From: a virus
DNA length: 40,036 nt
Virus record (IMG/VR): IMGVR_UViG_2524614585_000001
Span: 1-40,036 of that record
Strand: one strand, 5' to 3'
Part shown: one piece after another, positions 1 through 40,036 of the stretch
How the letters are laid out: every line of letters starts with the position of its first letter
How positions within the stretch are numbered: position 1 is the first letter of the stretch
The notes under the pieces: model-generated
The model's database searches: none
What the model was told of the DNA's origin: nothing
What the model saw: the letters and a program-made list of their open reading frames with translations, nothing else
Translations under genes and position numbers: made by a program

Positions 1-95
1 CCTTTAAGGGGTCAGAAAGGGGTCAAACGGGGGTCAAGACAAAAAGAAAAGGCTCAACCACTAGGGTTAAGCCTTGTTTAGCGGAGATGGAGAGA
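1..95. repeat. Terminal direct repeat, copy 1
   Basis: Compared base by base: identical to 39942..40036 and runs to the window edge. Confidence 0.97.
8..36 (+). promoter_or_regulatory. Three GGGGTCA direct repeats in 11-bp phase (8, 19, 30); fourth copy GGGGTCAGAA at 211..220. Candidate integrase arm-type sites.
   Basis: Read directly; located just 3' of int in the circular map. Confidence 0.45.
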
Positions 96-153
96 ATCTC
101 AAATCTCGTTTTTCCTTAATTTCTATATAAATATTATCCAGTTAAATCAAGGG

Positions 154-179
154 GTTACATTATCCTGTTAATGTGTAAC
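154..179. promoter_or_regulatory. Imperfect inverted repeat GTTACATTA-N6-TAATGTGTAAC, candidate attP core
   Basis: Lies between the GGGGTCA repeat sets; AT-rich surroundings. Confidence 0.3.
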
Positions 180-260
180 AAACATAATTTATAAATATTT
201 TATCAGATATGGGGTCAGAAAATGCTATAATTGAGTCAAAGTTATCGTGAAAGGATTAAC

Positions 261-437
261 ATGAAAATCATATACTTTTTAGAAAATTATCGATTTAATC
301 CGTTGCTGAAAGAAAACGTCCAATGTACTCAATGTAATCATAAGTATAGCACGAAAATACGTCAAAGAGATTTACAGACGGATATCCGTTGCGAAAATTG
401 CATGCGAGTGTTTACCCACTTCAAATATCTGTTTTAA
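261..437 (+). CDS. Small zinc-ribbon-like protein (58 aa, CxxC...CxxC)
   Basis: ATG at 261 preceded by GAAAGGA; CTQC and CENC pairs; terminator follows. Confidence 0.55.
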   Translation: MKIIYFLENYRFNPLLKENVQCTQCNHKYSTKIRQRDLQTDIRCENCMRVFTHFKYLF

Positions 438-439
438 AA

Positions 440-477
440 CCGCCCACTACTTATTATAGTAGAAAGGCGGATTTTTT
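440..477 (+). terminator. Rho-independent terminator
   Basis: CCGCC...GGCGG stem with inner CTACT/AGTAG stem, then TTTTTT. Confidence 0.75.
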
Positions 478-530
478 GTGCGCTATTTTGCAGAATAGAT
501 AACACCATGTTAAGCACTGATTTAATTTTA

Positions 531-562
531 GAATAATAAAAGGACGGCTTTCCACACCGTCC
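531..562 (-). terminator. Rho-independent terminator (minus strand)
   Basis: GGACGG-N9-CCGTCC followed by TTTTATTATT on the minus strand, about 95 nt after the YolD-like stop. Confidence 0.5.
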
Positions 563-656
563 AGTTTGAAGCTACAATATAACATCACAATTAGTTCTCT
601 CGTCTCATTAATACCGGAGAACTGCACGTCTATATTATACCATGTTTAGTCTTAAT

Positions 657-1043
657 TTATGAATATAGGTAGTCTAGATCACTCATATAATCATACTCAT
701 CCACACTATAAATATGTTCAAATTGAACAAACATAAAACTATCCTCTTTACGCACAGTAACCACCCCGCTCCAGTCATCCATGCTCTCGATGATACATTC
801 TACCTGGTACTCGTAACCATCGTGCCAGTACCGCAGTATGACGTTTTTAGAAATGAGTTCACGCAGCTTCAATTCTAGCTCCTGCTGCAGTTCATCAGTC
901 AGATTAGGCTTAGGCACATATGCTTGCTCTACTTTCAATCTGTCCACATTCTCGTATTGCTCAGGCATCGTGGCAAATGGCGCCCACTTAATCATGCCTC
1001 TGCCTTGTGGAATATTGATATCAGCTAGTTTAGATACGTTCAT
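657..1043 (-). CDS. YolD-like protein
   Basis: IPQGRGMIKWAPFATMPEQYE is the signature block of the YolD-like family; RBS AGAGGTGA. Confidence 0.8.
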   Translation of the reverse strand: MNVSKLADINIPQGRGMIKWAPFATMPEQYENVDRLKVEQAYVPKPNLTDELQQELELKLRELISKNVILRYWHDGYEYQVECIIESMDDWSGVVTVRKEDSFMFVQFEHIYSVDEYDYMSDLDYLYS

Positions 1044-1062
1044 GGAATCACCTCTTAGGGTT

Positions 1063-1083
1063 ATTATAGCGAACGTATGTTCT
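1063..1083 (-). promoter_or_regulatory. LexA (Cheo) box AGAACATACGTTCG abutting a TATAAT -10 for the YolD-like gene
   Basis: Minus strand reads AGAACATACGTTCG-C-TATAAT, then 19 nt (including the RBS), then ATG. Fits CGAAC-N4-GTTCG. Confidence 0.65.
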
Positions 1084-1117
1084 GTATGTAAAGATAAAAA
1101 TAATCCCCTGACAAGGC

Positions 1118-1399
1118 TTATTGTTCAAAATCTAAAAATGGTTTACGTTCCAAATATTCTTGGATGATACTAACATTTTCACCATCTAATGTTGTGACAG
1201 GTAGACTCGGATAATTTTTATCTCTATAAGCCTTACTTAAATCTAATTCTAAAGGCTCCAATTCTTTTACCAATTCTTCTTTATCTTGAAACAGTTTATC
1301 CTTTACTAACAAAGGTTTTATTCTGTCTTGATCCTTAGAATATTTTACTCTTACGAGAACTTTAACAGGTTTACTAAAATTTAAATCATTTATGTTCAT
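1118..1399 (-). CDS. Hypothetical protein C (93 aa), third gene of the AT-rich operon
   Basis: ATG at 1399 with AAGGAGAG RBS; the longer ORF-track start overlaps the upstream gene and lacks an RBS. Confidence 0.6.
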   Translation of the reverse strand: MNINDLNFSKPVKVLVRVKYSKDQDRIKPLLVKDKLFQDKEELVKELEPLELDLSKAYRDKNYPSLPVTTLDGENVSIIQEYLERKPFLDFEQ

Positions 1400-1410
1400 T
1401 ACTACTCTCC

Positions 1411-1698
1411 TTAAATTATATTGAAAATAACAGTTATGAACCCTATAACAACTGCCACTAACGTCGTGGTAGCGAGACCCACACCCCATTTTAATGTAGA
1501 TTTTGTTTCTGAGATGTTTTTATCAATTGCCCCAAGTCGTTCATCGATTCTTTTCTCGTATTGTTTAAATGTTTCCTGCGACACATATGACATGCCGCCA
1601 CCACCTCCATTATTATTCCCTTTTTTATTGTCGCCTTCATACTTCACTTCATTAATATTGAATACTTCAGGGAATATTATTTTCGCAGAATTACTCAT
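1411..1698 (-). CDS. Tail-anchored coiled-coil membrane protein B (XhlA-like architecture)
   Basis: Gly/Asn linker, coiled-coil stretch, single C-terminal TM (GVGLATTTLVAVVIGFITVIF); RBS AAGGGGGA. Confidence 0.6.
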   Translation of the reverse strand: MSNSAKIIFPEVFNINEVKYEGDNKKGNNNGGGGGMSYVSQETFKQYEKRIDERLGAIDKNISETKSTLKWGVGLATTTLVAVVIGFITVIFNII

Positions 1699-2080
1699 TA
1701 TTATCCCCCTTTAAGCGAACTTTAAAAAATACTTCTTGTGAACTCTCTCCATCTATAATTAACTTTGCATAATGTATACCTTCATTATAGAACATAAAAT
1801 CTTGCACAATTATTTCATTAGTGAAAATATCGAAAGGTGTATTATAATAAAAATCTAAAATCGAGTGAGTACTTATTAACACTTGACCTTCAACTTCACC
1901 AATTTCCATTTCTACTTTATAACTATCAGTCTTTGTCAACTCTATTAGAGAGAAAGTCAACATAAAAGAAACTTTTTCATTTAGGGAAGTTAAACCAAAG
2001 CTGCTAATAGGTTTTTTTATAATTAATTCGTTACCACCTGTGTTTTCTTCAGATAATATAAGCCACGCAACTCTTGCCAT
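1691..2080 (-). CDS. Hypothetical protein A (129 aa), first gene of the AT-rich operon
   Basis: Only long ORF here; its stop overlaps the start of B by 8 nt (ATGAGTAA); weak RBS. Confidence 0.5.
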   Translation of the reverse strand: MARVAWLILSEENTGGNELIIKKPISSFGLTSLNEKVSFMLTFSLIELTKTDSYKVEMEIGEVEGQVLISTHSILDFYYNTPFDIFTNEIIVQDFMFYNEGIHYAKLIIDGESSQEVFFKVRLKGDNNE

Positions 2081-2172
2081 TTAATTATACCCGCTTTCAG
2101 ATTCATTTATCTAAACATTAGCAAACTATCTGAAAACTAAATAGACGGAACATGTATTCTGTTGTTAAAAAG

Positions 2173-2195
2173 TATTGCGATATTGCAATGCAATG
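2173..2195. promoter_or_regulatory. Operator-like cluster ATTGCGAT-ATTGCAAT-GCAAT in a divergent intergenic region
   Basis: Overlapping palindromic ATTGCAAT units between divergent genes A (-) and D (+). Confidence 0.35.
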
Positions 2196-2265
2196 TATGG
2201 ACTATTAAAAATATATGTAGTCAGATATGATTAAAGAGAATAAAAGAATAGGGGGGGACAAATAA

Positions 2266-2547
2266 ATGAATAGAATTCTTGTACAAAGCAAAACTAAAGA
2301 TAAAGGCTATCAAACAATTTCTAATAATGAGCGTGGCAGTAATGCAGAATTGGCTTTCAAAACTTATAAAGGATATCTGATTAAGTATAAGGATGAAATT
2401 TTAGAGGACGTTCCAGAGAGTGGAGAATATATTATGATTTCTTTTATTGGTGGCGATAAATATACAGACCATGAAATGAAAATTAAGGATATACCTAGTA
2501 CGATAATGATACCTATTAAGTACAGAGATAAATTCACTAGAGATTAA
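2266..2547 (+). CDS. Hypothetical protein D (93 aa)
   Basis: Strong RBS AGGGGGGGA 7 nt before the ATG; terminator follows. Confidence 0.6.
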   Translation: MNRILVQSKTKDKGYQTISNNERGSNAELAFKTYKGYLIKYKDEILEDVPESGEYIMISFIGGDKYTDHEMKIKDIPSTIMIPIKYRDKFTRD

Positions 2548-2554
2548 AAAAAGC

Positions 2555-2588
2555 ACCCCTCTTTCGGCAATGACTCCGATTGAGGGGT
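2555..2588. terminator. Bidirectional terminator between convergent gene D and the endolysin
   Basis: ACCCCTC-N20-GAGGGGT; T-run on the minus strand, weaker T-run on the plus strand. Confidence 0.6.
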
Positions 2589-2675
2589 ATCTTTATAGTT
2601 GAATTATTTAATTTTATTATGGTTGTTCACGCCATATACGTGTCTGTAATTTTCGCGAGTGCTTAATAATGTGTT

Positions 2676-3545
2676 TTATAGCAACTGATTAACTCGTCTC
2701 TGGACTGCATTAGCATCGTACCCTGCTTTTCTAAGTGCATTAAATCGTGCGTTACCATTTCCCCACTTGCCAGCGATCACTTCGCGCGCAACAGTATCAA
2801 TGGACTTTTTAGCTGGCTTAGAAGGACTTGCGCCTAACTTCTTATTAACAGCATTCTGAATTGTTGTAGGGTTATATCCCGCTTTTCTCAAAGCGTTAAA
2901 TCGAGCATTTCCAGTACCCCACTTACCTGCAATGACTTCATTAACAATAGTTGCCGTTGACTTCTTGCTACTTGTAGGTTTATTAGCCGGTTTAGGCTTA
3001 GCTGCAGGCTTCTTAGCCGGTTTGCTAGTATTACTATTCAAAGCGTTTAAATGCTCCTGTACACGGTTTCTGAACGCTTGATAAGTACCTGTAGCGTGCA
3101 TTTTGTGCGGGCAGTCTTTACCACTCCAGTCGTAGTGCCTTTTCAGTCTATCCATTCCCCAACCGTACTGTTTAAGCACATAAGCGATATATAGTGCCGC
3201 GTTTTCCTCTGCTGCTTTATACCTGGTTGATTTAGCGCCTGAATATCCATTATCCATTGAGTAACAGATTTCAATGCCGATTGATCGCATATTACCATTA
3301 CCCATACCATCACCTGCGTGCCAGGCTGTGCGATTAAACGGAATAAGTTGAACAGCTTCTTTATCGTCAATAGCTACATGATAGCTCACTTGCGCATTGT
3401 TACTGTTATGGTACGCTGCTTCGTTACGCGCTGATGCCGTATTCCCTGTATTGTGGACAGTAATATATAACGGATTCATTGCGTATGGTGCTTTAATGCC
3501 GTACTTACTTGTGGGCAACATATTATTTACAATCTTATAAGCCAT
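2676..3545 (-). CDS. Endolysin: N-acetylmuramoyl-L-alanine amidase (Amidase_2/PGRP) plus two CW_7 (Cpl-7-type) repeats
   Basis: HVAIDD...AWHAGDG...SIGIEICY amidase motifs; two copies of VIAGKWGxGNARFNALRKAGY...VQxxVN. Confidence 0.85.
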   Translation of the reverse strand: MAYKIVNNMLPTSKYGIKAPYAMNPLYITVHNTGNTASARNEAAYHNSNNAQVSYHVAIDDKEAVQLIPFNRTAWHAGDGMGNGNMRSIGIEICYSMDNGYSGAKSTRYKAAEENAALYIAYVLKQYGWGMDRLKRHYDWSGKDCPHKMHATGTYQAFRNRVQEHLNALNSNTSKPAKKPAAKPKPANKPTSSKKSTATIVNEVIAGKWGTGNARFNALRKAGYNPTTIQNAVNKKLGASPSKPAKKSIDTVAREVIAGKWGNGNARFNALRKAGYDANAVQRRVNQLL

Positions 3546-3703
3546 TATTTGACCTCCTCGTCGGGCTTGAAACCTTCGAATTTTGTTTCATCTGCTTTTT
3601 CTGGGTTATCCACGGGTTTTATATCTTCGCCGACACCACCGAATTTTTGATTTCGAGTAAATACATCATCACGTTCTTTTTCTGCTTGAGTTTTCTCTGC
3701 CAT
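3545..3703 (-). CDS. Small acidic hydrophilic protein (52 aa) translationally coupled to the endolysin
   Basis: ATG at 3703 with AGGAGT RBS; its stop overlaps the endolysin ATG (TAATG). Confidence 0.55.
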   Translation of the reverse strand: MAEKTQAEKERDDVFTRNQKFGGVGEDIKPVDNPEKADETKFEGFKPDEEVK

Positions 3704-3726
3704 ACCTATCACTCCTATTTTTGATA

Positions 3727-3755
3727 TAAAAAAAGACACCTCGTGTGAGATGTCT
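3727..3755 (-). terminator. Hairpin plus T-run immediately after the holin
   Basis: Minus strand AGACATCT-cacacg-AGGTGTCT then TTTTTTT; includes the holin stop codon. Confidence 0.65.
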
Positions 3756-4005
3756 ACTTACGTGCTTTCTTGCGTTCCAATATTTCCTGCGCTTCTTCTG
3801 CTTCGGTCGTTAAGTTAGTGTTTCTATACGTTGAATACAGCGCTGATACGACTAACGCAACTGTGGACACAGCTTCATAAATCTGCTCGTCGCTGAACGG
3901 TAATGGATTGTACCCGAAGCTCACTAATGCTTGGTTAATCAGTAGTATGATTAGTACGATTAGGCGGGTAATACCCGCTGTTTTATTGTTCTTTGGATTC
4001 GCCAA
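3754..4005 (-). CDS. Holin (phi LC3-type, two TM segments)
   Basis: Two hydrophobic segments and a charged C-terminus; TTG at 4005 sits 6 nt after GGAGGTG. The ORF-track start at 4020 would swallow the RBS. Confidence 0.75.
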   Translation of the reverse strand: MANPKNNKTAGITRLIVLIILLINQALVSFGYNPLPFSDEQIYEAVSTVALVVSALYSTYRNTNLTTEAEEAQEILERKKARK

Positions 4006-4020
4006 ATAGTTCACCTCCAA

Positions 4021-4046
4021 TAAAAATAGAGGAGCTTTCGCCCCTC
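4021..4046 (-). terminator. Hairpin plus T-run upstream of the holin
   Basis: Minus strand GAGGGGC-gaaa-GCTCCTC then TATTTTTA. Confidence 0.5.
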
Positions 4047-4051
4047 ATGCG

Positions 4052-4126
4052 TTATTTACAAATACCCAACCAGAAGCACTGCCAGAAACTTGCGCCTAAA
4101 ATGATAAATTCGCTAGCTGTTTGCAT
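4052..4126 (-). CDS. Candidate 24-aa hydrophobic peptide (MQTASEFIILGASFWQCFWLGICK)
   Basis: ATG preceded by AAAGGTGGTGA; below the ORF-track size cutoff. Confidence 0.3.
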   Translation of the reverse strand: MQTASEFIILGASFWQCFWLGICK

Positions 4127-4145
4127 CGTTTGAACTCACCACCTT

Positions 4146-4547
4146 TCATATCCCTAGCCATGTTCGTATAAGAGCCACCAGTAGGGAAGTACCAAGTGTG
4201 CCGATGAGTCCGAGCATCCAATATTTCAGTTTTTTCATATCTTGCCTGTTCTCTTTTTTAGTTTCTTGGTCAAGTTCACGTTCCCTGTTTATACTGTCTA
4301 GCGTAAAATTCATTTTCTGATTAACTAACTCTTGCGAGTGTTGCCCTGTTTTAATATCATCCAAAGCATCAAAGATCTTACGTGTTTCTTCTTCTGATTT
4401 CTTTTCGTTTTCATCAATCTTTTTATGAAGTCGAGAAAAACGTTCTTCGTAATGTTCATCTTTTCTCTCTAATCGTGATAGTCTTTTTTCATGACTTTCT
4501 AATGATGCAGGCAAACGCTCACCCCTTTCTGCATAATAAAAACCCAC
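4146..4547 (-). CDS. Tail-anchored coiled-coil membrane protein (DUF2951/XhlA-like)
   Basis: Highly charged coiled coil plus a C-terminal TM (YWMLGLIGTLGTSLLVALI); start (GTG 4547 or internal TTG) uncertain. Confidence 0.6.
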   Translation of the reverse strand: MGFYYAERGERLPASLESHEKRLSRLERKDEHYEERFSRLHKKIDENEKKSEEETRKIFDALDDIKTGQHSQELVNQKMNFTLDSINRERELDQETKKENRQDMKKLKYWMLGLIGTLGTSLLVALIRTWLGI

Positions 4548-4549
4548 GG

Positions 4550-4861
4550 TTATTCCGAGGGCTGTTCTTCTACCGGTTTTTCTTCAGTCACAACGTCGCC
4601 ATTCTCGTCTAATCGAAAGGATTCCACATCGTGTTTCATTGCGTAGTATTCATACGCTTGACCTGTAAGGTTCGCCATCATATTGTGAACATCAACCAAC
4701 TGCTTAACTTCTTCAAATGTGCTGTACTTACTCGCTCCTTCAAAGTCATTCACCGCTGAGAATAGTCCGTTGTAGCTGTTAAATCTTAGCACCGAATGTT
4801 CTTCGCTTGAATTGTTATAGCGTGCGATATAGTAGTTAGTTTCTTTACCTGTTAATGTCAT
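4550..4861 (-). CDS. Hypothetical tail-module protein (103 aa)
   Basis: Tightly packed ORF after the tail genes. Confidence 0.55.
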   Translation of the reverse strand: MTLTGKETNYYIARYNNSSEEHSVLRFNSYNGLFSAVNDFEGASKYSTFEEVKQLVDVHNMMANLTGQAYEYYAMKHDVESFRLDENGDVVTEEKPVEEQPSE

Positions 4862-4863
4862 AA

Positions 4864-5109
4864 TTATTTCTCCTCCAGTTTCTGTTTTAATTCTGAAACC
4901 TCTTGTCTTAATTCGGAAACTTCACGTCTTAAATCGCCTTCTTTGAATAAATCTATTGCCCTTAAAGTTTCTATAAACGATGTTCTAGAAGCTAATTTTT
5001 GGATAAACTCATCTGATATTTTTATATCCGAAGCTTCTATAACACAAATGTCCAGAAACTTCTCTCTGCCATCTGAATCGGGGCGGACTATATTAAGTTT
5101 GTTTTCCAT
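4864..5109 (-). CDS. Hypothetical protein (81 aa, C-terminal coiled coil)
   Basis: Tightly packed ORF; REVSELRQEVSELKQKLE repeat. Confidence 0.55.
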   Translation of the reverse strand: MENKLNIVRPDSDGREKFLDICVIEASDIKISDEFIQKLASRTSFIETLRAIDLFKEGDLRREVSELRQEVSELKQKLEEK

Positions 5110-5111
5110 AA

Positions 5112-5555
5112 TTATATCTCCTCCACTAATTCTGCATTTTCGTTATCGGCTTCTGCAACAGGACTTGATGGTAGATTATCTTCAAGCGCATCAAGTAAAA
5201 GATCGTGAGCGACTGCGTTATTTCCTTCGAGCGTGTGCGAATAGTTCTCCAATACTTCTTTTAAAGTTGGCATCATATGTGCGTATTCTGTTAAGACCAC
5301 GACGGAAATTTCGTTCTGCAACTCCTGCATGTGCTTTAATATTGTTTCACATCCTTTGTAATCTTCTTTCTTCTTCAACTCTTCAAGCTCGCCATTCAAC
5401 TTCATATATTCAATTGAAAACTCATTTAGCTTTTCCTGCAGACGATTTTGTAACTTGACTCTCGCCCGTGATGCTTTCGGACTATCACTCACTACCAACC
5501 CTTCTAAAAACTCAACGACCTTCTTCACATGTTTATTCTCTACTGATATCTTCAT
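5112..5555 (-). CDS. Hypothetical post-tail-fibre protein (147 aa)
   Basis: ATG at 5555 sits 7 nt after GGAGGG. Confidence 0.55.
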   Translation of the reverse strand: MKISVENKHVKKVVEFLEGLVVSDSPKASRARVKLQNRLQEKLNEFSIEYMKLNGELEELKKKEDYKGCETILKHMQELQNEISVVVLTEYAHMMPTLKEVLENYSHTLEGNNAVAHDLLLDALEDNLPSSPVAEADNENAELVEEI

Positions 5556-5579
5556 AACTAAACCCTCCAATTTTTATAT

Positions 5580-5607
5580 AAAAAAGAGACCTACATGTGT
5601 AAGTCTC
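5580..5607 (-). terminator. Terminator after the Tal gene
   Basis: 9-bp stem GAGACCTAC/GTAAGTCTC (1 mismatch) plus T-run on the minus strand. Confidence 0.6.
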
Positions 5608-8600
5608 TAACCATTAATCCAGGCTCTCCCTGTTCTAATTTGCACAATGTTATTACTCGTGCCGCCAATGCGATAAAATTCGAGTTGTACCGCCAATCCC
5701 CCGTATGTTGGAGAACCTAAAGGAACGTTAATTTGAAATTCGTTTGAAGGATTATCTCGGAAAACGAGAATATCATCTTTAATCACATCTCTAATACTCG
5801 TACCAGACGGCTTATTGATGAACCGCACAACCACACCCATATACGTGGATGTTGAGGTTGAGTTAAAACGTAAGTTCGCACTGAAAGCAATAGATAAGTA
5901 CCGTCCAGCATGTTGTGTATAACCCATTTCAAATGTTTGTGTTCCAGCCATTGATGTGTTGTAGTTCCTCCCATCAAATGTGACTGTGCCATCGGTAGAC
6001 ATCCACGGTTTGAAGAACACGGGTATACCGAAGCTAGGTACACCATTCTGTACATACGGTACACCGTCCGGGCGCCATATCGTCAATTCGTGCAAGTCAA
6101 GCGTAACGGTGCTTAGTGTTGTTATGAATGCACTCTTAGCCATCATCCGCTCAAACATCGCTGTGGACGAGAATACTCTATCGAGCAACGCTGTGCCGGA
6201 TTTAATCCAATCAGCTTCTATTGTATTCACAGTGAGTAATCTCGAACGAATGTGCGAAGCGTTTAAGTCTACGACATTTAACGTTAATGCGTGCATTTCG
6301 TTGACGAAGTGCGTTTTAGTAATGAGTTCATCTATCCTCGCCGAAGTGGCAAACAACTTATCCACCAATGCCGTACCCACTTGAATATGGTCGGAAGTGA
6401 TAACGTTTGCTGTTAGTTGGTTTGCGAATAACCTTGCGAAGTTACCTTCGATAGCATCGACGGCTAATGATGTGATTTGACCTTTCGCATTCAAGTTGCC
6501 AGTTAAGTTGAAATTACTAACTACAGCATCCAGTGCATCAGGGCTACCTCGGAGTACACTACTTACATCTTCCGCGCCTATTCTCATAGCGCCCAATTGC
6601 CAATAGTCAGGAGTCAGTTTGAAGTCTGTTTGTTTGAGTGTTTTATCATCAACTTCTTGTACTTTGAATGAAATTTGATTTGCTAATTGCTCAACTTGGC
6701 TGACTGCATTGAGCATTGGTGTAGCTTCGCTCCCTCGTTCTAACTTGGCATATATACGACGGTTCGGATTAGTTAAACGAGCAAGACGAACTTCTGTGCC
6801 GTTGTAACTAATCGCACTTAATAATATGTGAGTGCTTGGCGTTGTGAAAGTATTAGTTTCTCCACGTCTTACAGTGATCTGATTACCATATGATGGCTCT
6901 CCTGTTGAATCTGTAAAGTTAATCAACCAGTAATCAATGTTACTATTATCTGGACTATCATCACTGAATGTGTAGGTGACACCACTTGACACCCATATCG
7001 CATTCTCACGTCTTATTCTGATATTACCGGGCAATATATTTCCATTACCTGTACTCCAATACCTCCCCACTTCCCAAGCTTCTTCGGCAATAGGTAGAAG
7101 GTTCGCCTCTATTTCAGACACGTCGTTTAACCATAGCTTACGCTCGTACGCATCTACGGTCTCAAGCACACTCTGCCCATTTGTTGCTTGCCAATCTTCC
7201 ACACGTTGTAAAATAAGTTCGTTGCCTTCGACTGTTTGTTCCACTGATTTTATATATTGATTCAACGTATCAGTTTCTGCATCATACAGGGACTTTGTGA
7301 CGAACTCGCTATAACCATCTTCCAGATTAGTAATCCGCCGAGTGACTTCTTCAATCGACTGCGTCGCATCTTGAGGATGATAGACCCAATCGGTATTGTT
7401 GCTGCCCGTTAAATAAACTAATTTAATATCAATACGTTCTCTCGTAACATCACCGGAAGCGAAGTTTGTACCGATTTGAAACTGACCTGAAACTGTTTCA
7501 CTCGGAATGACAGTTCCATAAGTCCGCCTCCATTTTCCATCGGTGTGTAAATCCGAGAGTGGTTTATCTATATCATCAATGAGATTGTAATAGCCGTCCA
7601 TATCTCCGATGGCCAGCCTATCCAACTCTTTAGCGCCATATGAACGATAATCTACAGCAACAATATATTTTTTCCCTTTTTCTAACGTCACGCCTTCCGT
7701 GAAATGCACACGCGGTTCATTAAATCTTTCGGAATATAGAGTAACAAATTTTATATTTCCTTCTTCCTGAAGTTCCGCGCCTGAATACAGATGAAACATA
7801 TCAGGTTCATCAAAGCGAGTCCCTCGGATCATATTGAAAGTGTTGGAATCGACCTTCCGAAGGCGCTCTTCAAAATTCTGTGATATATCTAAGAATCTTT
7901 GGTCTAATGTGATACTCCGAGATGTGCCGAGAAATTCATCAATATCCATTACGTTTTCTTTCAAGCCGTCAATCAACGTTTGGTGTCCGCTTGTGACCGT
8001 TTCTAAGTCTGTCCGTACTTCGTCCGCTTTTTCCTGCGCTTTCTGTTCTGCGTATTCTTTCGTCTGCGTGATTTCTGTATTTAGGTTATCCGTAAATTCT
8101 GTGCGAGTGCCTTCGATGAGATTTGTCATATTCTCACGGTCAGCTTCGATTTCTGCTTGTTGGTCGATTAAATTCTGCTCGAATTGATTCATTGCAGCAG
8201 TAAACTGGTTGTCTATCCAAGCGTTCCACTCATTTTTAATACGAGTGATTCTGTCGCTAGTGTCTCTTCCTAACCGCTTAATTTGAGCATTGATACGTTT
8301 CATCTGTCGATTCTCAAAGTGATGGAAGTCACCTAACGTGAGTTTGCTAAGCTCCGGATCAAGTAGATTATATTCAATCTTCTCAACACGAGCGCGCTTA
8401 ATAATGCCCGCGGCTTTATACAGAACACCGACTGTATCGCCAAGTTTAAGATTACCAATCCGTGCCACTTCTGTTTTCCACGTGGCTTTAGGCAGACAGT
8501 TTTCAAGTAGCCAGTAGTACGTTGCATCAGCTAATTTCTTTTTATCTTCAATATCCTCAAATACAACTTCCGGTGCAATTCGGGGTTTCACGACACCGTT

Positions 8601-9410
8601 TTCAATAAAGCCGTATTCTGCAGTTGCGGAAGGCAATTCAATATAATTTTGCCCAACTGGTTTAGTAATACCGTCCTTACTCCAAGCGATGTCTCCGAAC
8701 TCTAAACGTGGACCAAAGCCATCACCAGATTCTTCACCGCGTCCACGACCCACCGCAGCAGTATAGACTTCGGATTCATCTTGTTCTTGCGTAAGAGTCA
8801 GCACATTCGTACCATAAGCAAAACGCTGACCGGTCCATAGTCCGATTCGATTTTTCATGATGATGTTCTTACTAATGATTTTACGACCGTCAAACTGCAA
8901 CTCATAGTCAAATTCAACACCATATGTGGAAATTAAATCGTTCCAAGCATCCGTGACACTCGCACGATAAAAGTTAATGTCGTGTCTGTCAGTCACATCG
9001 TAATCAATGATAGTCCAACCTATTGAGTTAAACGCAACATCAGCAGGAGCTTTTGCTTCGCTATCCCTAAAACGTCTGTCATGAATATTCCCCATCGCTT
9101 TTGCTTCATCGAAGAAGATATGCACACCGTCGAATAGTAGAAACTCGCCTTGCTTATTTGCAGTAATGTTGCGTGAGTATATTTTATACAGTTGGAATCT
9201 GTTCTTATCATCGTAGTGTCCGGCAAATTCTGCTTTACCGACGGATTTCTGATAGTTGTATTGCGTACCTTTCTTATCTTCATAAAAAATAGGCACTTCA
9301 ACGGCGAGTTGGTAAATGCCGTTGCGTACCTTGGTTTGTGTTGCGCTATTTATATGCTTTCTTGGGATAATCTTTTGTAGTTTCTTCGTTCTGTCGAATA
9401 AATAAATCAT
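5607..9410 (-). CDS. Tail-associated protein Tal / minor structural protein with prophage-tail endopeptidase-type N-terminus and long receptor-binding C-terminus
   Basis: 1267 aa directly after Dit; N-terminus MIYLFDR... typical of the family; central coiled coil. Confidence 0.75.
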   Translation of the reverse strand: MIYLFDRTKKLQKIIPRKHINSATQTKVRNGIYQLAVEVPIFYEDKKGTQYNYQKSVGKAEFAGHYDDKNRFQLYKIYSRNITANKQGEFLLFDGVHIFFDEAKAMGNIHDRRFRDSEAKAPADVAFNSIGWTIIDYDVTDRHDINFYRASVTDAWNDLISTYGVEFDYELQFDGRKIISKNIIMKNRIGLWTGQRFAYGTNVLTLTQEQDESEVYTAAVGRGRGEESGDGFGPRLEFGDIAWSKDGITKPVGQNYIELPSATAEYGFIENGVVKPRIAPEVVFEDIEDKKKLADATYYWLLENCLPKATWKTEVARIGNLKLGDTVGVLYKAAGIIKRARVEKIEYNLLDPELSKLTLGDFHHFENRQMKRINAQIKRLGRDTSDRITRIKNEWNAWIDNQFTAAMNQFEQNLIDQQAEIEADRENMTNLIEGTRTEFTDNLNTEITQTKEYAEQKAQEKADEVRTDLETVTSGHQTLIDGLKENVMDIDEFLGTSRSITLDQRFLDISQNFEERLRKVDSNTFNMIRGTRFDEPDMFHLYSGAELQEEGNIKFVTLYSERFNEPRVHFTEGVTLEKGKKYIVAVDYRSYGAKELDRLAIGDMDGYYNLIDDIDKPLSDLHTDGKWRRTYGTVIPSETVSGQFQIGTNFASGDVTRERIDIKLVYLTGSNNTDWVYHPQDATQSIEEVTRRITNLEDGYSEFVTKSLYDAETDTLNQYIKSVEQTVEGNELILQRVEDWQATNGQSVLETVDAYERKLWLNDVSEIEANLLPIAEEAWEVGRYWSTGNGNILPGNIRIRRENAIWVSSGVTYTFSDDSPDNSNIDYWLINFTDSTGEPSYGNQITVRRGETNTFTTPSTHILLSAISYNGTEVRLARLTNPNRRIYAKLERGSEATPMLNAVSQVEQLANQISFKVQEVDDKTLKQTDFKLTPDYWQLGAMRIGAEDVSSVLRGSPDALDAVVSNFNLTGNLNAKGQITSLAVDAIEGNFARLFANQLTANVITSDHIQVGTALVDKLFATSARIDELITKTHFVNEMHALTLNVVDLNASHIRSRLLTVNTIEADWIKSGTALLDRVFSSTAMFERMMAKSAFITTLSTVTLDLHELTIWRPDGVPYVQNGVPSFGIPVFFKPWMSTDGTVTFDGRNYNTSMAGTQTFEMGYTQHAGRYLSIAFSANLRFNSTSTSTYMGVVVRFINKPSGTSIRDVIKDDILVFRDNPSNEFQINVPLGSPTYGGLAVQLEFYRIGGTSNNIVQIRTGRAWING

Positions 9411-10210
9411 AGGCTGACACCTCTGTAACGTATCGTGATGCTTTGCGGAGTGGGAGTGACGACGATTTGGTCGCCGTTTTTAATTGTGAATTCTTCAAAG
9501 TCAGAATCCAGTTTTAAACCATCCATCGCATCAACTTCATTTGCGCTTCGTGTTAGATATAATTCTTCTAAATCCATTTGATAACGATCGGAAATTAACT
9601 CATGTTCATAGTTTATATTCATTCCTGTGGATGTGTTGCGCATCGACCAGGTTTTTATCCCTGTTTCAAATTGCAATTCAATCACGGGATGTACAGGCTC
9701 TACAGAATCAATTACTAAGCGTTGTGCATTCACATAATCAATGCGTTTCTCAATTTTGTACTTCATCGGATCATGCCATAAGAAGTTTAATGTGACCTCT
9801 TGCTTCAAGCCCTCCTGTGGTACGTCCGCGCCCTCGAATTCAGCATAATACGCTAAGTCCGGCTCATCTTTGAAAGCAATAGCGTTCGCACTTCTTAACC
9901 GACGGTTTAAATCGCTCATAAACGCTTGAATTAGCCCCATTTCATCAGCTTCGATAAATAACACTACCTGAATATTTTTCGCCTTCATACGCTTACCTAG
10001 CACCATTTGACCACTGTATTTAGCAGGTGTCGTCGTTTGAATATCATATTCATTTGTTTGTCGTCCATAGACATTAATTGTTTCTACTCGCAAATCGTTA
10101 TTTGAGTAATAACTGTCGATATTCCGACCATCTACAAGCAATGAAAAAGGCGAACTGATTATCAGCTCACCCGTCTTCTGCCCTGGACTTTCATATTCAA
10201 CTTCAAACAT
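9407..10210 (-). CDS. Distal tail protein (Dit, siphovirus tail component)
   Basis: Position between TMP and Tal; size; ATGA overlap with Tal. Confidence 0.7.
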   Translation of the reverse strand: MFEVEYESPGQKTGELIISSPFSLLVDGRNIDSYYSNNDLRVETINVYGRQTNEYDIQTTTPAKYSGQMVLGKRMKAKNIQVVLFIEADEMGLIQAFMSDLNRRLRSANAIAFKDEPDLAYYAEFEGADVPQEGLKQEVTLNFLWHDPMKYKIEKRIDYVNAQRLVIDSVEPVHPVIELQFETGIKTWSMRNTSTGMNINYEHELISDRYQMDLEELYLTRSANEVDAMDGLKLDSDFEEFTIKNGDQIVVTPTPQSITIRYRGVSL

Positions 10211-13200
10211 TAATACGCACCTCCTAAATACGATTCTTCTAAGTTTGTAACTCTTGTGTTCTCGTGATTAATATCTTCAGCAAAAGCCCTGTATGAGCGG
10301 TTGCCGAGATTTAAGTTGATGTTGGCATTCTGATTAATTTCAATACCGCGATCTATATCATCTTGCACGCTATGTCTGATATTTCTATCAATCGAGCCAA
10401 TCTGACTATCTATATCAGCAGTAGTCGTTAAGTCAGGTGCAAACGAATTTGTCATATCTCTAGCGACATCCGTCACTGCACCGACTGCTCTACTAGCCAT
10501 GCGGTTAATACCGATTTCCAGTCCTTGCATAGTGTACTCACCGAATGAACGGAATACTCGTGATGGAGAGTTGATTCCGAGTAAGTTTTTAGCACCTGCA
10601 ATGGCATCTCCCACGACAGATTTAGCAGCATCTACCGCAGCGCCTGCCATATTTTTGATACCGTTTATCAACCCTCGAATTAAATCAGCACCTGCACTCA
10701 CCATATCACCGACAAATCCAGTTACAGAAGATACTATTTGGCTCCCCATAGATACCACAGCACTTACTGCATTTGCACCACCGGAAACGATAGCGGAAAC
10801 GAATTGCGACATTCCTGAAGTGATGTTCGACACAATTTGTGACACGAAGCTCACTATGCTACTTATCGCAGAGGAAATGAATGATGCAAAAGTCGATAGT
10901 GCACTTGATGTGCCAGATGCTATGCTACTTACGAAACTACTCATACCAGAAGCGATATTGCTAATTAAACTCGATACAAAACTTACTATCGAACTAATTG
11001 CTGATGATACAAATGATGAAATCGCTGATAACGCACTTACTGTACCGGAAATAATTGAGCTAACAAAGCTCGCCATCGCACTAATAATCGTCGAAACAAT
11101 ACTTGCTCCGAAAGAAACAATTGAACTGATCCCTGATGCAATAAAACTAACTATCGCATTTAACGCACTTGCTGTACCACTAATTATTGATGATACAAAA
11201 GATGCCATTGTTGAAATGATACTGCTGATAATGCTTGCTCCAAATGCAACAATGTTCGCTATAGTTGAAACTATCCATGTAACGAAGTTATTCTTAGCTT
11301 CAATAAGTTTCATTGCTATTGTTAAAGCGAATTGAGTTAAAGAAGATGTTACTGTTGAAGCTAACTGTATGCCCCAAGTAACAATCGCAGCGATAACACT
11401 AGCTACCCATTGAATAATAGAATTGTACGTTTGGGCGAGACCTTCAGAAATTATTGTGACAATCGTATTCCACAACGCTTCAAAAATCCCTTGCCCCTGC
11501 TCTCTGAATTGATTGAACGTTTCAATAATCAGGGCAACACGTTCTTGTATAAATGTCGAGATAAACGTCCAGGCCGTGTTTACAATGTTTCGGAACCATT
11601 CAAGTTCCTGATAAGCCATAACAAATATCGCAACAAGCGCTGTAATCGCAGCAATAACAATGCTGACAGGACCACCTAAGAATGATAATGCAGCGCCCAA
11701 CAAGGAAATAGCACCTTTAACCAGTGCAGATTGAGTGAACAATCTAATCAGCATACCGATGAATGGTAGCAAGACTTTGGTTACGACTAATATTGTTGGC
11801 ACGAGCATCATAAATATACCTGCCAATGTCGTAATAACCCCAATAACTTGCGCTACTATTGGATTCGTTTTAAACAGCTCCGCCGTCCAGGCAATAATCG
11901 CATTAACAACCTCGAGGACAACTTGTGCGATTGGAGCCATAGCAACTGCAAAGTTCACTACCATCATCACGATGTTACCGATTAAGCTGACGACTGTTGG
12001 TCCATTCGTTTGAATGTAATCAATGAATTTCTGAAATCCGTCGGATTCTTTAATAGAGGCGGACCATTCTCTAAATCTCTCCATCATATCCTGTAAACCA
12101 TCTAATACAAGGGAAGTATTTTCTCCGAATGATGAGAACAGGTTAATAATTCCGTGGAAAGCATCACCAAAAATAGAACTGATCTTCGGCATATTCTCAT
12201 TCACATAATCCGTAAATGCTTTAAAACCGTCATTTTCTGCCATACGAGCTGACCAGTCTGCAAACTTAGTGCCCATATCCTCGAATGCACCGGCGACATT
12301 TTCAATCAATGGCATGCCGGCGTTGACCATATCGACTAAACCTTTACCAAACTGTCCCAATCCGTTAATGACACTATCGAATACCGTTGAGCCTTTCGTA
12401 CTCATGTTGTCGTAGAAACGCAGCATTGTTGGCGATTCTTTCATGAACTCTTTAAATTTATTCGTCATACCCGTCATGGATTGAACCACATCGTTGATAA
12501 ATGGTGTTAAGCCTTCCAGTGCAAACTGCGCCCCATAGATAGCTTGTCCCATCTGCATAAATATCCTGTCGATGTTTTGGTCTACAATACCACTCCATGC
12601 CGATTTAATGCTGTCTAAGGCTCGTGTGAAAGCACTGGATGACTCTGTTGCTTCAAAGGCTTCATCGTTGTAGCGAGACAGTACAGAAGCAACTAAGCCG
12701 CCATATGCAGCTGCGCCTAAACCTGCCACACCTAATGCACCCACAAATCCAAGTAAGTTACCGACCGTCACACCTAAAGCATTACCGAGTGCCATAATTG
12801 CTGAAGTTAAGCTTGCGATAATCGGAATTAGAGCACTAAATGATGCAAGTAATCCTCCACGTATGACATTACCCAGTACAATCCCGACTGCAGAAATCAT
12901 CTTTGCAAGTCGCATGAGCTCGTTTTGGAAATTGTCGTTCATTCGATCAACATCATCGACGAATCTTCTTAGGTTATTCCGAGCTCTATCTACTCTGACA
13001 ACTACGTTTTTTACTATGTCTCTTGCCGAAAAACGTCGAGCGAGTGCTTCCGCTTGTAGTAGTCCCCGGCGGAACTTACTAATATCAGCATCAACTTCAG
13101 TTTCGATTTCGTTAGGTAATGCCGTAGCCATCGCTTGCGCTTTCTTAACATTACGCTCAAAATTGCGGATATTCGCTTGAATTTCTGCGATAAATCGACT

Positions 13201-13212
13201 GATGTTATCCAT
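10210..13212 (-). CDS. Tape measure protein (1000 aa)
   Basis: Position after G/GT; multiple TM-like hydrophobic blocks; LLGINSPSRVF motif. Confidence 0.9.
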   Translation of the reverse strand: MDNISRFIAEIQANIRNFERNVKKAQAMATALPNEIETEVDADISKFRRGLLQAEALARRFSARDIVKNVVVRVDRARNNLRRFVDDVDRMNDNFQNELMRLAKMISAVGIVLGNVIRGGLLASFSALIPIIASLTSAIMALGNALGVTVGNLLGFVGALGVAGLGAAAYGGLVASVLSRYNDEAFEATESSSAFTRALDSIKSAWSGIVDQNIDRIFMQMGQAIYGAQFALEGLTPFINDVVQSMTGMTNKFKEFMKESPTMLRFYDNMSTKGSTVFDSVINGLGQFGKGLVDMVNAGMPLIENVAGAFEDMGTKFADWSARMAENDGFKAFTDYVNENMPKISSIFGDAFHGIINLFSSFGENTSLVLDGLQDMMERFREWSASIKESDGFQKFIDYIQTNGPTVVSLIGNIVMMVVNFAVAMAPIAQVVLEVVNAIIAWTAELFKTNPIVAQVIGVITTLAGIFMMLVPTILVVTKVLLPFIGMLIRLFTQSALVKGAISLLGAALSFLGGPVSIVIAAITALVAIFVMAYQELEWFRNIVNTAWTFISTFIQERVALIIETFNQFREQGQGIFEALWNTIVTIISEGLAQTYNSIIQWVASVIAAIVTWGIQLASTVTSSLTQFALTIAMKLIEAKNNFVTWIVSTIANIVAFGASIISSIISTMASFVSSIISGTASALNAIVSFIASGISSIVSFGASIVSTIISAMASFVSSIISGTVSALSAISSFVSSAISSIVSFVSSLISNIASGMSSFVSSIASGTSSALSTFASFISSAISSIVSFVSQIVSNITSGMSQFVSAIVSGGANAVSAVVSMGSQIVSSVTGFVGDMVSAGADLIRGLINGIKNMAGAAVDAAKSVVGDAIAGAKNLLGINSPSRVFRSFGEYTMQGLEIGINRMASRAVGAVTDVARDMTNSFAPDLTTTADIDSQIGSIDRNIRHSVQDDIDRGIEINQNANINLNLGNRSYRAFAEDINHENTRVTNLEESYLGGAY
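10732..11259 (-). repeat. Four degenerate tandem repeats of about 132 bp (44 aa) inside the tape measure gene
   Basis: Protein repeats SSIVSF..S.IS.I.S.M.SFVSSI.SGT.SAL.. at about aa 652-827; coordinates computed from the aa index. Confidence 0.8.
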
Positions 13213-13235
13213 CGCTCCACTCCTTTCTTACTTAT

Positions 13236-14080
13236 CTATTTTGAATTTTTATTATCTAACCAGCGTTGCAATGCTCGTTGTCTGACAATGCGTTTTGCAC
13301 GTTCATGTTTGCGCTTTTGTTCTTTATCAAATTCATAAGATGATTTTGTTTGATTAATTAGCGCACGTTCTTCATCAAGCTTTTTACTGATGGCCTTAAC
13401 GTTTTTACCATTATTTAATTGAGCGAACATAATGGATTGTGTACGCATATCTTCCAGGCCGTCTAATCGGCGGTGCCTGGCACCCTTAATCATTTGCTCC
13501 CATTCGTGCGGAGTCAGTAATTCTAACTCTTGAACAGAAATATAGCCGATTAACTGGATTGTCTTTTCAATCACATAATCAAAATCTAAGCCTTGACTTC
13601 GTACGGCGGATTGCCTGTGATTTCCTCGTACAGTTCCTTGAACATTTCGATTGAATCCTTCTGTTTGTCTTTCTCCTCGCCTTTCAGCTTCGAATAAGAA
13701 CGATGCATCATGAACCATAGTGTCTGTAGCTTTCCCTTGTAGTACCCGCCCTCATTGAGTAAGCGTAAAGCTCCAACAAAATAAGGATGTAAGTCTGATT
13801 CATCCGCAATATCTTCAATCGCTTCAGCAATATCTTCTAAAGATGGCGCTTCTTTTTTATAATGTGATGTCCCACAATGCCAGAACTTAACAAGCGCATC
13901 AGGGTCTTGCTGCATAAGCCCCATAAAGATAGATGTCACTCCGTCACCTTTTTGTTCTTTACCTGTTTCTTCATTCAATTCATTTTTAGCGTACTTTTCA
14001 GCCGTTTTACCAAATAAATAAGTGCCTTTTGCTTTATATACATTTTCATTAATTCTTAATTCCTTAATCGCTTCAGTCAT
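13236..14080 (-). CDS. Tail assembly chaperone GT (-1 frameshift fusion)
   Basis: The -1 frame is open from the slippery site at 13730..13736 down to the stop at 13236. Confidence 0.7.
13586..14080 (-). CDS. Tail assembly chaperone G
   Basis: Position between the major tail protein and TMP; contains the slippery site. Confidence 0.8.
   Translation of the reverse strand: MTEAIKELRINENVYKAKGTYLFGKTAEKYAKNELNEETGKEQKGDGVTSIFMGLMQQDPDALVKFWHCGTSHYKKEAPSLEDIAEAIEDIADESDLHPYFVGALRLLNEGGYYKGKLQTLWFMMHRSYSKLKGEEKDKQKDSIEMFKELYEEITGNPPYEVKA
13730..13736 (-). other. Programmed -1 ribosomal frameshift heptamer G GGA AAG
   Basis: Minus strand GGGAAAG in X XXY YYZ phase of the G frame; same heptamer as lambda G/GT. 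Confidence 0.7.
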
Positions 14081-14113
14081 AAAAATCTTCCTTCCAATTC
14101 AAAATAGATAAAT

Positions 14114-14138
14114 AAAAAAGAGTGGCAAAAGCCACCCT
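14114..14138 (-). terminator. Terminator/attenuator after the major tail protein gene
   Basis: AGGGTGGC-tttt-GCCACTCT plus TTTTTTATTT on the minus strand. Confidence 0.7.
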
Positions 14139-14142
14139 GTTA

Positions 14143-14682
14143 TTAAACTTCTTGTGTCGTTGCATCTTCCAAATCGCCTGTTGCAGCTCCGATTTCTTCG
14201 TATGCTACTTGTCCTGCGAGTGATGGATCTAAAATTTCATCTGGTAGTTTCGGCTCTTCACCATCAGCCGAGTTAAGTTTCACTTTAAGCGATACTTCAA
14301 TTGTGTCGGATTCATCATCAACAGATAATGAGCGTGACTCAGGGATTACATAAGCGAAAGTTGAGTTATGTTTTGCAGTTTCTCCTGTACCAACTAAAGT
14401 GTTATCGATAATCCAAAAACGCATCTGTCTACCGTATTTACATGCGTCTTTAAAATCTCTATCTGCCGTAAATGTTGGATCATAGGGGAACGTCACCGAA
14501 ATCGTTTCTTCAACTATGCCCCCACTCCAATCTTTACGATTACCTTTGATTGATTCTCTTAATTCGTTCTCAATTTCATGTGAAAATTCACTCGTGCCAG
14601 TCATGACATAATTTTCAGCTGTTGCTTGTGCTGTGGGAACGCTTGTCGGAATACCTAGTAAAGTCCATTTATCTACTGCCAT
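14143..14682 (-). CDS. Major tail protein
   Basis: Position, size (179 aa), followed by a strong hairpin and G/GT. Confidence 0.7.
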   Translation of the reverse strand: MAVDKWTLLGIPTSVPTAQATAENYVMTGTSEFSHEIENELRESIKGNRKDWSGGIVEETISVTFPYDPTFTADRDFKDACKYGRQMRFWIIDNTLVGTGETAKHNSTFAYVIPESRSLSVDDESDTIEVSLKVKLNSADGEEPKLPDEILDPSLAGQVAYEEIGAATGDLEDATTQEV

Positions 14683-14687
14683 TTACT

Positions 14688-15152
14688 TCATCTCCTTGTT
14701 AAATGTTTAACGACATACCGCAATTGCAATATGCCGTGTGATGTTTCTAAATCTATATCTGGAATCGTTTGTTTATTAATCAGTCTGATTCTTTCAACTT
14801 CGTAATATTGCATGACCGGATTAGCCGTCGCATAGTGTTCTAAATCGGTCAGTAAGACACGGGTCATGTCTGCCGTTGTATACCTACCGGAGCGATAATA
14901 CAGATGCAGTGTGAGTGAGATTTCTTCCGTGTGTGAAGCACTGGAATACGCTCTCGATATACTGGATTCTCCGACAATAATATATGTGAACGGTGTAATC
15001 TTGTTCATGTTTTCGTCATAGCCGATACCGTCTTGCTGTCTGTCGTAAATGTTCCCATTCACTTTTTCCATCATTGGAGATTGCAGTAGGTTATTCATGA
15101 CAGAACGCACTAAATCTTGTTCAGCTGATTTATATCGTTGCACCTGCATCAC
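14688..15152 (-). CDS. Tail completion / tail terminator protein
   Basis: Gene order only. Confidence 0.5.
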   Translation of the reverse strand: MMQVQRYKSAEQDLVRSVMNNLLQSPMMEKVNGNIYDRQQDGIGYDENMNKITPFTYIIVGESSISRAYSSASHTEEISLTLHLYYRSGRYTTADMTRVLLTDLEHYATANPVMQYYEVERIRLINKQTIPDIDLETSHGILQLRYVVKHLTRR

Positions 15153-15547
15153 CCCCTAAAGTAGTTTTTAAAGTATTGTTCAGTAATATCCATTGTCGGT
15201 CTCCAAAACGGCTGAGCGACCATGCCATAAGTTGTGAAGAATTGACCGTCTTTGTAGTATGTCCATGGTATTTTCTTAGCTCGTGAACCTCCTGGGCCAG
15301 TCGCATGGATTCCTGTGCCATATTCAAGGTAAATCGCAATGGGAGACCCCACTAATACAGTACCGTTAAAGCCTCTGTATGTTGATTCGATGGAATCACG
15401 AGTATCACCCGTATCCACCGCTATACGCCGCCTAGATTCGTTATATGCGATTTCTGTAGTCGTTTCGATACCACGCTCTGCCCAATCCTTTACATCGTTT
15501 GACCACTCTTCTAAATCAACAACGATTCTATTTGTTCGAGCCACCAC
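15149..15547 (-). CDS. HK97 gp10-like head-tail joining protein
   Basis: Gene order and size; ATGA overlap. Confidence 0.55.
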   Translation of the reverse strand: MVARTNRIVVDLEEWSNDVKDWAERGIETTTEIAYNESRRRIAVDTGDTRDSIESTYRGFNGTVLVGSPIAIYLEYGTGIHATGPGGSRAKKIPWTYYKDGQFFTTYGMVAQPFWRPTMDITEQYFKNYFRG

Positions 15548-15548
15548 A

Positions 15549-15884
15549 TCACGCCCTTTCGACCGGAGCGCTTAACACTTCATTCTGTCCGCCCTGGTCC
15601 TGCAAGTCACCTTTGAACTTATACTTCACATCACCATAAAAAAACACATCAGACCGAGTAATATCCGTACCAAACGGAATATAAAGCACTCGATCTAATG
15701 TGATATTTAAGTTGTGGTAATTAATCTGCTGTGAAGATGTCGGTGTATCCATGAAACCTTGAATCGTGTGTTCAGATTCTTTTATAGTCTCTTTCCACGG
15801 GTAAACTGTCTTATCAACGACTGTTTCAGAACGGACGACTCTTAAAGTGTGAGGATATTCATCATATCTATTATTTGAATACAT
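15549..15884 (-). CDS. Head closure / head-tail adaptor
   Basis: Gene order and size. Confidence 0.5.
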   Translation of the reverse strand: MYSNNRYDEYPHTLRVVRSETVVDKTVYPWKETIKESEHTIQGFMDTPTSSQQINYHNLNITLDRVLYIPFGTDITRSDVFFYGDVKYKFKGDLQDQGGQNEVLSAPVERA

Positions 15885-16230
15885 GAAACTTCGCCCTCTT
15901 TCGCACCATAAACCTATCGAGTAGGCTCATTAAGTGTTTCGGGTAGGTTGTTTCATGTTCAGCGTATGTGTAGCTGACAGACCCCATAGAACGTGATTTT
16001 AAGTTACCTTTCACATCCGCCCGTTGATTATGTTCAATCGCGCCGGCTATAAACTTAGCGATGGCAAAAGGATAGTCAGTGAACCCCTCAAAATCATTAT
16101 TTGTCTGATACTTCACATCTTCGAGTAAATCGAGGACATCTTTTTCAAACAAATCTGTTTTCGCTTCATCAATGACAATGCCGTTTGCTTCCAGTAGTTC
16201 ACGTACTTCTGCTATGAGAGTTTGTGACAT
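15871..16230 (-). CDS. Head-tail connector (gp6-like)
   Basis: Gene order and size. Confidence 0.5.
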   Translation of the reverse strand: MSQTLIAEVRELLEANGIVIDEAKTDLFEKDVLDLLEDVKYQTNNDFEGFTDYPFAIAKFIAGAIEHNQRADVKGNLKSRSMGSVSYTYAEHETTYPKHLMSLLDRFMVRKRAKFHVFK

Positions 16231-16234
16231 TTAA

Positions 16235-16375
16235 TCACTCCTCTTCTTTTTTAGTTGCCTTCTTACGTGTAGGCTTCACTACTTTGTAACCTTGAGGCGC
16301 ATAAACCACTCTATGCGCCTTTTCAGTTACTTCCAGAGTGTTGCCGTCTTTTTCAATCTTAATGAGTTTAGACAT
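16235..16375 (-). CDS. Small basic protein (46 aa) after the capsid gene
   Basis: ATG at 16375 with AGGAGTGA RBS; MSKLIKIEKDGNTLEV...KKATKKEEE; below the track cutoff. Confidence 0.5.
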   Translation of the reverse strand: MSKLIKIEKDGNTLEVTEKAHRVVYAPQGYKVVKPTRKKATKKEEE

Positions 16376-16395
16376 TTAATCACTCCTATATTCTT

Positions 16396-17313
16396 TTATT
16401 CACCTGTGCCAGCGGCTGGTGTCAGCGCTGCGAAGGCATCAGGCTTAACGTTCATGAATGCCACATGCATAGTCGCGCGTAATGCGAACATGTCACGCTC
16501 AAACAGTGATACAGGCTGTCCTGAAGCATCATCAGCAGTTAAAGTAGTGAGTGTTGCATCTTCAGAGATAGCGTACTCAATTCCTTGTAAAATACCGTAT
16601 CGTGCATAGTCCCAATCTCCGAACAACGCTTGCGCTTGCGTTTTGTCGAATGAAGCGCCTTGTGTGTAAGCAATTGGTAATCCGAGCAGTTCGTTCTGAC
16701 CGTCAAATACCGGCTGACCGTTGTTATCTAAAGCGCCACGCATTTTTCCACGGAATGAACGTGTAGATAGAATGCCGTTCGGATCATGTTCATTTTCTTC
16801 AATCAGTGAGAGCGCACCGTTTGCATCTGCGTATAGGTTACCTGTGTCAACCACGATATTTCCTTCTGCAGTGGCACCTTCAAAGATTGATGTACCTGAC
16901 GCGCCGTATGGTGTATCTTTGCCGAATAGTGCAGCAGCATCAAACTTCTTGTAGAATGTTTCAGCGATTAATGGGCGAACTTCATTAAAGAAGTCTTTTG
17001 CTGTATAGCGTAAAAACTCTTTAGAAAGTGGAATGATGACCCCGACTTTTTTCGCTTCCATTTCAGCTTGTACATACTGTGGTTTAGAAGTCTGAATACG
17101 TTCAGTCTCTGATACCCAGTAAGCGCCTAAGCCTTCTGCTAGGTACGTGAATGTCTTTTTAGGTGCTGTCATTGGTTCAGCTTTCGCAAGTTGCATCACT
17201 GCTGAACCTTGCATCACATCTTTAACAACTAAGTTACCTTGTTCTGCAGGAATAAATCCTGTCTTTGCATCTTGTAGTAATACGTTATCTGGTGTGTAAT
17301 TTGGTACTGCCAT
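16396..17313 (-). CDS. Major capsid protein
   Basis: 305 aa directly after the scaffold gene. Confidence 0.8.
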   Translation of the reverse strand: MAVPNYTPDNVLLQDAKTGFIPAEQGNLVVKDVMQGSAVMQLAKAEPMTAPKKTFTYLAEGLGAYWVSETERIQTSKPQYVQAEMEAKKVGVIIPLSKEFLRYTAKDFFNEVRPLIAETFYKKFDAAALFGKDTPYGASGTSIFEGATAEGNIVVDTGNLYADANGALSLIEENEHDPNGILSTRSFRGKMRGALDNNGQPVFDGQNELLGLPIAYTQGASFDKTQAQALFGDWDYARYGILQGIEYAISEDATLTTLTADDASGQPVSLFERDMFALRATMHVAFMNVKPDAFAALTPAAGTGE

Positions 17314-17327
17314 AGTTAATCGTCTCC

Positions 17328-17912
17328 TTAAATTTTATTGCGGATATTGGCTTCCGCCGCCATTTCCATAATCGACTGTGCTTGCGGTACTGATGCACCT
17401 GCACCATCAATGACATCTCTGCCACCGGCTTTAAAGCGTTCATCGACTTGTGCTTGAATCGTCGCATCTAAATGCTGTTTCAGCGTGTCTAAGTTCGCAC
17501 TCGTTGTTTCTTCATCCTCACCCACAAAGAAATTAACAATCTCTGTTGGTAATGCTTTATCTTGCGCCAATTTCAGCGCTTTAGTTTCTAAATCCTTACG
17601 TTTCGATTCTTTATCACGGTTTTCAAGCTGCTCTTCTAACAGACGAATACGCTTCTGTTCTTCAGTCTCTTGTGGATTTCTTTTTGCAACCTCATCTTCA
17701 ACGAGATTTTGGAGGTTGTTGTCTTTCCACGTTTGCAGTGATTTATTGTGATAACGATCGAGTGTTGGTTGAATGAATCGCTTACCTTCGTCTGTTTCTA
17801 AATAACTTCTTACGTCCTCTTCAGAGACCGTTTTGAATTCATTTAGTACAGCCTGTACCTCTGAATTGTCCTTATTACTTTCTAAATACTGTTTCAATTC
17901 CTGTAAATCCAT
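17328..17912 (-). CDS. Capsid scaffolding protein
   Basis: Acidic coiled-coil protein upstream of the capsid gene. Confidence 0.75.
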   Translation of the reverse strand: MDLQELKQYLESNKDNSEVQAVLNEFKTVSEEDVRSYLETDEGKRFIQPTLDRYHNKSLQTWKDNNLQNLVEDEVAKRNPQETEEQKRIRLLEEQLENRDKESKRKDLETKALKLAQDKALPTEIVNFFVGEDEETTSANLDTLKQHLDATIQAQVDERFKAGGRDVIDGAGASVPQAQSIMEMAAEANIRNKI

Positions 17913-17964
17913 ATTGATTTACTCCTTTCAACCGTCATGTACCGAAGTCCACAACGTTTGCATG

Positions 17965-17980
17965 TTATTTGCGCAAATAA
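17965..17980. repeat. Perfect 16-bp palindrome TTATTTGCGCAAATAA in a 239-bp non-coding gap
   Basis: Read directly; self-complementary. Confidence 0.9.
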
Positions 17981-18151
17981 ACGCATGAAAAATAGACCTT
18001 TTAATGTCATATCTAGGACGAATTCATATTATTTACTCATCTGTTTAAATCAGCTAATGTATAGCCATCAAGATACCCAAACACTCATTTGGACCACCTC
18101 ACGTTAGATTTTTAATGCCGTAACGATAAAGCATCACATCCTTTCGTGTGG

Positions 18152-18313
18152 TCATTCTTCAACTCGCATTTCTTTTAATCCTTTTTCAGTCAGTCTTAAT
18201 CGACCGTCGGGGAAACGCTCAACTTCTGGCTTTCTATTCTTCTTCAACTCTTTAGCAATACCCGCGGTGTTTTTCGCAATTTCTTTTAAATAACGTTCTG
18301 ATCTATCCACCAC
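18152..18313 (-). CDS. Hypothetical small basic protein (53 aa)
   Basis: GTG at 18313 sits 7 nt after AAGGGGG. Confidence 0.45.
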   Translation of the reverse strand: MVDRSERYLKEIAKNTAGIAKELKKNRKPEVERFPDGRLRLTEKGLKEMRVEE

Positions 18314-18315
18314 TA

Positions 18316-18504
18316 TCACGCCCCCTTGAAGTATTGATAAGCCCAATAAACTAAAAAGAGTGTCGGCAGAAACTTAACTAATGTATACATCCATATTCCG
18401 AATACATCACCCATGAATACTGCAAATGTATTCCATAATGCAAAAGCTATAAACGCTATCATGAATGTAACTATTGCAGCAGATATATTTTTGTAAGTAT
18501 TCAT
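18316..18504 (-). CDS. Small two-TM membrane protein (62 aa)
   Basis: Two hydrophobic segments; packed ORF. Confidence 0.5.
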   Translation of the reverse strand: MNTYKNISAAIVTFMIAFIAFALWNTFAVFMGDVFGIWMYTLVKFLPTLFLVYWAYQYFKGA

Positions 18505-18661
18505 CCGTCCTCACTCCCAACCTTTATAATCATCACACATAAAATCAACACAAATAAGCACAGGAGAGTCATGACCGGTCTGCCTGTGCTTAACATATGG
18601 ACTGCTATTAAGACGTACGCTAGAGCAATAGAACCGAAGAATACGGATACTTCATTTAGCT

Positions 18662-19852
18662 TCAATATCCCCAGCTCCCATCTTTCTTTTTATGAAATCC
18701 GCGCTCGACCATCTTCCGAAATCTTTTCGCATCAGTCATTAAGTTATGCTCTGTGCGTTCTTCTGTGGATGGCGATGGATTCTTGTACCACATCATTTGC
18801 TTAGATAATTGATTGTAATAATCTGGTGCAATATCATCTTCATGAAACTGCAGCCAATCTTGGTAATGGTCAAATGAAGTTTTTTCATATACTTCACGAT
18901 GATCTGCACTCATTGTCTCGTCGTCTAACTGGTCCAGTTCAATACCATTCACACGATAACCTACAGAACACCGGCATCCCATGTTCTCCTGCATAGCATT
19001 GATACCTACCATCAAACGAGGACCTTTGCCGTATGATGCAGTCGCTTTCGAATAAAATAAGCCCTCATGGTCGGATGCTTGACCGTCTAAGACAATATGT
19101 GTTGTACGTACTCTTAAATCACGCTGAGACACCCATATGCGCTTTAAACGACTGCCTTCATCGACAAAACGTTTACCGCGTTCTTTATCATCGAATTTAA
19201 AACCTTTTGGTGCTTTATCTGGTTTATCTTTCAACTGCTCGATTGCATTATCATAGCGTTGACCTATTTCAACTTCTGCCAATGATTCAGCGCGTCCTAT
19301 TTCATACGTTGATACACGCTGAACTTTACTTGTGTACTTCTCTGCAATACGCTTCAAACGCTTCTTAGTCGCTGCAGGATTGATATTGTCATTTACGCTT
19401 GAATTCAGCGTACCTTTCAGCTCCCGCAGCATATCGTTTCTATGATGCGATAATGTGTTCAGCAAGTCGTATTCTTCGGTGTCCTGTTTTAATAATTTAC
19501 GTAACTCCAGTAACTTCGGGAATGCCAGCACTGGTGCCAATCCAGTTAATCCGGACAATAAAAAAGCACTACCCACTGTCGAATGGATAAATGCCAGTAC
19601 TTGTGCATATGCGATTGTTTTATACAATGCTGAATAGTCAGCTGTAATGTCTTGTTCAAGCTGCTTAATCGCCTTGTTTAAACGATTGTATTTGTTTAAA
19701 GCTTCCAAGCTATCCTCATCTGCATAGTTGCTCACTAATGAGTCATATGTGCTGATAATCGCATTAATACGTGTCTGAAACCGCTGGTGTATGCTGTTCT
19801 CAGTCATTCCAATAAGCGTATCAATTTGCCGTCCTAAATCATTCCAGTTCAT
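18662..19852 (-). CDS. Minor head protein (SPP1 gp7 / Mu F-like)
   Basis: RDLRVRTTHIVLDGQ motif; follows the portal; ATG 19852 preferred over TTG 19861. Confidence 0.75.
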   Translation of the reverse strand: MNWNDLGRQIDTLIGMTENSIHQRFQTRINAIISTYDSLVSNYADEDSLEALNKYNRLNKAIKQLEQDITADYSALYKTIAYAQVLAFIHSTVGSAFLLSGLTGLAPVLAFPKLLELRKLLKQDTEEYDLLNTLSHHRNDMLRELKGTLNSSVNDNINPAATKKRLKRIAEKYTSKVQRVSTYEIGRAESLAEVEIGQRYDNAIEQLKDKPDKAPKGFKFDDKERGKRFVDEGSRLKRIWVSQRDLRVRTTHIVLDGQASDHEGLFYSKATASYGKGPRLMVGINAMQENMGCRCSVGYRVNGIELDQLDDETMSADHREVYEKTSFDHYQDWLQFHEDDIAPDYYNQLSKQMMWYKNPSPSTEERTEHNLMTDAKRFRKMVERGFHKKKDGSWGY

Positions 19853-21230
19853 CGCCCTCAACTCCCTTTATTGGAAGTTCGCTGTTGAATCTGTCATCTT
19901 CTTTTCGCATTTGTTCCAGTTCTTGCTCCGGATCTTCGACCAATGTCGATTGAGCCAATCGTGTTTGATTTGATACTTGGCCATTTAATGCACTCAATAC
20001 CTGTGCTTCTTCCAGTTTGTTCACTGGAATATTACGTGTCCATAAGTAACTCACGTTTAAATAGTCCAAATCATCGCCTGTGCGCTTATTCTTACGTTTC
20101 CAGATGCTATATAACACTTTGAACTGGTAACGTAGTGCAGCTGTCATCTTGCGCTCAAATGTGATGCATTTATTCTCCAAAGCCATTAACTTTAAGTGCA
20201 TACCAATTACAGGTACATTGCCGTTAAACTCATCGCTATTGAAGTTGACTGATTTAGCAAACCGCATGATATTTTTCTCTAAACGATCCAAATGATTTTC
20301 AATCATCGTGTCATTAACATCCTTCGTCAGGTACTTCACATCCTGTCGTTCATCGTACAGCTCAAATGCTCCCGACTTCTGCAGGTCCTGAATCTCTTCT
20401 TCATCCATACCTAAACCGCGTAACACTAAGTAGGCTAACCGTGTCTGACTAATCTCTGATGAAGCATCGGATAATGTTCTATCGTAGCCATCAATCAATG
20501 CAATCACACGTTCCACATCGCCTATCATCTCTTCATTGTTGGGCACACCGAATAATGGATTGTAATCAGCCAGGCTGTCAAAACGTTGTTCAAACCGCAT
20601 GGATTCTTCCCCGCCACGGAACCGATGATAAAAGCCTTGCTCATCGTAAAAATCAGCTTGATAAACAACTTCGCCTGTCTTTTCGTTCTTTATCGGGAAA
20701 TAATGCAGTGAGTATTCAGGTTCGGATATGTCTTCACCTAAGAAGACCACGTTGTATGGTTTAACATTCTTAATGCGTTCGTTACCTTCGACATCAATGT
20801 AAATGATCCGTGCAGCGTAACCACATATCGCTGCCATCTTCCCTAACTCTGAATCTTTGTCAGGAACATTGTTTAACAAATTGAACTGTTTAATTAATTT
20901 CGTTTCTTCGTCGTCTTCATCTTTGTAAACAATTGGCACACCGTGTAAGTAGCCTGTTCGAGTATCCACAATTTCCACATCAAATGCGTTATTCAGTTTG
21001 TTATTGATAAATTGGTCAATTCTTCTAACATTGCCACCCGTTTCAAAGTCCTCATATTGGTTTTTAGGTTCATGCTGAAATACCGGTATCGCTTCCTGTT
21101 TCGCTTTATAACGTTCATACAGCTCAATCATCCTGTCACGGTCTGGTTTATGCTTTTGAATCAATTGCTCGATATGTTTAGGCTGGATGCCTTGCTCTTT
21201 GATTTCTCTAATGAGTTCTGTGTCGTTCAC
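19839..21230 (-). CDS. Portal protein
   Basis: Follows TerL; size; GTG at 21230 sits 6 nt after GAGGTG. Confidence 0.8.
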   Translation of the reverse strand: MNDTELIREIKEQGIQPKHIEQLIQKHKPDRDRMIELYERYKAKQEAIPVFQHEPKNQYEDFETGGNVRRIDQFINNKLNNAFDVEIVDTRTGYLHGVPIVYKDEDDEETKLIKQFNLLNNVPDKDSELGKMAAICGYAARIIYIDVEGNERIKNVKPYNVVFLGEDISEPEYSLHYFPIKNEKTGEVVYQADFYDEQGFYHRFRGGEESMRFEQRFDSLADYNPLFGVPNNEEMIGDVERVIALIDGYDRTLSDASSEISQTRLAYLVLRGLGMDEEEIQDLQKSGAFELYDERQDVKYLTKDVNDTMIENHLDRLEKNIMRFAKSVNFNSDEFNGNVPVIGMHLKLMALENKCITFERKMTAALRYQFKVLYSIWKRKNKRTGDDLDYLNVSYLWTRNIPVNKLEEAQVLSALNGQVSNQTRLAQSTLVEDPEQELEQMRKEDDRFNSELPIKGVEGDELE

Positions 21231-21231
21231 C

Positions 21232-22473
21232 TTACGCACCTCGTTTCGTTTTATCGCGCTTACGTATACGTTCCATGCTGTAACGTAGCGCATCTAAAAA
21301 GTGATTATATTCATCAATCGGTTTATTAATCGGTTCGTCATGTTTGTTTTTGTCCCATACATAGTTGGAGAGCTCATTAATCGCATTACTGCATTTCGGA
21401 TGCACAAATATAGTGTATTGCTGAATGTACTGGATGCCGTGCTTGATGCTATCCGGTCCTTTATCAGCCTTGATGACCTTGCGTAAGCCATGCCTTCTTA
21501 AATCAGCTATGGATTTAGGCTCTGCACTATCTGCAACAATGACCTCTTTTGAGTAACCTTTATCGGTTATTCTGCTTGCGATTTCATCATTAAGAAGTGC
21601 TTTCTCGTATAACTCATCAAAGATGTATAGTTCTCGATTCACCGGATCAACTAATGCAGCACTCATTGCAGTTGGGTCGTTCGTGTAACCAAAGTCAAGA
21701 CCGAATGCAGATTCAACTTTAGCGCGCTTACTGATTTCTGATATATCGAATAGGCGTTCATGCCAGTTTTCGTAAATTCCACCTTCAGCAATTCCCCATT
21801 CACCCAAGCCCTCGATTTTGTAACGTCTTGGTGACTTAACTTTCATTTCTTCGAATAGCTCAATATCTGCTTCATCTAAGAATTCATTGCACAAGTAATT
21901 TGTCGTTTTTGTAAATACATTCGGCGCATCTGATTTAAAGAATCGTTTATTGAGCCAATGCTTTTCACTCCACGGGTTAAATGTGAGTGTAATCTGCTTG
22001 AACAGTCCGCCCGTATAACCACGAATAGACATATCTATTTTGTTGAAGTCATCTTCTTTTCTGACTTGAAAAGCCTCTTCAAACCAAGCCCAGCATAAGT
22101 AACCATGCTCAACTGTCGCGGATGTCACACTCATTGGATCATCGAGACCACGGAACAATATCTTTTGTCCGGTAGATTTACGTATAACCTCCATCGGAGA
22201 GACCTTCCAGTCAAACTCCTCATATGCACCTAACTGACGTGCGGCCCATTTCAGCTGTGCATACGTGCTGTCCTTATGGTCTTTAAATACCTGTCGGATT
22301 ACTAATAAGTTTGCATCTGGATGCTCTATCAGTCTTGATATAAAATTAAGAGCGGTTGTAGTAGATTTCTTACTACCACGACCGCCCTTTAGCACTCTAT
22401 ATCTTTGTGTATTATTCCAAAAATCTTTATAGCCTTTGCCGACTACATCTTTTAAATGGATAACTTTACTCAT
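21232..22473 (-). CDS. terL: Terminase large subunit (PBSX-type)
   Basis: Walker A GGRGSKKS; size; follows TerS with an 8-nt overlap. Confidence 0.9.
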   Translation of the reverse strand: MSKVIHLKDVVGKGYKDFWNNTQRYRVLKGGRGSKKSTTTALNFISRLIEHPDANLLVIRQVFKDHKDSTYAQLKWAARQLGAYEEFDWKVSPMEVIRKSTGQKILFRGLDDPMSVTSATVEHGYLCWAWFEEAFQVRKEDDFNKIDMSIRGYTGGLFKQITLTFNPWSEKHWLNKRFFKSDAPNVFTKTTNYLCNEFLDEADIELFEEMKVKSPRRYKIEGLGEWGIAEGGIYENWHERLFDISEISKRAKVESAFGLDFGYTNDPTAMSAALVDPVNRELYIFDELYEKALLNDEIASRITDKGYSKEVIVADSAEPKSIADLRRHGLRKVIKADKGPDSIKHGIQYIQQYTIFVHPKCSNAINELSNYVWDKNKHDEPINKPIDEYNHFLDALRYSMERIRKRDKTKRGA

Positions 22474-22912
22474 CTAAATCATTCACAATAGTGATGCGTT
22501 CAGTTGTGTCAGTAATCTGTTTATCAGTCCACATTGCATAACGTTTACCGAGTAGTTCAGCAGCTTTAGTACGTTGAGAAGTATCAGCTCGTCTTTCATG
22601 CCGTTCTACTTCACTTGCAAAGTCTCCCGTCGGCACAAGTATCAACTCTTCGTCCTGTTGTTGCCCTCGCATTACTGCAGTAAGGTACTCCATCACTTCC
22701 TTAGCATCAGCAACAGCTTTGCTCTCCAATTCCTTCAAACGTGCATCAATTGCAGATTTCACTCCTACATTGTCCAATAGCTTGTGAGCTTGCTTATTAG
22801 CATAATTTTCACTGTAACCTGCATTAATCGCAGCTCTAACTACGTTCGCATGTATGATGTACTCATCCGCAAATCTCTGCTGCTTCAGTGTCAACTTTTT
22901 TTCTTTGCTCAT
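22466..22912 (-). CDS. terS: Terminase small subunit
   Basis: LTLKQQRFADEYI...NAGYS motif typical of the small terminase family; ATG 22912 after GGTGG. Confidence 0.8.
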   Translation of the reverse strand: MSKEKKLTLKQQRFADEYIIHANVVRAAINAGYSENYANKQAHKLLDNVGVKSAIDARLKELESKAVADAKEVMEYLTAVMRGQQQDEELILVPTGDFASEVERHERRADTSQRTKAAELLGKRYAMWTDKQITDTTERITIVNDLDE

Positions 22913-22963
22913 CTCATTTACCACCAACATTTCACGTTATTCACTTAATTTATTTGCTTACTC

Positions 22964-23019
22964 AAAACCAACGGCAACTTAATATTATATGGTGAAGTGA
23001 GAAGTTACTCGTTGGTTTT
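22964..23019 (-). promoter_or_regulatory. 10-bp inverted repeat AAAACCAACG/CGTTGGTTTT enclosing a TATAAT box (22984..22989): candidate activator-dependent late promoter
   Basis: Perfect -10 on the minus strand, no recognisable -35, upstream of terS. Confidence 0.4.
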
Positions 23020-23027
23020 CAATATAC

Positions 23028-23052
23028 AAAAAAGACACCTTAGTTGGTGTCT
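23028..23052 (-). terminator. Terminator after the 71-aa gene
   Basis: AGACACC-N6-GGTGTCT plus TTTTTT on the minus strand. Confidence 0.7.
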
Positions 23053-23053
23053 A

Positions 23054-23269
23054 TTAACGATTATATTTACCAATATGATTAGATGTAATTTTGTATGCAT
23101 CATCTATTTCTTCTAAATCCTTTTGCATAGCATCAGTTCTATTTATTCTCGATACATGTAACACTCTTTTTTCATGTTCACTGTTACTTAAAATCAACAT
23201 TCTCCAAATAGCACCTTTGTCATCTACGAAATATTCCTCTACATCCTTATTCATTTTAATATTTCCCAA
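23054..23269 (-). CDS. Hypothetical protein (71 aa), stand-alone unit between the late activator and terS
   Basis: TTG start 9 nt after GGAGG; flanked by terminators on both sides. Confidence 0.5.
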   Translation of the reverse strand: MGNIKMNKDVEEYFVDDKGAIWRMLILSNSEHEKRVLHVSRINRTDAMQKDLEEIDDAYKITSNHIGKYNR

Positions 23270-23305
23270 TACAATTAACCTCCAGTATTTGATACATCCA
23301 ATATA

Positions 23306-23332
23306 CCAAAAAACCGCCCATTACGGACGGTT
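23306..23332 (-). terminator. Terminator ending the early operon / structured spacer
   Basis: AACCGTCC-gtaat-GGGCGGTT plus TTTTTT on the minus strand. Confidence 0.65.
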
Positions 23333-23363
23333 TCACGTTCAATATATATTAGGAGGAGGACTC

Positions 23364-23447
23364 ATGCCGGAGTCAGTCACTTGGTCGTTGAGCTTCGCCG
23401 TCCCGACCTACCTCATATTGTACAGTCACTTTTCCATTTGCACCTAA
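23364..23447 (+). CDS. Candidate 27-aa hydrophobic peptide on the opposite strand (MPESVTWSLSFAVPTYLILYSHFSICT)
   Basis: AGGAGGAGG lies 3 nt before the ATG; otherwise unsupported. Confidence 0.2.
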   Translation: MPESVTWSLSFAVPTYLILYSHFSICT

Positions 23448-23478
23448 CTAATTAAGTAAATTAAGTTTCTTAAATTTC

Positions 23479-23901
23479 TTAATAGCTAAACTCCTTGCAT
23501 ATTTCTTTCATAAGCTGATTCACTCTCGGCTCTGATAGTCCCACCTGATCAGCAATTTCTTTATAGATGTACCCGCTCAATCTGAGATTTAATATTGTCG
23601 CTAATCTTTCATCAGTGATGCGGTTCCATCGGTTTTGGATATACCGAGTTTTGTTCTCTAAACGAGTCAGTTCCTGGTCCATTTTCATCAGACGTTTCAT
23701 TTCGTTAAATACGGGATCTGTATTTCCACCCTGCGGTTTTGGTAGCGTTGCTTCAATACCATATTGCCCGATATTGCCGCCGCCTACCTCATCTTGATAT
23801 TCTTTTCGCAGCGCTGTAATACGCTTGATATAGTACGGGTAGCTGTTTATTAACTCCATTACTTTATCCGCTGAATAAACTTCGTTAGTCGCATAATTCA
23901 T
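23479..23901 (-). CDS. Late-gene transcriptional activator (RinA/ArpU-like, sigma-70 region-4-type HTH)
   Basis: 140 aa; C-terminal HTH YKEIADQVGLSEPRVNQLMK; last early gene before the packaging module. Confidence 0.55.
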   Translation of the reverse strand: MNYATNEVYSADKVMELINSYPYYIKRITALRKEYQDEVGGGNIGQYGIEATLPKPQGGNTDPVFNEMKRLMKMDQELTRLENKTRYIQNRWNRITDERLATILNLRLSGYIYKEIADQVGLSEPRVNQLMKEICKEFSY

Positions 23902-23921
23902 AATTCATCTACACCCCGTTA

Positions 23922-24344
23922 TCATAATTGTGTAATCTTCACGGCTACATGGTCAGTGTGTCCGTATTCTTTATTAATGCTTAGTGTGATTATTTGTGAA
24001 TCATCTTTATAAACTGTGTTGTTGCATGCATCAAGTATCGCTTTGGCCAAATTATCTAAGTCAGGCTTCTTTGTATATCTCAATTCACCGCTCTTCACGG
24101 CTTCTAATTTCTTTTTGGTGTAAGACTTAGGCGGAGTGAAAACAAACGTCAGGCGCATGGCTAATGGTCGGTCAGTCATGGTCAGTTGTTCCTTGTTCAT
24201 CTCGCTTAGTGCCGCATATTTTACGATACGTTTATAGTTGATGCTTTGCCTTGAATTGACTGCTTTTGATTTACCGGTAGCTGTTCGATACACTCTTGGA
24301 CGGGGTTGCGGTACTGGACGTCCCTCTACTTTGAATTCGATCAA
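23922..24344 (-). CDS. rusA: RusA-type Holliday junction resolvase
   Basis: GRPVPQPRPR and KPDLDNLAKAILDA...KDDSQI motifs; TTG start. Confidence 0.8.
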   Translation of the reverse strand: MIEFKVEGRPVPQPRPRVYRTATGKSKAVNSRQSINYKRIVKYAALSEMNKEQLTMTDRPLAMRLTFVFTPPKSYTKKKLEAVKSGELRYTKKPDLDNLAKAILDACNNTVYKDDSQIITLSINKEYGHTDHVAVKITQL

Positions 24345-24350
24345 ATATAA

Positions 24351-24422
24351 TTACCTCCCGAGTATCTCTTTCACTTTATCTACGATAGTCTGTTCTTCCG
24401 AACCATCTGTAGTTGCCGTCAT
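24351..24422 (-). CDS. Candidate 23-aa acidic micro-ORF
   Basis: Fills the gap between dut and rusA; no clear RBS. Confidence 0.2.
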   Translation of the reverse strand: MTATTDGSEEQTIVDKVKEILGR

Positions 24423-24424
24423 GA

Positions 24425-24949
24425 TTAATATCCGCTCGCAAGTCTCTGAAAGTTGACTGCATTCTTCGTGTTGTACTGATTGATAATATCCTGCCCCGTA
24501 AATCCGTAGTAATCGAGTATCGATAATACATAGACAAGTATACTTTCAGCCGACATAGCGCCATTCGATAAGTGATATATCACTCTTTTTACAGCTGCGC
24601 GGTCTTGAAGTTGCTGTTTGTCTTGAAGCTCACTTTCTACATTACCTGCGATAAATTCAGTCTTTGCTGTTGATTTGTTCAGTCGCAACATACAGAAGTG
24701 AATGACATCAATCGCTTCATCCAGTACATCATCCATATTCATATCTTTGCGCTTCCAATACTTCCATGACTTGAAGCAAGCGTTTATAAATTCATGTAGT
24801 TCTACGTTTAAGGCGATGCTGTGCTCCATTGCCATTGTTGACATCCAATCTGATTCGCTGATACCTAATTCTTCACGCATCGCTGCATCCAGTTTGTTTT
24901 GTTGTGTCAGTAAGTAGATTAGATCCGATTTGTTTAGTAGTGTATTCAT
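24425..24949 (-). CDS. dut: Dimeric (all-alpha, MazG-like) dUTPase
   Basis: Size and layout ELHEFIN...WKYWKRK...DEAIDVIHF...N.QR..GY resemble dimeric phage Duts. Confidence 0.6.
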   Translation of the reverse strand: MNTLLNKSDLIYLLTQQNKLDAAMREELGISESDWMSTMAMEHSIALNVELHEFINACFKSWKYWKRKDMNMDDVLDEAIDVIHFCMLRLNKSTAKTEFIAGNVESELQDKQQLQDRAAVKRVIYHLSNGAMSAESILVYVLSILDYYGFTGQDIINQYNTKNAVNFQRLASGY

Positions 24950-25029
24950 TTCTTCTTCCTCCTCATCAATATAACTGTCGTAACGTAATACGCTAGTGCT
25001 GCGAGTAGTATTTTAAGTGTGAGTGTCAT
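24946..25029 (-). CDS. 27-aa TM micro-protein (MTLTLKILLAALAYYVTTVILMRRKKK)
   Basis: ATGA overlaps at both ends with the flanking genes. Confidence 0.4.
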   Translation of the reverse strand: MTLTLKILLAALAYYVTTVILMRRKKK

Positions 25030-25421
25030 TGGTTATCACCTTCGTAGATATTTCCACATACAATGCCATCTAACATCTCAATGACGTACACCAAAGAAGT
25101 GTTGTATTTATCACGCTTACCGATTCTTTCCACATACCATCCTGAGTGTTCTAATTCATGGTAAAAATCTGGACTGTCCGTAAACTGTCCGAATCTCACA
25201 ATAAATTCTGGTTTTTCATCTGGGAAGGCTCCTCGTTTTAGTATGTCGCCTTCGTAAATCTCTTTGCCATTTTTATCCTTAAGTCCTGTGTATTGCATGA
25301 GTTCGGAAGCTTTCGGATTGAACTCCCACTTTTCAAGAATAATGTCCTTTCGTTCATTCTTAGTAGGAACAATCATCTCTTTAACCTTATTGTCATAGAA
25401 TCTAAATTTAATCTTTCTCAT
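25026..25421 (-). CDS. YopX-family protein
   Basis: KFRFYD...LMQYTGLKDKNGKEIYEGDIL...GNIYE. Confidence 0.8.
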   Translation of the reverse strand: MRKIKFRFYDNKVKEMIVPTKNERKDIILEKWEFNPKASELMQYTGLKDKNGKEIYEGDILKRGAFPDEKPEFIVRFGQFTDSPDFYHELEHSGWYVERIGKRDKYNTSLVYVIEMLDGIVCGNIYEGDNQ

Positions 25422-25531
25422 CACTTCATCCTCCACAATCTATAAATTAGTATTGCCAACACCACACACCCTGCACCGAGAATATACGGTGCTGTTTCCA
25501 GTAACAGTGTAAGCCATGTGTAGACGGTCAT
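25421..25531 (-). CDS. 36-aa TM micro-protein
   Basis: ATGA overlap upstream and TGATG overlap downstream; hydrophobic core APYILGAGCVVLAILIY. Confidence 0.4.
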   Translation of the reverse strand: MTVYTWLTLLLETAPYILGAGCVVLAILIYRLWRMK

Positions 25532-25743
25532 TCCGACGGGCCATTTTCTGCACGCTCTACACGACTAGCACGAACCTCTACAAAACCATGCTCCAAAGTG
25601 TCTATAACTGCTACTGGATAAGCAATTTGCCCTGCTGTTTGGTCTCTCAACATCGGCGTAAAGGGTTCAGCGAACTGAAATACTCCAATTAGTTCTCCGT
25701 AAACATATACACCATTGATTTTTGTCTTTACTTGTTTACTCAT
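25528..25743 (-). CDS. Hypothetical protein (71 aa)
   Basis: ATG 25743 after GCGGGGA; ATGAGTAA overlap. Confidence 0.5.
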   Translation of the reverse strand: MSKQVKTKINGVYVYGELIGVFQFAEPFTPMLRDQTAGQIAYPVAVIDTLEHGFVEVRASRVERAENGPSE

Positions 25744-25948
25744 TGTTATCCCCGCTCTCATACAACGTGTAGTAGCCGTCGGCATCAATTTTAATCCCGT
25801 CTTTGACAGTCGTTGTCCCGGAAATTAAATCTTTTAGCCATTCGTTATGCTCCGTGTAGCATTTCTCACACATATGTTCTTTCACAATAGGTTTCACCGT
25901 GCATTTTGTGCAGTAGTCTACCTCGTCATTTTTTAGCATCGTAATCAC
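25736..25948 (-). CDS. Hypothetical Cys-rich protein (CxxC...CxxC)
   Basis: Packed ORF; CTKC and CEKC. Confidence 0.5.
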   Translation of the reverse strand: MITMLKNDEVDYCTKCTVKPIVKEHMCEKCYTEHNEWLKDLISGTTTVKDGIKIDADGYYTLYESGDNNE

Positions 25949-26168
25949 CGCTTTCGTTTATAAATCTATTCAATCGATTCTTTAAGGTATCCATATCAAT
26001 TCCGTCATAAGGACTAGTAGATACATATTCATTCAATTTCTCCCAAGCCTCAGCCTTCCGATACTTCTCTTTCAACTCTGTCACCATTTCAACAACTTCT
26101 CCACTCCCATTTGTAATAGAGTTCAGCTTGTATAAGTCTGATTCGATCTGGTTGAGGTAGTTAGTCAT
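25926..26168 (-). CDS. Hypothetical protein (80 aa)
   Basis: Packed ORF. Confidence 0.5.
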   Translation of the reverse strand: MTNYLNQIESDLYKLNSITNGSGEVVEMVTELKEKYRKAEAWEKLNEYVSTSPYDGIDMDTLKNRLNRFINESGDYDAKK

Positions 26169-26425
26169 TGGATTCTCTCCTTTACATCTTTCGGCATTTT
26201 CTCGACCAATCCACGTTCTGATTTGAATTTCTGATACTCCTCGTGATTCACATGTAAGATTCCGATATTCTCCGCCAAAGACTGCACCCTGTTTAACGTG
26301 TAGCCGCCTGCTGTAGGTATGACGGTGTACAGGTACTGATCTTTCTTGTTATATAATCTGCGACGATACTTGAAGCCTGTTTTAGTAACCGACTGCTCGA
26401 CTGTGAAAATATCTAGTTGCTGCAT
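26165..26425 (-). CDS. Hypothetical protein (86 aa)
   Basis: ATG 26425 after AAGGAGTGA. Confidence 0.5.
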   Translation of the reverse strand: MQQLDIFTVEQSVTKTGFKYRRRLYNKKDQYLYTVIPTAGGYTLNRVQSLAENIGILHVNHEEYQKFKSERGLVEKMPKDVKERIQ

Positions 26426-26437
26426 GGTTCTCACTCC

Positions 26438-27202
26438 TTAAAAGGCAAGTCGGTACTGACCGTTGTCATATTGAGTAAACTTAATTTGCTCACTCTTTTT
26501 TAAATCTTTGTTGTACACTTTAACAATCGTTTCAATAATTTTAGGTATCGTATTTAAAAGCATCAATTCATCTTCGGTAACATTAATTGCAGTGACTAAA
26601 CGTTTCGTATCCGCACCAGCATCATAAATATTTTTAATTGCCGATATGATTTTGCCTGTCGGTTTTTCCATTCTGAATCGCATGATGACGTCATCCGCAA
26701 ACATATATGCATCTTCTTCATGTTTAACCTCGAATAGTCCATACTCTAAAATTTTGGCAACTGAATGCACTCTTAAATCTTTTGATTTACCTAGTATTCT
26801 GGTCGCTTGTGCCCAAGGCATTCCTGTATATTCCTTGAACTCTTTTAACTTCTCGTAATTTTCATTACCTTGCTTAATGTGATATTCTACGTGCTGCGGC
26901 GTCGTCCACTTCACAACATCAGAGTTCGCTTTTTGTAATGTATTTTCTTTCATATCTGTCTGAATAATGAATTGTACTGGCGCGCTTACTTCTTCGTGCG
27001 CTTTCAGTCTGTGCTGACCGTCTACCACGTTCATATGCTTGTCCACAATAATTGGCGGGAACGTATAACCTTCGTTGATAGACTCTTTTAATCGATTCAC
27101 ATGATTTTTACTAATATCTCTGTTTTCTTCTAAGAAATTAAAATCTTCATAGTTCGTTGTTTCGTAAACACTGTATGCGACTGGATAATCTTTTGTAATC
27201 AT
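26438..27202 (-). CDS. ParB N-terminal-domain (ParB/sulfiredoxin-like, DGQHR motif) protein
   Basis: NRDISKNHVNRLKESI...PPIIVD...VVDGQHRL. Confidence 0.7.
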   Translation of the reverse strand: MITKDYPVAYSVYETTNYEDFNFLEENRDISKNHVNRLKESINEGYTFPPIIVDKHMNVVDGQHRLKAHEEVSAPVQFIIQTDMKENTLQKANSDVVKWTTPQHVEYHIKQGNENYEKLKEFKEYTGMPWAQATRILGKSKDLRVHSVAKILEYGLFEVKHEEDAYMFADDVIMRFRMEKPTGKIISAIKNIYDAGADTKRLVTAINVTEDELMLLNTIPKIIETIVKVYNKDLKKSEQIKFTQYDNGQYRLAF

Positions 27203-27214
27203 TATTTAGTCCTC

Positions 27215-27451
27215 CTAAAATAGTTCTAATTGTCCGCTTAGCGGCTGCCCTACCACCGTCACACTTAAATACCGTATGCCATTCCGTTTTACCATCGGAC
27301 CGCTGCTAATCATCCTCACTTTGAATCTCAATGCGTTCCAGCAATCTTCGCAGGTTTTACGTTCTTCAATCACCTTCATATTTTCATCGTTATAATCGTA
27401 AAGAAACGGTAACTCGTCTTTAAACTGATTGCACTCTTCGCAGCATTTCAT
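27215..27451 (-). CDS. Hypothetical Cys-rich protein (78 aa)
   Basis: CCEEC...CEDC; packed ORF. Confidence 0.5.
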   Translation of the reverse strand: MKCCEECNQFKDELPFLYDYNDENMKVIEERKTCEDCWNALRFKVRMISSGPMVKRNGIRYLSVTVVGQPLSGQLELF

Positions 27452-27660
27452 ATAAAATCCATCAGACTAGTCTGTTCTCCTCTTAACGAATTCAGCTTTA
27501 AACCGTCCTTGTACGCTTCAAATTCTTCATAGGGTACAAATCTGTCACCGATGTACACATCGTCGTTGTACACCACTTCATAACCATTTTTAGCCTTAAT
27601 GAATGTCGCTGTACCTATTGGGTCGATGCGATGGTTGTATAGGTTGAGTGTTTTAGCCAT
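27448..27660 (-). CDS. Hypothetical protein (70 aa)
   Basis: Packed ORF. Confidence 0.5.
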   Translation of the reverse strand: MAKTLNLYNHRIDPIGTATFIKAKNGYEVVYNDDVYIGDRFVPYEEFEAYKDGLKLNSLRGEQTSLMDFI

Positions 27661-28035
27661 CTACAGCATTCCCTTCTCGACCAACGCATCTAACGAGTTT
27701 TTCAATTTAACTTCCACATACCTCATTGTTTTATATGTTTCTCCTGGCCACTCCGGATACGATGGGTCATGTAAATATGCCGGGTTAATATCACCTACAT
27801 GCGTGCAATCGAATCCGTAAACATCATCGTGTTCGTAAGTAATGCCGCAATGAAAATGTTCGTTGATAATCTCGCGCGCATCATCAGTTACGCTGTCTAA
27901 GTGCAGGTATCCACATAGGTGTCCCATGCCTTTGATACGCTTTATTTCGCAAAAAACATTTTGATAGCTGAATGATTTATAATCGCCTTCGTCATTTATT
28001 TTTTGTTCAATTTGGTAATGATTTTCTAGTTCCAT
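27661..28035 (-). CDS. Hypothetical His/Asp-rich protein (124 aa)
   Basis: ATG 28035 after GAAAGTGGG; HLCGYLHLD...HCGITYEHDD...DCTHVGD suggests a metal site. Confidence 0.5.
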   Translation of the reverse strand: MELENHYQIEQKINDEGDYKSFSYQNVFCEIKRIKGMGHLCGYLHLDSVTDDAREIINEHFHCGITYEHDDVYGFDCTHVGDINPAYLHDPSYPEWPGETYKTMRYVEVKLKNSLDALVEKGML

Positions 28036-28037
28036 AT

Positions 28038-28526
28038 TTACGCCCACTTTCTGAATGTATGTTCAAATAAATCTCTCGTGTAGTCGCTTGGCTTCCACTC
28101 TGCCGGTTTCACTGGTACATTCTTAAATACTTTAATCGCTTCTTTTCGTTCGTCATTCGTGGGTACAGGTGCAAATTTAGCTCCATGTGTGCGTTTTACT
28201 ATCATCGTTTCACCCTCCAGTTTGATTAATGTTTTCGTTAAGTTGCGCTTCTTCGCTGCATTAGAACTTAAAAAGTTTAAAGTAACTAATTGCTCCCCGG
28301 TCACTTCCGCAATCTGATGCATCGTGCCTTCTGTAACAAATTCATCATTGAAGTAATACGCGTATATCTGTCTGCGTGTGCCGATCTCAATAACGGTATA
28401 CTTCGAATGTCCTCGATTCGCCATAGCGCGCGCTCGTGATTCAGACACTCCCAACGCTGCTGCAATGTCTTTAATCGTGCCAGTAGCGATAAACGTATCG
28501 CCTTCGTAGGCTTCATATACTTTCAT
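28038..28526 (-). CDS. Hypothetical DNA-binding-like protein (162 aa, two HTH-like segments)
   Basis: IKDIAAALGVSESRARAM and MHQIAEVTGEQL. Confidence 0.45.
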   Translation of the reverse strand: MKVYEAYEGDTFIATGTIKDIAAALGVSESRARAMANRGHSKYTVIEIGTRRQIYAYYFNDEFVTEGTMHQIAEVTGEQLVTLNFLSSNAAKKRNLTKTLIKLEGETMIVKRTHGAKFAPVPTNDERKEAIKVFKNVPVKPAEWKPSDYTRDLFEHTFRKWA

Positions 28527-28536
28527 GACACTCCTC

Positions 28537-29022
28537 CTAACACTTCACGGCGCGAACATCTTCCAATGTCCGTCCGGTTTGTTTTAGTTTATTCAGCAGT
28601 GGCTTTGGAATCGGCATCGGGAAATCTTTTTCCTGCATCCTCATGTATTTAATGCGGCCAATAATTTGAAGTAGTTCCTCGCCCTCGATTTCCGGCTTTG
28701 GTGCCGGTCCATATACATGACTGGATTTCCGAACCGGTGTATTGATCGCACGCTCTTTCGTCCATCCCTGCTTAAATCTGCCTTGTAGTGTTTTATTTGC
28801 GATGCCATTCTGTCTTGCAGTATTGATATCGTCCTCTGTTAGCTCTACACCGTAGATGGTGCGTTTCCGATTAACTCTGGAATACCGTTCATGCGGCTGC
28901 ATAGATATAGCTTCTTCTATCGGCCACCCTTTACTTAATCTGCTGCTTAACGTTTTAGTTTTAATGCCATTTTCTTCAGCAATTTGTTTTTGTCTTTCAG
29001 TCAAATCTCGTAAGCCTGTCAT
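28537..29022 (-). CDS. Tandem-HTH DNA-binding protein (161 aa)
   Basis: Repeated GI.(T/N)KTL..R..(K/Q)GW..E.AI; ATG 29022 sits 6 nt after GGAGGG. Confidence 0.45.
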   Translation of the reverse strand: MTGLRDLTERQKQIAEENGIKTKTLSSRLSKGWPIEEAISMQPHERYSRVNRKRTIYGVELTEDDINTARQNGIANKTLQGRFKQGWTKERAINTPVRKSSHVYGPAPKPEIEGEELLQIIGRIKYMRMQEKDFPMPIPKPLLNKLKQTGRTLEDVRAVKC

Positions 29023-29236
29023 TGTCATCCCTCCAAAGATGCGCCAATACTTCCGCTAATTTCCTCCTAACATGCGATTGTGGTGTCTTTAATAACATTT
29101 GAATGTATTTGTCCCCGAATAAGTTCAATGCGTTTATATCGTCTTTTACGATGGTTTCTCGATTCAATAATTTATCAGCGAGCGCCATTTCCGGAGGAAC
29201 GGCGACCTCGACTGGTTTTTTTAGAGTGTGCAGCAT
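28997..29236 (-). CDS. Hypothetical protein (79 aa)
   Basis: TAATG overlap with the upstream loader gene. Confidence 0.45.
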   Translation of the reverse strand: MLHTLKKPVEVAVPPEMALADKLLNRETIVKDDINALNLFGDKYIQMLLKTPQSHVRRKLAEVLAHLWRDDNDRLTRFD

Positions 29237-30009
29237 TATTTAACCCCTTTCATGCGGTAGTCGTCACCATCTATAACAATGGCTTTTGCTTTTTCCATCA
29301 TTCGAGAAAAGACTCGATACAATGCCTGTGATGATCTGAATTGTTCGCTCGTTAAATTTGTCGTATAGATAGTGCATTTATTCCGTCGTGCATCGACTAA
29401 TCGGAATAGTTCTGACACTTCCCACTCACTCATTCGATTTGCGCCGACATCATCTAAAATTAGTAAATCAGCTTCTTTTGCAAATTTGAAAATCGGATGG
29501 ACTTGGTTTAAGTCTTTAAAGCCTTGTTTCAACTTATCTACATAGTCCGGCAGCGATATGAATAACACTTGATAATCCTGCGCTCTTAACTGATTGCGGA
29601 CTGCAGCTGCGAGATGTGTTTTTCCTGTTCCAAAAGTACCCTGTACTAATAAGCAATTTGATTCAGATAACATCTCGTCAAAATGATTTGCATAGTAACG
29701 CATCTTTTTCGTTGCTTGCACTTGCTCATCGCTATTCGCCTGGTAATTATCGAATGTCTTTTCTTTGTAATCGCCATGCATAATACTCGCTTTCGCAAAA
29801 GCATCAGCTTTTATCTTTTTCTGTTGGTCGTTTACAAACTTGATGCGGTCACATATACATCCGGATTCATTCTCTTTCACTTCACCGTCTGCGAAAGTGA
29901 TCTGCACAATTTTCAAATCTTTACCGCAACCGTCACACTTCTCGCCGGTATATTCGACTTCGGAATGCTTGATTTTGTTCTCGTGCATCATCTTTTTGAT
30001 TTGTTCCAT
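29236..30009 (-). CDS. DnaC/IstB-like AAA+ helicase loader with N-terminal Cys cluster
   Basis: Walker A GTFGTGKTH, Walker B LLILDDVG. Confidence 0.85.
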   Translation of the reverse strand: MEQIKKMMHENKIKHSEVEYTGEKCDGCGKDLKIVQITFADGEVKENESGCICDRIKFVNDQQKKIKADAFAKASIMHGDYKEKTFDNYQANSDEQVQATKKMRYYANHFDEMLSESNCLLVQGTFGTGKTHLAAAVRNQLRAQDYQVLFISLPDYVDKLKQGFKDLNQVHPIFKFAKEADLLILDDVGANRMSEWEVSELFRLVDARRNKCTIYTTNLTSEQFRSSQALYRVFSRMMEKAKAIVIDGDDYRMKGVK

Positions 30010-30021
30010 ATCTGCCCTCCT

Positions 30022-30807
30022 CTAAAATCCTAGTTTTTCAGTTAAACTTTTTTCATAGTCAGTATTAAGATCGACTTCTTGGTGTCCGTTCTTGAAATTA
30101 CCCACTTGTTTCCTACCTTTTTCTTGTACAATCTGTTTGTTGGTTTCGATGGCATCTTCTGAATACCGCTCTTGATTAATGAATACTTCTGGACCACATA
30201 TAAATTGAATTTCGTCCTGTGTTTTTAGATAGATTTCAGTAGCTTTGAAGAATTGTTCTTCGCCGACTTCTTTAATAGCTTTATCGAATTTAGTTCTGAC
30301 TTTCTTCTTGCTGCCGGTTTTCTTCGGATACAACTTCCACCATTTTTCAAAGAGCGCGATATCTTTCTCTTGATGGTTATTCTTATTGATAGTGTTATTA
30401 ATGGAAGTGTTATTATTAGTGGTTATGTTTTCCGTCGTCGGTTTTTCCGTCGTCGGTTTTTCCGTCGTCGCAAAACGTAACGTCGGTATAAACTCGATAG
30501 TGTAGACGTTATGAGTGAATTGACTGCCCTGCTGCCGCTCTTGACTAACTGTGATATATCCCTTTTCTTCCAATAATCTTCGATGCTTATTAAACCGTTG
30601 CCGAGATATTCCTAAGAAGTCCGTTATATATTCAACAGTTGGATAAGCGGAGTTTCCATTACCTGAATAACTTGCAATGAAGGAATAAATCGCTTTAGCT
30701 TCGATACTCAAATCCTTATCTTTCATCACTTTCTTAGGTATGATGCCGTATCCCTCACTCATAACACCCTTTAATTCAATGCGATCTTGCTTCGACACTT
30801 TTATCAC
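30022..30807 (-). CDS. Replisome organizer / replication initiator (N-terminal winged HTH, TTEKP linker, DnaD-like C-terminus)
   Basis: Position upstream of the loader; FEKWWKLYPKK motif. Confidence 0.7.
   Translation of the reverse strand: MIKVSKQDRIELKGVMSEGYGIIPKKVMKDKDLSIEAKAIYSFIASYSGNGNSAYPTVEYITDFLGISRQRFNKHRRLLEEKGYITVSQERQQGSQFTHNVYTIEFIPTLRFATTEKPTTEKPTTENITTNNNTSINNTINKNNHQEKDIALFEKWWKLYPKKTGSKKKVRTKFDKAIKEVGEEQFFKATEIYLKTQDEIQFICGPEVFINQERYSEDAIETNKQIVQEKGRKQVGNFKNGHQEVDLNTDYEKSLTEKLGF
30427..30470. repeat. Three tandem 15-bp repeats GTTTTTCCGTCGTCG (first copy 14 bp), candidate iterons/origin
   Basis: Read directly; they encode the TTEKPTTEKPTTE linker and are flanked by AGTGTTATTA repeats. 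Confidence 0.85.
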
Positions 30808-31325
30808 CCCTTATATATTTTTCTAATTTCATCTCCGTAAGTTTTATCCGTTACAAACTCCATGATTTCGTTTACACACTTCTTAGGACTCTTATAGATT
30901 TCAGAACCCGTAAATCTCATAACGTAATATCCTTCATTCAATAAAAATCTATCTCGAGACTTATCTTTCTGCGCCTGCTCTTTGGTTTTTTCGTGGTAAT
31001 CATGCCCGTCGCACTCAATGACAAGTCTTACGCTCTTATCGTCATCTTCTAGGAATAACACTTCATATAAAAAATCTACTTTTATATAAGAGTCACCCTT
31101 ATCGATTTTGAATTGCGGAGTTAAAACTTCGTTGTACCTCTCGTCGAAATTTCCGTATACAATCGAACTCTTCAGTTGGATAAACAACAATTCTTCAATG
31201 GGTGAGTCAGTATTTTTTACGCTGCTCGGACTAACGTATTCTTTCCCGTCGATAATATGAGCACCCTCCACCATTTCTTTAAAAGACGTCAAAATTTCTT
31301 CCATCACTTCATCGTATCTACTCAT
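30804..31325 (-). CDS. PD-(D/E)XK restriction-endonuclease-fold protein (DUF559/Vsr-like)
   Basis: SPIEELLF...KVDFLY...LVIECDGHDYH...DKSRDRFLLNEGYYVMRF; ATGA overlap with the replisome organizer. Confidence 0.6.
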   Translation of the reverse strand: MSRYDEVMEEILTSFKEMVEGAHIIDGKEYVSPSSVKNTDSPIEELLFIQLKSSIVYGNFDERYNEVLTPQFKIDKGDSYIKVDFLYEVLFLEDDDKSVRLVIECDGHDYHEKTKEQAQKDKSRDRFLLNEGYYVMRFTGSEIYKSPKKCVNEIMEFVTDKTYGDEIRKIYKG

Positions 31326-31349
31326 TCTCATCACTCCATATATATTTTT

Positions 31350-31427
31350 GATATCATTATGATATCTTGTATTTATATTATATCAAAGTGATATCACCTT
31401 TACAACATTAAGTTATCTTGCTATTAT
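31350..31427. promoter_or_regulatory. Back-to-back divergent promoters with four GATATC(A) boxes
   Basis: Boxes at 31350, 31361, 31380 and 31390. Minus promoter: TTGTAA (31400..31405), 17 nt, TATAAT (31377..31382). Plus promoter: TTTACA (31399..31404), 17 nt, TATTAT (31422..31427). Confidence 0.55.
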
Positions 31428-31459
31428 TAAGTTAATAAAGAATTTATAGGAGGATTCTT

Positions 31460-31615
31460 ATGGCTGTGTCTGATGAAAAAACTAGAACGTTAATAACTAT
31501 CTTAAAAACTGATAAAGAAAAACTTGAAGATATCGCTGCAAAAGAAAATCGCAGTTTCAATCAACAGGTTAATCACATCTTGCAACAGTTCTTAAAAGAT
31601 CAGAGTGCCAATTAG
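31460..31615 (+). CDS. Ribbon-helix-helix (CopG/Arc/MetJ-type) DNA-binding protein, 51 aa
   Basis: RBS TAGGAGGA; MAVSDEKTRTLITILKTDKEKLEDIAAKENRSFNQQVNHILQQFLK has a beta-alpha-alpha pattern; not in the ORF track (below cutoff). Confidence 0.65.
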   Translation: MAVSDEKTRTLITILKTDKEKLEDIAAKENRSFNQQVNHILQQFLKDQSAN

Positions 31616-31630
31616 GCACTCTTTTTTATT
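31602..31630. terminator. Terminator shared by the convergent RHH gene and ssb
   Basis: AGAGTGCC-aatta-GGCACTCT plus TTTTTTATTT. Confidence 0.7.
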
Positions 31631-32103
31631 TAAAATGGAAGATCATCATCATTCACATCTACTGGTCCGCCATTTTCAAATGGATTCGGTTCAACCGGTC
31701 GATTTCCTCGCGCTTGCTGCGGCTGATCGTTTCCGTAAGCTGGTTTGTAGCTACTTTGATTATTGTTAGATTGCTGATTGCCACTCTTCGGCTCCAGGAA
31801 CTGAACGCTTTCACACACAACTTCAGTTACATAAACACGCTGTCCATCTTTGTTTTCATAGTTCCTAGTTTGAATACGTCCATCGATTCCACATAAGCTA
31901 CCTTTCTTTAGGTACTGGTTCACGTTCTCTGCTTGTTTACGGAAGGTTACGCAGTTAATAAAATCTGCACTCTGTTCGCCGTCTTTGCTTGTAAATGGTC
32001 GATTGACTGCTAAATTAAAACTTGTGACTGCAATATTAGATTGACTGACCCTTAATTCAGGGTCTTTAGTCAATCTGCCTACTAATACAACTCTATTGAG
32101 CAT
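31630..32103 (-). CDS. ssb: Single-stranded DNA-binding protein
   Basis: [20 protein letters not shown]-fold start and DDDLPF tail; start moved to ATG 32103. Confidence 0.9.
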
Positions 32104-32923
32104 CTGTTGCACCTTCTTCCATTTGTGGATAATCTGCGACAACTTCTGGCATATCAACATAGCTATCATCGTCAGGAGTAATATCCTTAATGCTTCTACC
32201 TACACCTTCGTCATGCGATACTGCTGTTTGCATTTCTACTGAGACCGGAAGGTATTTCCACATGTAACGGATCACTGTCTTCTTCGCCATTTCTTCATAA
32301 TCTGTTGCCCATGGAGAATACTTACTGTTGCCTGCTTTACTTCTTGCTCTGCGTTTTTCAATTTCTGACTTCGGCATATACTCAAATTGATAGCCACCGT
32401 CTTTAAAGTGAGCCACTGCATAAGCACCTTTGAATGCTCCTCTGTCATCTTCTGTCGGTACATGTTTCAAATCACTGTGCAAACCGAGCTGATAATCAAA
32501 TTCATCATTCTCATAGACTGCGTGCGCATAAATCGATTGGATATGTCCAGATCGTCTCGCTAAATCAATCATTCCTCGGTAGCCGATGATAAACGTAACG
32601 TCTGTCGTGCCCTTCTTATTGTTTCTGAATGGTAAGAAGTAGCAGTGACCCATTGGTCCTGGTTCAAGACCGAGTTGTGCAGATTGCATCACTGCACCAA
32701 GTAAGCTCGATACATCGGCTTCTTTTAGCTGTGGTGTCGTTCTAATAACCGTTGTCGCCATTCTTGTCATACGTTCAATGCTCATGTGCTGCGGAAGTGC
32801 CTGTGCCATTGCCGGTGCCATCTGGTCGATATAGTCCCCGATTGTTTTTGGTTTGTTACCTTGTGCGACTTCGTTTTGCTTTTGCGTTGCTACCTGCTGT
32901 TTTAAAGTTTCATTCGTTGCCAT
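32093..32923 (-). CDS. recT: RecT-family single-strand annealing recombinase
   Basis: LGLEPG...CYFLPF...[13 protein letters not shown] blocks; paired with the YqaJ exonuclease. Confidence 0.85.
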
Positions 32924-32925
32924 AA

Positions 32926-33873
32926 TTATTGTTCCTCCTTGATTTGTTTGATTCTTAATACTCTGTATTCCGATTCTTTATAGAACTGATCAATCACATC
33001 TTTGCCGTACTTTTTTTCCAGTGCTTTCTTATCTATGCTGCGGCGAGTCTGCTGTTTCCATGTCGCAATATATGCTTCTGTTTTGCCTGCTGCATTATGT
33101 CCAAGCGAATCTTTCAACTGATTCTCATATTTCTTTTGCAGTTGCTGTTTTTCTTTAATATCTTCTTTGATACTTTCTATAGCTTTCATCAACGTATCGG
33201 CTTCTGAACCCAACTCAATCTCTTCATTATCAATATCTTGATACATATGATTAATGAAGTCCGATGTGGCTTCACTTCCATCAATCTCTGGAATAACGTT
33301 TGCTTGAACATTGTTCTCCCAGAACTCTTTTTCAGCATCAATGATAATTTGAATCAGTTCATCGTCTCTTTCAATTTCTTTCCAGATAAATGATTGGCCA
33401 CCAATTAAAACAGCGATATATGCCTTCTCAAAGCCTGTGACAGCCATGTAATGTTGAATCTGACACAAATACTGTGCCGGCACGTTATCGTCTTCCCATT
33501 GCTCTGCGTTGTACTGTGAGGTAGTTTTACATTCGAGTAATGCTTTCTCACCGACGACAACACGGTCCAGGTTAGCCATCATAAAATGATGCTCAGGATG
33601 TCTTAGCATTCTGTTATCTCTACGCACTTTCTTACCGGTACGTGCTGCAAATTCTTCTGCCACCACGTCTTCTAAAACGTTCCCGAAATGAATTGCATCA
33701 TTGCTGATTTCTTGAATCATCTCCGGATTCGTTTTTTCAAAGAACAACTGTGTTTTAGACTTCCATTTGTTCACTCCAAGTATTGTCCCAGCGTCACTGC
33801 CGCCGATACCTGTCATGCGCTCCTGTAGCCATTCTTCACGTGTTAAATCTTTTATATTGACTAGCTCTGCCAT
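32926..33873 (-). CDS. YqaJ-type viral recombinase exonuclease
   Basis: GIGGSDAGTILGVNKWKS; PD-(D/E)XK core LECKT. Confidence 0.85.
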   Translation of the reverse strand: MAELVNIKDLTREEWLQERMTGIGGSDAGTILGVNKWKSKTQLFFEKTNPEMIQEISNDAIHFGNVLEDVVAEEFAARTGKKVRRDNRMLRHPEHHFMMANLDRVVVGEKALLECKTTSQYNAEQWEDDNVPAQYLCQIQHYMAVTGFEKAYIAVLIGGQSFIWKEIERDDELIQIIIDAEKEFWENNVQANVIPEIDGSEATSDFINHMYQDIDNEEIELGSEADTLMKAIESIKEDIKEKQQLQKKYENQLKDSLGHNAAGKTEAYIATWKQQTRRSIDKKALEKKYGKDVIDQFYKESEYRVLRIKQIKEEQ

Positions 33874-34142
33874 GATTTATCCTCCTGTGGTAGAATTGGT
33901 TTATAGTATTTTTTCTTGACGACCGGTCTGCCAACCGGTCGTTTTTTCATTTCTTCAGGTATTGCACTTTTCTTTAACGACTGTGCAATTTGGAAAAATT
34001 GATTTCTGTAAAAATCTGCTTCACCTTTATAGAAAGAAAGCTCCTTTCTTAATTCTGCGTTTTCTGTTTCCAGTCGCTGCACATCTTTTCCAAACTCATA
34101 AGATAAATCTCTGAAGAATGTCATTTCATTAGATTTCTGCAT
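33861..34142 (-). CDS. Hypothetical coiled-coil protein with basic tail (93 aa)
   Basis: Packed ORF; KKRPVGRPVVKKK. Confidence 0.5.
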   Translation of the reverse strand: MQKSNEMTFFRDLSYEFGKDVQRLETENAELRKELSFYKGEADFYRNQFFQIAQSLKKSAIPEEMKKRPVGRPVVKKKYYKPILPQEDKSWQS

Positions 34143-34305
34143 GTTGCAAAGCCTCCATAATTGAGTAGTAGTCTTCTACAGATAAACCACCTTCGCTATA
34201 TACAATGTCTACTCGTTTCATAGCGTATTGCACAGCATCTTGGGATTGTTGAAAATCTTGTTGAAGCGCTTCGAGTTCTGATTTTTCGATAGTAGGTGCT
34301 GACAT
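34129..34305 (-). CDS. Hypothetical protein (58 aa)
   Basis: ATG 34305 sits 2 nt after the upstream stop; fills an otherwise empty gap; below the track cutoff. Confidence 0.45.
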   Translation of the reverse strand: MSAPTIEKSELEALQQDFQQSQDAVQYAMKRVDIVYSEGGLSVEDYYSIMEALQHAEI

Positions 34306-34307
34306 TT

Positions 34308-34583
34308 TTAGTCCTCCTCATCTAAGTAATTTTGAAACACTTCCAAGATTTCTTCTAATTCGTTAACCACGCCATAACCCTCAAGGTAAAAACTACTTTC
34401 GAATATTTTATGAGTGAAATTACTCTCTTTATCAAAACCGACTCTCACGTTCAATTCGTTGACATGTCCGTGAAAATTGATAAACACTGATTTATCTGTA
34501 AAACGATTCACTTCAAGCCCAAGACTCATAACTTTTTCTGTTAACTCTTTGATTTCGTCTGTAATACTGTAATCCCTCACCAT
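34308..34583 (-). CDS. Hypothetical protein (91 aa)
   Basis: Packed ORF. Confidence 0.5.
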   Translation of the reverse strand: MVRDYSITDEIKELTEKVMSLGLEVNRFTDKSVFINFHGHVNELNVRVGFDKESNFTHKIFESSFYLEGYGVVNELEEILEVFQNYLDEED

Positions 34584-34732
34584 TCGTCCCCCTCCTCATT
34601 CAGTCCGTAAATATTTGCGTATTCTTCATCTAGCTGCGGATCAATGACAGTCGTTCTGTAAAGCATGATTGAGCTGAAAAATATTACTGTGATTAGAAAT
34701 ATTGGTACAACTACTTTTAAGTCATTCTTCAT
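34577..34732 (-). CDS. 51-aa single-TM micro-protein
   Basis: TAATG overlap upstream and ATGGTGA overlap downstream; VVVPIFLITVIFFSSIMLY. Confidence 0.45.
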   Translation of the reverse strand: MKNDLKVVVPIFLITVIFFSSIMLYRTTVIDPQLDEEYANIYGLNEEGDEW

Positions 34733-34959
34733 TACGACACCTCTTTTTTCTGTAGCATATGCACCATTTCCGGAAACAATTCTTCTATTGTTTTGCCATA
34801 GTGCTGTGCCAGAATAAATGCTTCTGCTAAATCAAAATTTGTTATTGCGTTTTCTCGATTCCAGTACGATGCTTTGCTTAGTCCAATTAACTTACCAACA
34901 TCCGCTGTGGACTCTCCTGCTTCGTTCCGTGCAATGTACAACTGATAAAACTTTTTCAT
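34732..34959 (-). CDS. Small XRE-like HTH protein (75 aa)
   Basis: TADVGKLIGLSKASYWNRE. Confidence 0.55.
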   Translation of the reverse strand: MKKFYQLYIARNEAGESTADVGKLIGLSKASYWNRENAITNFDLAEAFILAQHYGKTIEELFPEMVHMLQKKEVS

Positions 34960-35463
34960 TTATATTCTCCTTTCCATTCGCAACTTCGCATCCCGATTCT
35001 GATTCAGCTGCTGCGGTTTAATCTGATAATCTTGCATCAGCCGATTTACGAATCCTGTGCCTTCGAACAGGACATCTTGTAACTCTGAAATCATGTGATG
35101 CAGTCCTTCTTTTTCATCTTGTGTCAGATGCTCTGGCTGTTTGTCTAATCGATTGCGGTGTAGCACTTCCATAAACTCATCGATTTCCTTTTGAATCCGG
35201 AATACATAGGACATGCGGTGTCCGTCATAGACACGATCTGATGGTGTTGGCAATGTGTGTCCGCCGGTCATTTCATAGGCTACGTCGTTTAATAAATTGG
35301 CATCTGATGCATTGGATAGTGCGGCGCTGCACATCGTTTGTGTCATTGGCTTCTGACCACTCTCTACACGGCTGATGTAGGATTTGTCTACGTGTAACTG
35401 ATTGGCTACTTGCTGCTGCGTTAAGTTGTTTCGTTGTCTGTATTTGGAAATTATTGTTGGCAT
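34960..35463 (-). CDS. XRE-family HTH protein with an approximately 100-aa C-terminal domain
   Basis: LTQQQVANQLHVDKSYISRVESG; ATG 35463 after AGGAGGA. Confidence 0.65.
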   Translation of the reverse strand: MPTIISKYRQRNNLTQQQVANQLHVDKSYISRVESGQKPMTQTMCSAALSNASDANLLNDVAYEMTGGHTLPTPSDRVYDGHRMSYVFRIQKEIDEFMEVLHRNRLDKQPEHLTQDEKEGLHHMISELQDVLFEGTGFVNRLMQDYQIKPQQLNQNRDAKLRMERRI

Positions 35464-35603
35464 CTGTTGTCCTCCTGACAATTTATATAGATTGATTGTT
35501 GATTCGGATAACTCGTATACTGTGTATAGAGTTAATTAAGTTAGTCGCATAACTGATAACTCATCTAGTGCTAACCAATTGGTCGTTGGTTAGTACTTCC
35601 TCA

Positions 35604-35620
35604 AAAGAGTGATACTCTTT
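35604..35620 (-). terminator. Weak hairpin after the cro-ant-orf97 unit
   Basis: AAAGAGT-atc-ACTCTTT then TG. Confidence 0.35.
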
Positions 35621-35635
35621 CCGCATTGAGTTTCT

Positions 35636-35929
35636 TCACTTGTTATCTTTTATTAATTTAGAAAGCATTTCTTTATCGATATTGCCTTCGCTGTATTTTT
35701 CTCCGAGCATCGTTTCTGTTAAAGAAAGCCCTTGCGTTTTATTACTTTGGCTATCAATTTTTAAACGGAATATAACTTTATTCACCAAGTCAAGTGCTGC
35801 AGGCTCTTCTGCTAATTCCATTTCATTCATTACATCTGAAATATGTTCAACATATTCATCCATTGCTTTCGATTTGCCGGTTATAAAACCAATTTCCCAA
35901 GCTCTTTGCCAAAACTTAACTTTTTCCAT
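35636..35929 (-). CDS. Hypothetical protein (97 aa)
   Basis: Abuts the ant stop. Confidence 0.5.
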   Translation of the reverse strand: MEKVKFWQRAWEIGFITGKSKAMDEYVEHISDVMNEMELAEEPAALDLVNKVIFRLKIDSQSNKTQGLSLTETMLGEKYSEGNIDKEMLSKLIKDNK

Positions 35930-36697
35930 TTAAGAAACCTCCTGTTCAATCATTGGTAAGATATTGTTTTGCTTGAGTAATTCATACAGGAATAATCTTC
36001 CGTTCTGTGTCCACTTGGTATGCATTCTTACCGATGTACTACCATCTTTATGTTCAATCTCTGTCGTGTCCGAATGTGTTAAACCTTTACTGTGGTGTTT
36101 CGAGTAAAGTAACCATTGACCAGATTGTTTGTATTGAACTTTTAGATCGTGCAGTAACTTGTTGAGCGCCTGCGCTGACATTCCGTAATCTTTTGCGATT
36201 TGCCCGATTGTAACTAAGCTCTTGTTTTGTAAAATGTTGTCGTAGTAGCTTGCTTTAGGCTTCATTTCACTAATGCGTTGCCTGCTGATTTCAGTTTCGA
36301 GTCTTAATCTTTCGTTCTCTTCCTCTTTAGCTACTAATTCGAGTAACGCTTCTTTATAAGTAGTCGGAAGTTTGAGCGTTTGATTCTTGATGTGGTCTTC
36401 CATTTCGTTAAATTTGTTGATGTAATTCATTTTGAAATCGTTGTGCCCTTGAATATTGAACATGTAAAGTGTGAATCCATCTTTAGTAAGTAGGTACTCT
36501 GTTCTTAGCTCACCTTTTTTATCTCGGTATTCATTATCAATAATCAACGAACGAACATTATCGTCGGTTAAAATTCTTCTAATCTGGTTTATAACGTCGC
36601 CATGTCTCTTTCCGATTTGCTCCGCTACCACTCTGCTGCTTACGACAAGACCGAAATCTTCTTTGTTTTCAATTTGTATTTCTGCTAATTGATTCAT
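35930..36697 (-). CDS. Antirepressor (Rha-like N-terminus, KilAC/ANT C-terminus)
   Basis: VVSSRVVAEQIGKRHGDVINQIRR and SLVTIGQIAKDYGMSAQALNKLLHD. Confidence 0.7.
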   Translation of the reverse strand: MNQLAEIQIENKEDFGLVVSSRVVAEQIGKRHGDVINQIRRILTDDNVRSLIIDNEYRDKKGELRTEYLLTKDGFTLYMFNIQGHNDFKMNYINKFNEMEDHIKNQTLKLPTTYKEALLELVAKEEENERLRLETEISRQRISEMKPKASYYDNILQNKSLVTIGQIAKDYGMSAQALNKLLHDLKVQYKQSGQWLLYSKHHSKGLTHSDTTEIEHKDGSTSVRMHTKWTQNGRLFLYELLKQNNILPMIEQEVS

Positions 36698-36711
36698 GTC
36701 ATTCCTCCTAA

Positions 36712-36729
36712 TTAACGCAAAATGCGTAA
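36712..36729. promoter_or_regulatory. Operator-type inverted repeat TAACGCA-N4-GCGTAA between cro and ant
   Basis: Same T(R)ACGCA-N4-GCGTAA pattern as the site inside the cro promoter spacer. Confidence 0.5.
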
Positions 36730-36731
36730 AT

Positions 36732-36941
36732 TTAAACTAAAATTTTTTCATTTGGAAATAACTCTTCCAGTGGTTCGTTAAGAATTTCTGACAACTTATA
36801 TGCCATGTCTAACTTCGGCACGTAATTCTTATCCTTTTCGATGCTGTTGTAGTAGGACGATGTTTTGTACCCTAACTTCAATGCAACGTGTGTCTGCGTG
36901 ATACCTTTAGACTTGCGTATTTCTTCTAGTCTATGAGCCAT
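36732..36941 (-). CDS. cro: Cro-like XRE HTH regulator
   Basis: ITQTHVALKLGYKTSSYYNSIE; divergent from the cI-like gene. Confidence 0.75.
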   Translation of the reverse strand: MAHRLEEIRKSKGITQTHVALKLGYKTSSYYNSIEKDKNYVPKLDMAYKLSEILNEPLEELFPNEKILV

Positions 36942-37067
36942 TTAAACCCCTCCTTCCATTTAGTCGTCCATATCATGAATGATTCATCGCAATGGCTTAA
37001 TGTATTGATGCGCGGCTCATATCATCGCTCACTCTCGCTAGTCATTCATCATATCGCCGACTAAATT

Positions 37068-37174
37068 TTAATGCGTAATGCGTAACTCTTAATTAGCATT
37101 ATACTGACGCATTTCGCGTAAGTCAACACTTTTATTACGCTTTTTGAAAAATATATTTCTCTTAACGCATTAAA
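37068..37174. promoter_or_regulatory. Operator array: at least six GCGTAA/TTACGC half-sites
   Basis: TAATGCGTAATGCGTAA, TGACGCATTTCGCGTAA, TTACGC (37135), TAACGC (37163). Confidence 0.6.
37098..37126 (-). promoter_or_regulatory. Early lytic promoter: TTGACT, 17 nt, TATAAT
   Basis: Minus strand TTGACTtacgcgaaatgcgtcagTATAAT, with an operator filling the spacer. Confidence 0.75.
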
Positions 37175-37213
37175 AGGCTACAATTAGCATAAATTCACAT
37201 ATGAAAGAGAGCA

Positions 37214-37570
37214 ATGAATATGGATGTAAACCGATTAATCTCATTAAGGGAACGCAAAGGCTGGTCTAAGACTGAAGCAGCTAGACGTTTAAATATAGCT
37301 ACGAGCACTTACTCCGGCTATGAATACGGTCATCGTAAGCCTGATAATGATATGTTAGTAGAAATATCCGAGCTCTACGATGTGACTACTGATTACTTAT
37401 TAGGTAAAAGCGATGTTGCCAATGATCCATCCGACGACTTCGATGCTTTCATGTTTGAGGATAAAGAAGCGTTTGATGCCCTGCCTGATGATGTAAAACA
37501 GGAACTGATTAAAGAGATAAACGATAAGATTGAGTTTTTAGCATACAAGCAGAAGAATAAAGATAAGTAA
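37214..37570 (+). CDS. cI: CI-like / ImmR-like XRE repressor without an S24 autocleavage domain
   Basis: N-terminal HTH (WSKTEAARRLNIATSTYSGYE) plus an approximately 50-aa acidic helical tail; divergent from cro. Confidence 0.75.
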   Translation: MNMDVNRLISLRERKGWSKTEAARRLNIATSTYSGYEYGHRKPDNDMLVEISELYDVTTDYLLGKSDVANDPSDDFDAFMFEDKEAFDALPDDVKQELIKEINDKIEFLAYKQKNKDK

Positions 37571-37635
37571 TTGGGGCTATGCCCTATTATTTATAGATTG
37601 CAATTACATATATTACAATTAGAGGGGGATTTTGA

Positions 37636-38310
37636 ATGTCAGAAGAAGAACGTAAGCAACAGAAGAAACGGGGCGGTTGTCTCAAATGGGTATTAATCAT
37701 TTTCGGTGTACTCATTCTATTAGGCGCTTGTGGTGCGCTATTAGGTGGTGGGGATAACGCTACTAATACGACTCCAGAAGAAGCTACCAAAGAATCAGAA
37801 GAGCCTGCAGAAGAAGTGGAAACGGAAAGCGGCGAACAAGAAGAATCTGCAGAAGAAGATGAAGAGGTAGTTGAAGAGGATGAAGCTGTTGAAACAGTTG
37901 GCATCGGCGAAACATTAACTGTTGATGATATTGATTTTACTGTAAATGATATGTATCAACAAGATAGCGTAGGTGACGTTATAGCTTCAAATGCAAACGA
38001 TACTTATCTAATCTTAGATGTCTCCGTGACAAACAACCAAAATGAGGCAGTAACGCTCATGGATAGTTACTTCAAGATAGTCGATGGCGAAACAGTATTT
38101 GAACCAGACGGCACTGCATCAATGACAGCTAACCAAGCGATTAGCCCAGATAATTTAGGACTACTCGCAGAAGAAATAAATCCTGGATCTTCACGAGATG
38201 CATTAATTGTGTATGATATAACTCAAAGTGTCATAGACAGTCAAAGCAAGCAATTGCAAGTTCAGTCCGGAATGTTCGGTACTGAAACAGGAATCATAAA
38301 TCTACAATAA
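37636..38310 (+). CDS. DUF4352-like lipoprotein with an acidic linker
   Basis: Signal plus lipobox LLGAC, E-rich linker, beta-rich C-domain (TYLILDVSVTNNQNEAV). Confidence 0.7.
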   Translation: MSEEERKQQKKRGGCLKWVLIIFGVLILLGACGALLGGGDNATNTTPEEATKESEEPAEEVETESGEQEESAEEDEEVVEEDEAVETVGIGETLTVDDIDFTVNDMYQQDSVGDVIASNANDTYLILDVSVTNNQNEAVTLMDSYFKIVDGETVFEPDGTASMTANQAISPDNLGLLAEEINPGSSRDALIVYDITQSVIDSQSKQLQVQSGMFGTETGIINLQ

Positions 38311-38321
38311 GCAATACACCA

Positions 38322-38369
38322 GCTGACCACTGGAAGAATGAACATATTCAAGGTGGTCAGCACTTTTTT
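38322..38369 (+). terminator. Terminator after the lipoprotein gene
   Basis: GCTGACCAC-N22-GTGGTCAGC then ACTTTTTT. Confidence 0.6.
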
Positions 38370-38380
38370 AAACTTCAAAC

Positions 38381-38394
38381 CGAACATACGTTCT
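38381..38394 (+). promoter_or_regulatory. LexA (Cheo) box CGAACATACGTTCT
   Basis: Fits CGAAC-N4-GTTCG except the last base. The 12-nt core is identical to the box at 1071..1082 (reverse complement). Lies 20 nt before the ImmA-like ATG. Confidence 0.6.
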
Positions 38395-38413
38395 AAAATA
38401 AAGGGGTTTTCAC

Positions 38414-38863
38414 ATGAGAATTGAAGATAAAGTAAATGAAATCGTAGAATTATCAATATTAGATGTAATGGATTTATCAGTAGAACATCTCTCTTATATG
38501 TTCGATGTCCATATTTTATATAATCATCAATCTAACTTTTATGTTCAAAAAGCCGGTGTCGATATTATCGGTTTAAAATTTGATAAGCGACATGAGATGT
38601 TTAAAGCGTTCTGTCATGAAGCCGGTCATATGTTTTTACATGCGACCAATCAAAAGGCGATGCCGCAAACGTTTAACCAGCTGCAGGAAGCTGAAGCTGA
38701 GAAGTTCGCCCTACTCTTACAATTACCGGAGAATTTAATCATTAAGAATAAATGGTATGAACCAATCGATTTAATGAAGGAATTTAACGTATCTGAGGAG
38801 ATTGCGATTAAAAGATTACAGATGTTAAAGAGTCGCGCAGAAGTCTTGCAGCTGCAATTTTAG
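38414..38863 (+). CDS. ImmA/IrrE-family zinc metallopeptidase
   Basis: HEAGH (HEXXH) motif in a 149-aa protein within the repressor-integrase operon. Confidence 0.75.
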   Translation: MRIEDKVNEIVELSILDVMDLSVEHLSYMFDVHILYNHQSNFYVQKAGVDIIGLKFDKRHEMFKAFCHEAGHMFLHATNQKAMPQTFNQLQEAEAEKFALLLQLPENLIIKNKWYEPIDLMKEFNVSEEIAIKRLQMLKSRAEVLQLQF

Positions 38864-38874
38864 GAGGGAATACA

Positions 38875-39948
38875 ATGCCTGTATATGAAGCGAGTAATGG
38901 TACATGGTATGTGAAATTAAGTTATATCGATGAGTTCGGGGATAGAAAGTATAAGACAAAGCGGAATCTCCCGACACGGGGTAAAGCTAGAAAGTGGGAA
39001 GATGAGTTTTTCATCAAGCTGCAGGAAGGAGAATCGTCAGACTACCTATCATTTACAGTCCTGTCTGAACATTATATTGAGTGGTATTCCAAGCGGAGAA
39101 AACCATCCAGTATTAAGACGATAAAGAACTATGTCAATAATCATCTGGATCCGTACTTTAAGAAGATGAACGTCTACCGTATGAGTACGAAAGATATATT
39201 GAATTTTCACGACCACATGACAAATAAGATATTCAGAGATAAGCCGTTGAAGAAAGGTTATATCCAGGATGTACACACGGCGCTGAGCAGCATCTTAAAT
39301 CACGGGGTAAAATTCTATGATTTGAAGAAGAATGTTGCAGCACTGGCAGGGAATATCGAAAATGACGAGACACCGAGTTGGGATTACTGGACCTTGAATG
39401 AATTTGAATACTTCTATAATCAAGTTGACGACATTCTAATTAAGACATACTACCGCCTGCTCTTCTTTAGTGGACTGCGCCACGGAGAACTTCGCGCACT
39501 TACCTGGAATGATGTGAACCTAATTGATGGCTATGTCGATATTAACAAGACGAATTACAACGGCAAGGTGCATACACCAAAAACTAAAACATCTATCCGA
39601 AAAGTATATATCCCAAAACATGTGATTAATTTATTACATGAATATAAAATATGGTACCAAAGTGAAAAGGAATATAAAGATGATTATGTGGTGTTTGGTA
39701 ATTTCTATAAAGCATATGGGGAAAGTACAATACCGAAAAGGTACGATAAGATAATGGATGAAATAGATTTAAAAAGAATTAAGACACATGAGTTTCGACA
39801 TTCACATGCTTCTGATTGTATTAACCGGTTAAGGATGGATCGCGAAACTTTAGCAAAACGCTTAGGACATTCTTCATCAATTACAATCGAAAAAATATAT
39901 GGTCACTTGTATCCGAGCACAGAAAAAGATGCCATTTTAGACCTTTAA
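38875..39948 (+). CDS. int: Tyrosine integrase
   Basis: LRHGELRAL, HEFRHSHAS, LGHSS...YGHLY catalytic blocks. Confidence 0.9.
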   Translation: MPVYEASNGTWYVKLSYIDEFGDRKYKTKRNLPTRGKARKWEDEFFIKLQEGESSDYLSFTVLSEHYIEWYSKRRKPSSIKTIKNYVNNHLDPYFKKMNVYRMSTKDILNFHDHMTNKIFRDKPLKKGYIQDVHTALSSILNHGVKFYDLKKNVAALAGNIENDETPSWDYWTLNEFEYFYNQVDDILIKTYYRLLFFSGLRHGELRALTWNDVNLIDGYVDINKTNYNGKVHTPKTKTSIRKVYIPKHVINLLHEYKIWYQSEKEYKDDYVVFGNFYKAYGESTIPKRYDKIMDEIDLKRIKTHEFRHSHASDCINRLRMDRETLAKRLGHSSSITIEKIYGHLYPSTEKDAILDL

Positions 39949-40036
39949 GGGGTCAGAAAGGGGTCAAACGGGGGTCAAGACAAAAAGAAAAGGCTCAACC
40001 ACTAGGGTTAAGCCTTGTTTAGCGGAGATGGAGAGA
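39942..40036. repeat. Terminal direct repeat, copy 2 (starts 7 nt before the end of int)
   Basis: Identical to 1..95. Confidence 0.97.
39990..40016 (+). terminator. Hairpin after int (also present at 49..75)
   Basis: AAGGCTCAACC-actag-GGTTAAGCCTT (1 mismatch), weak T-tail. Confidence 0.45.

Follow-up and report, generated by a model that had tools for sequence, protein, structure and literature searches.

Background

In phage lambda the genes for RexA/RexB, a two-component abortive-infection system, lie downstream of the repressor gene and on its strand (cI-rexA-rexB). RexB is polytopic, with four transmembrane (TM) helices usually ascribed to it, against one terminal helix in the protein B described below. 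Mycobacteriophage Sbash gp30/gp31 is a two-component prophage abortive-infection system, and the lactococcal Sie2009 and the S. thermophilus Ltp are small membrane-associated superinfection-exclusion proteins of Gram-positive prophages, encoded between repressor and integrase.

PdpSau is a membrane-anchored abortive-infection (Abi) protein of S. aureus prophages, which is linked to holin and amidase genes and typically replaces the PVL genes (PMC10127798). XhlA and SPP1 gp24.1, each with a TM helix at the C-terminus, are lethal only in combination with an XhlB-type holin (PMC6316719). Lytic cassettes also encode XepA and YomS, both of them 4+4 beta-sandwiches (PMC6834076).

The locus described here is from a temperate phage of Jeotgalicoccus, in which an AT-rich accessory slot adjoins the lysis genes and is placed between the endolysin terminator and attP. 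The window, i.e. the whole stretch of DNA that was analysed, is 40,036 nucleotides long. An initial annotation had taken the four genes of the slot, A to D, to be one lysogen-expressed unit and a candidate for exclusion or defence.

Results

Composition and gene layout

The genes of the slot, and the gene that follows it, are:

Gene A: 1691..2080, minus strand; 129 aa, predicted cytosolic all-beta protein, a divergent member of DUF6941/phrog_5881 and first of the pair
Gene B: 1411..1698, minus strand; 95 aa, predicted tail-anchored membrane protein, overlapping A by 8 nt
Gene C: 1118..1399, minus strand; 93-aa ORFan preceded by a strong RBS; occupies the variable third slot after B, GC3 0.18
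Gene D: 2266..2547, plus strand; 93 aa, divergent from A and convergent on the endolysin
YolD-like gene: 657..1043, minus strand; PF08863, E 3.8e-14

The four open reading frames A, B, C and D (93-129 aa) are real, and the layout first described for them was borne out: the 8-nt overlap of A and B (ATGAGTAA), the start of C 11 nt past the stop of B, and the RBSs of the genes, that of C (AAGGAGAG) being strong. The expression of A and B is linked by translational coupling.

The region has 30.9% GC, which is the minimum of the contig (mean of equal-size windows 39.5%, sd 2.2%), and GC3 is 0.18-0.32 across the region as compared with 0.37-0.39 in the lysin and tail genes. The AT-richness given in the initial annotation is real, but its figures of 24-30% against 48% are replaced by about 31% against about 40%; the value of 48% is correct for the single 50-mer at 6001-6050 only and does not describe the background. 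That the slot beside attP is of the accessory (moron) type and has transcription signals of its own was supported, and so were the atypical composition and the exchangeable cargo, since L009 has another 3-gene cassette and L002 a 286-aa membrane protein. Megablast of positions 1-5000 against 50,697 phage records found no near-identical phage.

The grouping of A-B-C and D as one unit was not upheld. Only A-B is conserved; C and D are independent, variable neighbours, and the A-B-C trio is not kept in synteny across relatives. C has no homologue other than itself in 5.8 billion protein clusters and none in phages (tblastn), and the third slot differs: the third-slot ORFs of L002, L006 and L007 (56-57 aa) do not align with C, and in L008 a third ORF is absent. 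Tblastn searches of the phage records with B, C and D as queries gave nothing.

Gene D has four homologues with 81-97% identity and a dN/dS of 0.16-0.36. It adjoins the endolysin in L010, its homologue in L009 faces a different 3-gene cassette, and in L002 it is replaced by the 286-aa membrane protein. Judged from these sequences, D is kept with the endolysin and not with A-B. No family match was found for D in Pfam, PHROG, PADLOC or NCBIfam, and because its AF2 model is weak (pLDDT 66.5) and the best Foldseek match has E 0.16 and a TM-score below 0.31, Foldseek says nothing on this protein. C and D are separate cargo genes outside the A-B module. A and B make up the putative functional core, a prophage accessory cassette of two genes that is self-contained.

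Gene A and the DUF6941 family

It had been stated that the genes belong to no recognisable family. This does not hold for A, which matches phrog_5881 over its full length with E 9e-18, and holds only in part for B, with its sub-threshold XhlA match. Alone, A reaches 14.6 bits against the Pfam family DUF6941 (PF22091; cut-off 27). PF22091 is matched by 32 of 35 aligned members of the A family (best E 1.8e-17), and this together with the phrog_5881 match makes the membership of A in DUF6941 a transitive one. A profile built from A and its relatives retrieved 33 representative proteins with lengths of about 130 aa, and the DUF6941-family members here are single-domain, all-beta proteins of about 118-148 aa. 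Genome and viral collections scanned with the close A alignment gave no match. DUF6941 and phrog_5881 are not mentioned in the literature searched, and the family is uncharacterised.

The AF2 model of A (pLDDT 78.8) has 8 strands, one of them at residues 2-11, and A is predicted to be a small 8-strand Ig-like beta-sandwich. In the 35 sequences of the family every invariant or near-invariant column is non-polar, without any polar or charged residue; A therefore looks like a binder rather than an enzyme. The dN/dS of A is 0.08-0.24.

Foldseek gave only generic Ig-like sandwiches for A, with TM-scores of 0.5-0.63; the closest structural neighbours are uncharacterised phage proteins, for example one of Anoxybacillus phage A403 (TM 0.83). 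That the Foldseek matches are only generic Ig-like sandwiches is a point against exclusion. Lipid binding of the RhoGDI/PDE6-delta kind was considered and dropped, the matches sharing a generic Ig-like fold at a TM-score of about 0.5. Homology with XepA/YomS was also rejected, as there was no PDB match with phmmer or profile and neither protein was among the top 50 Foldseek matches in PDB/BFVD.

Gene B, the tail-anchored partner

B begins with a PKIIFPxEF-like peptide, followed by an Asn/Gly linker (NNNGGGGG) and a coiled coil with an EKRI[DE] motif. The hydrophobic segment 71-95, a predicted TM helix, forms the extreme C-terminus. The membrane component of the initial annotation is B, and the linker, coiled coil and single C-terminal TM helix read there were all recovered. 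With the single C-terminal helix as anchor, the coiled coil, the flexible linker and the N-terminal peptide, which is conserved, are predicted to be cytoplasmic.

Against XhlA (PF10779) B scores 25.5 bits (E 1.5e-5), at profile positions 23-67 only and below the gathering cut-off of 34.7. A match to XhlA at E<0.01 was obtained for only three of ten partner proteins. B also matches PHROG 'hemolysin' and 'holin' families. The phage carries an XhlB-type holin at 3754..4020 (PF04688), and just upstream of it lies the gene at 4146..4547 for a DUF2951 protein, which is a tail-anchored coiled-coil protein. The resemblance of B to this protein, noted earlier, is confined to gross architecture; homology was rejected at a hhalign probability of 9.9%.

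The A-B pair across relatives

The co-occurrence of the two genes was followed in the window, StB12, AP45 and the Logan, IMG/VR and GTDB loci. In every examined Bacillales-type DUF6941 locus with downstream sequence the next gene encodes a protein that combines a coiled coil with a TM helix at the C-terminus, and about 13 distinct tail-anchored partner proteins were found besides that of the window. The distance from the DUF6941 gene to the partner gene is -26 to +19 nt, with frequent overlap. Purifying selection acts on A, B and D (dN/dS mostly 0.1-0.3), and A-B diverges more rapidly than its neighbours D and YolD.

Many Bacillales prophages carry the pair beside the attachment site, and in the loci examined it is always beside attP. 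The pair follows the endolysin and shares its strand in StB12, L028-L034, L052 and L012, and is convergent on it in L015, L019 and L043. In L035 it is flanked by a CI repressor (HTH_3 + Peptidase_S24) on one side and a tyrosine integrase on the other, and shares their strand. In AP45 the order is CI, nuclease, pair, serine recombinase, and the pair is far from the lysis genes. L011 is a decayed prophage with IS elements and with the lysin split into fragments of 155 aa and 133 aa; here the pair is intact, and gene calling on the fetched stretch gave neither a holin nor a structural gene upstream. The position of the pair in the lysogeny module of some relatives and its persistence in a decayed prophage fit a host-protective function. 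The proximity to the endolysin in most loci and the xepA-xhlA order of PBSX fit a lysis role equally well, which counts against exclusion.

Clostridia variants consist of DUF6941, a PDC-M32A-like protein and a 127-aa protein with invariant Y-R, S and H-S-E residues. The third gene of these operons had no sequence match in Pfam, NCBIfam or PDB.

Searches for defence homologues

The defence role suggested initially is a reading of position and architecture, and no defence-system model was matched. In PADLOC 2.0 there was no match for A, B, C or D. The 35 members of the A family gave scattered chance-level matches only, and the partner proteins match ZorA coiled-coil regions only. No homology of the region to RexA/RexB, Sie or Abi families was found in Pfam, NCBIfam or PHROGs. 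The lack of a PADLOC match and of Rex/Sie/Abi homology, and the one TM helix in B, speak against exclusion.

Control signals and terminators

The following signals were located around the genes:

Bidirectional intrinsic terminator: 2556..2588, no strand assigned; between endolysin and D
Divergent control region: 2081..2265, no strand assigned; LexA-like box, inverted repeat and the RBSs of A and D
Near-consensus LexA (Cheo) box GAACATGTATTC: 2147-2158; one mismatch, 67-78 nt upstream of the start codon of A
Imperfect inverted repeat TTGCGATATTGCAA: 2175-2188; formed by ATTGCAAT and ATTGCGAT
YolD promoter TTTACA-18-TATAAT: 1063..1092, minus strand; promoter of the next gene downstream of C
Perfect LexA box GAACGTATGTTC: 1071-1082; in the spacer of the YolD promoter
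Intrinsic terminator after YolD: 542..562, minus strand; GGACGGTGTGGAAAGCCGTCC then a T-run, ending the minus-strand unit

The bidirectional terminator after D proposed at the outset is well founded, as the hairpin folds on both strands. On the minus strand it has a dG of -22.1 kcal/mol (z -4.8) and is followed by U7, which makes it the terminator of the endolysin transcript; when it is folded on the plus strand, after D, dG is -21.4 kcal/mol (z -3.5), and this site was also found in a consensus terminator scan. The terminator and the opposed gene D part A-B-C from the late operon. No terminator was found between C and YolD.

The box GAACATGTATTC is identical in L002-L007 and L010. In L012, where the A homologue is about 32% identical, GAATGAATGTTC is found at the same distance upstream of it, and in StB12 the left half-site is missing. 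The identity of the box among close relatives says little, because the entire 85 nt upstream of A are about 90% conserved among them. A functional box of S. aureus recA (CGAACAAATATTCG) has the same ATTC half-site as the box upstream of A, and S. aureus yolD is controlled by LexA (PMC11442139). Neither a scan nor inspection by eye gave a convincing -35/-10 pair around the box. A sigma-70 promoter for A was discarded, since the best scanned -10 element is placed implausibly, 4 nt before the start codon.

The overlapping palindromes that had been described in this region are reduced to one, as ATTGCAAT is palindromic and ATTGCGAT is not. The TTGCGATATTGCAA repeat is kept at the same place in the relatives L003-L006 and L010; one site of this type is the number expected by chance.

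YolD is a conserved downstream neighbour of A-B in Jeotgalicoccus and Staphylococcus-type loci (L002, L008, L011-L013), and its promoter/LexA element is kept in L002, L006 and L008. By the LexA criterion (GAAC-N4-GTTC over a promoter) the site at YolD is perfect, and that at A has one mismatch and a promoter not placed with confidence. On the evidence of its promoter, YolD, the next gene 3' of C, is probably SOS-type regulated. The conserved near-consensus box upstream of A suggests SOS control in place of the lysogen expression that had been assumed. Induction along with the prophage, as suggested by this box, is a further point against exclusion.

Discussion

The reading that we tentatively prefer is that A-B may be an exclusion or abortive-infection module of RexAB-like make-up, with a cytosolic binder and a membrane effector. 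A would do the binding or sensing and would be tethered to the membrane through the N-terminal peptide of B. B would be the membrane effector, resembling the tail-anchored XhlA/gp24.1 holin partners; superinfection or an SOS signal would lead it to impair the membrane or to stop an invading phage at a membrane step. We infer that A and B interact, as well as the time of their expression and the exclusion phenotype. The argument for exclusion is drawn from the co-occurrence of the pair and its attP-side position, which in L035 and AP45 is that of cI-rexA-rexB or sie genes; from the intact pair in the decayed L011 prophage and its transcription apart from the late operon; from a non-enzymatic A next to a holin-partner-like B, with PdpSau as a precedent; and from dN/dS values mostly of 0.1-0.3 with A-B diverging faster than the flanks.

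A wider reading, taken as a whole doubtful, is that DUF6941 with a tail-anchored partner constitutes an unrecognised, widespread exclusion/Abi family of Bacillota, in which A gates B and which has a sister in Clostridia. A would then restrain the holin-like B, e.g. by binding its N-terminal peptide, until a phage or SOS signal frees it. The freed B, together with a resident or incoming XhlB-type holin, would cause a premature membrane collapse. On this view the variants of Clostridia would share the sensor domain and represent a sister system.

It is rather unlikely that A-B instead sets the timing of the phage's own lysis, as a lysis accessory or holin-modulating pair like xepA-xhlA of PBSX, with B as a second XhlA-type partner or an antiholin for the SPP1/XhlB-type holin and A as a membrane-proximal tuner. 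A beta-sandwich gene followed by an XhlA-like gene mirrors xepA-xhlA (PMC6834076), the pair adjoins the endolysin in most loci, and B has its weak XhlA match (E 1.5e-5) and the 'hemolysin' and 'holin' PHROG matches; the phage also has the PF04688 holin of the XhlB type, with which alone XhlA-type proteins act (PMC6316719). However, B stays under the gathering cut-off of XhlA, a match is obtained for no more than 3 of 10 partner proteins, and A is without XepA/YomS similarity in the PDB sequence searches and the top 50 Foldseek matches. The genomic setting also argues against a lysis role: between the pair and the late operon stand a terminator and gene D, which runs the opposite way, transcription of the pair opposes that of the lysis genes in L015, L019 and L043, the pair accompanies repressor and integrase in L035 and AP45 (in the latter far from the lysis genes), and it is intact in the L011 remnant, where the lysin is broken and no holin was called. 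In addition a tail-anchored DUF2951 protein is already present upstream of the holin.

Two further explanations have a low probability, about the same for both. A-B, with or without C, may form a LexA-repressed unit with YolD, i.e. SOS damage-response cargo that is not active in the quiescent lysogen and that acts, for example, on the envelope, on cell division or in the exclusion of competitors while the prophage replicates. The perfect Cheo box in the spacer of the YolD promoter, kept in relatives, the identity of GAACATGTATTC in relatives with GAATGAATGTTC at the same distance in L012, the ATTC half-site shared with the S. aureus recA box and the LexA regulation of S. aureus yolD (PMC11442139) are in agreement with this, and no terminator was found between C and YolD. 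On the other hand, boxes with one mismatch are frequent by chance according to a rough estimate, the 85 nt upstream are about 90% conserved anyway and StB12 lacks the left half-site, no convincing -35/-10 pair surrounds the box, and in L035 and AP45 the pair is apparently co-transcribed with the repressor. SOS control is moreover a question of timing, compatible with the exclusion and lysis models alike. The other explanation is that the pair is a lysogenic-conversion factor outside phage conflict, in envelope or stress physiology, or selfish cargo without a phenotype. Its position resembles that of virulence and fitness morons of staphylococcal prophages (PMC10127798), no defence model is matched, and the pair is retained in a decayed prophage; but the soluble parts of A and B are predicted to be cytosolic without a signal peptide (from the sequences, and for A from the model strand at 2-11), A has no conserved catalytic residues, and a divergence of A-B faster than that of the flanks would be expected of conflict genes more than of others.

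Should the pair exclude phages, it would be a compact two-gene addition to the short list of Gram-positive prophage-encoded defences, with components that are absent from current defence catalogues. Exclusion would be the first function for DUF6941 and phrog_5881, and would link tail-anchored proteins of the holin-partner type to immunity and not to lysis. If the pair tunes lysis instead, the poorly understood XepA/XhlA class would be extended beyond Bacillus. The cargo hotspot mapped between the endolysin and YolD/attP in Staphylococcaceae phages can be mined for further systems.

Comparison with known systems

Like PdpSau, the A-B pair is accessory to Staphylococcaceae prophages (Sa2-type in the case of PdpSau) and linked to lytic genes. 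PdpSau is, however, a single protein of 278 aa that has a TM helix at the N-terminus and a domain resembling the OB fold, and neither its sequence nor its architecture is related to the pair. The place of the pair between repressor and integrase in L035 and AP45 is that of Sie2009/Ltp, which differ in being single proteins exposed on the outer face of the membrane, whereas A and B are two proteins predicted to be mostly cytosolic.

The likeness to XepA-XhlA of PBSX is found in gene order, with a beta-sandwich gene immediately before the gene for a coiled-coil protein that has a single TM helix at the C-terminus, and B is short like XhlA and shares its coiled coil and single C-terminal TM helix. 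As with XepA-XhlA and SPP1 gp24.1, the genes are beside the endolysin and the same phage carries an XhlB/SPP1-type holin. Unlike in PBSX and SPP1, A has no XepA/YomS match in sequence or fold and B is below the XhlA threshold; the pair also differs from XhlA in being a transcription unit of its own outside the late lysis cassette, and in belonging to the lysogeny module in some relatives.

RexA/RexB of lambda show no homology to A-B, and the pair in the window is at the lysis end, away from the repressor. The likeness is one of arrangement: a small cytosolic and a membrane protein, as predicted for A and B, are encoded by adjacent genes, and in L035 and AP45, though not in the window, the pair lies downstream of the CI repressor on the same strand.

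Genome and setting of the region

An exact 95-nt repeat is found at both ends of the window (1-95 = 39942-40036). The record thus represents the complete genome of a temperate phage, assembled as a circle of about 39.94 kb, and not an integrated prophage flanked by host DNA. An NCBI protein of Jeotgalicoccus psychrophilus (Staphylococcaceae) is 100% identical to protein A. The minus strand carries the late genes as far as the lysis cassette, and the lysogeny module is on the plus strand at 37.2-39.9 kb, with genes for an HTH_3 repressor, a DUF4352 protein, an ImmA/IrrE-like peptidase and a tyrosine integrase with an arm-binding domain. The layout of this module places attP between 39,949 and about 230, and the gene order confirms that the region is the end of the late arm.

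Features between the lysis cassette and attP
4146..4547: DUF2951 protein (phrog_276), tail-anchored coiled coil, upstream of the SPP1-type holin
3754..4020: SPP1/XhlB-type holin of the lysis cassette
3545-3739: 64-aa acidic ORF without family, between holin and endolysin
2676..3545, minus strand: endolysin (Amidase_2 and CW_7) of the lysis cassette
2266..2547, plus strand: D, 93 aa
1691..2080, minus strand: A, 129 aa
1411..1698, minus strand: B, 95 aa
1118..1399, minus strand: C, 93 aa
1092..1063: YolD promoter, TTTACA-18-TATAAT
657..1043, minus strand: YolD-like gene, between the A-B region and attP
231..437: zinc-ribbon ORF, between the A-B region and attP

Three copies of GGGGTCARR with 11-nt spacing lie directly 3' of the integrase stop codon (8-38 = 39949-39979) and a further copy at 211-219; including the duplicated end there are 7 matches against 0.46 expected. 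They are probably arm-type attP sites, since the integrase has an Arm-DNA-bind_4 domain. The 224-aa DUF4352 protein (37636-38310), encoded between the repressor and the ImmA-like gene, carries a hydrophobic stretch resembling a lipobox (LLGACG) at the N-terminal end, and an acidic linker. It is a further candidate for a surface or exclusion protein, within the lysogeny module.

Gene structure and composition

The four ORFs A-D are present as first described, with an 8-nt overlap of A and B (ATGAGTAA), an 11-nt gap with AAGGAGAG between B and C, and a G-rich ribosome binding site of its own for D. The bidirectional terminator at 2556-2588 was also confirmed, and is used by the endolysin on the minus strand and by D on the plus strand. 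Its hairpin has a dG of -22 kcal/mol (z -4.8, no shuffle equally stable), and the U7 directly 3' of it on the minus strand identifies it as the terminator of the endolysin transcript. The dN/dS values of A, B and D, mostly 0.1-0.3, indicate purifying selection and hence real genes. In the same locus pairs dS is at least 1 for A and B, compared with 0.04-0.45 for D and 0.44-1.1 for YolD. This greater divergence relative to the flanks suggests cassette exchange or a faster evolution of the pair.

The GC content of the region, 30.9%, is the minimum of the contig (mean 39.5%, sd 2.2%, windows of equal size), and GC3 is 0.18-0.32 compared with 0.37-0.39 in the lysin and tail genes. The AT-rich island of the initial annotation is therefore real, but the contrast of 24-30% with 48% was overstated because the latter value is true only for the single 50-mer sampled. 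As for the overlapping palindromes described between A and D, ATTGCAAT is palindromic whereas ATTGCGAT is not. Jointly they form the imperfect inverted repeat TTGCGATATTGCAA (2175-2188), a type expected once per window by chance, yet kept in the same place in close relatives.

Proteins A and B

None of the four proteins had been assigned to a family, which does not hold for A. The match of A to PHROG 5881 spans the whole protein (E 9e-18). A profile built from A and three relatives, 60-68% identical, retrieved 33 representative proteins, all of them single-domain and about 130 aa long. Pfam DUF6941 is matched by 32 of 35 aligned members of the family; A alone scores under the cut-off. By this transitive evidence A is a divergent member of DUF6941/phrog_5881, a family with no mention in the literature searched. 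The AF2 model of A is an eight-stranded beta-sandwich (pLDDT 78.8). Foldseek against the PDB gave only generic Ig-like sandwiches (TM 0.5-0.63), among them RhoGDI, PDE6-delta, the Wzt carbohydrate-binding domain and CARDB. The matches in BFVD were uncharacterised phage proteins, with one from Anoxybacillus phage A403 at TM 0.83. All invariant and near-invariant columns of the 35 members are non-polar, a pattern that points to a binding module more than to an enzyme.

B begins with a short PKIIFPxEF-like peptide, followed by an Asn/Gly-rich linker and a coiled coil that bears an EKRI[DE] motif; its sole hydrophobic segment, a helix, is at the extreme C-terminus. The single TM helix, linker and coiled coil reported earlier are thus all seen. 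B shares its gross architecture with the DUF2951 protein of the lysis region, as had been noted, but no homology is detectable (hhalign probability 9.9%). The XhlA score of B (25.5 bits) is below the threshold of 34.7, and XhlA matches are confined to its closest relatives, 3 of 10 partner proteins in all. The layout of B resembles that of XhlA, but its score does not qualify it for the family. Neither A nor B has a signal peptide, and the predicted location of A and of most of B is the cytosol.

The conserved unit

Comparison of loci from relatives indicates that the conserved unit is the A-B pair, and not A-B-C with D as originally proposed. In five related Logan contigs (L002, L003, L006-L008) A and B are followed by a variable small ORF or none, and then by YolD. 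In Staphylococcus phage StB12 the lysin is followed by an A homologue (28% identical) and a tail-anchored coiled-coil protein of 134 aa. The pairing is also found in a Staphylococcus-like chromosomal remnant (L011-L013), in a 4.2-Mb genome (L015), in Halalkalibacterium (L019), in Aeribacillus phage AP45 (L018) and in the IMG/VR prophages L027-L036, L042, L043 and L052. In distant relatives the two genes are spaced by -26 to +19 nt, and an 8-nt overlap like that of A and B is frequent; the partner is built like B, with linker, coiled coil and C-terminal TM. A tail-anchored partner is present at every Bacillales-type locus examined that has downstream sequence.

The position of C is taken by unrelated ORFs or nothing, and C has no homologue anywhere. 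D has four homologues (81-97% identical), no family match and a low-confidence model for which no similar structure was found. In L010 D converges on the lysin, in L002 its place is taken by a 286-aa membrane protein, and in L009 (133-1838) it faces an unrelated AT-rich three-gene cassette (163, 141 and 259 aa) that matches nothing in Pfam or PADLOC. The variable C slot, the replacement of D and the L009 cassette mark the interval from the endolysin terminator to YolD as an exchangeable cargo hotspot, with A-B as one cassette. On gene order D is linked to the endolysin and not to A-B, and neither C nor D should be counted as part of the system.

At all loci examined the pair is beside the attachment site. 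In the window, StB12, L012, L028-L034 and L052 it follows the endolysin on the same strand; in L015, L019 and L043 it is convergent on the endolysin; and in L035/L036 and AP45 it is inside the lysogeny module. The order in L035/L036, all on one strand, is CI-type repressor (HTH_3 and Peptidase_S24), DUF6941, partner and tyrosine integrase; that in AP45 is repressor, hypothetical protein, thermonuclease, pair and serine recombinase. L011 (3380-7962) is a decayed Staphylococcus-like prophage with IS elements upstream and a lysin split into a 155-aa Amidase_3 and a 133-aa SH3_5 ORF; no holin or structural genes were called in the upstream part of the fetched stretch. DUF6941, a 188-aa tail-anchored partner and YolD are intact, adjoined by host thermonuclease and glyoxalase genes. 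Taken with its varying orientation to the lysis genes and the terminator seen in the window, the attP-side positions of the pair favour an accessory cassette of its own over a component of the lysis operon.

Regulation

A perfect Gram-positive LexA (Cheo) box, GAACGTATGTTC, is located in the spacer of the YolD promoter (1071-1082), an arrangement kept in L002, L006 and L008. In S. aureus yolD is under LexA control through a very similar box (PMC11442139). Upstream of A, 67-78 nt from the start codon, GAACATGTATTC (2147-2158) differs from the LexA consensus by one base; its ATTC half-site is also part of the functional S. aureus recA box (PMC11442139). The sequence is unchanged in six related loci. 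L012 has GAATGAATGTTC at the same distance, with an A homologue only about 32% identical and diverged flanking sequence, and StB12 retains the right half alone. A convincing promoter was sought around GAACATGTATTC and none could be placed, so SOS control of A-B stands as a hypothesis only. If true, it would make the pair induced with the prophage, not expressed in the lysogen. A second perfect LexA box (38382-38393) lies just upstream of the ImmA/IrrE-like peptidase gene (38414..38863).

Possible functions of the pair

We tentatively regard A-B as a two-component membrane-acting exclusion or abortive-infection module, by analogy with the logic of lambda RexA/RexB. In this model A would be a small binding protein of the cytosol, and B would tether it to the membrane and act as the effector, resembling the tail-anchored XhlA/gp24.1 class. 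Proteins of that class are lethal only in company of an XhlB-type holin (PMC6316719), and such a holin is encoded by this phage and by many of its competitors. The proposal is supported by the repressor-linked position in two lineages, the retention of the pair in the decayed prophage L011, the separate transcription unit, the faster divergence than in flanking genes and the precedent of PdpSau, an Abi protein with a membrane anchor whose gene is linked to holin and amidase genes in S. aureus prophages (PMC10127798). The absence of PADLOC matches for A-D or the A family, and of homology to Rex, Sie and Abi families, counts against it.

The main alternative, a lysis-modulating pair analogous to PBSX xepA-xhlA, where a beta-sandwich gene precedes that of a tail-anchored holin partner (PMC6834076), would agree with the frequent closeness to the endolysin. 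It appears rather unlikely given the terminator between the endolysin and the region of the pair, the convergent and lysogeny-module locations, the survival of the pair in a remnant with no holin called, the sub-threshold XhlA score of B and the lack of XepA/YomS similarity of A in PDB sequence searches and Foldseek. A role in the SOS response has a low probability; this reading concerns timing and fits either functional model. Little probability is likewise given to a conversion role unrelated to conflict. The accessory, membrane-acting and possibly defensive system first suggested is plausible and now better grounded, with the pair as its unit.

Comparison with known systems

In a remoter clade from Clostridia (L020-L026, L037-L041 and L044-L049; Lachnospiraceae, Sporobacter and related IMG/VR contigs) DUF6941 is part of a different three-gene operon. 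The second protein, of about 160-204 aa and ending in ..VV.EFYG, weakly matches the PADLOC candidate PDC-M32A (E 1.4e-5), which hints that the DUF6941 domain may be used more broadly in conflict systems. The third, of about 127 aa, has invariant Y-R, S and H-S-E residues (checked in L020, L021 and L024-L026) and belongs to no known family. Directly before the operon of L022 and L026 lie EF-G/EF-Tu-like genes.

The A-B pair has no link by homology to characterised systems; as far as the tools show, it is an uncharacterised conserved module apparently not recognised before. In kind it is familiar, a prophage moron cassette flanking attP with a membrane component, and it is a concrete candidate that is cheap to test rather than a surprise.

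Follow-up and report, generated by a model that had tools for sequence, protein, structure and literature searches.

Ribbon-helix-helix (RHH) proteins such as CopG and Arc/Mnt bind as dimers of dimers to tandem sub-sites about one helical turn apart, occluding a promoter. Their roles include control of plasmid copy number (CopG) and of the P22 antirepressor (Arc and Mnt), and RHH DNA-binding domains are also present in many type II antitoxins. The closest described system is that of the Arc proteins of IS605 elements (Moon, Zedaveinyte, Wiegand and Sternberg, September 2026 preprint, bioRxiv 10.64898/2026.09.24.754181); these were found by ChIP-seq at a bidirectional promoter, where they repressed the tnpB promoter, and mutants of the beta-strand or the operator lost repression. 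Two dimers per operator were proposed there, and the same clade was described beside homing endonucleases. With regard to nucleases, the EDxHD group of Vsr-like homing endonucleases, to which I-Bth0305I belongs, is known to include free-standing members (PMC3239194), and free-standing phage homing endonucleases of the HNH, GIY-YIG and T5orf172 families were described at module boundaries (Barth, Dunham and Seed 2023, PMC10055350).

The window analysed here, a stretch of 40,036 nucleotides of viral DNA (IMG/VR record IMGVR_UViG_2524614585_000001), carries a related arrangement at the head of the replication genes of a temperate phage, between ssb and a gene for a Vsr-like nuclease (Table 1). 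It is probable that positions 31346-31628 form a self-contained, portable Arc cassette which represses the promoter P_left, leading into the nuclease and replication genes, and that cassette and nuclease are both accessory insertions. Arc-type microproteins were very recently shown to silence the IS605 tnpB promoter; this locus indicates that the same switch exists as a discrete portable cassette, which phages coupled to a further nuclease superfamily (Vsr/DUF559) and through which an entire replication module may here be gated. The locus is also a compact natural test bed, comprising a single repressor, two promoters and four boxes.

Table 1 Features of the cassette and its neighbouring genes (positions in the window; promoters, boxes and terminator as predicted)
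Feature	Position	Strand	Details
IstB/DnaC-like helicase loader	29236..30009	-	Pfam IstB_IS21, E = 3.5e-16
Replisome organizer, DnaD-like, HTH_36	30022..30807	-	Pfam HTH_36; PHROG 270 'replication initiation protein', E = 9e-39
DUF559/Vsr-like nuclease gene, 173 aa	30804..31325	-	Pfam DUF559 and MTES_1575; RBS GGAG at 31337-31334
Arc cassette, 283 bases	31346..31628		boxes, bidirectional promoter, arc gene and terminator; sharp boundaries
Box 1, TGATATCA	31349..31356		about +15 to +22 of the P_left transcript
Box 2, TGATATCT	31360..31367		about +4 to +11 of the P_left transcript; conserved in L125-128
P_left, into the nuclease gene	31377..31405	-	TTGTAA-17-TGaTATAAT, 10/12 consensus plus TG; -35 TTGTAA at 31405-31400, overlapping that of P_right; TGn-TATAAT, hexamer at 31382-31377
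Box 3, TTATATCA	31378..31385		same sequence as the extended -10 of P_left
Box 4, TGATATCA	31389..31396		spacer of P_left, abuts the -35 of P_right; invariant in L125-L128
P_right, arc promoter	31399..31427	+	TTTACA-17-TGcTATTAT, 10/12 consensus plus TG; -35 TTTACA at 31399-31404; TGn-TATTAT ends at 31427
Candidate box 5, AGTTATCT	31411..31418		spacer of P_right; identical in L126-128
arc, predicted 51-aa RHH repressor gene	31460..31615	+	PHROG 582 'Arc-like repressor', E = 4e-7
Bidirectional intrinsic-terminator-like hairpin	31602..31622	both	between arc and ssb; 8-bp stem with 5 GC pairs
ssb, upstream neighbour, convergent with arc	31630..32103	-	Pfam SSB, E = 4.5e-36; start at 32103 (MLNRVVL) as read here, the mechanical ORF extends to 32169

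The 51-aa plus-strand ORF, which the first-pass annotation had credited with a ribosome binding site, an RHH pattern and its own terminator, was examined for all three: AGGAGG at 31448-31453 is located 6 nt ahead of the ATG, a terminator-like hairpin is present, and the RHH pattern is supported by PHROG 582, a comparison with CopG and PDB profiles, all Pfam RHH matches being below their gathering scores. The hhalign alignment with CopG/RepA of pMV158 comprised residues 7-48, i.e. the whole domain (probability 91%, E = 1e-6), and the PDB profile search matched AvtR, SvtR, CopG and Mnt. The 'ENRS' turn of the protein resembles 'ENGRS' of P22 Arc, although the overall similarity to the latter is weak (probability 34%). 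Homologues of 65-92% identity were found, an HMM built from TnpB- and HEG-linked homologues scored the protein at 90.5 bits, and identity to the TnpB-linked members was 38-65% (alignment A1). Judged by these comparisons, the ORF is a predicted member of the Arc family of RHH proteins.

The two divergent near-consensus promoters proposed earlier were retained, each agreeing with the consensus at 10 of 12 positions and their -35 boxes overlapping. Promoter-like matches are not enriched in the region (8 versus 5.8 expected), and the calls are supported by conservation at homologous loci instead: the position of P_right is conserved across them, and the extended -10 of P_left type, TGATATAAT, recurs together with the shared -35 in L003, L004, L012, L016, L204 and others. 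The four GATATC boxes of the first-pass annotation are indeed clustered and paired, but only three are exact (31350, 31361 and 31390), the fourth being TATATC at 31380, and the spacing of the 8-mers is 11, 18 and 11 bp. Their placement stands as described: box 4 lies in the spacer of P_left, box 3 over its -10, and boxes 2 and 1 together span roughly +4 to +22 of the transcript. Of 300 simulated 40-kb sequences (first-order Markov model), none had four boxes within 48 bp, and no paired-box pattern was found elsewhere in the window. Boxes 1-2 are an 88% inverted copy of boxes 3-4, and homologous arc genes are likewise preceded by the latter pair, TATATCAnAGTGnTATCAC. Leader substitutions in L125 and L126-128 fall mostly between the boxes; boxes 2 and 4 are unchanged in all of these, and boxes 1 and 3 each differ by one base in L126-128. 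Candidate box 5, 22 bp from box 4, is a possible autoregulation site, its place being held in other loci by the box-like GTTATA, GATATA or GATAAC.

The hairpin between arc and ssb has a T-rich tail on both strands, scores as a terminator on both and is conserved in L126-128; its minus-strand tail, GATCTTTTAA, is weak. The RHH gene, promoters, boxes and terminator form one discrete portable cassette, a unit missed by the first-pass annotation. Across it, nucleotide identity with contigs L126-L128 is 83%, falling to 35-42% in both flanks; in L126-128 the flanks are unrelated and the partner is an HNH gene. With the cassette subtracted, the spacer between ssb and the nuclease gene would measure about 21 bp, compared with 12-21 bp in L120, L005, L121 and L131. 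No target-site duplication or terminal repeats were seen by eye at the cassette ends, an exact 30-nt core of the cassette was not found in JGI metagenomes or IMG/VR, and no DNA near-identical to the window was found in the phage collection.

Searching IMG/VR with the pattern TATATCAnAGTGnTATCAC retrieved 31 loci, of which at least 17 are followed, at a distance of about 65 bp, by a homologous ORF of 47-54 aa, and a tblastn screen of the same database yielded 188 relatives. Boxes surround the shared -35 and a TGATATAAT-type -10 in 78 of 78 non-identical loci. Homologous loci share the divergent layout with mostly nuclease partners, namely TnpB (15 of the 78), HNH-type (8) and GIY-YIG with NUMOD (4); the largest partner cluster (39 loci, phrog_19106) has no assigned function. 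Among distinct N-termini, residue 11, predicted to lie in the beta-strand and to face the DNA, is hydrophobic in 21/22 with GATATC or GTTATC boxes and Asn in 12/12 with GATACC boxes, a covariation that may reflect few independent events, as the N-type proteins could be one clade. In the profile alignment this residue coincides with T6 of CopG, which we take to be a DNA-contact residue, and a recognition rule relating residue 11 to base 5 of the box is offered. Repression of the nuclease-side promoter by the RHH protein, as originally suggested, gains weight from the boxes and promoter pair travelling with RHH homologues into unrelated surroundings, from the covariation of residue 11 and from the IS605 precedent. 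We infer, with good support, that the small ORF encodes an RHH repressor of P_left whose operator is the box cluster.

Compared by description with the IS605 proteins of the preprint, the window likewise has a gene for a predicted RHH microprotein, about 50 aa long, that is divergently oriented to a nuclease gene, and a bidirectional promoter with repeated motifs over its -35 and -10 elements. It differs from the system described there in that the partner is DUF559/Vsr-like and not TnpB, with neither TnpA nor transposon ends; in that four boxes form two inverted pairs, one of which lies in the transcribed leader; in that the controlled transcript runs on into phage replication genes; and in that the cassette, inserted antisense within a phage operon, brings a two-way terminator of its own. 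As with CopG, P22 Arc and Mnt, the boxes are tandem sub-sites about one helical turn apart, at which binding is predicted, whereas the biological setting differs from that of all three.

The proposed mechanism, in which DNA binding, repression, terminator efficiency and nuclease or homing activity are all predicted, would operate as follows. The 51-aa repressor would be expressed from P_right, and its dimers would occupy the boxes of type TGATATCA in two pairs, with 11-bp spacing within the pair, one pair covering the spacer and extended -10 of P_left and the other covering +4 to +22 of the transcript, so that P_left is shut. With a box beside or inside P_right, synthesis of the repressor itself is probably damped as well. 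When active, P_left would give a transcript of the nuclease gene followed, via overlapping or adjacent frames, by organizer and helicase loader, while the two-way terminator would largely uncouple these genes from the recT-ssb transcript and place their expression under Arc. Cassette and nuclease would be nested as accessory insertions in a spacer that elsewhere is a 16-bp SSB/organizer junction; in phage genomes, the cassette family would be a repeated companion of selfish nuclease genes (TnpB, HNH, GIY-YIG), and the nuclease would behave as a free-standing, homing-endonuclease-like gene. The overlap of the nuclease TGA stop with the organizer GTG (GTGA at 30807-30804), noted earlier, holds provided that GTG is the true start, the internal ATG at 30762 being an alternative.

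Assignment of the nuclease to the PD-(D/E)XK fold was borne out by Pfam (DUF559, PF04480, 40.4 bits at a cut-off of 20.6; MTES_1575, 40.7 bits at a cut-off of 38.2) and by the fold matches of its AlphaFold model (pLDDT 91). Foldseek returned 3hrl with a probability of 1.00 and a target-normalised TM of 0.78, and the catalytic domain of I-Bth0305I (3r3p) with a probability of 0.98 and a target-normalised TM of 0.68, at weak E-values of 0.04-0.08; in profile comparison, the match to 3hrl had E = 7e-7 and that to 3r3p a marginal E = 0.53. By homology, the start is likely ATG 31325 (MSRYDEV), not GTG 31334. Residues E44, D84, D106 and H111 do not vary in either alignment, and D121 is nearly invariant in that of 28 sequences. 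Via the 3r3p/3hrl alignments and the description of I-Bth0305I (PMC3239194), the active-site positions are equivalent to E25, D51, H64, H69 and D97 of Vsr and correspond to E170, D196, N208, H213 and D222 of I-Bth0305I; all five positions are conserved, the E-D-D-H-D active site is intact and cleavage is predicted. The protein resembles I-Bth0305I in its Vsr-like catalytic fold and phage occurrence; the family of that enzyme has free-standing members, and the subfamily of the window protein seems to be variably present at a fixed intergenic site, any homing being putative. In contrast to I-Bth0305I, it has no NUMOD/HTH region, no Pfam domain matching residues 1-90 (in the model, a helix and a beta-hairpin make up the first 40 residues), no intron or intein was found at the gene, and it is far closer to plain DUF559 (3hrl) than to 3r3p, to which sequence similarity is marginal. 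PADLOC, NCBIfam and PHROGs gave nothing useful for the nuclease, and the best DUF559 relative in JGI metagenomes is 47% identical.

The surroundings of this nuclease subfamily bear on a rival reading that we regard as somewhat unlikely, in which DUF559 is a dedicated replication-initiation accessory, for example nicking or cutting at the origin or close by to initiate recombination-dependent or rolling-circle replication, and Arc times the module. In 137 loci from many phyla, the next gene downstream is usually a replication initiator (median gap 0 bp), and these initiators belong to non-homologous families: Pfam counts, which like all counts of the neighbour scan are per family and not per protein, were 14 for DUF1376, 12 for DnaB_2, 10 for HTH_36, 7 for Phage_rep_O and 4 for Phage_rep_org_N. 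Replication initiation, DnaD-like, primosomal or O-like functions account for 21 of the top 25 downstream PHROG families, and one initiator PHROG by itself matches at least 37 of the 137 downstream neighbours; the genes on the upstream side are spread over 68 families, each present in at most 5 of 140 loci. The organizer of the window, of which no close relatives were found in IMG/VR or GTDB genomes, is non-homologous to those of L005 and L120, and yet the nuclease keeps its place; here and in L131 it directly follows the YqaJ-RecT-SSB recombination genes. The subfamily keeps a conserved place upstream of replication initiators, which had escaped the first-pass annotation. Its strict pre-initiator position, like the strong conservation of the catalytic residues, fits a replication role, the position doing so at least as well as it fits a selfish one.

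Several observations speak against a dedicated accessory. DUF559 is absent from the 2.5 kb around 80 organizers related to that of L005 (41-75% identity), and in the closest the order is SSB, 16 bp, organizer; such empty junctions imply that the initiators work without DUF559, the comparison with the occupied L005 and L121 being one of organizers only 62-75% identical and comprising no near-identical genome pair. The slot is taken by an HNH gene in Staphylococcus phage tp310-3 and is empty in Listeria phage LP041, relatives of the nuclease were found in just three isolated phages of INPHARED, and the literature searched contained no paper tying DUF559 to phage replication or describing a conserved nuclease directly before non-homologous initiators. 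The nuclease would accordingly be a facultative insert in the SSB/organizer spacer, likewise overlooked before. It resembles the free-standing homing endonucleases described in PMC10055350: it adjoins an essential gene, lies at the junction of a conserved SSB (59-75% identity between the SSB of the window and those directly preceding DUF559 homologues) and non-homologous organizers, and shares its slot with another nuclease family, the HNH gene of tp310-3. That work, however, describes neither a dedicated repressor cassette nor a phylum-spanning link to initiators.

A second immunity layer, one of the two roles first suggested for the RHH protein, is considered rather doubtful. In a lysogen, Arc made constitutively from P_right would silence the replication genes independently of the main repressor, and upon induction, antisense early transcription through arc would relieve this silencing. 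The arc gene does lie on the strand of the lysogeny module (HTH_3 repressor at 37214-37570, ImmA-like peptidase and integrase), P_right by its sequence needs no phage factor, the near-consensus P_left would otherwise fire in the prophage, and the two-way terminator parts ssb from the nuclease and replication genes. The same cassette nevertheless occurs in regions of structural genes and beside TnpB or HNH genes, where replication is not under its control. The reading further depends on how far the bidirectional terminator stops read-through from the ssb operon, which may dominate given the weak minus-strand tail.

Compared with an accessory cassette that represses P_left, it is quite unlikely that the cassette is a passenger in which P_left only offsets the polarity caused by antisense arc and its terminator, regulation of the nuclease being incidental. 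The sharp boundaries and differing contexts of the cassette would fit such a passenger, as would the 56 of 78 loci in which arc is embedded antisense, with the end of a convergent gene no more than 200 bp downstream. In L005, L120, L121 and L131, moreover, DUF559 directly follows ssb and no repressor is present; Arc is thus dispensable for the nuclease, and a selfish or neutral passenger could be what the cassette is. A nuclease partner is, on the other hand, present in about 72% of loci outside the 39-locus cluster, far above the expectation for random insertion, and the position of the boxes is one suited to blocking P_left in particular. The search for the RHH and DUF559 pair in related phages also revealed that L204 has Arc, DUF559 and organizer in an independent second arrangement, in which the Arc is N-type and the boxes are GATACC-type; the pairing arose twice.

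The other role first suggested, a toxin-antitoxin-like module with an RHH antitoxin neutralising the nuclease toxin by direct binding, is very improbable: although RHH domains are common in type II antitoxins and marginal matches to antitoxins were obtained (FitA-like antitoxin RHH, E = 0.022, the best of the Pfam RHH matches, all of which were under gathering scores; EndoAI antitoxin, E = 0.006, by PDB profile), the genes are divergent and not co-transcribed, the 51 aa are a bare RHH core without the C-terminal toxin-binding extension, near-identical RHH genes in near-identical cassettes serve unrelated nucleases within a family that pairs with TnpB, HNH and GIY-YIG, DUF559 homologues are found alone, and PADLOC gave no match for the RHH protein and one marginal match for the nuclease (E = 0.0045).

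Going beyond the repressed accessory cassette, a wider scheme is put forward tentatively and is itself doubtful. In it, the 'ECDGH(D/E)(F/Y)HEKTKEQ' branch of DUF559 would consist of phylum-spanning free-standing nucleases specific to the 5' flank of phage initiator genes, driving exchange of initiator/origin modules between phages or supplying the break for recombination-dependent replication. Selfish nucleases belonging to four or more unrelated folds would exchange Arc cassettes among themselves as 283-bp 'safety switches' with a readable one-residue/one-base code (residue 11 Leu/Ile, GATATC; Asn, GATACC). An explanation of the nuclease-before-initiator arrangement could reveal such module exchange, or the generation of breaks for late replication of temperate phages.

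Some minor observations were made alongside. The AlphaFold monomer model of the RHH protein, computed from a 10-sequence alignment and with no dimer partner, is one long helix and not beta-alpha-alpha; we take this as an artefact of that alignment and of the absent partner, and the model adds no structural support for beta-alpha-alpha. The 39-locus partner cluster had been read by eye as GIY-YIG ('SGIYAF..YVGQA'), an assignment rejected as Pfam, PHROGs and PDB gave no support. The sole Rfam match within 29000-33000 was at chance level and lay on the terminator. In Clostridium botulinum phage c-st, a 47%-identical, unannotated homologue of the RHH protein is encoded divergently from the transposase CST113.

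The window belongs to a temperate Firmicutes-type phage or prophage; nearly all its genes are carried on the minus strand, and a plus-strand lysogeny block encodes an HTH_3 repressor, a DUF4352 protein, an ImmA/IrrE-like M78 peptidase and a tyrosine integrase. The locus formed by the small plus-strand ORF (arc) and the divergent DUF559/Vsr-like nuclease gene is part of the early region, the features of which are collected in the table. As called mechanically, the ssb ORF begins at 32169, which gives it a 77-nt overlap with recT; since homologues begin at MLNRVVL, the ATG entered in the table is probably the real start.

Features of the early region, the arc locus and the lysogeny block, in window coordinates
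Feature	Position	Strand	Sequence or remark
YqaJ exonuclease	33873-32926	-	first in early-region order
RecT	32923-32093	-	next after YqaJ
SSB	32103-31630	-	after RecT, before arc; probable start ATG 32103
Cassette	31346-31628		
arc (51 aa)	31460-31615	+	AGGAGG 6 nt 5' of ATG
Terminator	31602-31622	both	hairpin, then T-run
Candidate fifth box	31411-31418		AGTTATCT; weaker, inside plus-promoter spacer
Overlap of -35 hexamers	31399-31405		
Box 4	31389		TGATATCA; 8-mer, exact GATATC at 31390
Box 3	31378		TTATATCA; 8-mer, imperfect
Box 2	31360		TGATATCT; 8-mer, exact GATATC at 31361
Box 1	31349		TGATATCA; 8-mer, exact GATATC at 31350
DUF559 gene	31325-30804	-	beyond arc
DnaD-like organizer	30807-30022	-	after DUF559 gene
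IstB/DnaC-like loader	30009-29236	-	after organizer
HTH_3 protein	34960-35481		additional to the HTH_3 repressor
Rha/ANT (Rha/KilAC) antirepressor	35930-36697		on lytic strand
Lysogeny block	37214-39948	+	

The elements listed in the first-pass annotation, namely an ORF with its own RBS and terminator, divergent promoters and GATATC boxes, were all located in the sequence. The terminator scored on both strands, and a promoter scan returned TTTACA-17-TGcTATTAT for the plus-strand promoter of arc (P_right) and TTGTAA-17-TGaTATAAT for the minus-strand promoter toward the nuclease gene (P_left). The imperfect third box coincides with the extended -10 of P_left itself (TGATATAA), and boxes 3-4 are an inverted copy of boxes 1-2 (88%). 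Four boxes per 48 bp were reached in 0 of 300 simulated 40-kb sequences, and a pattern search of the whole window found no paired boxes elsewhere.

All Pfam RHH matches of the 51-aa protein were sub-threshold. PHROG 582 ('Arc-like repressor') matched it at E = 4e-7, the family profile matched the RHH proteins AvtR, SvtR, CopG and Mnt in the PDB, and full-length CopG was aligned with residues 7-48 (hhalign, probability 91%). AlphaFold folded the monomer into one single helix, and this model was unusable. Homologues in protein databases were 48-51 aa long and 65-92% identical.

Such homologues occurred in quite different contexts: in Staphylococcus phage S-CoN_Ph26 between the genes for portal and protease, in a tail region (comparison locus L004) and adjoining HNH genes (L003). 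In all three, TTATATCAtAGTG(A/T)TATCAC was located just upstream, followed by a shared -35 and, on the opposite strand, TGATATAAT; among the comparisons of sequence, this recurrence of one upstream unit is the decisive result. With the box pair alone as query, 31 loci were retrieved from IMG/VR, and in at least 17 of these an ORF for an RHH homologue lay some 65 bp downstream. A protein-based scan yielded 188 relatives, 80 of which were fetched, and partner classes were counted over 78 non-identical loci. The divergent partner was a protein of unknown function (phrog_19106) in 39/78, TnpB in 15, an HNH type in eight, GIY-YIG with NUMOD in four, a DNA methylase with a TnpB N-terminal remnant in two and ParM-like in one, the others being a few singletons; in 56/78 the RHH gene lay antisense within an operon.

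Box and protein sequences also varied together. Among 22 distinct N-termini paired with GATATC or GTTATC boxes, residue 11 was hydrophobic in 21; with GATACC boxes it was Asn in all 12, so that box sequence appears to follow protein sequence among the Arc loci. The alignment counterpart of residue 11 is T6 of CopG, where R4, T6 and T8 make the base contacts. Together with the conservation of boxes and promoter unit alongside RHH homologues, this covariation supports the earlier proposal that the RHH protein acts as a repressor. An unannotated homologue in C. botulinum phage c-st (L132 2501-2647, NC_007581 102734-102880), 47% identical to the window Arc and divergent from transposase CST113, has the same layout of boxes and -35. 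It has Gln at residue 11 and GATAAC/GTTAAC boxes, which may represent a third protein-box pairing.

According to a preprint on IS605-family transposons (bioRxiv 10.64898/2026.09.24.754181), Arc RHH proteins encoded divergently from tnpB occupy the bidirectional promoter in ChIP-seq and repress the tnpB promoter in reporters, mutations in beta-strand residues or in motif bases abolish repression, and some members of the clade adjoin homing endonuclease genes. Given this precedent and the c-st homologue, the kind is already known, and the Arc part of the locus is a variant, new in the window, of a very recently described switch.

The interval 31346-31628 behaves as a cassette in alignments. Three contigs (L126-128) encode an Arc protein 92% identical to that of the window (94% in another listing) and share 83% nucleotide identity over the interval, whereas identity falls to 35-42% in both flanks; all four boxes are present, with one base changed in box 1 and one in box 3. 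In L125, the nuclease is 97% identical and the four boxes are as in the window, with substitutions between them. Without the cassette, the spacer from ssb to the nuclease gene would be about 21 bp, against 12-21 bp where DUF559 homologues directly follow ssb. The alternative reading of the RHH protein and nuclease as a toxin-antitoxin-like pair was rejected, in part because the near-identical cassette of L126-128 serves an HNH partner, the fragment HLDHILPRKLGG.

The full Arc-DUF559-organizer arrangement was found again in an uncultured Clostridia genome (L204, 2528-4291). Its Arc is of the Asn type at residue 11 and its boxes are GATACC-type (GGTATC/GGTGTC), so the pairing arose on at least two independent occasions; the TGATATAAT extended -10 recurs in its outward promoter.

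The nuclease matched DUF559 and MTES_1575 above the Pfam thresholds, and its model was confident (pLDDT 91). Ranked by probability and target-normalised TM, the top structural matches were the DUF559 protein 3hrl and 3r3p, which is the catalytic domain from the homing endonuclease I-Bth0305I. The 'EDxHD' positions of I-Bth0305I are E170, D196, N208, H213 and D222 (PMC3239194); their counterparts are E44, D84, D106 and H111, invariant in alignments of 28 and 42 sequences (26-60% identity), and D121, nearly invariant in the former. Fold and conserved positions thus make an active enzyme likely. The NUMOD/HTH module of I-Bth0305I is absent from the window nuclease.

Its position before replication genes recurs widely. 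SSB, DUF559 and organizer follow one another in four loci devoid of Arc (L005, L120, L121, L131), the organizers of which are not homologous to that of the window, while the SSBs are 59-75% identical. Geobacillus phage NIIg9.7 has the order XRE, DUF559, DnaD; in L130 the DUF559 gene is followed by DnaB_2 and an IstB-like loader, and in Stenotrophomonas phage SOVA965 by a 259-aa protein and a helicase. Of 160 additional loci taken from GTDB genomes and IMG/VR (L133-L292), 137 had a gene downstream on the same strand (median gap 0 bp), predominantly of replication-initiator families (DnaB_2, HTH_36/DnaD-like, Phage_rep_O, Phage_rep_org_N, DUF1376), many mutually non-homologous, and upstream neighbours were spread over 68 unrelated families. 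The ECDGH-type subfamily is hosted by prophages of Bacillota, Proteobacteria and other phyla, and its genes also directly precede initiators in L001, L005, L120-L122, L130, L131 and L293. No DUF559 gene adjoined 80 relatives of the L005 organizer, the closest of which (L294, L295, L297, L328) show SSB, 16 bp and organizer; at the corresponding site L005 and L121 have SSB, DUF559 and organizer. The nuclease gene is facultative, being present or absent at one site. No description or explanation of the nuclease-before-initiator synteny was found in the searchable literature. In Staphylococcus phage tp310-3 (L123), the slot holds an HNH endonuclease gene (2568-2975) that overlaps the replication initiation gene directly downstream; in Listeria phage LP041 (L124) the slot is empty.

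In the proposed mechanism, Arc dimers would sit on both box pairs and obstruct RNA polymerase over the spacer, -10 and early transcribed region of P_left, with autoregulation through the box next to P_right and the candidate one within its spacer. The two-way terminator would reduce read-through from ssb, so that expression of nuclease, organizer and loader would rely, at least in part, on the Arc-gated promoter. Speculatively, and in line with the idea of a second layer of immunity, Arc may keep this near-consensus internal promoter silent in the lysogen, and antisense early transcription through arc may lift repression after induction.

Several comparison loci showed further peculiarities. 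The divergent N6/N4 DNA methylase ORF of L053 and L058 opens with MLRAYKE, a typical TnpB N-terminus, and appears to be what is left of a TnpB, either joined to a methylase or displaced by one. In L048 the partner is a ParM-like actin (ALP_N), reminiscent of the RHH ParR proteins of plasmid partition systems. A large group of phage contigs of about 75 kb (L069-L119; sample 3300045988 and others) has, 5' of an Asn-type Arc, 4-6 copies of the TGATACCA box spaced about 11 bp apart, the divergent partner being the 200-aa phrog_19106 protein; a GIY-YIG-like 'SGIY...YVG' stretch seen in it by eye was not confirmed by profile searches. Compared with L012 and L023, arc lies on the other side of the box/promoter unit in L013 and L018 (same contigs as L052 and L054) and is read from the promoter that is outward elsewhere. 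In L012, arc and tnpB share an identical RBS/start context (ggtggtgatagtATG) arranged as an inverted repeat, which could offer a route to inversion or recombination. In L003 and L004 (about 3880-3925), the leader of the divergent HNH gene contains, between boxes and RBS, a perfect 7-bp inverted repeat (GCACTAG ... CTAGTGC) that may form an additional regulatory hairpin.

What the first reader, a model, noticed from the sequence alone, without database searches (positions are those of the whole stretch)
37214..39948. LexA box in front of an ImmA-type protease and integrase, beside a repressor with no autocleavage domain: candidate SOS-gated protease anti-repression switch
Seen: CGAACATACGTTCT (38381..38394) lies in the only gap between the lipoprotein terminator and the HEAGH metallopeptidase gene, 20 nt before its ATG. 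The integrase gene starts 11 nt after the peptidase stop.

Seen: the cI-like protein (118 aa) has an XRE HTH and a short acidic tail, but no Ser/Lys S24 domain.

Established: Firmicute LexA binds CGAAC-N4-GTTCG. ImmA-type proteases cleave ImmR-type repressors, with ICEBs1 as the paradigm. In other phages (186, Gifsy) LexA controls small antirepressors.

Inference: induction here may work by LexA-derepressed synthesis of the protease that destroys CI, co-expressed with int. To my knowledge this combination has not been described as a circuit.
Basis: partly seen in the sequence, partly recalled or inferred. Interest (0 to 1): 0.72.

Follow-up and report, generated by a model that had tools for sequence, protein, structure and literature searches.

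The report
LexA-boxed ImmA protease–integrase operon
A temperate phage of Jeotgalicoccus keeps its repressor-cutting protease and integrase behind a terminator and a conserved host LexA (SOS) operator, so DNA damage probably triggers induction by letting the protease be made; the same wiring is present, but uninterpreted, in the classic Bacillus PBSX element.

Summary
CGAACATACGTTCT (38381..38394) lies 19 nt before the ATG of a Peptidase_M78 (ImmA/IrrE) gene. The integrase gene follows 11 nt after that gene's stop. The 118-aa cI has only an XRE HTH.

In the window alone the box is not statistically compelling, but comparison is decisive. In 15 further distinct prophage loci of Jeotgalicoccus and Salinicoccus (ImmA identity 97 to 48%), the same cassette precedes immA: terminator hairpin, T-run, TAnnnT, then CGAAC-N4-GTTC. 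The specified box bases are invariant, while immA third codon positions are only 45% identical.

The repressors have shuffled HTH domains but a conserved tail, (F/L)MF-x-(D/N)KE(A/G)FD. This tail aligns with the F95/M96 cleavage site of ICEBs1 ImmR and tracks ImmA divergence.

The wiring has a precedent. In PBSX, xre is followed by a gap, AGAACATACGTTCG and then xkdA, which is Peptidase_M78 and 28% identical to this ImmA. xkdA is listed in the LexA/SOS regulon. I found no paper that treats this as a protease-based switch.

Verdict: a probable SOS-gated ImmR/ImmA-type switch. It is a variant of a known kind and is not unprecedented. The promoter is weak or uncertain, and LexA binding and cleavage are untested.

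The parts
38381..38394 (.). Cheo-type LexA box CGAACATACGTTCT (13/14 to CGAAC-N4-GTTCG), 19 nt before the immA ATG
   Evidence: CGAAC and GTTC are invariant in 16 distinct loci while N4 varies (ATAC, ATAT, ACAC). The core GAACATACGTTC is identical to the box before PBSX xkdA.
38322..38369 (+). Intrinsic-terminator hairpin GCTGACCAC-loop-GTGGTCAGC (38322..38361) plus T6 run (38364..38369). It ends the DUF4352 moron unit and insulates immA-int.
   Evidence: RNAfold gives -20.1 kcal/mol here and -12.3 to -20.1 in 16 loci. The 3' arm is 100% identical, the 5' arm 96%, and the loop is 10-22 nt and variable. The pattern has 0 chance expectation in the window.
38369..38374 (+). Candidate -10 element TAAACT. 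It would put the transcription start at about 38381, the first bases of the LexA box. The -35 is poor (TTCAAG, 16-nt spacer).
   Evidence: TAnnnT is kept at this position in 15 of 16 loci (TAAACT, TAAAAT, TAGAAT, TAAAGT, TACAAT, TACCAT) at a fixed distance from the box. It is the most recurrent PWM candidate but scores low. It is not found by the 9/12 scanner. Inference only.
38400..38406 (+). Shine-Dalgarno AAAGGGG of immA
   Evidence: Direct reading. An AGGGG or GGAGG element is present in all loci 7-10 nt before the ATG.
38414..38863 (+). immA: ImmA/IrrE-family (Peptidase_M78, COG2856) metallopeptidase, 149 aa, with H68-E69-x-x-H72 and E92. It is the XkdA-like subfamily.
   Evidence: PF06114 E 6.9e-10 and phrog_87 metallo-protease. 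H68, E69, H72 and E92 are invariant in 21 homologues. The AF2 model has pLDDT 89.4. Best PDB folds are IrrE 3dti/3dte and PprI-ssDNA 8sln, TM 0.62-0.64, prob 1.00. It is 28% identical to PBSX XkdA, E 7e-11. The exact sequence equals WP_026859389.1 of Jeotgalicoccus psychrophilus.
38875..39948 (+). int: tyrosine integrase, starting 11 nt after the immA stop and probably co-transcribed with it
   Evidence: PF00589, PF14659 and PF14657. In related loci immA is always followed within a few nt by a recombinase gene, of differing families.
37214..37570 (+). cI: ImmR/Xre-type repressor with an XRE HTH and a conserved acidic C-terminal tail, and no S24 domain
   Evidence: HTH_3 E 2.3e-14 only. It is 44% identical to ICEBs1 ImmR over the HTH and 35% identical to PBSX Xre over 117 aa, E 2e-14.
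37445..37459 (+). Codons for A78-F79-M80-F81-E82, the predicted ImmA cleavage region in the acidic linker
   Evidence: (F/L)MF-x-(D/N)KE(A/G)FD is conserved in 16 repressors whose HTH domains differ. It aligns with LLF95|M96NDGEFD of ImmR. The cleavage site F95/M96 is taken from PMC6868357. The register is uncertain by one or two residues.
37572..37586 (+). Terminator-like hairpin directly after cI
   Evidence: 6-bp stem with 4 GC pairs, then a T-rich tail.
37636..38310 (+). DUF4352 lipoprotein moron (lipobox LLGAC), possibly superinfection exclusion
   Evidence: PF11611 E 4e-19. phrog_806, and weakly phrog_4980 superinfection exclusion. The cargo between cI and the cassette varies among loci, from 0 to about 1.4 kb.
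36732..36941 (-). cro-like HTH gene, divergent from cI and the first gene of the lytic operon
   Evidence: HTH_3 E 3.9e-11.
37098..37126 (-). Near-consensus lytic promoter TTGACT-17-TATAAT, overlapped by a cI operator repeat
   Evidence: 11/12 match.
37068..37172 (.). Operator-like ACGCA-N3-(T/C)GCGT and TTACGC repeats in the cI-cro intergenic region. A further copy lies at 36714..36731.
   Evidence: families D1, I2, I3, I10-I12. None occurs near immA.
35930..36697 (-). Ant-type protein (pRha + KilAC) in the lytic operon, with no LexA box
   Evidence: PF03374 E 4e-37 and PF09669. There are no boxes here.
1063..1092 (-). Second SOS unit of the phage. The promoter TTTACA-18-TATAAT carries the exact Cheo box CGAACGTATGTTCT (1070..1083) in its spacer and drives a YolD-like gene (1043..657).
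   Evidence: 11/12 promoter match. PF08863 YolD E 3.8e-14. LexA binding to the SPbeta yolD promoter is reported by Au et al., as cited in PMC8270828.
39949..39981 (+). Three direct GGGGTCA(A/G)A repeats just after int (a fourth at 211), probably Int arm-type sites of attP
   Evidence: Inference only.

Best explanation
This is the lysogeny switch of a circular, roughly 39.9-kb temperate phage of Jeotgalicoccus psychrophilus. It is built on an ImmR/ImmA pair, more exactly a PBSX Xre/XkdA-type pair.

**Repression.** cI is an XRE-HTH repressor without an autocleavage domain. It holds the divergent cro/ant/early operon shut through ACGCA-N3-TGCGT-type operators.

**Insulation.** immA and int form their own unit. 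Two intrinsic terminators cut it off from cI transcription. It begins with a weak promoter-like element (TAAACT -10) whose predicted start falls on a Cheo-type LexA operator.

**Induction.**
- In a lysogen, host LexA keeps ImmA and Int low.
- DNA damage leads to RecA-stimulated LexA self-cleavage, and ImmA and Int are then synthesised.
- ImmA cuts cI in its conserved acidic tail, around F79-M80-F81. This separates the HTH from the C-terminal helix.
- The lytic promoter opens, and Int is present for excision.

**Shown here.**
- The anatomy.
- The family and fold of ImmA.
- Selective conservation of the box and the cassette.
- The modular, ImmA-linked repressor tail.
- Identical wiring in PBSX.

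**Inferred.**
- LexA binding.
- The promoter and its start site.
- Proteolysis of cI.
- That ImmA abundance is the limiting signal.
For: (1) Box conservation. All 15 other distinct Jeotgalicoccus/Salinicoccus loci carry CGAAC-N4-GTTC(T/C) 15-24 nt before the ImmA ATG.
- Mean pairwise identity is 92% for the box, with all specified bases invariant, and 100% for the 3' hairpin arm.
- By contrast it is 67% for immA and 45% for immA third codon positions.

(2) Fixed geometry. The hairpin-to-box spacing is 19-20 nt, while the box-to-ATG distance and the loop vary.

(3) The box appears only when immA is separated from upstream genes.
- Loci with a gap and hairpin have the box: 16 Jeotgalicoccus/Salinicoccus loci, S. 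pseudintermedius phage DS3 with CGAACACACATTCG, S. nepalensis, and three PBSX-like elements.
- The box is absent where immA abuts the upstream gene: ICEBs1, three Staphylococcus prophages and Mammaliicoccus.

(4) The same phage uses an exact Cheo box inside a near-consensus promoter of a YolD-like gene, a classic SOS gene type (PMC8270828).

(5) ImmA has the IrrE/PprI fold and invariant HExxH...E.

(6) The repressor tail motif aligns with the ImmR F95/M96 site (PMC6868357). Tail identity tracks ImmA identity (Spearman 0.75) far better than HTH identity does (0.26).

(7) xkdA, the closest characterised-context homologue, has the same box. It is listed as lexA/SOS and was 17.8-fold induced in B. 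pumilus.

(8) ImmA here is only the catalytic domain (149 aa), with no extra sensor domain such as the GAF-like domain of IrrE. This fits control by abundance.
Against: - No sigma-A promoter of 9/12 or better lies in the 103-nt gap. The best candidate has a poor -35 and low PWM scores in all loci. Transcription initiation there is therefore unproven.
- The box could act on read-through transcripts, or mainly on int.
- In the window alone the box count is not significant.
- The covariation of tail and ImmA is not corrected for phylogeny or linkage.
[quoted passage not shown] Relatives CapP and PprI respond to ssDNA. Synthesis alone may therefore not be sufficient.
- A LexA-repressed int raises the question of how Int is supplied for integration after infection.
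- The LexA of the host genus and its operator have not been characterised.
Confidence: 0.6

Rival explanations
1. Two-key (AND) gate. LexA only controls the supply of ImmA and Int. ImmA must additionally be activated by RecA filaments or ssDNA before it cuts cI, so LexA loss alone does not induce.
For: - ICEBs1 ImmA is described as activated by the RecA-dependent response or by RapI (PMC11841131; PMC13492144).
- The M78 relatives CapP and PprI are ssDNA-stimulated or ssDNA-bound (PMC13228613; PDB 8sln).
- In Listeria, MpaR-dependent excision needs LexA cleavage under mitomycin C but not inside macrophages (PMC6872733).
Against: - The 149-aa ImmA has no domain beyond the catalytic one.
- A strongly conserved operator placed exactly where immA has been uncoupled from the repressor gene suggests that expression level is the selected control point.
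- IrrE cleaves DdrO when the two are simply co-expressed in E. coli (PMC7907104).
Confidence: 0.22
2. The box is chiefly an SOS control of the integrase (excision and integration timing). ImmA is a passenger or has another role, for example a non-proteolytic, Rir-like antirepressor that binds cI without cutting it.
For: - int is always directly downstream of immA.
- SOS control of integrases is known for integrons (PMC3108266).
- The COG2856 protein Rir of phage TP-J34 was reported to act without detectable proteolysis (PMC6868357).
Against: - PBSX-like elements keep the box before xkdA although no integrase follows.
- HExxH and the downstream Glu are invariant in 21 homologues.
- The integrase family changes among loci while ImmA, the repressor tail and the box stay together.
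Confidence: 0.1
3. The conserved block is not a LexA operator. The hairpin-to-box segment is a recombination linker or module junction kept by gene conversion among related phages, or it is bound by another factor. The resemblance to a Cheo box would then be incidental.
For: - The hairpin stem is invariant in sequence, which a terminator does not require.
- A second hairpin copy flanks an inserted segment in L018.
- The box count in the window alone is not significant.
Against: - Within the block, only the positions that the LexA consensus leaves free vary.
- Unrelated sequence contexts carry a Cheo box at the same place without the CTGACCAC hairpin. These are PBSX-like elements, S. pseudintermedius phage DS3 and S. 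nepalensis.
- xkdA is in the LexA/SOS regulon.
Confidence: 0.06

Closest known systems
PBSX xre-xkdA (Bacillus subtilis group defective prophage)
   Same: - The gene order is an XRE repressor without S24, then a non-coding gap with a hairpin and T-run, then a Cheo box 15 nt before the start of a Peptidase_M78 gene.
- The core box is identical, GAACATACGTTC.
- ImmA is 28% identical to XkdA (E 7e-11), and cI is 35% identical to Xre over its full length, including the MF-acidic tail.
- xkdA is listed as a lexA/SOS gene (PMC3896406).
   Different: - PBSX has no integrase after xkdA, and XkdA is longer (198 aa).
- PBSX lacks the invariant CTGACCAC/GTGGTCAG hairpin.
- No paper found here shows XkdA cutting Xre. 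The cited proposal for PBSX is RecA-stimulated repressor autocleavage (PMC8270828).
ICEBs1 ImmR/ImmA/Int
   Same: - It pairs an XRE repressor with an M78 protease that cleaves it at F95/M96 in an acidic loop.
- int follows immA, and the transfer or lytic operon is divergent.
- The repressor HTH is 44% identical.
   Different: - immR and immA overlap and form one autoregulated operon.
- There is no terminator and no GAAC-N4-GTTC anywhere in 5.4 kb.
- ImmA is activated by RecA or RapI rather than being known to be LexA-regulated.
- The ImmA proteins are only marginally similar (E 0.004).
Listeria monocin CI-like/MpaR metalloprotease anti-repressor
   Same: A separate metalloprotease cleaves S24-less CI-like repressors. 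Induction by mitomycin C requires cleavable LexA (PMC6872733).
   Different: mpaR is described as autoregulated by its cognate repressor in a repressor-protease gene pair. No LexA operator at mpaR is reported in the passages read. It can also be activated independently of SOS in macrophages.
LexA-controlled antirepressors (coliphage 186 Tum; S. aureus phi11 Gp07; LexA/gp7 of GIL01)
   Same: The logic is the same. Host LexA, not the phage repressor, senses damage, and its loss releases a phage factor that inactivates the maintenance repressor (PMC12637031; PMC13492144).
   Different: Those effectors are small binding proteins, or LexA itself acts as repressor. Here the effector is a catalytic protease that would act irreversibly and substoichiometrically, and it is co-expressed with int.
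Deinococcus IrrE(PprI)/DdrO and CBASS CapP/CapH
   Same: ImmA has the same M78 protease fold (TM 0.62-0.64 to IrrE/PprI). These proteases also cleave the C-terminal part of an XRE repressor in response to DNA damage.
   Different: - IrrE is constitutively expressed, SOS-independent, and has an extra GAF-like domain.
- CapP is stimulated by ssDNA.
- Neither is reported as LexA-gated.

Membership tests
ImmR/ImmA (COG2856/XRE) repressor-protease switches | Protease of the Peptidase_M78 / IrrE fold with HExxH and a downstream Glu ligand | tested here: met
   PF06114 E 6.9e-10. H68, E69, H72 and E92 are invariant. The AF2 model has pLDDT 89.4, and IrrE/PprI are the top PDB folds.
ImmR/ImmA (COG2856/XRE) repressor-protease switches | XRE-HTH repressor lacking an S24 autopeptidase, encoded upstream on the same strand and divergent from the lytic or transfer operon | tested here: met
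ImmR/ImmA (COG2856/XRE) repressor-protease switches | Cleavage-site-like motif in an acidic C-terminal linker of the repressor (ImmR F95/M96) | tested here: met
   The conserved (F/L)MF-x-(D/N)KE(A/G)FD aligns with LLFMNDGEFD of ImmR (site from PMC6868357). The alignment register is uncertain by 1-2 residues.
ImmR/ImmA (COG2856/XRE) repressor-protease switches | Site-specific proteolysis of the repressor by the protease | not testable with these tools
   This needs co-expression or in-vitro cleavage.
ImmR/ImmA (COG2856/XRE) repressor-protease switches | immR-immA-int transcribed as one repressor-autoregulated operon (ICEBs1 arrangement) | tested here: not met
   Two terminator hairpins and a moron separate cI from immA, and no cI operator repeat lies near immA. 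In ICEBs1, immR and immA overlap.
PBSX Xre/XkdA-type LexA-boxed module | Cheo box within about 25 nt upstream of the M78 gene, in a non-coding gap downstream of the XRE repressor gene | tested here: met
   Window. PBSX-like elements.
PBSX Xre/XkdA-type LexA-boxed module | Sequence homology of both partners to Xre and XkdA | tested here: met
   cI versus Xre is 35% identical, E 2e-14. ImmA versus XkdA is 28% identical, E 7e-11.
PBSX Xre/XkdA-type LexA-boxed module | Damage-inducible, LexA-dependent transcription of the protease gene | not testable with these tools
   This is documented only for xkdA, in a regulon listing with 17.8-fold induction in B. pumilus (PMC3896406). The primary paper (Au et al. 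2005) is not held in the library.
LexA (Cheo-box) regulon operators of Bacillota | Match to CGAAC-N4-GTTCG | tested here: met
   The match is 13/14, with an exact GAAC-N4-GTTC core. The consensus is from established knowledge (Cheo et al. 1991; Au et al. 2005), recalled from memory.
LexA (Cheo-box) regulon operators of Bacillota | Overlap with, or close proximity to, a functional promoter | tested here: inconclusive
   Only a weak candidate exists, the TAAACT -10 six nt upstream, conserved as TAnnnT in 15 of 16 loci. The scanner finds none. The YolD-gene box in the same phage sits in a clear promoter.
LexA (Cheo-box) regulon operators of Bacillota | Phylogenetic conservation of the site before orthologous genes | tested here: met
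   The site is present in 16 of 16 distinct Jeotgalicoccus/Salinicoccus loci, in 2 Staphylococcus loci and in 3 Bacillus elements.
LexA (Cheo-box) regulon operators of Bacillota | LexA binding | not testable with these tools
   This needs EMSA, footprinting or ChIP.
Lambda-type S24 autocleaving CI repressors | C-terminal Peptidase_S24 domain with a Ser/Lys dyad | tested here: not met
   The protein is 118 aa with no S24 hit at E<=0.01.

The most novel reading that the evidence does not exclude
A LexA, then M78-protease, then XRE-repressor transcriptional cascade may be the general way in which S24-less repressors of many Bacillales prophages sense DNA damage. PBSX, whose induction mechanism is still attributed to repressor autocleavage, would be included. 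Protease abundance would be the trigger. The 'terminator, weak promoter, Cheo box' cassette would be a portable insulator that converts an autoregulated immR-immA-int operon (ICEBs1 type) into an SOS-gated one.
Probability: 0.45. Interest if true: 0.6.

Novelty: new variant of a known kind. Interest (0 to 1): 0.45.

Why it matters
How DNA damage reaches ImmA-type anti-repressors is still unresolved. [quoted passage not shown] For PBSX the cited proposal is autocleavage of a repressor that has no autopeptidase domain.

A conserved LexA operator sits exactly where the protease gene has been uncoupled from the repressor gene. It recurs in Jeotgalicoccus, Salinicoccus, some Staphylococcus phages and PBSX-like elements. 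This gives a simple hypothesis that can be tested genetically, and the test could be run in B. subtilis with existing tools.

A catalytic, LexA-gated antirepressor would also predict sharper and less reversible induction than stoichiometric antirepressors give. It is relevant to annotating prophage inducibility in Staphylococcaceae.

Tried and rejected
- **Megablast of 36700..40036 against 50,697 phage records** gave no match. tblastn of ImmA found only two unannotated S. pseudintermedius phages.
- **A profile search of PDB sequences** found nothing. Only the fold search found IrrE/PprI.
- **Rfam with E-value thresholds** on 36500..40036 gave only a sub-threshold chance hit inside the DUF4352 gene. 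No tRNA was found.
- **A DNA-pattern scan of IMG/VR** for GTGGTCAG-N(10-24)-CGAAC-N4-GTTC returned 70 loci. Only 5 have the full hairpin, and all 5 were contigs already found through ImmA. The cassette therefore does not occur in front of other genes in that collection.
- **A DS3-ImmA scan of IMG/VR** found nothing.
- **The sigma-A promoter search in the gap** gave no 9/12 match. A crude PWM gave only low scores. I rejected TAAAAT (38394..38399) as the -10, because its start site would fall inside the Shine-Dalgarno and because it is absent from L013-L015.
- **The hairpin arms as Int arm-type sites.** I considered this because they resemble the GGGGTCAG repeats. I rejected it because the arms are invariant in loci with unrelated recombinases.
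- **The third box-like site** (6243..6256, two departures in effect, inside the 1267-aa ORF 5607..9410) was dismissed as chance.
- **Primary papers not held.** Bose 2008, Bose & Grossman 2011 and Au 2005 are not in the library. Statements from them are marked as recalled or are taken from citing papers.

Full report
**1. What is in the sequence**

The window is a complete 40,036-bp contig of Jeotgalicoccus psychrophilus. Its ImmA sequence is exactly WP_026859389.1, and the longest contig carrying that protein is 40,036 bp. The first 95 bases repeat at the end, 1..95 = 39942..40036. It is therefore a circular or terminally redundant phage genome of about 39.9 kb.

The region in question reads as follows on the + strand:
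- cI (37214..37570, HTH_3 only), followed by a small hairpin (37572..37586).
- A DUF4352 lipoprotein gene (37636..38310).
- The hairpin GCTGACCAC...GTGGTCAGC with a T6 run (38322..38369; -20.1 kcal/mol).
- TAAACT (38369..38374).
- CGAACATACGTTCT (38381..38394).
- The Shine-Dalgarno AAAGGGG (38400..38406).
- immA (38414..38863; PF06114 E 6.9e-10; HEAGH at residues 68-72).
- An 11-nt gap and then int (38875..39948; PF00589).

Divergently transcribed genes lie on the other strand:
- A cro-like gene (36732..36941), behind a TTGACT-17-TATAAT promoter (37126..37098).
- An Ant-type gene (35930..36697).

Operator-like ACGCA-N3-TGCGT repeats fill the cI-cro gap. None occurs near immA.

**2. Is the box more than chance?**

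Within the window alone it is not. Exact GAAC-N4-GTTC occurs twice against 0.55 expected, and 11 of 100 shuffles reach two.

Both exact sites are nevertheless intergenic and lie immediately upstream of a gene. The second site (1070..1083) sits in the 18-nt spacer of an 11/12 promoter, TTTACA-18-TATAAT (1092..1063). That promoter drives a YolD-like gene (PF08863). yolD is a gene type whose SPbeta promoter binds LexA in vitro, according to Au et al. as cited in PMC8270828. The phage therefore carries at least one textbook SOS promoter.

**3. Comparative evidence**

I searched genome and viral collections with an ImmA alignment. This gave 15 further distinct loci from Jeotgalicoccus and Salinicoccus, with ImmA identity from 97% down to 48%.

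All of them carry CGAAC-N4-GTTC(T/C) 15-24 nt before the ImmA ATG. The cassette has a rigid geometry:
- The arms are CTGACCA(C/T) and GTGGTCAG.
- The loop is 10-22 nt and variable.
- Exactly 19-20 nt separate the 3' arm from the box. This stretch contains T6-7 and a TAnnnT hexamer in 15 of 16 loci.
- A variable stretch follows and holds the Shine-Dalgarno.

| Segment | Mean pairwise identity |
|---|---|
| 3' hairpin arm | 100% |
| 5' hairpin arm | 96% |
| Box (all specified bases invariant; only N4 and the last base vary) | 92% |
| immA coding sequence | 67% |
| immA third codon positions | 45% |

This is the signature of purifying selection on an operator.

The cargo between cI and the cassette varies from nothing (L013-L015) to about 1.4 kb, and the recombinase downstream belongs to different families. 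What travels together is the repressor tail, the cassette and immA.

**4. Beyond the two genera**

Loci that have the box:
- Staphylococcus pseudintermedius phage DS3 (ImmA 41% identical). It has cI-like, terminator, then CGAACACACATTCG 16 nt before the ATG.
- A S. nepalensis prophage. It has a terminator plus GGAACTGACGTTCT.

Loci that lack the box, in each of which immA directly abuts the upstream gene:
- Three other Staphylococcus prophages and a Mammaliicoccus prophage.
- ICEBs1, where immR and immA overlap and there is no GAAC-N4-GTTC in 5.4 kb.

In the sample examined, the box is present whenever immA has been cut off from upstream transcription and absent whenever it has not.

**5. Prior art: PBSX**

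I recovered the PBSX regulatory locus through Xre. There xre is followed by a 161-nt gap that ends in AGAACATACGTTCG. This box lies 15 nt before the start of xkdA, and xkdA hits PF06114 Peptidase_M78.

The box is kept as AGAACATTCGTTCG in two more distant PBSX-like elements. At least one of them has a GC hairpin and T-run just upstream.

The homology is as follows:
- The window's ImmA is closer to XkdA (28% identity, E 7e-11) than to ICEBs1 ImmA (E 0.004).
- cI aligns with Xre over its whole length (35% identity, E 2e-14), including an MF-acidic tail.

xkdA is listed under lexA/SOS and was 17.8-fold induced by peroxide in B. pumilus (PMC3896406). I recall that Au et al. 2005 identified the LexA site, but that paper is not held in the library.

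Among 23 held papers that mention xkdA, none that I read treats it as an ImmA-type protease. A 2021 review still gives RecA-stimulated repressor autocleavage as the proposed PBSX mechanism (PMC8270828). The layout is therefore not new, but its interpretation as a circuit appears to be unpublished in the searchable literature.

**6. The protease and its likely substrate**

The AlphaFold model of ImmA is confident (pLDDT 89.4). Its best PDB matches are IrrE (3dti, 3dte) and PprI bound to ssDNA (8sln), with TM 0.62-0.64 and probability 1.00. H68, E69, H72 and E92 are invariant in 21 homologues.

The 16 repressors have HTH domains that are shuffled between loci. All end in a conserved tail, (F/L)MF-x-(D/N)KE(A/G)FD-x-L(P/S)-acidic-helix.

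I added the verified ICEBs1 ImmR sequence (exact look-up). This aligned its LLF95|M96NDGEFD with the window's AFMFEDKEAFD. The F95/M96 cleavage site in an acidic loop is taken from PMC6868357.

Tail identity correlates with ImmA identity (Spearman 0.75), whereas HTH identity correlates only weakly with it (0.26). This was not corrected for phylogeny.

This is the pattern expected if the tail is the protease's recognition module. Cleavage itself is inferred.

**7. Mechanism proposed**

LexA bound at 38381..38394 blocks a weak promoter whose -10 is TAAACT and whose start would fall on the box. Alternatively it blocks residual read-through.

After DNA damage, LexA self-cleaves and ImmA and Int are made. 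ImmA cuts cI near F79-M80-F81, the cro/ant/early operon is derepressed, and Int is available for excision.

The weak points are these:
- No good sigma-A promoter is detectable.
- It is unknown whether ImmA also needs RecA or ssDNA activation, as is described for ICEBs1, CapP and PprI.
- It is unclear how Int is supplied at infection if LexA represses it.

I put about 0.6 on the circuit as stated, about 0.22 on a two-key version, and the rest on int-centred or non-LexA readings.

**8. Novelty and score**

This is an ImmR/ImmA-family switch with a different input wiring. The protease-integrase unit is transcriptionally insulated and placed under a LexA operator. The same wiring exists in PBSX, where the LexA control is recorded but the protease logic is not.

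I classify it as a new variant of a known kind. A specialist would not be astonished. However, the conserved cassette turns an open question, how damage reaches ImmA-type anti-repressors and how PBSX Xre is inactivated, into a direct experiment. Interest is 0.45.

Noticed in passing
window 1..95 and 39942..40036: The two ends of the window are identical over 95 nt. The window equals a whole 40,036-bp contig of Jeotgalicoccus psychrophilus. It is therefore a circular, or circularly assembled, phage genome rather than an integrated prophage with host flanks. No tRNA gene is present.
   Followed up: partly
window 657..1092 (- strand): A YolD-like gene (1043..657, PF08863) lies behind a near-consensus promoter TTTACA-18-TATAAT (1092..1063). 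An exact Cheo box CGAACGTATGTTCT (1070..1083) sits in the promoter's spacer, and a terminator lies at 562..542. This is a second, canonical SOS-controlled unit (moron) next to the attachment region.
   Followed up: yes
window 39949..39981 and 211..218: Three direct GGGGTCA(A/G)A repeats at 11-nt spacing lie immediately after the int stop, with a fourth copy at 211. They are probably integrase arm-type sites of attP.
   Followed up: no
window 38323..38360; L018 3438..3463 and 3920..3947: The stem of the terminator hairpin (CTGACCAY/GTGGTCAG) is invariant in sequence across 16 loci of two genera, although a terminator needs only structure. In L018 a second copy without the T-run and box follows the DUF4352 gene, about 460 nt upstream of the boxed copy, as if a segment had been inserted at the hairpin. 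This may be a module junction or recombination point, or an additional binding site. It is unexplained.
   Followed up: partly
window 36714..36731, 37068..37085, 37105..37120, 37162..37172: Repeated ACGCA-N3-(T/C)GCGT and TTACGC motifs lie in the cI-cro intergenic region and between cro and ant. They are probably cI/Cro operators. One overlaps the 11/12 lytic promoter at 37126..37098.
   Followed up: partly
L097, L098, L099, L100 (Staphylococcus prophages), about 1690..2470: These prophages carry two tandem XRE repressor genes upstream of immA-int. Each has the hMF-x-DK-x-FD tail, which suggests that one ImmA protease serves two substrates. Only L100 has a terminator and a Cheo box before immA.
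   Followed up: partly
PBSX xre-xkdA intergenic region (L096 2843..3003): A published Hfq co-immunoprecipitation study lists an 87-nt RNA peak 'between xre-xkdA' as one of the most enriched (ratio 150; PMC3574147). The gap that holds the LexA box is therefore transcribed as an xre 3' UTR or a small RNA, which hints at an RNA-level layer.
   Followed up: no
window 37636..38310: The moron between cI and the cassette is a DUF4352 lipoprotein (lipobox LLGAC) with a weak match to a superinfection-exclusion PHROG. The cargo at this position differs among related phages.
   Followed up: partly
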